In this document: positions 1 to 32,000 of the stretch, in pieces
How positions within the stretch are numbered: position 1 is the first letter of the stretch
Layout of the letters: every line of letters starts with the position of its first letter
From: Candidatus Nanobsidianus stetteri
Lineage (GTDB): Archaea; Nanobdellota; Nanobdellia; Nanobdellales; Nanobdellaceae
Length of the DNA stretch: 32,000 nucleotides
Assembly (NCBI GenBank): GCA_000387965.1
Contig: APJZ01000001.1
Coordinates: 30,001 to 62,000, forward strand
Reading direction: 5' to 3'
The notes under the pieces: model-generated
Told to the model about the DNA's origin: nothing
Database searches by the model: none
What the model saw: the letters and a program-made list of their open reading frames with translations, nothing else
Program-made: the position numbers and the translations under genes

Positions 1-1
1 T

Positions 2-982
2 CCTACTTCTGGAGAATGTTATACTATAGGAAATCAAGATATAGGAATAAATGTTGGAGGTTATACATATTTGCCTCTTAATTTCCCAATATTTATGTAT
101 GAATATGGATGGACATCTACTTTTCCTCCAAGTCCAGGTTCTGGTGATTCTTCAGGTTATTATGTTGGAATATTAGAATATAATAGTACACAAGGATTGG
201 GATATTTTTTAACTACTCAATATACAAATAATCCAAATTCAATTGGATATTATGATTATTATTATTCAGGATCTGGAGGGGGTATTTCGACCTGTTCGAA
301 AAATATATCTATATTAGGGAGATCCATAAGCATACAGTATCCTTGTTGGGGTCTCAATTATTATTTCGTAGAAGATACTAGTGGAAGTACAAATGGATAT
401 TCAGGATCTGATTATTTTGCCTTTATGCCTCAAGATCAACAAGGAAATTCATATTATTCTCAATATGGAGTATTTTGGTTATATAATTGGTTCCAATCAG
501 GAAGTAATGATATGTTGAATATATTCTTCTTAATGAATGGAAATATTTTCAATTATTCCCTTGCTTTAGAACAATATGAATGGTGCGGATTGTTAAGGTG
601 CTATAGAGCATACGCAATACCGCCAAACCCACCAGCATCTACAATAAACGGAGAACCAATATTCGCACAATCATATATAAATGCGTATAATACGGCGTTT
701 AATCAACAATCAAATTCTCAAAGAGCTTTATATAATTATAGAGCGTTTACTTATAGTGAAGTAAATAGTAATAATTTTGTACCTGGAACTTTTGGATATT
801 ATGAATATTATGCAAGTAGTTCACAATCTCTTACTATAAGCTACTTACAAGATGATGCAAATTATTATAATGGGAATCCTTATTTGTTCATTTCAGCAGG
901 TTCTGGAGGAGGATCTGGTTATATGTATCTAGATTGGGTTATAGTAACATATGGAGTTCCTTATGTTGTGAGTGTATCCTAG
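2..982 (+). CDS. 5'-truncated CDS: Tyr/Gly/Asn/Ser-rich secreted or surface protein, possibly with two LamG/DUF2341-like jelly-roll modules (tentative)
   Basis: Frame 2 is open from nt 2 (PTSGECYTIGNQD...), so the TTG at 71 used by the ORF track is probably internal. The ORF ends at TAG 980-982. There is no TM segment in the visible part, and there are many N-x-S/T sequons. Two module endings (EWCGLLRCYRAYAIPPNPPA and YLDWVIVTYGVPYVV) resemble the DWVRVRKY-type ending of DUF2341/LamG domains; this is from memory, not a search. Confidence 0.6.
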   Translation, partial: PTSGECYTIGNQDIGINVGGYTYLPLNFPIFMYEYGWTSTFPPSPGSGDSSGYYVGILEYNSTQGLGYFLTTQYTNNPNSIGYYDYYYSGSGGGISTCSKNISILGRSISIQYPCWGLNYYFVEDTSGSTNGYSGSDYFAFMPQDQQGNSYYSQYGVFWLYNWFQSGSNDMLNIFFLMNGNIFNYSLALEQYEWCGLLRCYRAYAIPPNPPASTINGEPIFAQSYINAYNTAFNQQSNSQRALYNYRAFTYSEVNSNNFVPGTFGYYEYYASSSQSLTISYLQDDANYYNGNPYLFISAGSGGGSGYMYLDWVIVTYGVPYVVSVS

Positions 983-996
983 AAATTGTTAAAAAA

Positions 997-2133
997 TTAG
1001 CTGGAAGGATTGTATACTTGCTGTGGGGCAACAAAATTTGACAAGTATGTGCCTGCAGGAATATTGATATTTTCTCCATATGAGATTACAGTTCCATTTG
1101 GTTGTACTAACACTAATCCTCCACCACCTAATCCATAATGTCCATATAGTTCTGTCTGATATGCTACTGTTCCTGTTGTGTTTGTCCAATCATATACTGG
1201 CGAGTTTCCTGGTAGTCCTGCTGCATATGTGCCTGGTGTATTCATTGCTTCTACAAAGTTTGATACCCAATTATCATATGTATAAAATCCAGCAATATTT
1301 CCTGGGTTTATATTATTAGCTTCTATTACATAATATGTTTGTCCATTTATTATTGCTTGTTGAATTGGTACTTGGCTATTATTTGCATCAATTACATATA
1401 AATCCTGTAAAGGCACATACGGTTGACCATTTATTGGATCAGTTTGTCCAACAAATTGATTATTTAATTGAACTATTTGATTATGATTTTGTATTATTGT
1501 ATTTGAATATTGACCATCCCATATTACATTCTTTATTTCACTTCCGTTAGGTAATATTAACTCACCTTCAGGATCTATATGTCCATTGTAATTTATTGTT
1601 TGACCATTTGGTACAAATGCTATATATCCAGATCCTAAATATTGTACATGTTCATTATTTGAAGGTAAAGAATGTATAGCATTTAATCCAACCATTATAA
1701 AATATACTATACTAGTACCAGCACCAACTATTATTAATCCATATCCTATTAATTTACCTCTAGGACTTTTATCTGCGTTCATTATATATAATCCTTCCGA
1801 GATTGAAACCCTTGCGGGAGATGGTAATGCTGAAAGCATAATTTTTGGTCCATATTCTAATATTTTATATTTTATTTCTTCTAATTTTTTGTCTAAATAT
1901 TCTGGAAGTTTTTCAATTTTATCTTTAATTGCTATTCCATATTCTAATATTCCACCTTTAACTTTTTGAAGTCCATAATAGGTTTTATCTCTTACATCTT
2001 CTAATCTTTCATCTAAATATTTTAAGGATTCATCAACCTTATCTTTAAAGTTTCTAAAATCACCTTTTACCTTATCTTCTACTTTATGTAAAATATCATC
2101 TAAACCTCCCTTCGAATTTTTGAAAGGTTTCAT
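997..2133 (-). CDS. Orphan type II (N-in/C-out) membrane protein with a repeat-containing helical cytoplasmic head and an Asn/Gln/Gly-rich external domain
   Basis: 378-aa ORF. The first ~100 residues are charged and helical, with an internal repeat ((K/E)YLD(E/K)(R/K)LE...ILEYG occurs twice). One TM helix follows (LIGYGLIIVGAGTSIVYFIMVGLNAI). The remaining ~220 aa are N/Q/G/Y-rich. No family recognised. Confidence 0.65.
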   Translation of the reverse strand: MKPFKNSKGGLDDILHKVEDKVKGDFRNFKDKVDESLKYLDERLEDVRDKTYYGLQKVKGGILEYGIAIKDKIEKLPEYLDKKLEEIKYKILEYGPKIMLSALPSPARVSISEGLYIMNADKSPRGKLIGYGLIIVGAGTSIVYFIMVGLNAIHSLPSNNEHVQYLGSGYIAFVPNGQTINYNGHIDPEGELILPNGSEIKNVIWDGQYSNTIIQNHNQIVQLNNQFVGQTDPINGQPYVPLQDLYVIDANNSQVPIQQAIINGQTYYVIEANNINPGNIAGFYTYDNWVSNFVEAMNTPGTYAAGLPGNSPVYDWTNTTGTVAYQTELYGHYGLGGGGLVLVQPNGTVISYGENINIPAGTYLSNFVAPQQVYNPSS

Positions 2134-2244
2134 ATAATATACTTTTAATAAAATTTTAAAAGTATAACTATTTTCATAGTTATTAAATAAATAAACTTTT
2201 TCATAAAAATCTTATAAATATTTTAATTTCCTAATCTAAGAAAG

Positions 2245-3549
2245 CTAATATAAAATAATAAATACTACAACGCCAACTACTATTATAATAACCCAAATCG
2301 GTATTGAACTAAATAAAGATTTATTTGATGTAGTACTTTGTATTGAATTATAAGATGTATTAGAAGTTGATATTGTGGAATTATTAGAAGTATTATTTAT
2401 AGTATTATTAGTTATATTAATTGTTGTTATATTAGTATATTGACTTATTTGATAAGGCAATGGTGTTATTGCCATATATATTGAACCTTGACCAGTTGAA
2501 ATATTATTTAATCCAAACCATGCTAAATAAAGATCATTATTTAAAATTGATGCCTTTGGAATTATTGTAAACTGTGTTGTATAATTAATAATTGGTTGTA
2601 ATTCTGTACCATTCCAATAATATATACTTAATAAACCAGGTCTCCATGCAATTATAACATATCCATTATTATATAATATTGGAAATGCACTTTCATATAT
2701 TGGTAAATTCAATGTTAAATTTTGATTAATTGTTAATACTCCATTATAAAATTGATATAAAGAATTACCAACAAAACCAATATATGTTGTATTTACAAAT
2801 TCAATACTTCCATTGTTCATGTTTACTAAAGCAATAGTTCCATTTAAAAATTGAACAGTAACCAAACCATTATTTGCAGAAAGAATATCAAGAATACCCG
2901 GAATATTTAAAGATTTAATAACATTGCCTGAAAGTGTTAATTCTTCAAGTATTGTATTATTATATGTAAGGGATAATGTAGGTTCATAAACTAAATATAT
3001 ATAATTTCCATCACTAGCATAACTTAATGCATCACCATTGTTTGTTAAATTAATAACAGGACCCCAAACATTATTATTTAATATTGAAGCTTGAAGAAGA
3101 ATTGTTAAATTATTTAAAATAGGCAATATTTCACTAGTTGATGTTGTATTTGATGTAATATTCATAATGGCAAAATTACTAGGGGTTGGTGGTGTACCAG
3201 CCCATAACATCATTAATGATCCATTATTTAATTCAACTAATAATGGACTATCTTCTCCTAAATCATTGAAATTTGGTAAAGGTGCATTCATTTCTTCAGT
3301 TCCATTAAATATAACACCATTAATAATATTTACACCTGATGGAGATTCTTCAGTATAATAAATATAAACAAGACCATTATAACTAGTTATTGAAAATCCA
3401 TTACCAAAACTAGTATTATTAGTTATAATAATAATTGACGTATTTGTATATTGTTGTCCATTTAAATTTGTCTATGCCATAATTTTTGTATTCAACATTA
3501 TTAAAAATAATATAAAAAATATAACTATTGCTTTAATTTTATTTTTCAT
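2245..3549 (-). pseudogene. Surface (glyco)protein gene interrupted by one in-frame TAG: signal peptide, repeat-rich beta-type ectodomain, Ser/Thr/Asn stalk and C-terminal TM anchor
   Basis: The ATG at 3549 encodes MKNKIKAIVIFFILFLIMLNTKIMA, followed by TAG at 3474..3472. The same frame then stays open for 60 more codons (TNLNGQQYTNTSIIIITNNTSFGNGFSITSYNGLVYIYYTEESPSGVNIINGVIFNGTEE) straight into the track ORF 2245..3291 (MNAPLPNF...). 3549-3291=258, which is divisible by 3. The C-terminus is NITTINITNNTINNTSNNSTISTSNTSYNSIQSTTSNKS followed by the TM segment IPIWVIIIVVGVVVFIILY. Recurrent motifs of the form NG-x-hydrophobic strand suggest a propeller or beta-sandwich repeat. Confidence 0.6.
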
Positions 3550-3640
3550 ATAATTTTTTAGTAATTATTATTTTTAAGTATTATAGTTATTAAAAATTTA
3601 TTATAAAAAATTAATAAAGTCCAAGATTTTTATAATTGGT
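3550..3640. promoter_or_regulatory. Divergent promoter region between the interrupted surface-protein gene (-) and the nine-gene operon (+)
   Basis: 91-bp AT-only spacer. TATA-like TTTATTATAAAAAA (about 3598-3610) lies ~30-40 nt upstream of ATG 3641. A TATA-like element around 3571-3586 lies ~25-30 nt upstream of the - strand ATG at 3549. Assignment is by position only. Confidence 0.4.
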
Positions 3641-4843
3641 ATGAAATCTATAAGCGATAGTGTAATAGAACTTATTATTGCAATTATTATTATAATATTT
3701 GTAATAATTTTTTTCTTTAGCGCATTAAAAGGTCTTAGTTATGCTGGTAGACCAGAAGCAAAATTTGGATATGCATTAGCAGGAAGTATAAGTTTTATGA
3801 TAAATCCAGTAGCACAGGGAATATCTGATGCTGCAACAATTGCAAATGATGTATTAATAGGGGTTTTTGTTGCTGCAACTGTTGCTGGTATTGTTTCTGG
3901 AATTAAAGCAAATTATGACGAGAATGTACAGTTTTTAGAGAGTATAGGATATGACGAAGAAGCTATACAGAATATAAATAATAAATATCTGCTATTTGAA
4001 GATATTGAAAATGGAGGTTTCCCAACAGATAAAATTGCGTCTGGTATTGTAAATGCATATAAAACCACATTTTTAAATCCATTGGGTGCAAGTTTATTGG
4101 GAGGAACACTTGGTTTAGATGCTATATCATATTTATTAAATAATTTAGCACATTCAATGCAAGCACCAATTTTATATTATTTAGTTCCAGAAGGTGTAGT
4201 AGCTGTGAATTTAAGTAATATTGGTAATGCTCAAGTAAATGAAATGCTTAATGATTTAAATCAATCATATGCAAATTATATAGAACAAAACAATATTTGT
4301 AGTAATCCAACGTCATCAGAATGTCAAAATTTATATGCAACATATTTAATTGCAAAATATTTATTCTATACATATGGAGAAACATTAGGACAGAGTGTAA
4401 CTATCTCAGGTAATCATAATGAATATGCGATATTATTATTTGACTATAACAGTGATTATAGTGTTACATTAAATGATGTTTTATGTATGTTAGAAATGAT
4501 GAAATATTATAATCAAGTTCCATTAGAAGTTATGTATGGAAATAATACAATATATAATAGTAATAATAATATTGCTTGTCAGGTTTTAAGTAATGTGTAT
4601 TCCAGTGCAATGTCTTCAAATCCTCAAGATGCAAATAATGTATATAATAAATTATTAGTAAATTCATATGAAGTAGATCAAAGTGGTAATGCTAACCAAT
4701 TAAGTTCAACTTCAAATAATCCAGAACCAAATGATGTTATAATTATCCCAGCTATACAACCACCAGATGGTATAATAATTGAATATACATATGAAGGAGG
4801 AAATAGAGCAATCTTATTAACATCAATTTCAGGTGAAAGTTAA
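3641..4843 (+). CDS. Operon gene 1: orphan membrane-anchored surface protein (two N-terminal hydrophobic segments and a ~300-aa ectodomain)
   Basis: 400-aa ORF. The N-terminus is MKSISDSVIELIIAIIIIIFVIIFFFSAL, with a second hydrophobic segment VLIGVFVAATVAGIVSGI. The remainder is N/Y-rich with sequons and 4 Cys. No family recognised. Confidence 0.7.
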   Translation: MKSISDSVIELIIAIIIIIFVIIFFFSALKGLSYAGRPEAKFGYALAGSISFMINPVAQGISDAATIANDVLIGVFVAATVAGIVSGIKANYDENVQFLESIGYDEEAIQNINNKYLLFEDIENGGFPTDKIASGIVNAYKTTFLNPLGASLLGGTLGLDAISYLLNNLAHSMQAPILYYLVPEGVVAVNLSNIGNAQVNEMLNDLNQSYANYIEQNNICSNPTSSECQNLYATYLIAKYLFYTYGETLGQSVTISGNHNEYAILLFDYNSDYSVTLNDVLCMLEMMKYYNQVPLEVMYGNNTIYNSNNNIACQVLSNVYSSAMSSNPQDANNVYNKLLVNSYEVDQSGNANQLSSTSNNPEPNDVIIIPAIQPPDGIIIEYTYEGGNRAILLTSISGES

Positions 4844-4853
4844 TTTATAAATT
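4844..4853 (+). promoter_or_regulatory. TATA-box-like element (TTTATAAATT) positioned for a leaderless transcript starting at ATG 4874
   Basis: TTTATAAATT follows the stop of gene 1 directly. Its centre is ~26 nt upstream of the ATG at 4874, which is the classic archaeal TATA-to-TSS spacing. Confidence 0.4.
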
Positions 4854-4873
4854 GCAAAGTTTTTAGATTTATA

Positions 4874-5020
4874 ATGGAAACTGGAGAACTTTTAAAGATA
4901 ATCCTTGCATTAATATTCATTATATTAATATTAATATTTGTTTTTATTGTATTAGGACCAAAATTAGGGCTAAATATAAATATATTTGCTCAATATCAAT
5001 TAATAGGAGGAAATGGATAA
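4874..5020 (+). CDS. Operon gene 2 (not in the ORF track): 48-aa hydrophobic pilin-like small protein
   Basis: Translated by hand as METGELLKIILALIFIILILIFVFIVLGPKLGLNINIFAQYQLIGGNG*. The TAA at 5018-5020 overlaps the next start (ATGGATAA). A short polar N-terminus ending in Gly precedes a ~24-aa hydrophobic helix. GGAGG at 5006-5010 serves the downstream gene. Confidence 0.55.
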   Translation: METGELLKIILALIFIILILIFVFIVLGPKLGLNINIFAQYQLIGGNG

Positions 5021-5198
5021 AAAAACACAAGTAAATACATTTTTAGTAGCAATAATATTACTTGTTGTTGCTTTATTATTGTTAGCAATATTTATGTACT
5101 TTTATTTTAAAGGAGGAGTAAATTTATTTAATAGTATACCTCAAACAAATGGCACAAGTGTTGTAAATAATATAAATAGTAACAACTATGGAGGCTGA
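5013..5198 (+). CDS. Operon gene 3: 61-aa small single-helix (pilin-like) protein
   Basis: The sequence is MDKKTQVNTFLVAIILLVVALLLLAIFMYFYFKGG... followed by a polar N/S-rich tail. GGAGG lies 3 nt upstream of the start. The gene overlaps gene 2 by 8 nt and gene 4 by 11 nt. Confidence 0.6.
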   Translation: MDKKTQVNTFLVAIILLVVALLLLAIFMYFYFKGGVNLFNSIPQTNGTSVVNNINSNNYGG

Positions 5199-5349
5199 TA
5201 ATTCAATAAATTTTTTAATATTTTTAATTATTGCAATAGTAATAATTGTTTTAGCAATAATATTTTATTATTATATGGTAAGTCATTCCATGCAAGTAAA
5301 TGTAACAATCGTAGGATATAAAATATTAAATCAATCTGGATTAGGATAA
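5188..5349 (+). CDS. Operon gene 4 (not in the ORF track): 53-aa small single-helix (pilin-like) protein
   Basis: Translated by hand as MEADNSINFLIFLIIAIVIIVLAIIFYYYMVSHSMQVNVTIVGYKILNQSGLG*. The TAA is at 5347-5349, and the next gene starts at 5351. Confidence 0.55.
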   Translation: MEADNSINFLIFLIIAIVIIVLAIIFYYYMVSHSMQVNVTIVGYKILNQSGLG

Positions 5350-5350
5350 T

Positions 5351-6295
5351 ATGAGAGGAGATTTTCTTAGAATAATTTTTGATATAATAGTATTAATCGT
5401 ATTGGCAGTTTTAATATACTTTATTATTGTGACATTTATTGGAGTTGCTATGGGAAATGAGGCAAGATATATTGGATATTTAAATGCAATTGCTAGTGAT
5501 ATAAATAATCCAGGTAATTCAGGTAATGGAGAAGTATTTATAAATAATTATGATTATAATTATGTTTTTGTATTAACAAATAATAATAATGCATGGTATT
5601 TGCAATTATATCATTGTTTTCCTCCAAATCAGGTTGTAGGTCTCTTATCTGTTAAAGTAGTATATTGGAATGTTTCTACGACAGATAATGGAAATACTAT
5701 TATATTTGCACCAGCATTGGCATTTTGTAAATTAGTAAAACAAGAATCATTAAATGTAAATCAAATAAATATAAACATACAAGGATTAAATGATAATGCT
5801 GGTTTATTAGCATATTCTAATAATGAGAACTTAGGTATCTTTCAAATTTTTGTAAATATAATTGATAATTTCTTTCCAGGATCGTCTTCGTTCTTTCTTA
5901 CTATAGTAAATGATACAACAATAACTTGTAATAGTAATGGATGTAAATTTACGTCAACAATCAATGAAAATGGCAATACATATCAAGAAAGTGGTTATAT
6001 ATATTGTGATCCAAATCCAAATGTAAATACAAATAATAATAATTTGCCATATAACCCAGCAGATTGTGTAGAATTATCAGGATTTCCACAGAATCCTCAA
6101 ATACAGCTCAGTAATCTTGAAGGTGAGATAATAAGTTCTGAAACATTTACTTCTCTCATTCAACTATTCCAAACAAACTTTCCATTATTATATTTTGCAG
6201 GTTCTTTACCACCAACAGTAATGGATATAGAAGTAAATAGCAATGGAAATACAGCAAATATTAATATATACATAGGAGAAACTGTTTCTACATAA
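5351..6295 (+). CDS. Operon gene 5: orphan N-terminally anchored surface protein
   Basis: 314 aa. The N-terminus is MRG-DFLRIIFDIIVLIVLAVLIYFIIVTFIG (basic residue, Gly, then a hydrophobic helix carrying early acidic residues). The ectodomain is N-rich with sequons and 6 Cys. One nt separates it from each flanking gene. Confidence 0.7.
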   Translation: MRGDFLRIIFDIIVLIVLAVLIYFIIVTFIGVAMGNEARYIGYLNAIASDINNPGNSGNGEVFINNYDYNYVFVLTNNNNAWYLQLYHCFPPNQVVGLLSVKVVYWNVSTTDNGNTIIFAPALAFCKLVKQESLNVNQININIQGLNDNAGLLAYSNNENLGIFQIFVNIIDNFFPGSSSFFLTIVNDTTITCNSNGCKFTSTINENGNTYQESGYIYCDPNPNVNTNNNNLPYNPADCVELSGFPQNPQIQLSNLEGEIISSETFTSLIQLFQTNFPLLYFAGSLPPTVMDIEVNSNGNTANINIYIGETVST

Positions 6296-6296
6296 T

Positions 6297-7409
6297 ATGG
6301 ATGTTGATGGATTATTAGATGCAATAGTAGCATCAATATTTTTAATAATTGTATCATTAATAGGAATATATTTTCCATATATTGTTGCAAGAATATTTGG
6401 TACACATAATCCTTATTTAATATTGGAAGTTGCTGGTTTTATTACATATTCAACATCAGAACCTGGAAATATGACGGCAGCATTTTTAGTAACAAATGCC
6501 CCAGACTTCTTTTATGAATTTAGGATAATTCCTCCAATACAATCATCCGCTCTGTTTATTCCTTTATATAATAATAATGACTTTTTAGTTAGTATTGGAG
6601 AATGTTATGTAAATAATCTATGGCAACAACTTGCAGATGATGCATTAAATTCTTTTTTGACTGAGGTATTTTCATATTTACCAGGATTAAAGAATGGTGT
6701 TATTACAAAACCTTTAGCAGATGTTTTAAATGATGTATTTAAATCTTCATCACAAATTGCAAAACAAACGGCAATAGGTGCTGCTGGCATGTATGGATTA
6801 TATACATATCAATCTACACTTTTACAATACACATCTGGAAATTATAATATATGGGGAGACATTTTTAATGCATTGCAATCTTCTGTGGGACCCACCTTAT
6901 GGTCTACTGTAGAATTTACCATAATGCAAGTTGGAGATATGATATTAGATGAAACTTTACCACCTCCAGCCGATTTTGTAGCTGGTTTTGCATTTAATTT
7001 AGCATTTACTTCAGCAATTACTTTATATCAATATTGGCAAGATACATCGAATCCATATGCTAGTTGCTATTATAATCAATTTATACAACAAAACACTAAA
7101 TTTCTCTTTTTGTCAATTCCAAATGGGGAATATACAGTATATCAACCATATTTAACATTAACAATATATTATAATCCAAACTTTACATTTTATAATGGAT
7201 GTAATGATTATTATTTATGTGATACAAGTTTTACATACATTTATGACCCACAAGATAATTCACAGGATAACATATTCAAACTAGATTTGGGAAATGTAGA
7301 TAATAATGGTAATCAAGTATTTCCAGAGTTTATTATTTTATCAAAAGTAGGTATGCAATCTGGAGGCCCATATTTAAATGTATCAATATTATCTTCTACA
7401 TTATCATGA
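6297..7409 (+). CDS. Operon gene 6: orphan N-terminally anchored surface protein
   Basis: 370 aa. The N-terminus MDVDG-LLDAIVASIFLIIVSLIGIYF fits the [DEKR][GA]-hydrophobic class III-like pattern best of the set. It has 4 Cys. An ATGA overlap links it to the next gene. Confidence 0.7.
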   Translation: MDVDGLLDAIVASIFLIIVSLIGIYFPYIVARIFGTHNPYLILEVAGFITYSTSEPGNMTAAFLVTNAPDFFYEFRIIPPIQSSALFIPLYNNNDFLVSIGECYVNNLWQQLADDALNSFLTEVFSYLPGLKNGVITKPLADVLNDVFKSSSQIAKQTAIGAAGMYGLYTYQSTLLQYTSGNYNIWGDIFNALQSSVGPTLWSTVEFTIMQVGDMILDETLPPPADFVAGFAFNLAFTSAITLYQYWQDTSNPYASCYYNQFIQQNTKFLFLSIPNGEYTVYQPYLTLTIYYNPNFTFYNGCNDYYLCDTSFTYIYDPQDNSQDNIFKLDLGNVDNNGNQVFPEFIILSKVGMQSGGPYLNVSILSSTLS

Positions 7410-8272
7410 GGTCATTATCTTTAAAAGATATAATTGAATATATAGCCGCTGCGGTTGTTATAATATTCGCATTTTTTATTGTAGCAATATTATATGCATT
7501 ATTTAATATTGAATCGTATTCTGAATATACCTATCAACAATTTACAAATAGTCTATTAATTGATAGATTAAATTATTGTTTATATGAAGATACAGGAAAT
7601 CCCTTATTATTATTTTATGCTCCAAATCCAAATATTATTAATGAATATAATAATGTATATCAACAGTGTTTTATGAATGTATCAGGAACGTTATATTATT
7701 TTATTAATGAATCAAATCAGTCAAATGAAGCTATATATACTTATCTAAATCTCTCTTATGACGATTATATATATTTCTTTTTCTATGATATTAACAATAT
7801 AAATTATTCATATTCTTATGATCCATATAACCTTAGTTTTGAAAATAATATAAGTGTTAATCCATATTATGTTGCATATAATATTTATAATGTAAGTTAT
7901 ACATACGAAAATCTACCATCTTTAAACCAATTTTTAATCAATTATTTCTATAATTATAGTTTATATATATTTAATAAGACAGAATATATGTATCAAAACT
8001 ACCAATTTATAAACAATACAAAAATACTTAATACTGTTGCAAATGTAAAAGCTGGAAATTACAAAACTAAATATTATTATAATGAGGTATATATTCAACC
8101 AATAGCATCATATTATATTACTCTACCAGAATATGATAGTGGAGAACCAGTAATAGTATCTTTATATGGTGTAGGAAAACTTTATATGAATGGTATATAT
8201 AATGAGACATGTAATATAATTGCTGGAGGCCAAATAAATATATCTTCATGTCAAATTAATCAAATACAATGA
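7406..8272 (+). CDS. Operon gene 7: orphan N-terminally anchored, heavily sequon-decorated protein
   Basis: 288 aa. The N-terminus is MRSLSLKDIIEYIAAAVVIIFAFFIVAILYALF. I count 13 N-x-S/T sequons by eye and 4 Cys. ATGA overlaps occur at both ends. Confidence 0.7.
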   Translation: MRSLSLKDIIEYIAAAVVIIFAFFIVAILYALFNIESYSEYTYQQFTNSLLIDRLNYCLYEDTGNPLLLFYAPNPNIINEYNNVYQQCFMNVSGTLYYFINESNQSNEAIYTYLNLSYDDYIYFFFYDINNINYSYSYDPYNLSFENNISVNPYYVAYNIYNVSYTYENLPSLNQFLINYFYNYSLYIFNKTEYMYQNYQFINNTKILNTVANVKAGNYKTKYYYNEVYIQPIASYYITLPEYDSGEPVIVSLYGVGKLYMNGIYNETCNIIAGGQINISSCQINQIQ

Positions 8273-8751
8273 AAATACAAATTGGTTTCTTTTTATCATT
8301 TATTGCTGCAGTAATTATTGTTATAGTTTTACTATTTATATTTTTATTTAACATATTTTCATATGGAAATCCAACACTAAATAATATTGCAAGTTTAAAT
8401 GCTGTTGGTATTGAATATAAATCTGCAAATGGTTTTTTAGATTCTTTAATTTATTTTGATAATGTAACTGTACCGGTAATAGATATATATGCAGGATTTT
8501 ATAATAATACAGCATTGGATAATTATATAATAAATGAATTAGCGAATGAAGAATTATATTATTTAAATAATTCTACTACAATTTTATCATTCTATTTTAA
8601 TAATAATACAATCATTGGTGTATGTCCAAATAAAGAATATATAAATTATGATGTTTATTTAAATGGTGAATCATATACATTCTATGTTTGTCCACCAACA
8701 GTATTATATAATTTTTATGTAAATTATAGTAGTTATATAACTCAAAGTTAA
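8269..8751 (+). CDS. Operon gene 8: orphan N-terminally anchored small surface protein
   Basis: 160 aa. The N-terminus is MKIQIG-FFLSFIAAVIIVIVLLFIFLF. It has 2 Cys and several sequons (NVT, NNT, NNS, NNT, NYS). Confidence 0.7.
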   Translation: MKIQIGFFLSFIAAVIIVIVLLFIFLFNIFSYGNPTLNNIASLNAVGIEYKSANGFLDSLIYFDNVTVPVIDIYAGFYNNTALDNYIINELANEELYYLNNSTTILSFYFNNNTIIGVCPNKEYINYDVYLNGESYTFYVCPPTVLYNFYVNYSSYITQS

Positions 8752-8776
8752 TAATTTTAAAATTTATTGAATTTAT

Positions 8777-10264
8777 ATGAAAACATCTTTAGCACCAGTA
8801 GCATTATTTGTAGGAGTAATAATTTTAGTTCTCTTTGGTATATTTTACTTAAATTCTCAGATTCAACTTGCAACTCAATCTTTAAAATATTTAAGTGAAG
8901 ATTATATTGCATATCAGGGATTTTTATATATATTGTTTGTTTATATTCCATTTGATATTAGGTATAATTTATTAAATAATCTTTTTACAAATATTTTTTC
9001 AGGATCTACATATAATATAAATTATGTATTTGGAAATAATGTTCCAAATTATTATTCTCAATGCGAAATTCCTTTTTTATTTAATCTAACAAATATAGAA
9101 AATAACGGAAATAATTATAATGTAATTTATTCATTATGTGTTCCAGTAATTCCTTTAAATAATGTAAATAATTATCAAAATATAGAAAATATATTTTTTA
9201 ATATTGGAAGTACCGTAAAAAAAGATTTAAATCAAGAAATTGAATATTTAAATGGAAATTTAAATTTTAAACATGCAAATTTCTCATATCAGGATTTTTA
9301 TTATGATGGTTCTAATAATTTTATATTAGCAAATCCCCAATATTCTTTCTTTGTATTAAATAAATATGAAAGAAATTTATTTTTTCCACAATTAAATAAT
9401 CAAATAGATTATTCAATATATCCCTTTTTATTATATTATAATGAATTAATCGATTATCTATATAATCAAACATTTCAGTTTATATATTATAATTTAACAA
9501 ATCAATCGGATTATATATATTTATATCAAAATGCATATTCTGAAGAGACAATTGGAGACAATTTATATTTAAATTTTTCATTTAATAATCCATATTATTA
9601 TGTTCTAGATCTATATACATCTCAACTTTTACCAGTAGAATATCCAAACATTACAAATGTAACAATTGCAATACCATGTGAATCGGTAGGACAAATTGTA
9701 AATAATCAATGTATAGTAAATAATATATATAGTGAATATATGCAAGAATGTTTAAATAATACAAGTGCTATTTTATCCAAGTTAAATTATCAAGTATTAA
9801 ATAAAATCAATATATTCAATGGATATTGGTATAATATAACTGGTGTAAATATTATCAATGAAAAAAATGTAGAAGTTGATAAAAATTTTGTGGAAAATAT
9901 TTTAGAAAATTATACATATTATACTGACGGATACTATCCGGCTTTAATACCTGTAGATATTCAGATAAATTATAATAATGTAAGTTGCTCTATAAATAAT
10001 GAAACATTACAATTTGGTCCTTATACAGATTCTTTTGATTGTTCATTATCATTAGTAATTATTAATTCATTAAGTTCATGTATAGTTGAATCCGAATGTT
10101 ATAATAATAATGGAAATTATTATTTTAATGCTACATGTAACATTTCAGAAGCATATGTAAATAATCAATTTACATACAATTATTATTTATATGAATTTGT
10201 AAAAATAAATGATGAAACAATGAATAATTATTGTGATAATTCATATTGTTATATAATAGGATAG
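8777..10264 (+). CDS. Operon gene 9: large orphan N-terminally anchored surface protein with a Cys-rich C-terminal region
   Basis: 495 aa. The N-terminus is MKTSLA-PVALFVGVIILVLFGIFYL. It has 12 Cys, seven of them in the last ~110 residues, and many sequons. The ORF ends at TAG 10262-10264 and overlaps the convergent taw3 gene by 24 nt. Confidence 0.7.
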   Translation: MKTSLAPVALFVGVIILVLFGIFYLNSQIQLATQSLKYLSEDYIAYQGFLYILFVYIPFDIRYNLLNNLFTNIFSGSTYNINYVFGNNVPNYYSQCEIPFLFNLTNIENNGNNYNVIYSLCVPVIPLNNVNNYQNIENIFFNIGSTVKKDLNQEIEYLNGNLNFKHANFSYQDFYYDGSNNFILANPQYSFFVLNKYERNLFFPQLNNQIDYSIYPFLLYYNELIDYLYNQTFQFIYYNLTNQSDYIYLYQNAYSEETIGDNLYLNFSFNNPYYYVLDLYTSQLLPVEYPNITNVTIAIPCESVGQIVNNQCIVNNIYSEYMQECLNNTSAILSKLNYQVLNKINIFNGYWYNITGVNIINEKNVEVDKNFVENILENYTYYTDGYYPALIPVDIQINYNNVSCSINNETLQFGPYTDSFDCSLSLVIINSLSSCIVESECYNNNGNYYFNATCNISEAYVNNQFTYNYYLYEFVKINDETMNNYCDNSYCYIIG

Positions 10265-10837
10265 AAGATTTTTATAAAATATATTTATTCTTTTCCTTAC
10301 ATTCTTTAATTTCTCATTTGCCTCTTTTACTAAATTATAAAAATATTCTTTACTTACCAATAATTTTTTATTTTTTGATACAATTGTTTCAATTTTTTCA
10401 TTTCCAACAATTTCAACCATTACTCTTTTATTATTTATCAAAAATATTCCGGAATGTTTAAATCCAGATTTTCTTGCAATATTTAATAGTTCATATGCCC
10501 TTTCTATATTTTTTGAAGATACATGCAAAATAAATGGTTCTTGTTTAAAGTATATTTTCTCATCATAATTTTTATATACTTCTAATAATTTATTCCATAT
10601 ATAATAAAAATTTACATAATAATGAGATTTAAATAAAAATTCTGCCTCAAATTTTTTCCCACTTTTTGGTATTTTTAATAAAATTATTCTACCTGCACAT
10701 GAAGATGTTGTAAAAAAGAAATCTAATGAATTAATAAAATCTATAATATAATATATGGGTTGATCTGCTAAATATTTTTCCTTAGCTTCCTCAAGTTTTT
10801 TCATATGATATATTTTTAATTTATTAAATTCATCCAT
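10241..10837 (-). CDS. taw3: tRNA wyosine-derivative methyltransferase Taw3 (TYW3 family)
   Basis: 198 aa with the family signature TTSSCAGRI (the SSCxGRI motif) and the typical ~200-aa length. The true start could be M12 (MKKLEEAKEKYL). Confidence 0.8.
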   Translation of the reverse strand: MDEFNKLKIYHMKKLEEAKEKYLADQPIYYIIDFINSLDFFFTTSSCAGRIILLKIPKSGKKFEAEFLFKSHYYVNFYYIWNKLLEVYKNYDEKIYFKQEPFILHVSSKNIERAYELLNIARKSGFKHSGIFLINNKRVMVEIVGNEKIETIVSKNKKLLVSKEYFYNLVKEANEKLKNVRKRINIFYKNLLSYYITI

Positions 10838-10842
10838 ATATT

Positions 10843-11316
10843 ATGGATAGAGAAAAGATAATATTAAATATATTATTTCTAGTATTTTCTATACCAGTAA
10901 TTTATTTAATATATTATTCATATTCAACATATTTCGTTGGAAATAAGATGGTAAATCCTGAAAATATATATAATTTATATATATCAAATTTTAGTGTAAA
11001 TGGAAATTATTTTTCCTTTAATGTAAATAATCCAAATAACTATTCTGTAGAAATATATTTCTCATATTTGGGGTTAAAAAATTCATATCAAACATCATCA
11101 ATAATAACTTCCGGAAATTTTTTGCAAAATATATATATAATACAACCAGAAAGTCATATTACATTGCAATATAATTTTGAATTGGATGATCAAACAAGAT
11201 TAACAATTCTTCAATGGGAAAAACTCGGCGGAATTTTATATTTAACATTATATTATTCATCTGTAGAAAATAATTCTATTAGCGGAATAATAAATTATCA
11301 AGTAGAAAAAAGTTAG
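10843..11316 (+). CDS. N-terminally anchored small beta-sandwich protein, tentatively LEA_2/WHy-like
   Basis: 157 aa. The N-terminal TM segment is ILNILFLVFSIPVIYLIYY. The following segment ...FSVNGNYFSFNVNNPNNYSVEI... resembles the NPN-containing strand pattern of LEA_2/WHy domains (from memory). The start lies 5 nt from the annotated divergent taw3 start. Confidence 0.6.
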   Translation: MDREKIILNILFLVFSIPVIYLIYYSYSTYFVGNKMVNPENIYNLYISNFSVNGNYFSFNVNNPNNYSVEIYFSYLGLKNSYQTSSIITSGNFLQNIYIIQPESHITLQYNFELDDQTRLTILQWEKLGGILYLTLYYSSVENNSISGIINYQVEKS

Positions 11317-12500
11317 ACTTTATCAAGATCGCTTATTGTATATATCTTTACCTTATTACTACTTTTTTGTATACTATCTATACATAAAATATATTTTATG
11401 TTTGTACTTTTTTCTATTAATTCCAATAATTCCCTTGTTAATATACCATCCATTACTAAATATGCCAAATTATTATGTTTCAGTATTATTTCTCCCAATT
11501 TATCTACAGGTACTTTATTTAATATATTAAAGTTCTCATCCAATAATAAAGCCTGATCAGTTTTAAATACATCATTCATATATGATTTCAATTTTTGTAA
11601 TATTGGATCTTTTATTTTCTTTTCGTTTCTAATATTTTTTATATCTTCAGTAGTTCCTTCCAATTTTTCATAATAAGCTCTAACTTGATCAAATGATATT
11701 TTATTCTTTAATGCCTTTAATATTTCTTTTCCAGATAATTCTTCAACTTCTCTTCCAGGTTCTGGTTTTGCTACAAAATCAATATCAACACCACTTAACA
11801 TACATTCTTTTACCAATAAATCTCCACCTCTATCGCCATCGAAGAATGTTGTTATGATTTTTTTCTTTGATAAATCAACTATTGTTTTTGGTACATTTAA
11901 TCCATTTAATGCTATTACATTTGTAATTCCATATCTTAATAAATTTAGAACATCTGCTCTTCCCTCTACTAATATTATTTCTTCAGATTTATCTACATCA
12001 GGCCCTGCAGGCAATTTTTCTGGTCCATATTCAATTAGTGATTTCATATTATTTGAATATTCTAAATATAATAGTAATTCTTTTGGATCTGGTAATTCCT
12101 CATTTATTAATTTTGCCAATAATTCTCTAGCTCTCTCTAATATTTGTTGTACTTTTGTTTTTCTTATATCCTCTATTTTTTGTACCTTTATTGTTGCATG
12201 TGTTGGTCCAATTCTTGTCACAGTTTCTAATGTTGCAGCTATTAATGCAGTTTCAAATCTATTTAAACTTGTTGGTATCCTAATTTCCCCAATTGTTTTA
12301 TCATTTTCTACCTTAAGATCTACATCTATTCTTCCAACTTTTCCAGATCTCTGTAATTCCCTTAAATCCATTTCAGATCCTAATAAACCTTCTGTTTGCC
12401 CAAATATTGCTCCTATTACATCTGGTTTCTCAACTACTCCATCAATATATACTGACGCATGTATCATATATTTTATGTAAGGAGGTGAACTCTTTGCCAT
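11313..12500 (-). CDS. dnaG: Archaeal DnaG-type primase / exosome-associated Toprim protein
   Basis: 395 aa. The N-terminus matches the conserved archaeal DnaG pattern (IHASVYIDGVVEKPDVIGAIFGQTEGLLG...LRELQRSGKVGRI). The Toprim region reads IILVEGRADVLNLL...FFDGDRGGDLL. Confidence 0.9.
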   Translation of the reverse strand: MAKSSPPYIKYMIHASVYIDGVVEKPDVIGAIFGQTEGLLGSEMDLRELQRSGKVGRIDVDLKVENDKTIGEIRIPTSLNRFETALIAATLETVTRIGPTHATIKVQKIEDIRKTKVQQILERARELLAKLINEELPDPKELLLYLEYSNNMKSLIEYGPEKLPAGPDVDKSEEIILVEGRADVLNLLRYGITNVIALNGLNVPKTIVDLSKKKIITTFFDGDRGGDLLVKECMLSGVDIDFVAKPEPGREVEELSGKEILKALKNKISFDQVRAYYEKLEGTTEDIKNIRNEKKIKDPILQKLKSYMNDVFKTDQALLLDENFNILNKVPVDKLGEIILKHNNLAYLVMDGILTRELLELIEKSTNIKYILCIDSIQKSSNKVKIYTISDLDKV

Positions 12501-12596
12501 TATTAAATATTTTTAGGAAAGGTATTTAACTATTAAAATTTTTATACTCTAAGGTGGTATAATAATACTATAAAAAATGAAAATAAAAATTATTAT

Positions 12597-13715
12597 ATGA
12601 CATCATCAGAAAAAATAACAATAAGTGTTTTAAAAGCCGATATAGGAAGTTTAGTTGGAAATTCAACAATTCCAGAAATATTTGAAGAAACAGCTTCAGA
12701 TATATTAGATAGATATAAGGGAGAAAAAATATTTGATTATTTTGTATCACATGTAGGGGATGATTTGAATTTAATATTATTACATAATAAAGGGGAAAAT
12801 AATAGAGAAATACATGAAATTGCATTTGAAATATTTAAGAAAAATTCTGAAATTGCAAAAGAGATGAATTTATATGGTGCTGGTGGTGATTTAATAAAAA
12901 AGGAATTTACAGGTTCATTAATTGGAATGGGGCCTGGAGTTGCAGAAATGGAATTTACATTAAGATCGCCAGAATCAATAATTGTATTTGCTGCAGATAA
13001 AACGGAATCTGGAGCATTTAATTATCCTTTATTTCAAATGTTTGCAAATCCATTCAATACACCAGGTTTAGTAATTGATCCAGACATGAGACCTGGATTT
13101 AGATTTGAAGTATGGGATTTATATAATCATAAAAGAATATATCTAAATTCTCCAGAAGAAATTTATGATCTATTATTATTAGTTGGAACATCCGAAAGGT
13201 TTGCTATAAAAAGAGTATATCCTAGATCAGATAAATATCCAAAAGATGAACCTGTTGCAGTCTCTTCTACAGAAAGATTATATGAGGAAGCTGGTAAATA
13301 TGCTGGAAAGGATGATCCAGTAATGATTGTAAGGGCACAAAAAGGATTTCCTGCAGTGGGAGAAATATTGGAAGCTTTTTCATTTCCATATATGGTAAAT
13401 GGATGGATGAGGGGATCATATTGGGGTCCTTTATTACCTGTAAGTTTAAAAAATGCAAGAGCTACAAGGTTTGATGGACCTCCAAGGGTAATTGCATTGG
13501 GATTTCAGGTAAAAAAAGATAAATTATATGGACCAGAAGATATGTTTGATGATCCAGCATTTGATTATACAAGAAATAAAGCATTGGAGATTGCAGATTA
13601 TATTAGAAGACATGGCCCATTTGAACCGCATAGAGTATCTTATGAAGATTTACTAACAACTACAGCAAAACCCATATTAGATAAACTAATTCAAAGATTC
13701 GAAGATATAAAATAG
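12597..13715 (+). CDS. fbp: Bifunctional fructose-1,6-bisphosphate aldolase/phosphatase (class V FBPase)
   Basis: 372 aa. Diagnostic segments are ISVLKADIGS, GDDLNLILLHNKG, GAGGDL, FAADKTESGAFN and MVNGWMRGSYWGPLLPV. Confidence 0.95.
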   Translation: MTSSEKITISVLKADIGSLVGNSTIPEIFEETASDILDRYKGEKIFDYFVSHVGDDLNLILLHNKGENNREIHEIAFEIFKKNSEIAKEMNLYGAGGDLIKKEFTGSLIGMGPGVAEMEFTLRSPESIIVFAADKTESGAFNYPLFQMFANPFNTPGLVIDPDMRPGFRFEVWDLYNHKRIYLNSPEEIYDLLLLVGTSERFAIKRVYPRSDKYPKDEPVAVSSTERLYEEAGKYAGKDDPVMIVRAQKGFPAVGEILEAFSFPYMVNGWMRGSYWGPLLPVSLKNARATRFDGPPRVIALGFQVKKDKLYGPEDMFDDPAFDYTRNKALEIADYIRRHGPFEPHRVSYEDLLTTTAKPILDKLIQRFEDIK

Positions 13716-13758
13716 GGAGGGCTATCATTTTTAAATATATTTTTTTTAACAATAATAA

Positions 13759-14067
13759 ATGGGTCTTGAATATATATATGCAGTATGGTTACTACATGAA
13801 GCTAAAAAGGAAATAAATGCAGATAATATAAAAAAGGTATTGACATCAGTAGGAATAGAACCAAACGATGCAATGGTAAATGCTGTATTAGCAAGTTTAC
13901 AGGGAGTTGATTTGGATAAAATAAAGGAAGAATCATTATCTGTTGCTCCAGCACAGGTTGCTCCACAACAAGTAGAACAAAAGAAGGAAGAAAAACAAGA
14001 GAAGAAGGAAGAAGAAAAGAAGGAAGAGCAGGCATTAGAAGGTTTATCATCACTCTTCGGTTTCTAA
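13759..14067 (+). CDS. rpl12: Ribosomal stalk protein P1 (archaeal L12)
   Basis: 102 aa. The N-terminus is MEYIYA-type (MGLEYIYAVWLLHEA), followed by a K/E-rich hinge and the conserved stalk C-terminus EGLSSLFGF. Confidence 0.9.
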   Translation: MGLEYIYAVWLLHEAKKEINADNIKKVLTSVGIEPNDAMVNAVLASLQGVDLDKIKEESLSVAPAQVAPQQVEQKKEEKQEKKEEEKKEEQALEGLSSLFGF

Positions 14068-14102
14068 AATTTATAAATTTTTATATATAATTTAATTTTA
14101 AG

Positions 14103-14963
14103 GTGACGGATTCTGATAAGATTTATAGAGGTATTATCTTAACAAAAAAAGAATTAATTAAGCTAGGAGAAGAAAAAGAAAGTTTATACTCTAGAAAGAG
14201 GGTTTTATATAAGGAAAGAAAAGAATTATTGGAAAAATTAAAGGAATTGAGGAGTAAGAAAGAGGAATATAGTAAGATATTGGATAACTTAATGAATGAG
14301 AGACAAAAGACGTTGGAGAAGTTAGAAGAATTAAAGAAAAAGTTGGATGAAATAAAGCAAGCAAGAAAAGACATATTTAAGAATAAAGATATTGCAAAAG
14401 ATATAAATAAATATAAAAAAGAATTGGAAACATTGGAATATGTTTTACAGACAGAAGTTTTATCATATTCTCAAGAAAAAAAGATTTGGAATAGAATAAA
14501 ATATTTAAGAAAACTTTTGGGTAAATATGAGGAAATATCTTCTGTTTTACAAGAAATTGATAAATTAAGAGAAGAATATAATGCTTATAGATCTAAATTA
14601 TCAATAATAGGTCAAAATATTAGAAAAAATATTGATGAAAGAAAGATTGTAAAAGAACAAATAAAACAGATAAAAGAAAAATTAACACAGATAATGGATG
14701 AATACAATAAACTTAAGGAACAAATAAAACAAATAAAGGATAAAATAAGGGAGCTTGAGGATAAATTATATGAAGATTTACAAAGATATATAAGTCAAAG
14801 ATTACAAAAACAAGCAGTTGAGATATCTGAAGAAGAAAAGAATAAGATAATTGAAGAATATTCAAAGATACAACAAAAAATTATGAATGGTTCTGAACTC
14901 TCAATGGATGAAATATTGGTAATGCAGAAATATGAATTATTAAAGAAAAAGGGTGCAATCTAA
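14103..14963 (+). CDS. Coiled-coil protein (archaeal COG1340-like, tentative)
   Basis: 286 aa, K/E/L-rich with heptad character throughout, and an internal duplication (EQIKQIKEKL / EQIKQIKDKI). GTG at 14103 is the only start candidate after the in-frame stop at 14088. A TATA-like element lies at 14069-14090. Confidence 0.7.
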   Translation: MTDSDKIYRGIILTKKELIKLGEEKESLYSRKRVLYKERKELLEKLKELRSKKEEYSKILDNLMNERQKTLEKLEELKKKLDEIKQARKDIFKNKDIAKDINKYKKELETLEYVLQTEVLSYSQEKKIWNRIKYLRKLLGKYEEISSVLQEIDKLREEYNAYRSKLSIIGQNIRKNIDERKIVKEQIKQIKEKLTQIMDEYNKLKEQIKQIKDKIRELEDKLYEDLQRYISQRLQKQAVEISEEEKNKIIEEYSKIQQKIMNGSELSMDEILVMQKYELLKKKGAI

Positions 14964-17559
14964 TTATGAAAAATTATATCCAAAGAGATCTTTAGAAAGT
15001 TTAGGTCTATTTAGAAAAAAATGTAAAATTTGTGGTAGATATTTTTGGACTCTTGATAAAAATAGAGAAATATGTGGAGATCACGAAAATTATGGTTTTA
15101 TAAATAATCCCGTTGGAAAAAAATTAAAATATAGAGAAGTATGGGAAAGTTTTTCAAAATATTTAAATAAAAGAGGATATGCAATAATAAATAGATATCC
15201 TGTTGTAGCTAGATGGAGGGATGATATAGATTTTGTAATTGCATCAATTGCAGATTTTCAACCATGGGTTGTAGAAGGATATACAGAACCGCCTTCAAAA
15301 AAATTAACAGTTCCACAATTTTGTTTAAGGTTTAATGATGTAAGAAATGTGGGATTGACTGGGAGACATTATACGGGTTTTGTAATGATTGGACAACATG
15401 CATTTGTAAAACCAGAAGAATATGATATAAATCAATATTTCTTAGATCTATATTATTGGTTTGAAGATAATAATTTTCCAATGAGTGAATTTATATTTCA
15501 TGAAGATAAATGGGAAGGTGGGGGAAATGGTGGTACATCAATTGAATTCTTTATAAGAGGTTTAGAGGTTGCAAATCAGGTATATATGCAATATAAAATT
15601 ATTAATAATGAATGGATAGAATTGGATAAATTAAAAGTTCTAGATATGGGAATGGGACAGGAAAGAGTTTCATGGATTACAAATGGTACAAATACATCGT
15701 ATGATATTGTATTTCCAAATACAATAAAATTTTTATTAGATAATATAAAATATGAAATTGATATAGATTTATTATCAAAGATTTCAATGTATTCTTCATT
15801 ATTTGATTTTGAAAAGAATGATATAAAATCTTTTGAGGAATTTTTAAAGGAAAAGGGAATAGATCCAAAGAATAATATTGAAATAATGAGGGCAATATAT
15901 TCAATTTCAGATCATATTAGATCATTATATATTGCAATATCTGATGGAGCATTACCTTCAAATATAGGTGGGAATTATAATTTAAGATTAATTGCAAGGA
16001 GAATGTTTTATTTTATTGATAAATATTTTGAAATAAATGATATAGAAGATTTTATAAGAAAATTATTAATAAAAATTTCTGAGGATTGGTATGAAGAAAA
16101 ATTAAAGGAAAATATAGATGAAATTGTTGATATATTAAAATATGAATATGAAAAATATTTGGAAGTAAAGAAAAATGCTCAAAAAATTTTAAATAATTTA
16201 AAAAATATTGATACAAAGAAAATATTTGAATTATATACATCATATGGAATTTCTTTAGAAATTATAGAAGATATAAATCCAAATATAAAAATAAATAGAG
16301 AGGAATTAAATAAATTAATTGAAGAACATAAGGAAAAATCTAAAAAAATAAAAAAAGAAGAAAAATTAAATTTAAAATTAAATTATCCAGAAACATATAA
16401 ATCATTTTATGAATCATGGAAAAAATATTATGATATTGGAAAATTAATTGGGGTAGAAGATGAATATTTAATATTTGATAGAACTGTATTTTATCCAACA
16501 AAAGGTGGTCAGGTAAATGATACTGGATATATATTTAATTTAGATGAAATAAAAAATTATTCAAGGGAGATCTTAAATAATTATGATTTTCCATATTATG
16601 TAAAAGAAATATTAAAAGATTATTTAAATGGTAATAAAATTGAAGGATTTGAAAATTATTTTGCAAAAGTTATTGATGTAATTGAATATGAAAAAATAAT
16701 ATTACATAAAATAGATAGAAAAATTAATTGGGATAAAAATTCAAATATTTTACAAATTATTGATAAAGATAAAAGATATAGAATATCTAGACATCATACT
16801 GCAACTCACTTATTAACATCTGTATTAAGAAAAATATATGGAAAACATATATGGCAAGCTGGTGCTGAAAAAGATGAATATGAAGGAAAATTAGATGTTA
16901 CTCATTATAAAATACCTTCATATAATGAAATAAAATTAATTGAAAAAGAATTAAATAAAATAATATTGGAAGGAAGAAAAATAAATAAATTTTATTTATT
17001 AAGGAATGAGGCTGAAGAAAGATACGGATTTATAATATATCAAGGAGGATTTATACCGGAAACAAAATTAAGAATTGTTGAAATAGAAAATACAGATGTT
17101 GAAGCATGTTCTGGAACACATTTAGATAATACTTTAGAAATTGGATTAGTAAAAATAAAAAGTGTAGAAAAAATTGCAGATGGGTTAATAAGATTTAGAT
17201 TTGTTGCTGGTGATAGAGTTATAGAAGAATTTGAAGATTATGAAGAAAAAATTTTAGATATAAAAAATAAATATAATATTGATATAAATAATTTAAATAA
17301 TTATATTGAGAAAATAAATAAGGAAAGGGATGAATATAATAAAAAATTAAATTTAATATTAGAAGAATATATTAAAAATAATATAAAGGATGGAAAATTA
17401 TATTTAGAAACCAATTTATATATTTCTGATATAATAAAATATGTTTTGAAGTATAAAAATTTAATAAATGATATAAATTTAAAGTGTAAGGATGGAATAA
17501 TTAATTTAAAAGAAGGAGAAAAGAAAGTTGATAAATTTTATATAAAGAAAGTAAATTAA
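14953..17559 (+). CDS. alaS: Alanyl-tRNA synthetase (archaeal type, single contiguous gene)
   Basis: 868 aa. It has the archaeal N-terminal Zn-ribbon-like segment (KCKICGRYFWT...CGD), the catalytic core (WRDDIDFVIASIADFQPW, FHEDKWEGGGNGG, VLDMGMGQERV) and the editing-domain motifs HHTATHLL and EACSGTHL. The GTG start overlaps the upstream gene by 11 nt. Confidence 0.95.
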   Translation: MQSNYEKLYPKRSLESLGLFRKKCKICGRYFWTLDKNREICGDHENYGFINNPVGKKLKYREVWESFSKYLNKRGYAIINRYPVVARWRDDIDFVIASIADFQPWVVEGYTEPPSKKLTVPQFCLRFNDVRNVGLTGRHYTGFVMIGQHAFVKPEEYDINQYFLDLYYWFEDNNFPMSEFIFHEDKWEGGGNGGTSIEFFIRGLEVANQVYMQYKIINNEWIELDKLKVLDMGMGQERVSWITNGTNTSYDIVFPNTIKFLLDNIKYEIDIDLLSKISMYSSLFDFEKNDIKSFEEFLKEKGIDPKNNIEIMRAIYSISDHIRSLYIAISDGALPSNIGGNYNLRLIARRMFYFIDKYFEINDIEDFIRKLLIKISEDWYEEKLKENIDEIVDILKYEYEKYLEVKKNAQKILNNLKNIDTKKIFELYTSYGISLEIIEDINPNIKINREELNKLIEEHKEKSKKIKKEEKLNLKLNYPETYKSFYESWKKYYDIGKLIGVEDEYLIFDRTVFYPTKGGQVNDTGYIFNLDEIKNYSREILNNYDFPYYVKEILKDYLNGNKIEGFENYFAKVIDVIEYEKIILHKIDRKINWDKNSNILQIIDKDKRYRISRHHTATHLLTSVLRKIYGKHIWQAGAEKDEYEGKLDVTHYKIPSYNEIKLIEKELNKIILEGRKINKFYLLRNEAEERYGFIIYQGGFIPETKLRIVEIENTDVEACSGTHLDNTLEIGLVKIKSVEKIADGLIRFRFVAGDRVIEEFEDYEEKILDIKNKYNIDINNLNNYIEKINKERDEYNKKLNLILEEYIKNNIKDGKLYLETNLYISDIIKYVLKYKNLINDINLKCKDGIINLKEGEKKVDKFYIKKVN

Positions 17560-17568
17560 TTTTTATAA

Positions 17569-17652
17569 GCGGCGGTGCCCGAGAGGTCAAAGGGGGTCGG
17601 TTTAGGTCCGATTGGATAAGATCCGCCAGGGGTTCAAATCCCCTCCGCCGCA
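17569..17652 (+). tRNA. tRNA-Leu (anticodon UAG), class II with a long variable arm, intronless, no encoded CCA
   Basis: Folded by hand. The acceptor stem is GCGGCGG/CCGCCGC plus discriminator A. The anticodon stem is GTCGG/CCGAT with loop TTTAGGT (U33, UAG, G37). The variable arm has a GGAT-AAG-ATCC stem-loop. The T arm is AGGGG-TTCAAAT-CCCCT. Confidence 0.9.
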
Positions 17653-17659
17653 TTTAAAA

Positions 17660-18337
17660 TTATGTTTTTATCCTATATATCTCAAGTATTTTAATATCTC
17701 TAGGAGCTATATAAGATTGTTTACATGAAAGATTTTTATCTTTACCAATAAAAATATATGGGCCAGTTTTTTCCATTTCTTCATTTCTATTATTTTGATT
17801 ATTTTTAGAATTGTATTTAACATCATATCTAATAAACTTGAGTAGATCATCTAAATTGGCTTCTCTTAAATCTATATTATAAGATTTTGACTCTAAATTA
17901 TTATTATTTATTAAAGCGTCTAAAGCGTCGGGTTCACAAGAACCTTCAACATACATCCTTCTTAGTTTATCCTTTTTTACGTAAATTTCCATGTTAGATA
18001 CCTTAAATAATTTATCTAAACGTATACGATAGGGTGGGTCTTTTGCATATATTATAACTAACTTAAACTTATCATAAAAAGGAATGGTTGTTTCATTTTT
18101 TCTTATTGGTGGAGCTGGTACTATAAATACTTTAGGAAAATAATATTTATCATCATCTTTTATCTTTCTATATTTTTCAAATATTATTTTTGGAATTTCC
18201 TTTTCTGTTTGTAAAGTAAAGAATTTACGTTCTTTTTCTCTTCCTCTGTTGGATTCAACGTATGCATGTATATTATATAAACTTCCATCTCTAGTTGTAT
18301 GATATACCCTTGCTCTAAGGTAAATATAAGAAGTCAT
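17660..18337 (-). CDS. Hypothetical protein (orphan, K/R/Y-rich, soluble)
   Basis: 225-aa ORF with no competing frame and no motif I recognise. Its stop lies 7 nt from the 3' end of tRNA-Leu. Confidence 0.6.
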   Translation of the reverse strand: MTSYIYLRARVYHTTRDGSLYNIHAYVESNRGREKERKFFTLQTEKEIPKIIFEKYRKIKDDDKYYFPKVFIVPAPPIRKNETTIPFYDKFKLVIIYAKDPPYRIRLDKLFKVSNMEIYVKKDKLRRMYVEGSCEPDALDALINNNNLESKSYNIDLREANLDDLLKFIRYDVKYNSKNNQNNRNEEMEKTGPYIFIGKDKNLSCKQSYIAPRDIKILEIYRIKT

Positions 18338-18390
18338 TTTATCATAATATTATGAAAAAGTTTTTATTACTATCTAAATATTATAAAAAA

Positions 18391-19002
18391 CTATTTAGGA
18401 GGAACAGATTTCTTTATTAATTCTACATGCTCATCTGTAATCTTTTCTTCCGCATATTTTTCTAACTTTACTCCATCATCTATCTTTACTTTATGGAATA
18501 AGAATAATTTATTTTGTAAATCCCCTGTAAAGGTTCTTACCTTCTTTAAAGATTTTAGATATTCTCTTATTTCATCATTTAATATTTCTGATAACTGTTT
18601 TGTTGCAACCCAAACTCTCATATGGATTAACAATGAATTTTTATATCCAGCATTCTTTAATGCCAATATTGTTTTCTTTGTTATTTCTGATACATATGAT
18701 ACCTTTTGTTCACCACCATATGCAATAAATACAGCATCAAAATTATTTTTTACAATATCCTTTGCTATATCATTCAACTTATTCTCATCATATATATACA
18801 CTCTTGCTATTTTATCTTTATACCCTTGTTTTGATATTAGAGAGGATACTAAAGAAGAAGATAAAGCAGCACATATTCTATCCGGATATGCTATTATCGC
18901 TATATTTTTATATCCATCAAATATTCTCTTTGCTGCAACGTATCCTGTTAACCCTCTTAGGTATATTTCTTCTTCTAGAGAAGCTAAACTCATTGTCTCC
19001 AT
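18391..19002 (-). CDS. Hypothetical protein (possible alpha/beta Rossmann-like fold, orphan)
   Basis: 203-aa ORF. Alternating hydrophobic strand and helix segments (NIAIIAYPD..., FDAVFIAYGGEQ..., SLLIHMRVWV) suggest an alpha/beta fold. No diagnostic motif recognised. Confidence 0.6.
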   Translation of the reverse strand: METMSLASLEEEIYLRGLTGYVAAKRIFDGYKNIAIIAYPDRICAALSSSLVSSLISKQGYKDKIARVYIYDENKLNDIAKDIVKNNFDAVFIAYGGEQKVSYVSEITKKTILALKNAGYKNSLLIHMRVWVATKQLSEILNDEIREYLKSLKKVRTFTGDLQNKLFLFHKVKIDDGVKLEKYAEEKITDEHVELIKKSVPPK

Positions 19003-19068
19003 AAAATACTATAACAAAGTTATATTTAAAAATATAGAAGAAAGAAAAATAAAATTATTATATAGCCT

Positions 19069-19311
19069 TTACATTTTCTTGAATATTTGTTTTGTTGCTA
19101 ATTGTATATCTTCTCTCTTTACAGTTGTTCTTTTTCCATGATTTGCCAATGAAACTGCTTCTTTTGCAATTTCTAATGCTATATCTTCTAATTCTTGTTT
19201 TAGGTATCTAATTGCCTTATCTGATACTCTTGTTACTCCCGCTTGTTCACCTTTTTGCTTTAAGATTCTCTCAACTACAGCCATTGGAATTCCCCTCTCT
19301 CCTCTTGCCAT
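19069..19311 (-). CDS. Archaeal histone (histone-fold DNA-binding protein)
   Basis: The sequence is [80 protein letters not shown]. It shows the typical archaeal histone pattern (LP.A.V.RI..., RVS..A, HA.RKTV...DI.LA). I chose the ATG at 19311 rather than the track start at 19380 because a TATA box lies ~25-30 nt upstream of 19311. Confidence 0.85.
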
Positions 19312-19333
19312 AAAATATATATTATTAAACTCC

Positions 19334-19342
19334 CTTATAAAT
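19334..19342 (-). promoter_or_regulatory. TATA box for a leaderless histone transcript
   Basis: The - strand reads AAATTTATAAGGGAGTTTAATAATATATATTTT-ATG. The TTTATAAG element is centred ~26 nt upstream of the ATG at 19311. Confidence 0.5.
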
Positions 19343-19450
19343 TTTTCATATTTTGGCTGATGAAAACGAAATCTTATCATAAAAATACTCTGAGATTTTA
19401 ATCACACACATTTTTATTTTACGATATTACGTATCCCATCGGTATATATC

Positions 19451-19494
19451 AAAAAGATGGTATTTACCCAACAAATTTAAAATTGGGGTAAATA
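19451..19494 (-). terminator. Hairpin plus T-tract downstream of the PCNA gene (candidate terminator)
   Basis: Perfect 9-bp inverted repeat TATTTACCC (19461-19469) / GGGTAAATA (19486-19494) with a 16-nt loop. On the - strand it is followed by CCATCTTTTTG (T5 at 19451-19455). A T6 run also follows the PCNA stop directly. Confidence 0.35.
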
Positions 19495-19507
19495 TTTAAA
19501 AAATAGG

Positions 19508-20254
19508 TTATTCTCTTGGAGCCAATACAAAACCAAATTTAAATTTATCGGTTGACTTATAATCAATCCATATTGGTTTTCCAGAGTCTAATTTAAATGT
19601 TAAAGTATCCGATATCCTTGCTACTTTAGATAATTTATACAAATAATCTATAGAATATCTTGCCATTGCTTTTGATGGAACTTCCATAGATAATACACTC
19701 TCATCTTGTGGTGTTAGATCAATTCTCATATCCTTTAATTCACCTTCAGCAATAAATGATACCTTTGGACCATCTGGATCTGCAACAATTTTTATTTCAT
19801 CAGCAATTACTTTTGCAGATTCTATTATATCATAAAATGCTTTTGAATCCATTTCAACTTTTACAGGTAATTCTAAACTTGGTAAATCCATAAATGATCC
19901 TTCAGATTCTATTAATGGTAAAGTGAATACTTTTTTAGCTTTTCCATATACAGTTAAAACAAATTTATTCTTTTCTTTATCTATTTCCCATGATATTTGA
20001 TTCTTTAAGGCTACTTTTGTCATTATTTTCTTTAAATCTTCTAAATTTATTGTAAATTTTTCTTCATCTTGTATATCATATTCTGTGAACATGTTTGGAT
20101 ACATATCTAATAATATTACTGCAACATTTGCTGGATCCAATGATGATAAAAATATACCATCTTTATTTGCTTTAAATGTTCCTTCTGATAAAAAACTTAC
20201 TATTGCGGGCAATATATTTTTTATCTCTTTAGCTTGTGGAAAGGTTACCTTCAT
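19508..20254 (-). CDS. pcn: DNA polymerase sliding clamp PCNA
   Basis: 248 aa. The length and sequence pattern are typical of archaeal PCNA (MKVTF..AKE.K.I..A.S.L..E..F....DGI.L...D...VA...L......F.EY). Confidence 0.9.
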   Translation of the reverse strand: MKVTFPQAKEIKNILPAIVSFLSEGTFKANKDGIFLSSLDPANVAVILLDMYPNMFTEYDIQDEEKFTINLEDLKKIMTKVALKNQISWEIDKEKNKFVLTVYGKAKKVFTLPLIESEGSFMDLPSLELPVKVEMDSKAFYDIIESAKVIADEIKIVADPDGPKVSFIAEGELKDMRIDLTPQDESVLSMEVPSKAMARYSIDYLYKLSKVARISDTLTFKLDSGKPIWIDYKSTDKFKFGFVLAPRE

Positions 20255-20300
20255 TCATAATAATTCCAAAAAAATTTTAAATATATATTTAGAGTATACT

Positions 20301-20513
20301 CTAATAAGCCTTACCCTGAGTATATCCAAATATAAATCCTATGAGGAAAATTATGCCAACTTGAATATAGTAATGTTGGAATAAGGTTATAAAATCGCTA
20401 AAACCTCCGGTAAAATTATGATACTCGAAATATGAATATCCAACCAATAATATTACTGCTATTATCAATGCAACCATAAATGCTGAACCATGCGTCATCA
20501 TTTGACCCTTCAT
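20301..20513 (-). CDS. Small two-TM membrane protein (orphan)
   Basis: 70 aa with two hydrophobic helices (AFMVALIIAVILLVGYSYF and IQVGIIFLIGFIFGY). It fits exactly between the helicase stop (20518) and PCNA on the same strand. Confidence 0.5.
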   Translation of the reverse strand: MKGQMMTHGSAFMVALIIAVILLVGYSYFEYHNFTGGFSDFITLFQHYYIQVGIIFLIGFIFGYTQGKAY

Positions 20514-20517
20514 AAAA

Positions 20518-23118
20518 TCAATTAGATATTTTAGTATTTAAAAATATTTTATATATGAATCTACCAGAATACTTATCTAAATATTCATTATAATTACCGC
20601 ATTTTGGAGAATATGTACATCTTGGGCATCCATCTAGACATTTACATTTATTTAAAGATATTATAGATTTTTTAATTAATTTTTCTATATTATTATATAA
20701 TATTTCTGCTAAACCGACGCCAGATTCATATCCTTCATATATAAATATTGTTGGCTTATTTGTTTGTGGATGAATTGGATAAGAATATCCACCAAGTTCT
20801 TGCGAATCTACAAATGTTACAACTGGAGATATTTTTATTATATTATGTTCTATTGCGTGTAATCCAGATCTAAATGAAGATTCATAATCAACAATTTTCT
20901 TAACTAGAAATATTAATATATTATCCTTTATTCCGTAATTTCTTTCTAAAAATTCTCCAATTATCTCTTTTATTTTTTTACTTGCCAATCCTCTATATTT
21001 TTCATAAAAGAAATCTTTACTTATAGTAGAAGAAAAGTTCAATATTTCATCAATATTTATATTATATTTTTTCTTTCCAATATATTTCTTTAATTTATCC
21101 AAAAAGAAATTATAATAAATGCTCTCTAATTCTTTTTGATATCTTTCAGGTATTATAATCCATATTGCTTTTGTATTAAATTCATAATTTATACTTTTCT
21201 CATAATAATTTATGTTTTGTATATGATTTTCCCCCATTTTATATTTTTCAATATATCCAACAAATTCTTTTTTTACTTTTATTTCTCCCAAATATATTTC
21301 CCAATCATTTATTACTTTTTTATCTATTGTATTAATTATCTTTACATCTTCATAATATATTGGACTTGTTTCTATATTTGAAAATTCTGGTCTAAAGAAT
21401 ACAAATGTAACATTATCTATATTATAATAATCTGTTATTCTAATTGCCTTTCCGGAAGAATAATATACCATTCCAGGTAATAAATAATCATAAAATGAGT
21501 GCTCATCCATTTCTTCCAGAATTTTTCCTTTACCTTTTAACATATTTATTATTCTTATTAATCCTTCCCTTTTCTTTATTCTTTTTATCATATCTTCTTC
21601 CTCCTTTGTTAAATCTACAACATAATACACCTTATCTGAAATATTTCTTAATCCAGAATATATTACTTGAGTATTTAATTTATAATATTCCTTTCCAAAT
21701 AATGGATCCTTTATTTTAGATACAATATTTTCTTTTTCCAATTCTTCCAAATATTTTTTCTCCAAATCATTTAATATACTTTTATCAATTCTTCCAAATT
21801 CATTTATTAAATATTTTAAATGTCTCTTAATAACTTTTTCATTATCTAAATTTAATGGTATATTATCTAATTTATTTTTCTCAATTCTATCTAAAAATTC
21901 ATTTATATTTGTTGAATAATAAAAGTCCAATGCATCTTTTTTAAATATCATTATATCTATTGAATCCGAAATTCTTCCAGATCTTCCAAATCTTTGAATT
22001 ATTGAAGAAATTCCTTCTCTAGGTATTCCATAATTTACTACAGATCTTATTTCTCCAATATCTATTCCGAGTTCTAATGCAGGTGTAGTTAATAATATTA
22101 AATATTCTCCAGATTTAAATTTTTGCTCAATTTCTTTCCTTTTTTCCCTTAAATAACTTGCCTTATATGTATAAATTTTATTATATTTATCTAAATCTTG
22201 AGATTCTAACCTTAATAATTCAACACCTTTCTTTGATTCAATAAATATTAGAGACTTTATATTATTTTCTAATAAAATTCTTATTGACCTTTTTAATAAT
22301 AATCTAGAACTTGAACTTTTTGGATCCAAACAAATTATATATTTTCTATATTTATTACTATAATCTTTATCAATCAATTCAAAATCTAGATCAAACATAT
22401 TTTTTGCGAATTCTATAGGATTCCTTAATGTTGCAGATAATGTTAATATTTTGAAATTATTATTTTTATAGAAATATTTTAATAATCTAATTAATCTTCT
22501 AAATGTATATGCAGCATTTGTTCCAAATACTCCTCTATATGAATGCAATTCATCTACAACAATTAAATCTAAATTTCTAAAAAAATAAAATAATTTATCA
22601 TGATTTTTTAATATATATAAATGCAAATTATCAATTGTAGTTAAAATCAAATTTGGTCTTTCTCTTATTATTTTTTCTTTTTCACTATATGTTAAATCTC
22701 CTAAAATAAATTTCATCTTAATATTTATTTTTTTATTTGTATAATTTTCAAAATCTTTTATTAATTCTTCAAATTTTTCATATTGATCATATAATAATGC
22801 TCTTAATGGATAAATTAATAAAAATGTTTTATTTGGATATTTTAATATATTATCTATAATATATAATCTAAATATATGAGATTTTCCAGAAGCTGTTGGG
22901 GTTGTTACAATTAGATTTTTATTTTTATATAATAAATTTAATCCTTCAACCTGGTGTTTATATAATTTAAAGTTTCTGGAATTTAAATATTCATTTAATT
23001 CTTTATTAAAAAATTCAAAATTATCAAATTCAGCATTTTTATTATTAATTAATTTAATTCCAACTATATAATCTTTAAACTCTTTTTCAAAAATATTTTT
23101 TAAATCATCAATATTCAT
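20518..23118 (-). CDS. Superfamily 2 DExH helicase with C-terminal DUF1998/MrfA-type 4-Cys Zn domain (COG1205, Hrq1/MrfA-like)
   Basis: 866 aa. Motif I is TPTASGKS, motif II is VVDELH and motif VI is QRFGRSGR. The C-terminal cysteine cluster is CKCLDGCPRCTYSPKCGNYNEYLDK. Confidence 0.85.
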   Translation of the reverse strand: MNIDDLKNIFEKEFKDYIVGIKLINNKNAEFDNFEFFNKELNEYLNSRNFKLYKHQVEGLNLLYKNKNLIVTTPTASGKSHIFRLYIIDNILKYPNKTFLLIYPLRALLYDQYEKFEELIKDFENYTNKKINIKMKFILGDLTYSEKEKIIRERPNLILTTIDNLHLYILKNHDKLFYFFRNLDLIVVDELHSYRGVFGTNAAYTFRRLIRLLKYFYKNNNFKILTLSATLRNPIEFAKNMFDLDFELIDKDYSNKYRKYIICLDPKSSSSRLLLKRSIRILLENNIKSLIFIESKKGVELLRLESQDLDKYNKIYTYKASYLREKRKEIEQKFKSGEYLILLTTPALELGIDIGEIRSVVNYGIPREGISSIIQRFGRSGRISDSIDIMIFKKDALDFYYSTNINEFLDRIEKNKLDNIPLNLDNEKVIKRHLKYLINEFGRIDKSILNDLEKKYLEELEKENIVSKIKDPLFGKEYYKLNTQVIYSGLRNISDKVYYVVDLTKEEEDMIKRIKKREGLIRIINMLKGKGKILEEMDEHSFYDYLLPGMVYYSSGKAIRITDYYNIDNVTFVFFRPEFSNIETSPIYYEDVKIINTIDKKVINDWEIYLGEIKVKKEFVGYIEKYKMGENHIQNINYYEKSINYEFNTKAIWIIIPERYQKELESIYYNFFLDKLKKYIGKKKYNINIDEILNFSSTISKDFFYEKYRGLASKKIKEIIGEFLERNYGIKDNILIFLVKKIVDYESSFRSGLHAIEHNIIKISPVVTFVDSQELGGYSYPIHPQTNKPTIFIYEGYESGVGLAEILYNNIEKLIKKSIISLNKCKCLDGCPRCTYSPKCGNYNEYLDKYSGRFIYKIFLNTKISN

Positions 23119-23157
23119 ATTTGATATATAAGATTAAACATTTTTATATTAAATATA
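23119..23157. promoter_or_regulatory. 39-bp bidirectional promoter with two interleaved TATA boxes (helicase and DNA ligase, both leaderless)
   Basis: The spacer is ATTTGATATATAAGATTAAACATTTTTATATTAAATATA. GATATATAAG (about 23123-23132) is ~26 nt upstream of ligase ATG 23158. TTTTTATATT (23141-23150) is ~26 nt upstream of the helicase ATG at 23118 on the - strand. Confidence 0.45.
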
Positions 23158-24825
23158 ATGAAATATTTCTCCGAATTAGCAGAAATATTGGAAAAGGTTG
23201 AAAAGATTAATGAAAAATCTTTGAAAATTGATGTTTTATCTAGATTTATAAAATCCTTAGATAAAAATGAATTAAAAATAACTATTTGGTTAATTTTGGG
23301 AAATACTGAAGAAGAATGGGTTGAAAGAAAATTAAATGTATCTATAAGTACAATTATAAGAGTACTAAGAAATTTAGGAATAAATATTAAGGAATTAAGT
23401 TTATTATATAAAAAGTACGGTGACTTAGGAGAAGCTGTTAAAATTATTTATGAAAAGGGAAATATAAAATTAAATAAATGGTTTGCAAAAAAATATACGA
23501 TAATTGATATATATAATGAACTAAAGAAAATTGAAAATTTGGAAGGAGAGGGATCAAGAGAAAAAAGGATATTATATTTAGAAGGAATATATAAAAATTT
23601 ATCACCTTTTGAGGCAAAATTATTAACAAGAATTTTACAGGGGGATATGAGATATGGAGTATTAGAAGGAACAATTGAAGATTGTTTATCTTATATATAT
23701 GGTATTAATGATGAAAAGATTAAAATCGCACATGCAATAATTGGAGATATCGGAGTTTTAGCAGAATATTTATTTAATAACCCAAAAAATATTGAAAATA
23801 TTAATATTAGATTATTTCATCCATTCAAACCAATGCTTGCAGAAAAGGCAAATAATTTTCAAGATGTATTTAATAATTTTTCTCCTGCAGCATTTGAATT
23901 TAAATTTGATGGAATAAGAGCACAAATACATAAAAGAGGAAATGACGTAAAGATATTTACTAGAAGATTAAAAGATGTAACAAGATCTTTTCCAGATGTT
24001 GTAGAATTAATATTAAATAATATAAAAAATAATGAAATAGTTGTTGAAGGAGAAATTGTTGCATGGGATTATAATAAAAATTTGCCATTACCTTTCCAAG
24101 AAATTTCAAAAAGAATAAAGAGAGAATATGAAATTTCAAAATATATAAAAGAAATACCTGTTAAATTATTTTTATTTGATATAATTTATTTAGATGGAAA
24201 ATTATTAATAAATGATGAATATATAAATAGGAGAAAAATATTAGAAGAAATTAGAGGAAATATTGATTTAACCCCAATGATAATTACAAGTAAAGAAGAT
24301 GAGGCAAAGAAATTCTTCGAAGAATCTATTAATATGAAAAATGAAGGTCTTGTAGCAAAGAAATTAGATTCAAAATATATTCCTGGAAAAAGAGATAAAT
24401 CATGGTTAAAAGTAAAAGGGCATTTAGAACCATTGGATTTAGTAATAATTGGAGGAGAATGGGGACATGGTAGAAGAAAAAATTTTATTTCGGATTTATA
24501 TTTAGCTGCACTGGATAAAGATACTGGAGAATACTTAATGGTAACAAAAACGTTCAAAGGATTATCCGATAATGAATATATTCAATTAACAAAAGAATTA
24601 TTAAAATATAAAATAAAAGAAGAAGGAAGAATTATATGGTTTAAACCAAAGATTGTTGTAGAAGTTATATACGATGAAATACAAAAAAGTCCAAAATATA
24701 AATCTGGTTTTGCATTAAGATTTGCCAGAGTTAATAGAATAAGATGGGATAAAAGTGAAAAAGATGTAAATACAATACAGGAAATTAAAGAATTTTATGA
24801 AAAACAAAGAAAAGAGGAAATATAA
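23158..24825 (+). CDS. lig: ATP-dependent DNA ligase
   Basis: 555 aa. Adenylation motif I is EFKFDGIRAQIH (KxDGxR). Other segments are EGEIVAW, EGLVAKKLDSKYIPGKRDKSWLKVK and the C-terminal OB motif LRFARVNRIRWDK. Confidence 0.95.
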   Translation: MKYFSELAEILEKVEKINEKSLKIDVLSRFIKSLDKNELKITIWLILGNTEEEWVERKLNVSISTIIRVLRNLGINIKELSLLYKKYGDLGEAVKIIYEKGNIKLNKWFAKKYTIIDIYNELKKIENLEGEGSREKRILYLEGIYKNLSPFEAKLLTRILQGDMRYGVLEGTIEDCLSYIYGINDEKIKIAHAIIGDIGVLAEYLFNNPKNIENINIRLFHPFKPMLAEKANNFQDVFNNFSPAAFEFKFDGIRAQIHKRGNDVKIFTRRLKDVTRSFPDVVELILNNIKNNEIVVEGEIVAWDYNKNLPLPFQEISKRIKREYEISKYIKEIPVKLFLFDIIYLDGKLLINDEYINRRKILEEIRGNIDLTPMIITSKEDEAKKFFEESINMKNEGLVAKKLDSKYIPGKRDKSWLKVKGHLEPLDLVIIGGEWGHGRRKNFISDLYLAALDKDTGEYLMVTKTFKGLSDNEYIQLTKELLKYKIKEEGRIIWFKPKIVVEVIYDEIQKSPKYKSGFALRFARVNRIRWDKSEKDVNTIQEIKEFYEKQRKEEI

Positions 24826-24841
24826 AAACAAATAATTAATA

Positions 24842-24914
24842 TGGGCCCGGGGGGACTCGAACCCCCGACCTCCCGGTTATCAGCCGGACGCTCTAGCCCC
24901 TGAGCCACGGGCCC
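24842..24914 (-). tRNA. tRNA-Ile (anticodon GAU), intronless, no encoded CCA
   Basis: The reverse complement is GGGCCCG-TG-GCTC-AGGGGCTA-GAGC-G-TCCGG-CTGATAA-CCGGG-AGGTC-GGGGG-TTCGAGT-CCCCC-CGGGCCC-A. This is a canonical 73-nt cloverleaf whose stems are G-C pairs apart from a few pairs involving U (in the D stem and the G-U closing the anticodon stem). Confidence 0.9.
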
Positions 24915-24965
24915 TAAAATTTATGATTATTTATCTTTTATAAAAGTTTTTTTAAATTAAATCTA

Positions 24966-25589
24966 ATGGATTTCATAAGTCAACTATTATTAAAGATTTA
25001 CCAAGTAATAGGAGAACCTATTTTGTTATATATATCAAATATACAAGATTATACAACATACTTTATAATTTTTATAATATTTGCTACAATTGGATATATA
25101 ATAGCAAAAGCTACTATATTTATATTAAGAATTATATTCAATTATACAAAATTAAATGAAATTCAAAAGAAAAATCCTGAATTATTTTATGGAATAAATA
25201 TATCCAATTTAACTTTAAGTTTAGTAAAATATTATATAATATTATATTTCTTAATATTGGGGATTGTTGTGGATTTTCCTTCCTATTATTATTTATTCTA
25301 TATATTAAATCTAGTCTATACCGCAATAATAATATTACTTGTTGGTATAATTATTGGGGATATTATTGCATACTTATTTAATATAAAGAATAATGTTGCA
25401 AAAATTGTAAAAGGAACTATACTATATTTATTCTTAATTATTGCATTATCGTATTTAGGATTAAATTCAACAGTATTGGTTCAAGCCCTATATTATTTAT
25501 TATTATCTGCAGCGATATCTTTTGGAATAATGATTGGTGTTATAATAGCATTAGAATATAAAGATGAAATAATAAAAATAATAAAATGA
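24966..25589 (+). CDS. Polytopic membrane protein (orphan; possibly a conserved-TM-helix repeat type)
   Basis: 207 aa with about 5 hydrophobic helices. Its stop overlaps the MBF1 start (ATGA). Confidence 0.6.
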   Translation: MDFISQLLLKIYQVIGEPILLYISNIQDYTTYFIIFIIFATIGYIIAKATIFILRIIFNYTKLNEIQKKNPELFYGINISNLTLSLVKYYIILYFLILGIVVDFPSYYYLFYILNLVYTAIIILLVGIIIGDIIAYLFNIKNNVAKIVKGTILYLFLIIALSYLGLNSTVLVQALYYLLLSAAISFGIMIGVIIALEYKDEIIKIIK

Positions 25590-26029
25590 AAACATGTGAA
25601 CTATGTGGAAAAAGTACAGATAAATTATATAAAGTATATATAGAAGGTACAATATTAAATGTATGTAAGGATTGTTTAAAATATGGAAAACCTGTCGATG
25701 AAAACGGAAATATAATAAAAGAAAATAAATTAGAAATAAAAGAAATTGTCGGAGAAGTTGTAGATGAAAATTATAATAAAATATTAATAAAATATAGAGA
25801 AGATCATAAATTAAAGCAAGAGGATATGGCAAAATTATTGGGAATAAAAGAAAGTTTATATAAATCAATAGAAAATAAAAAGATCATACCTGATATAAAT
25901 TTAGCTAAGAAGATTGAAAAAATATTAGGAATAAAAATAACTAAAAAGGAAGTATTAACTGAAAAAATAAATAATAAAGATAAAAAAAGTTATATAACTG
26001 TTGGAGATATTTTGGAATTTGAAGAATGA
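25586..26029 (+). CDS. mbf1: Archaeal MBF1-type transcription factor (N-terminal Zn ribbon plus Cro/C1 HTH)
   Basis: 147 aa. The Zn ribbon is CELCGK...CKDC. The HTH is LIKYREDHKLKQEDMAKLLGIKESLYKSIENKKIIPDINLAKKIEKILGIKI. Confidence 0.8.
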   Translation: MKTCELCGKSTDKLYKVYIEGTILNVCKDCLKYGKPVDENGNIIKENKLEIKEIVGEVVDENYNKILIKYREDHKLKQEDMAKLLGIKESLYKSIENKKIIPDINLAKKIEKILGIKITKKEVLTEKINNKDKKSYITVGDILEFEE

Positions 26030-26607
26030 ATATATATTACATATTATATATATTTTTTGAATCATTTATATTAAATTCTTTTCCTTTATTTGGAGCTCCC
26101 TTTACTTTATTATCAATACCTATATTATCTATTATTGGGATAAATATATATAATATAATTTTAGTATCAATTATTTTAGGTATAGGAGCAGCTACTGGGA
26201 AATTTGTAATGTATATTATAGGTATTCTCTTATCAAAACCCTTAAAGAATAATAAAAATTTACTATTCATAAAAAGAATATCAAATAGTAAAAATTTTTA
26301 CATAATTTTTTTCTTTTTAACTATATTGCCATTTATTCCATTAGATGATCTATTATTTTTATCATTTGGAATTGAAAAAATAAATATATTAAAATATTAT
26401 TTAATATCGGTTTTAGGAAAAGTATTAAAATCTTTTTTAGAATTATATGCTGAAATATTTATTTTAAATAAAGTAAGTTATATATCGAACATACCTTTAT
26501 TACAACTATCTATAATTTCTTCAATAGCATTTATTTTATTGAGTATAATATTTTTTAAATTAGACTGGGAAAAATATTTTAATAAATGGATATCAAAAGA
26601 GAAATAA
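26026..26607 (+). CDS. Polytopic membrane protein (orphan; possibly DedA/VTT-like)
   Basis: 193 aa with 4-5 hydrophobic helices. An ATGA overlap links it to mbf1, and it overlaps the downstream gene by 22 nt. Confidence 0.55.
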   Translation: MNIYYILYIFFESFILNSFPLFGAPFTLLSIPILSIIGINIYNIILVSIILGIGAATGKFVMYIIGILLSKPLKNNKNLLFIKRISNSKNFYIIFFFLTILPFIPLDDLLFLSFGIEKINILKYYLISVLGKVLKSFLELYAEIFILNKVSYISNIPLLQLSIISSIAFILLSIIFFKLDWEKYFNKWISKEK

Positions 26608-27167
26608 GAATATTGGGAATTGATGATGGATATTTTGATAGAAATAAAGATAAATATACAATAATTGTTGGAGTTATAATGAGAGGATCTTTACAAATAG
26701 ATGGAATATTATCAAATAAAATTGAAATAGATGGATTCGATATAAATGATAGAATAATTGAAATGATAAAAAGGACAAAACATTATGATCAATTAAGAAT
26801 TATAGCAACAAATGGTATATCTTTTGGTGGATTTAATTTGATAGATTTTGAATATTTATATAATGAATTAGAAATACCAATAATATCTTTTGTAAGGAAA
26901 AGACCAAATATAAATAAATTTATAGAAGCAATTAAACATACAAAAGATTATGAAAAAAGATTGGAAATAGTAAAAAAATATCCAGAACCAAAAAGCTATA
27001 AAACTGAATATGGAACATTGTATTTTCAATATTATGGATTAGAATATAATGATGTAATAAATATAATTAAATTAACATCTGTACATTCTAGAATCCCCGA
27101 ACCAATTAGAGTTGCCCATCTAATTGCAATGGGAATAACAAAAGGATATTCAAGGGGAAAACCATAA
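26586..27167 (+). CDS. UPF0215/DUF99 family protein (endonuclease V-like fold)
   Basis: 193 aa. The family pattern is IRILGIDDGYF...IIVGVIMRG...IDGFD...NGISFGGFNLIDFEYLYNELEIPIISFVRKRPN. Confidence 0.75.
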   Translation: MDIKREIRILGIDDGYFDRNKDKYTIIVGVIMRGSLQIDGILSNKIEIDGFDINDRIIEMIKRTKHYDQLRIIATNGISFGGFNLIDFEYLYNELEIPIISFVRKRPNINKFIEAIKHTKDYEKRLEIVKKYPEPKSYKTEYGTLYFQYYGLEYNDVINIIKLTSVHSRIPEPIRVAHLIAMGITKGYSRGKP

Positions 27168-27191
27168 AAATGTTTTACATAAAACATCAAT

Positions 27192-28694
27192 ATGGACATT
27201 AAATCATTAATAAAAAATTGGAGAATTTTAATATTTATTATAATTTTTATTATAGCTTTAGTATTTGATGCATATGCATTAACTAACAATAAAGTAGAAG
27301 TTACTTCCAGTACTATTTTACCAAATGGTACATATATATATTCAATAAATGGTTGTCAAGTAAATTCAATAAGTTCATATTATACCTGTATATATAATAA
27401 TATTAATTCTTCATTTTTACAAATAAGTACAAGTAATGGAAATATTGTTTTAGAACCATATCAATATCAATTATTAATAAATGAAACAAATATAACACAA
27501 ACTTCTTTAATATCTTATGGAATAGATATTGCTGGAGGTTATTTATTAATATTAAATTCCTCAAAACCATTAACTTCCAAAGAATTGTCAATTGCAGCAC
27601 AAGTAATTGAAAACAGATTAAATTCTTTTGGTGTTAAATCAATAAACATATACCCAACATCTGCCGGATATATAATTGTTGAATTACCATATTCTGAAGG
27701 AAATTTGATTCCTTATATAATTAGTCAGGGGGAATTTTATGCAAAAATCGGTAATACAACAGTATTTACTGGTTCTGAAATAAAACCTTTGTTTGGAGGA
27801 CAATATTCTGGTTTATTAGGATGTTCTCCGGTAGGTAATCAATATGTATGTACATATTATTTCACATTATTATTATCTCCACAAGCGGCTAATAACTTTG
27901 CACAGGCTACTCAAAACTTATCTGTAGTATTAGAAAATGGAGGAGCATATTTAAGTGAGCCAATAGTATTCTATTTAGATAATCAGAATATATCAACATT
28001 ATTAATTGCTGCAAATCTAAGAGGTTCAAATACACAACAGGTAAGCATTCAAGTATCTGGAACTGGAAATTCTATGGCACAAGCACAATATAATGCATAT
28101 CAACAGGCATATAATTTATACATAATATTAGAAAATGGGCAATTGCCTTCTAAATTTAATATTGTTCAGGAATCTATAATTCCTCCAATATTTGGATATT
28201 ATATATTAAAATCATTTGAATTGGTATTATTATTAATATTTATTGGAATATTTGCAATATTGTATTTAACATATAGAAACATAAAAATACCTGCATTAGT
28301 TACATTAATATTAACATCAGAATTTTTAATTGCATTTGCAATAGGGATTGCAATACATCAAACATACGATATCCCAGCATTTATTGGTATAATATTCGGA
28401 ACTGCTACTGGTATAGATGATCAATTAGTTGCTGCTGAAGAAATATTAAGAGCAAAGAAAGAAGGAAATAATGAAGTAAAGATGGATAATATTGAAAGAT
28501 TGGATAAAGCAATCAAAAAAGCTATGTTTATTATACTATTAGCAATTATATTAGAAACATTGTCAGTATTCCCAGCATTTGTAGCAGGTTTATCATTATA
28601 TAAAGGATTTGCAGTTATGGTAATAATTACGGTTTGGATAGGATATTTATTAACAAGACCAGCGTTCATTAATTTAGCAAAAAATTTACTTTAA
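27192..28694 (+). CDS. secD: Protein-export membrane protein SecD
   Basis: 500 aa. It has an N-terminal TM segment, a ~300-aa external domain with the GIDIAGG motif (compare GLDLxGG), and five C-terminal TM helices including the GTATGIDDQLV segment. Confidence 0.7.
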   Translation: MDIKSLIKNWRILIFIIIFIIALVFDAYALTNNKVEVTSSTILPNGTYIYSINGCQVNSISSYYTCIYNNINSSFLQISTSNGNIVLEPYQYQLLINETNITQTSLISYGIDIAGGYLLILNSSKPLTSKELSIAAQVIENRLNSFGVKSINIYPTSAGYIIVELPYSEGNLIPYIISQGEFYAKIGNTTVFTGSEIKPLFGGQYSGLLGCSPVGNQYVCTYYFTLLLSPQAANNFAQATQNLSVVLENGGAYLSEPIVFYLDNQNISTLLIAANLRGSNTQQVSIQVSGTGNSMAQAQYNAYQQAYNLYIILENGQLPSKFNIVQESIIPPIFGYYILKSFELVLLLIFIGIFAILYLTYRNIKIPALVTLILTSEFLIAFAIGIAIHQTYDIPAFIGIIFGTATGIDDQLVAAEEILRAKKEGNNEVKMDNIERLDKAIKKAMFIILLAIILETLSVFPAFVAGLSLYKGFAVMVIITVWIGYLLTRPAFINLAKNLL

Positions 28695-29522
28695 TTTTTT
28701 ATAATAATCTCTCATTCTAATTGCATCTTGTTCAATATTTGGAGATTCTGAAATTACAACACCCTTAACTTTATATTCTTTTAATAATCTCAATATATCT
28801 TTCCAAGGCATATCAGATTCTTCTAAATTTAAATGTGTACCTTTTTTATCTAAAGTTATTCCTGACATATGAATATGCATATTATTTAAAACTTCTCTTC
28901 CAAGTTCATTTTCTATTTTATCTAATATTTCTCTAAAATAATCTATATCATTTCTATTACTTCTATATCTCAAATGAGCAAAATCCACTGCAGGTAAAAC
29001 ATTTTCTATATCTTGAGATAATTTTATTACTTCATCTATATCACCAAATTTTTTTGGTAATTCCATTGTTTCTGGTCTTATATAAATATCGATACTTTCA
29101 TCCTTTAATTTATCTATTAATTTCTTTAGATTTTCTTTTACTACATTATAAGTTTCCTCTTTCGAATTATTTAAGTACCAACCTGGATGAAAAACAACAG
29201 AATATCCTCCAGATAAATATAATAATCTTGCAGCATTATATAACATATCTATTGATTTATTTATTTTTGATTCTTCTGTAGAATTTAAATTAATGTAATA
29301 TGGAGCATGACATGTTAATATAAATTCTTTGTCCTTTAAATACTCATTTATACTATTTGCAACATCTTCTTTTAATTTTACACCATATGTAAATTCTATT
29401 TCAAATCCATCTAAATTTAATTCTTCATATGCATATTTAATCCCATTTAATGTATCTCTTTTTTTAGAAGATAAAGGAACTCCTGCAGGGCCAAAATGCA
29501 ATTTCTTTGGATGTTTTACCAT
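28686..29522 (-). CDS. nfo: Endonuclease IV-family AP endonuclease (TIM-barrel, xylose-isomerase-like)
   Basis: 278 aa. Metal-ligand-type segments are CHAPYYINL, VVFHPGWY, IRPETM, VDFAHL and MHIHMSG. The 3' end overlaps the convergent secD gene by 9 nt. Confidence 0.75.
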   Translation of the reverse strand: MVKHPKKLHFGPAGVPLSSKKRDTLNGIKYAYEELNLDGFEIEFTYGVKLKEDVANSINEYLKDKEFILTCHAPYYINLNSTEESKINKSIDMLYNAARLLYLSGGYSVVFHPGWYLNNSKEETYNVVKENLKKLIDKLKDESIDIYIRPETMELPKKFGDIDEVIKLSQDIENVLPAVDFAHLRYRSNRNDIDYFREILDKIENELGREVLNNMHIHMSGITLDKKGTHLNLEESDMPWKDILRLLKEYKVKGVVISESPNIEQDAIRMRDYYKKLK

Positions 29523-29600
29523 AATATTATTATAATATTTTGAAAGTTAAATTTTTTGTTAAAATAATTACTCATCAATCAAATTATAAAATAATAAAAT

Positions 29601-30332
29601 TTATACCTTTCTAAATAATACTATAAATTCTGTATGAACCAATTCTAAATTTCTTGGTCTAAGAACTTTCCCCTTTTCGTATATCCACTTTCTATAAAAA
29701 TTTTCATATACTCCAATCAATAAGAATTTATCATTTGAATATAATAACTTTAATACTGAAGTAATATTTGGTAAGAAAGATACTAAATATCCACCAAACT
29801 TTAATGAATTATATGCATGATCTAATGTATTCCAAGGATCTGGTATATCTAATATTATTAAATCTATATCCTTTTCATCAATTCCTTCATTAATATTCTT
29901 TAATTTTAATTCAACATAATCTAATAATTTTAATTTTTCTAAATTTTTCTTTGCAATATTATAAAAATCCTCCCTAATTTCATATGAATATACTTTTCCA
30001 TTTGGTCTTACAGAATTTGCTAAATAAGATGTTAATATCCCGGAACCTGTTCCTCCTTCTACAATTTTCATTCCTGGAGAAATATTTACTAAAGAATATA
30101 ATAATCCTATATCTTTTTCATGAATTGATTGTGGTCCCCTTTTTAAATATCTAACAAGATCATTAAAATTATCTTCCAATATTAAAAATTCTTCATTTAA
30201 ATGGGATTTAATTATACTACCAGGTTCCTTATTTAAATCTTCCTTTTTTATTATCCCAAAATGTGTATTAAAATCTTTATCTTTATCTTCTATATAAAAT
30301 TTCTTACCGGTTTTTCTATGAATTATTATCAT
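29601..30332 (-). CDS. trmI: tRNA (adenine-N1)-methyltransferase TrmI (GCD14 family)
   Basis: 243 aa. The SAM-binding segment is KIVEGGTGSGILTSYLANSVRPNGKVYSYEIREDF, followed by the LDIPDPWN motif. Confidence 0.8.
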   Translation of the reverse strand: MIIIHRKTGKKFYIEDKDKDFNTHFGIIKKEDLNKEPGSIIKSHLNEEFLILEDNFNDLVRYLKRGPQSIHEKDIGLLYSLVNISPGMKIVEGGTGSGILTSYLANSVRPNGKVYSYEIREDFYNIAKKNLEKLKLLDYVELKLKNINEGIDEKDIDLIILDIPDPWNTLDHAYNSLKFGGYLVSFLPNITSVLKLLYSNDKFLLIGVYENFYRKWIYEKGKVLRPRNLELVHTEFIVLFRKV

Positions 30333-30470
30333 AAATTTCTTTATATAAAAAATATATATGAAAAATGTGTTGGTATTTTATATAAAATTTTTAATTATAG
30401 TTATCTTATTATAGTAACTACAAGATATAATAATATATGATTTTGAAAATATAGAAAAATTATATATTTT

Positions 30471-31070
30471 CTACAACATTTTTATCGCAGATATAATTAT
30501 ATCTATCGCTATTGCCAATAATATTAGACCTCCTAATTTGTTTAAAATAATTAAATTCTTCTTTCCAGCTTTTTCCAATATTAAAGTACTATTATAAATT
30601 ATTATATAAGAAATTAAAAATGCTAAAGACATTATTAAAAATAAATATATCAAATTAAGATTTTCAGATGTATATATTAATGTTGTTGTAATAACGCCTG
30701 GACCTGTAATTAGTGGAATTGCTAATGGGGTTGCAATAATATCCTCTAAAGATTCGTTATTATCTTTTATATTTAAATGAGATGGTATATCTTTTGTCAA
30801 TATTTCGAATGCAATATAAAATAAAAATATTCCTCCAGCTATCCTAAAATCTATTAAATTTATTCCTAAAATTATTAAAAACCAATTACCAAATAAAAAT
30901 ATTATTAGCCATAATATATATGCAATTAAAAATGCTCTATTGATTGCATATCTTTTTTTATTTAAATCTAATCCTAAAGAATCGAAAATAGATTCAAAAA
31001 TAAATATATTTGGAACAGTTCCCAATATAATAAACATAGTAACAAATACATTGATATATTCTGTTATCAT
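30471..31070 (-). CDS. MarC/UPF0056 family integral membrane protein
   Basis: 199 aa with about 6 TM helices and the family motif ATPLAIPLITGPGVITT. Confidence 0.75.
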   Translation of the reverse strand: MITEYINVFVTMFIILGTVPNIFIFESIFDSLGLDLNKKRYAINRAFLIAYILWLIIFLFGNWFLIILGINLIDFRIAGGIFLFYIAFEILTKDIPSHLNIKDNNESLEDIIATPLAIPLITGPGVITTTLIYTSENLNLIYLFLIMSLAFLISYIIIYNSTLILEKAGKKNLIILNKLGGLILLAIAIDIIISAIKML

Positions 31071-31314
31071 AAACTGTTATACTCTTCGAAAATTTTAAAA
31101 TGAAATGCCATGAACTTATATATTTTATGATGAATTTTATATAATAAAATTTATGGACTTTATTATTACTATTTAGTAATCAATAAATATAGCATGATCT
31201 AGATAGTATTATAAATGAAAGCCTTGAAGAAGTTATGAAATACTAAATAAGAAGGTTTAATAATAAAGATTTTTCATTAATATCTATAAATTAAATTCTA
31301 CAATTAATTATGCT

Positions 31315-32000
31315 ATGGAGAATAAAGATCTGCTCAAAACTGGTTTAGAGATAGATATTGTAGATAGATTAAAAGTATTAGAAAAAATGAAAGAAAAAGG
31401 ATATAATCCATACCCATATGAATTTGATAAGACCAACGATGTAAAAGAAATAGTAAATGATCCTGATAAATTTATGGATAAGTATGTTAAGATTGCTGGA
31501 AGGGTTTATTCAGTTAGAAAACATGGTGGAATTGTATTTTATGATATAAAAGAAGAAGGTTATAGAATACAGGTTGTTATTAAAAAAGATATAACAAAAA
31601 ATTTTGAAGATGCATATGAATTTATTCAAAGAGGAGATATAATTGGTGTATATGGTAAAGTGGGGAGAACAAAAGCTGGAGAATTATCTGTATTTGCTGA
31701 AGATTGGATTATATTAACAAAATCATTAATCTCTTTACCAGATCAATGGTATGGATTTACTGATGTAGAAGAAAGATATAGAAAAAGGTATTTGGATTTA
31801 TTAATGAATGATGAAGTAAGGAGATATTTTGAAATAAGATTTAAAACAATAAGTTATGTAAGAAAATATTTTGAAAATTTAGGATATATAGAAGTACAAA
31901 CTCCTGTATTACAACCAATATATGGAGGGGCAAATGCAAAACCATTTATTACATATGTAAATGACTTAAAAGAAAATTGGTATTTGAGAATTGCTACAGA
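31315..32000 (+). CDS. lysS: Lysyl-tRNA synthetase, class II (3'-truncated at the window edge)
   Basis: Translated by hand; not in the ORF track. The N-terminus is MENKDLLKTGLEIDIVDRLKVLEKMKEKGYNPYPYEF. The OB fold is VKIAGRVYSVRKHGGIVFYDIKEEGYRIQVVI. Class II LysRS signatures are ERYRKRYLDLLMN, GYIEVQTPVLQ and GGANAKPFITY...WYLRIATE. Confidence 0.9.
   Translation, partial: MENKDLLKTGLEIDIVDRLKVLEKMKEKGYNPYPYEFDKTNDVKEIVNDPDKFMDKYVKIAGRVYSVRKHGGIVFYDIKEEGYRIQVVIKKDITKNFEDAYEFIQRGDIIGVYGKVGRTKAGELSVFAEDWIILTKSLISLPDQWYGFTDVEERYRKRYLDLLMNDEVRRYFEIRFKTISYVRKYFENLGYIEVQTPVLQPIYGGANAKPFITYVNDLKENWYLRIAT

Follow-up and report, generated by a model that had tools for sequence, protein, structure and literature searches.

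A conserved nine-gene operon of N-terminally anchored proteins in thermophilic Nanobdellales and the envelope complex that it may encode

Archaeal type IV pilin and minor-pilin sets (Epd, Aap, Ups) and bacterial pseudopilin operons (GspG-K) are the closest described counterparts of the operon reported here. Shared features are several co-transcribed proteins whose N-terminus, very short and often basic, leads into one long hydrophobic helix and then an extracellular domain, a mixture of small and large members, glycosylated ectodomains, and assembly machinery that, if there is any, is encoded elsewhere. The operon differs from these sets in that Gly/Ala is not invariant at the position of putative cleavage and that two members have acidic N-termini; it also has one member with a second helix, a two-helix fusion of products 3 and 4 in basal lineages, no match to pilin profiles, no match to solved pilins for two structure models, and no linked ATPase, platform or peptidase gene in 19 loci. 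The poxvirus entry-fusion complex, a membrane machine of roughly eleven distinct proteins, all small and single-pass, some of them micro-proteins and many with conserved intramolecular disulfides, none of which acts alone, offers an analogy only: the likeness is one of makeup, not homology (Pfam matches are sub-threshold and helix-driven), and that complex belongs to another domain of life and another membrane context. Archaellum FlaF/FlaG and S-layer anchors such as SlaB are membrane-anchored proteins whose glycosylated extracellular domains organise or penetrate the S-layer; the operon products are of the same anchored, glycosylated envelope type, but have no sequence or profile similarity to them (Pfam, NCBIfam) and are anchored by an N-terminal helix, in contrast to the C-terminal helix of SlaB-type anchors. 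Finally, Nanobdellales possess an attachment organelle composed of cone, portal, barrier and tube, the cone lying on the outer face of the symbiont membrane in place of the S-layer (Gaisin 2024; Johnson 2024; 2026 YN4 preprint). Both strains with sequenced genomes in which this organelle was imaged, N. aerobiophila and YN1, carry the operon; operon and organelle have only their organisms in common, and these genomes encode many other lineage-specific single-helix proteins.

The window, a 32,000-nucleotide stretch of the genome of Candidatus Nanobsidianus stetteri Nst1, contains the nine same-strand operon genes Nst1_039 to Nst1_047 (Table 1); apart from the anchored neighbors taken up below, its remaining genes are housekeeping genes. 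Genes 1 and 2 are separated by 30 nt, genes 2 and 3 overlap by 8 nt and genes 3 and 4 by 11 nt, a single nucleotide separates gene 4 from gene 5 and gene 5 from gene 6, ATGA overlaps join gene 6 to gene 7 and gene 7 to gene 8, and 25 nt lie between genes 8 and 9, a layout that the ORF list bears out. The translationally coupled operon put forward in the original prediction is supported further by coupling overlaps that are also present in Nanobdella. Because the upstream minus-strand gene truly starts at 3549, the divergent region 5' of gene 1 is 91 bp long and, judged from its sequence, is the presumed promoter of the operon. At the other end, gene 9 and the convergent TYW3 gene overlap by 24 nt. 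Searches of Pfam, NCBIfam, PHROGs, and solved-structure sequences gave no significant match for any of the nine products, product 2 having only a weak, sub-threshold match to DUF7554 in Pfam; the earlier impression that no known family could be recognised thus holds for Pfam and NCBIfam. The AlphaFold model of product 1 (pLDDT 76.5 overall, ~90 for aa 190-400) had no fold match in the PDB and none in the BFVD viral structure library, and that of product 6 (pLDDT 67) had no PDB match.

Table 1. Coordinates of the operon genes, the region 5' of them, and two possibly associated genes (positions within the window)
Feature	Position	Strand	Length	Remark
Gene 1 (Nst1_039)	3641-4843	+	400 aa	
Gene 2	4874-5020	+	48 aa	micro-protein
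Gene 3	5013-5198	+	61 aa	micro-protein
Gene 4	5188-5349	+	53 aa	micro-protein
Gene 5 (Nst1_043)	5351-6295	+	314 aa	
Gene 6 (Nst1_044)	6297-7409	+	370 aa	
Gene 7 (Nst1_045)	7406-8272	+	288 aa	
Gene 8 (Nst1_046)	8269-8751	+	160 aa	
Gene 9 (Nst1_047)	8777-10264	+	495 aa	
Divergent intergenic region 5' of gene 1	3550-3640		91 bp	A+T-rich, TATA-like runs
Surface protein, C-terminal end	71-982	+	~880 aa (whole protein)	N-terminally anchored; possibly associated
N-terminally anchored protein	10843-11316	+	157 aa	possibly associated

The order of all nine genes is kept in nine further genomes, including those of Nanopusillus, Nanobdella aerobiophila, and strain YN1, which rules out the lack of conservation in relatives that had been named as grounds for refutation. 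Genera that share only 30-45% identity still agree in the order, the sizes, and the coupling overlaps of these genes, and in distant lineages (Nanoclepta L011, L012-L019) the cluster stays a unit though its surroundings are rearranged. Nanoclepta minutus and further relatives have it in a form in which products 3 and 4 are fused; in five basal lineages the two form one ORF for a two-helix polypeptide, which is Rosetta-stone evidence for joint action in the membrane. The micro-proteins are the most conserved products (50-74% identity to Nanobdella/YN1 versus 28-47% for the large products), which is not what passive anchors would be expected to show. The gene set is not strictly indivisible, since gene 1 is absent from lineage L019, and genes 8 and 9 are missing from the locus in L016 and L017. 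With dN/dS of 0.17-0.6 versus 0.04-0.13 in the flanks, selection on the operon is purifying but relaxed, as is typical of surface proteins. Conserved order, dN/dS, and conserved cysteines mark the nine genes as more than chance ORFs, and the operon is real and old. A search of 1.84 billion representatives yielded only 20 relatives for the family of product 6; all those with names are nanoarchaeal (Nanobdella, YN1, Nanoclepta, Nanopusillaceae), the remainder are metagenome sequences, and the same operon is present in all genomic contexts examined for them. The operon is restricted to hot-spring nanoarchaea living attached to other archaea, and the genome-reduced ectosymbiont supposed from the sequence is confirmed as the source organism. 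Transcriptome data for Nanobdella show expression of 735 of its 736 CDSs (Kato 2023). The N. acidilobi orthologs (Nps_00225 to Nps_00255) are all absent from the proteins detected in the published proteome, which is weak evidence because in that study the predicted S-layer protein likewise escaped detection for want of tryptic sites, and the operon ectodomains are equally poor in Lys and Arg.

The N-terminus of each of the nine products includes a strongly hydrophobic segment (maximum Kyte-Doolittle value over 19 residues, 2.7-3.9), as had been proposed, and the products' acidic composition and low content of Lys plus Arg (2-3% of residues versus 12-24% in cytoplasmic neighbors) support their being N-terminally anchored and extracellular. 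The cysteine counts given for the six large products (4, 6, 4, 4, 2, and 12) were correct, and the suggested pairing of these residues is supported by their conservation across genera, in relatives at 30-45% identity; in product 6, C103 and C257 are jointly present or jointly absent across 17 sequences. Sequon numbers, set against composition-matched shuffles, divide the products. There is an excess in product 7 (13 observed versus 4.6 expected), product 8 (6 versus 2.6), product 9 (16 versus 8.6), and product 4 (2 versus 0.4), and a depletion in product 1 (3 versus 6.1), product 5 (2 versus 6.1), and product 6 (3 versus 4.4), which agrees with buried interfaces. The count of 13 in the 288-aa product stands, but the high sequon density claimed for every ectodomain does not, the excess being confined to products 4, 7, 8, and 9. 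The six large ectodomains are unrelated to one another (hhalign probability at most 1.2%) and are thus distinct parts rather than paralogous variants.

Product 1 carries, behind its N-terminal helix, the invariant basic loop SYAGRPEAKFGYALAGS and then another hydrophobic helix (aa 64-90); its ectodomain is alpha/beta, contains 4 conserved Cys, and includes the motif GETLGQ, which is invariant. Each of the micro-proteins has a single helix: product 2, with an acidic N-terminus (METGELL) and a short tail, is 70-74% identical to its Nanobdella and YN1 orthologs; product 3 has a charge-free tail bearing a conserved sequon; and the tail of product 4, which has a paralogue in an upstream gene of 60-62 aa in relatives, carries 2-3 sequons in all lineages. 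Product 5 combines six conserved Cys with an N-terminal helix marked by a conserved Asp/Glu (position 11). Product 6, the most conserved large subunit, begins with an acidic N-terminus and a helix; Y51/S54/G57 and EFRI motifs are invariant, and the co-varying cysteines lie on either side of a hydrophobic helix led by Gly (aa 225-251). Product 7 starts MRS-LSLKDIIEY ahead of its helix and is Tyr/Asn-rich with 4 conserved Cys, product 8 combines a conserved QIGFFLS start with a helix and 2 conserved Cys, and product 9 has an N-terminal helix and ~12 conserved Cys.

We give about an even chance to the reading that the nine genes encode subunits of one hetero-oligomeric envelope complex specific to thermophilic Nanobdellales (here Nanobsidianus/Nanopusillus, Nanobdella, YN1, Nanoclepta, and further relatives). 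Joint transcription and coupled translation would yield the subunits in fixed proportion, each anchored in the cytoplasmic membrane via a 25- to 30-residue N-terminal hydrophobic helix. These helices may pack into a common membrane bundle that includes the three micro-subunits, themselves little more than a helix, two of which (products 3 and 4) would form a fused hairpin within it in basal lineages. A further helix would come from product 1 and perhaps from product 6, and the small, conserved basic loop of product 1 would face the cytoplasm. The acidic, Lys/Arg-poor, disulfide-bonded ectodomains would build an extracellular structure, probably layered, with unglycosylated, interface-rich products 1, 5, and 6 in the inner part and heavily N-glycosylated products 7, 8, and 9 exposed in the outer part. 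Its likeliest job would lie within the specialised surface architecture by which these obligate ectosymbionts contact the host, and a candidate role in host contact or attachment is plausible.

The original prediction saw a resemblance to pilins, and a divergent type IV pilin-like set is a live rival, though not the best reading; we consider it possible but on the unlikely side. Most products, and with them those of the small N-terminally anchored genes found directly 5' of gene 1 in basal lineages, would start out as prepilins whose basic leaders, very short, are trimmed by an unrecognised prepilin-type peptidase, and one of the pilus ATPase/TadC pairs that the genomes of nanoarchaea encode elsewhere would assemble them into a filament, pseudopilus, or tip complex, with the large glycosylated products as minor pilins or adhesins. 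A basic residue plus Gly, Ala, or Ser stands directly before the hydrophobic core in 9/10 lineages for product 1, 8/10 for product 7, 7/11 each for products 5 and 3, 5/9 for product 9, 4/9 for product 8, and 6/11 and 9/11 for the small upstream genes, versus only 1/8 in a neighboring N-anchored control family; in most large subunits this arrangement suits pilin-type processing no less than it does a static anchor. Several N-termini read KKG-VS, KRS-VS, or KKA-IS and resemble the archaeal pilin N-terminal consensus, the N-terminal segments of products 1, 5, 6, and 7 are somewhat more conserved than the ectodomains, and many such genes, Flp-sized micro-subunits among them, share a single operon. 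Four FlaJ/TadC homologues in these nanoarchaeal genomes (Jarett et al. 2018) also count for this rival. The five sites at which Gly or Ala had been noted before the helix (TG-ELLKI, EA-DNSINF, RG-DFLRI, DG-LLDAI, IG-FFLSF) are all present in Nst1, but do not persist as class III cleavage sites in relatives, where DG of product 6 is replaced by DE, TG of product 2 by DN, and EA of product 4 by RL or KS. The looser signature of a basic plus a small residue, seen in five to seven families, is invariant in none of them: G, S, A, N, T, and I all occupy the position of the small residue. The acidic N-termini of products 2 and 6 have the basic residue in 0/11 and 0/10 lineages. A FlaFind-type pattern, in what we take to be its standard form, matched product 6 alone, at another site than proposed, and Pfam models of class III signals, pilins, and archaellins matched no product or ortholog at E up to 10. 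The AlphaFold models of products 1 and 6, the two modelled, resemble no solved pilin or archaellin; the second helix of product 1 and the fusion of products 3 and 4 in five lineages also argue against pilins. As the original prediction had noted, the window holds no pilus ATPase, platform, or peptidase gene; an ATPase, platform, or A24 peptidase gene adjoins the operon in 0/19 loci, and the complete N. acidilobi genome has no annotated prepilin peptidase (see also Makarova 2016). Overall, the evidence falls short of showing the products to be pilins.

Less probable still, at a small chance, is a series of surface glycoproteins or adhesins, independent of one another, that share anchor type and promoter by chance, without a common structure. 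The mutually unrelated ectodomains, evolution faster than in housekeeping neighbors, and the absence of gene 1, or of genes 8 and 9, from some lineages would all suit such a series, as would the abundance in nanoarchaeal genomes of "hypothetical external" proteins that have a single helix and a high SNP density (Jarett 2018). Independent proteins do not account well for order, sizes, and coupling overlaps maintained across genera at 30-45% identity, for micro-proteins without plausible solo function as the most conserved members, for the fusion of products 3 and 4 in five lineages, or for the sequon depletion of three ectodomains, as buried interfaces predict. An integrated virus or remnant encoding virion membrane or structural proteins, named at the outset as a possible refutation, is excluded for practical purposes: weak, TM-helix-driven matches (product 3 to phrog_33345, E 0.0017; sub-threshold viral membrane-protein Pfam families) stand against the same chromosomal place in most genomes examined (the window, L001-L011, L014, L015, L018, and L019, from several genera), with TYW3, DnaG-type primase, FBPase, and AlaRS as constant downstream neighbors, divergence that parallels that of the flanks, composition equal to that of the surroundings, no integrase, att site, or adjacent tRNA, nothing significant in PHROGs, and no BFVD match for the product 1 model.

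Two genes outside the operon, both listed in Table 1, may be associated with it. The ~880-aa surface protein is preceded in relatives by the glycosylated micro-protein gene resembling product 4, and its position suggests a possible link to the operon. The gene next to the operon at 2245-3549 encodes a protein anchored by a C-terminal helix, unlike the operon products. The 157-aa protein has no Lys/Arg plus Gly/Ala/Ser signature; its gene always lies between those for TYW3 and the DnaG-type primase, and it is more conserved than the operon (60% identity to Nanobdella, dN/dS 0.10-0.16).

The synteny by which the original prediction was to be judged extends across genera: all nine genes of the cluster (Nst1_039 to Nst1_047, products 1 to 9) were found in the same order and at similar sizes in seven Nanopusillus/Nanobsidianus genomes as well as in Nanobdella aerobiophila MJ1 (MJ1_0042 to 0050) and strain YN1 (YN1_3840 onward). 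The downstream order was kept in those genomes, too (convergent TYW3, an anchored protein of 152 to 157 aa, primase, FBPase, and AlaRS), and Nanobdella retains coupling overlaps between the operon genes. In the window itself, an ORF listing returned nine plus-strand ORFs with exactly the junctions first described. The source organism, Candidatus Nanobsidianus stetteri, is a genome-reduced nanoarchaeon that is obligately host-attached, and the window outside the cluster holds housekeeping genes usual for archaea (TYW3, a DnaG-type primase, a class V FBPase, ribosomal protein P1, AlaRS, a histone, PCNA, a helicase, a DNA ligase, and a SecD-like protein); Rfam added two ordinary tRNAs and nothing else. 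G+C content was ~24% across the whole window, with the cluster at the value of its surroundings. A scan for bacterial-type promoters and terminators gave counts equal to those in shuffles, these bacterial models being uninformative for this archaeon. More distant relatives with the same cluster were Nanoclepta minutus (L011) and the loci L014, L018, and L019, in all of which three small N-anchored genes precede it; in L012/L013 and L016/L017, the cluster was present in different surroundings and so travels as a unit. In a search of 1.84 billion representative proteins, the product 6 profile recovered just 20 relatives: those with names were all nanoarchaeal, with none detected outside the nanoarchaeal lineage and none attributable to Nanoarchaeum equitans. 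A metagenome scan with product 1 added 76 hot-spring loci, nearly all from close Nanopusillus relatives and none with a gene neighborhood not seen before. The dN/dS values were 0.17 to 0.6 for operon genes versus 0.04 to 0.13 for flanking genes. On comparative sequence evidence, the operon is real and old, and its sequences are constrained yet quick to evolve, as surface proteins are.

Several features first reported for the products were confirmed: each of the nine has a strong hydrophobic segment at its N terminus, the six large products contain 4, 6, 4, 4, 2, and 12 cysteines, the 288-aa product carries 13 sequons, and neither Pfam nor NCBIfam matches any of the nine (the nearest to threshold was a match of the 48-aa product to DUF7554, below the cutoff). 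Profile searches of the nine against PDB sequences and PHROGs returned nothing significant. The hydrophobic stretches run to ~25 to 30 residues, versus a core of ~7 to 15 residues in a cleavable type I (Sec) signal peptide, a candidate that was rejected; the stretches are of predicted anchor length, not signal-peptide length. This N-terminal helix is the sole membrane segment in seven or eight of the products in this genome. Lys plus Arg make up 2 to 3% of the ectodomains versus 12 to 24% of the cytoplasmic neighbors, and the ectodomains are acidic, a composition that fits exposure to acidic surroundings. In relatives at 30 to 45% identity, the large products retain every cysteine. The claim that every ectodomain is dense in sequons did not hold when expectation was set by composition-preserving shuffles: products 7, 8, 9, and 4 were enriched, and products 1, 5, and 6 were depleted. 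The six ectodomains are mutually unrelated (hhalign probability of at most 1.2%), by which a paralogous expansion of one surface protein was rejected; what weak similarity there was lay in the helix region and linked product 2 to product 5 and product 3 to product 4. The three micro-proteins (products 2, 3, and 4) are the most conserved products (50 to 74% to Nanobdella/YN1), and their short tails bear sequons in every lineage despite sequence change. In five basal lineages, products 3 and 4 form a single ORF of 109 to 120 aa with a basic cluster directly ahead of the second helix (RRMKRS, KRKRG, KKHKRA, RSLKRS, or RRLKRS); sequons are kept in both tails of products 3/4 in all lineages.

Structural models were available for two of the large products. 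In product 1, an invariant basic loop, SYAGRPEAKFGYALAGS, separates the first helix from a second hydrophobic helix (aa 64 to 90), probably forming a helical hairpin; its AlphaFold model (pLDDT of 76.5 overall and ~90 in the C-terminal alpha/beta domain) had no match in the PDB (best E of 1.7). The product 6 model, of moderate confidence (pLDDT of 67), had none either (best E of 0.14). Family-wide, product 6 contains a Gly-led hydrophobic helix (G-x-x-G ... F-x-x-N-F) flanked by Cys103 and Cys257, which were both present or both absent in 17 sequences, a pattern that indicates a putative disulfide. Because these covarying cysteines must share a compartment, a second membrane crossing at this helix was rejected; the helix resembles a segment of an extracellular domain that is either membrane-active or strongly buried.

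The explanation we favor, at roughly an even chance for the assembly together with its layering and function, is that the products would form one hetero-oligomeric complex, because their expression is coupled, the subunits are mutually unrelated, and the micro-subunits are highly conserved, with two of them fused in basal lineages. The subunits would be held together by a bundle of N-terminal helices. The split in the sequon pattern suggests an inner part, interface-rich and unglycosylated, that would comprise products 1, 5, and 6, and an outer part, exposed and glycosylated, that would comprise products 7 to 9. The operon encodes nine, or as many as twelve, protein families that are new, in an arrangement without a described counterpart, and its building principle would be unusual in using many different single-helix subunits, micro-proteins among them.

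The main rival, though unlikely, is that the operon encodes a strongly divergent set of type IV pilins. As originally written, the pilin interpretation was not supported by profiles, by the fold of the two modeled products, or by linkage, and the sites first proposed were not conserved; a looser signature does recur. The five Gly/Ala cleavage sites first proposed occurred in this genome only, relatives having Glu, Asn, Leu, or Ser, and by that comparison they were rejected as conserved features. A FlaFind-type pattern fitted product 6 only, at a site other than the one proposed and one lost in distant relatives. Pilin, archaellin, and class III signal profiles from Pfam and NCBIfam matched none of the nine products, none of 36 product 1 orthologs (E up to 10), and none of the relatives' small upstream genes; the models of products 1 and 6 did not resemble solved pilins. 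The looser signature, [KR][G/A/S] directly ahead of the helix, argues the other way: among products 1, 3, 5, 7, 8, and 9, its frequency ranged from 4/9 to 9/10 lineages (most lineages in products 1, 7, 5, and 3; about half in products 9 and 8), and it occurred in the small genes upstream as well, compared with 1/8 in a neighboring anchored control family, and several operon N termini read KKG-VS, KRS-VS, or KKA-IS. Yet it is invariant in no family and is missing from products 2 and 6, whose N termini are acidic and have no basic residue in any lineage. The N-terminal segments are just modestly more conserved than the ectodomains, and the two-helix fusion of products 3 and 4 in five lineages also speaks against pilins, as does the second hydrophobic helix of product 1. 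As first reported, the window holds no PilB/FlaI-type ATPase, TadC/FlaJ platform, or A24 prepilin peptidase, and none lay within 10 kb in any of the 19 loci analyzed for gene content (L001 to L019); ATPase and TadC genes reportedly occur elsewhere in these genomes, with no recognizable peptidase (Jarett 2018; Makarova 2016). In the rival's favor, the nanoarchaeal literature describes pilus-type ATPase/TadC genes without identified pilins and archaella that are made although no prepilin peptidase can be recognized. If the operon does prove to be a divergent pilin set, its products would be the pilins "missing" for the orphan pilus ATPases that Makarova et al. 2016 noted in nanoarchaea.

That the genes encode no more than a row of independent surface proteins is quite improbable: neither the conserved order nor the micro-proteins nor the fusion of products 3 and 4 would be well explained by it. 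An integrated virus is barely credible and was rejected on conserved synteny (the same chromosomal position and housekeeping flanks across genera), composition (G+C like that of the surroundings), and the absence of viral matches (none significant in PHROGs; best E of 0.5 for the product 1 model against the BFVD viral structure library), with neither an integrase nor an adjacent tRNA.

Among DPANN ectosymbionts in culture, Nanobdellales have been studied best. Imaging of N. aerobiophila, YN1, and YN4 by cryo-tomography (2024 to 2026) has revealed a large attachment organelle by which they dock to the host and which bridges the two cytoplasms; its cone, of repetitive density, lies on the outer side of the symbiont membrane in place of the S-layer, and its other parts are a 20- to 25-nm portal, a barrier, and a 7- to 8-nm tube. 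Its molecular identity was stated as unknown in those papers. In genomes of only 0.6 to 0.77 Mb, a 6.6-kb operon whose nine orphan envelope genes have stayed together across genera is a short, concrete list of testable candidates for this question of DPANN cell biology, and it could underlie the attachment organelle or a different structure for host contact. Both genome-accessible strains imaged with cones, N. aerobiophila MJ1 and YN1, carry the complete operon; such presence is necessary, yet far from sufficient, for an organelle role because these genomes encode many other lineage-specific single-helix proteins. The more specific proposal that the operon is the core of the organelle is a long shot. 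Under it, the lattice that takes the place of the S-layer on the symbiont membrane, repeating and unglycosylated, would be built from the helix bundle together with products 1, 5, and 6; products 7 to 9 would make up a glycosylated surface in contact with the host; and the Gly-led helix of product 6, clamped by Cys103-Cys257, would engage or perforate the host membrane at the portal. Transcripts were reported for 735 of 736 CDSs in Nanobdella (Kato 2023). Operon orthologs were undetected in the published proteome of N. acidilobi, which is uninformative because their ectodomains are nearly without tryptic sites; the S-layer protein was likewise missed in that study, and scarce tryptic sites were given as the explanation. 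The operon locus tags that were tried had no mention in searchable literature.

Coordinates of the operon, its notable segments, and associated loci
Feature	Locus	Coordinates	Strand	Size or remark
Nine-gene operon	Window	3641-10264	+	6.6 kb
Product 6 gene	Window	6297-7409	+	370 aa; identical to Nst1_044
Product 6 Gly-led helix	Window	6966-7049	+	aa 225-251
Overlap of gene 9 and TYW3	Window	10241-10264		24 nt
Overlap of gene 9 and TYW3	L001 (Nanobdella)	14076-14104
Fusion of products 3 and 4	L011 (Nanoclepta minutus)	8849-9178
Fusion of products 3 and 4	L014	5544-5888
Fusion of products 3 and 4	L016	4577-4939
Fusion of products 3 and 4	L018	8927-9283
Fusion of products 3 and 4	L019	8953-9297
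Product 2-like ORF	L019	8689-8953		36 aa
Product 1 loop region alone	L095	1003-1464
C-terminally anchored surface glycoprotein	Window	2245-3549	-	Includes 348-aa ORF
In-frame TAG in glycoprotein gene	Window	3472-3474	-
N-terminally anchored orphan	Window	10843-11316	+	157 aa
Giant N-anchored protein gene	Window	71-982	+	Window begins inside gene
Micro-protein plus giant pair	L002	1898-4722
Micro-protein plus giant pair	L010	3932-6483

Several minor observations concern the borders of the operon and individual loci. The 3' ends of gene 9 and TYW3, which are convergent, overlap by 24 nt, and a similar overlap was seen in Nanobdella and other relatives. The upstream surface glycoprotein gene encodes 22 sequons in its 348-aa ORF versus 9.3 expected and contains an in-frame TAG where its signal peptide ends, at exactly the position of a Gln in the close relative L002 (KIMA-stop-TNLNG versus KIMAQTNLNG); the TAG marks a pseudogene, a sequencing error (single-cell/metagenome assembly), or a strain difference. 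It also follows that gene 1 is preceded by a true intergenic stretch of 91 bp instead of 349 bp. In L019, gene 1 is missing and a product 2-like ORF takes its place beside a normal product 2 gene. The L095 sequence, in which the conserved product 1 loop region is fused to unrelated sequence, lies on a low-coverage, higher-GC metagenome contig that is probably a chimeric assembly. The anchored orphan downstream of the operon holds a constant place between TYW3 and the primase gene and is more conserved than every operon member (60% to Nanobdella; dN/dS of 0.10 to 0.16), with no family match and without the [KR][G/A/S] signature. Upstream in relatives, a glycosylated single-helix protein of 60 to 62 aa that resembles product 4 is followed by an N-anchored protein of 780 to 880 aa, and the window begins inside the gene for the counterpart of this giant.
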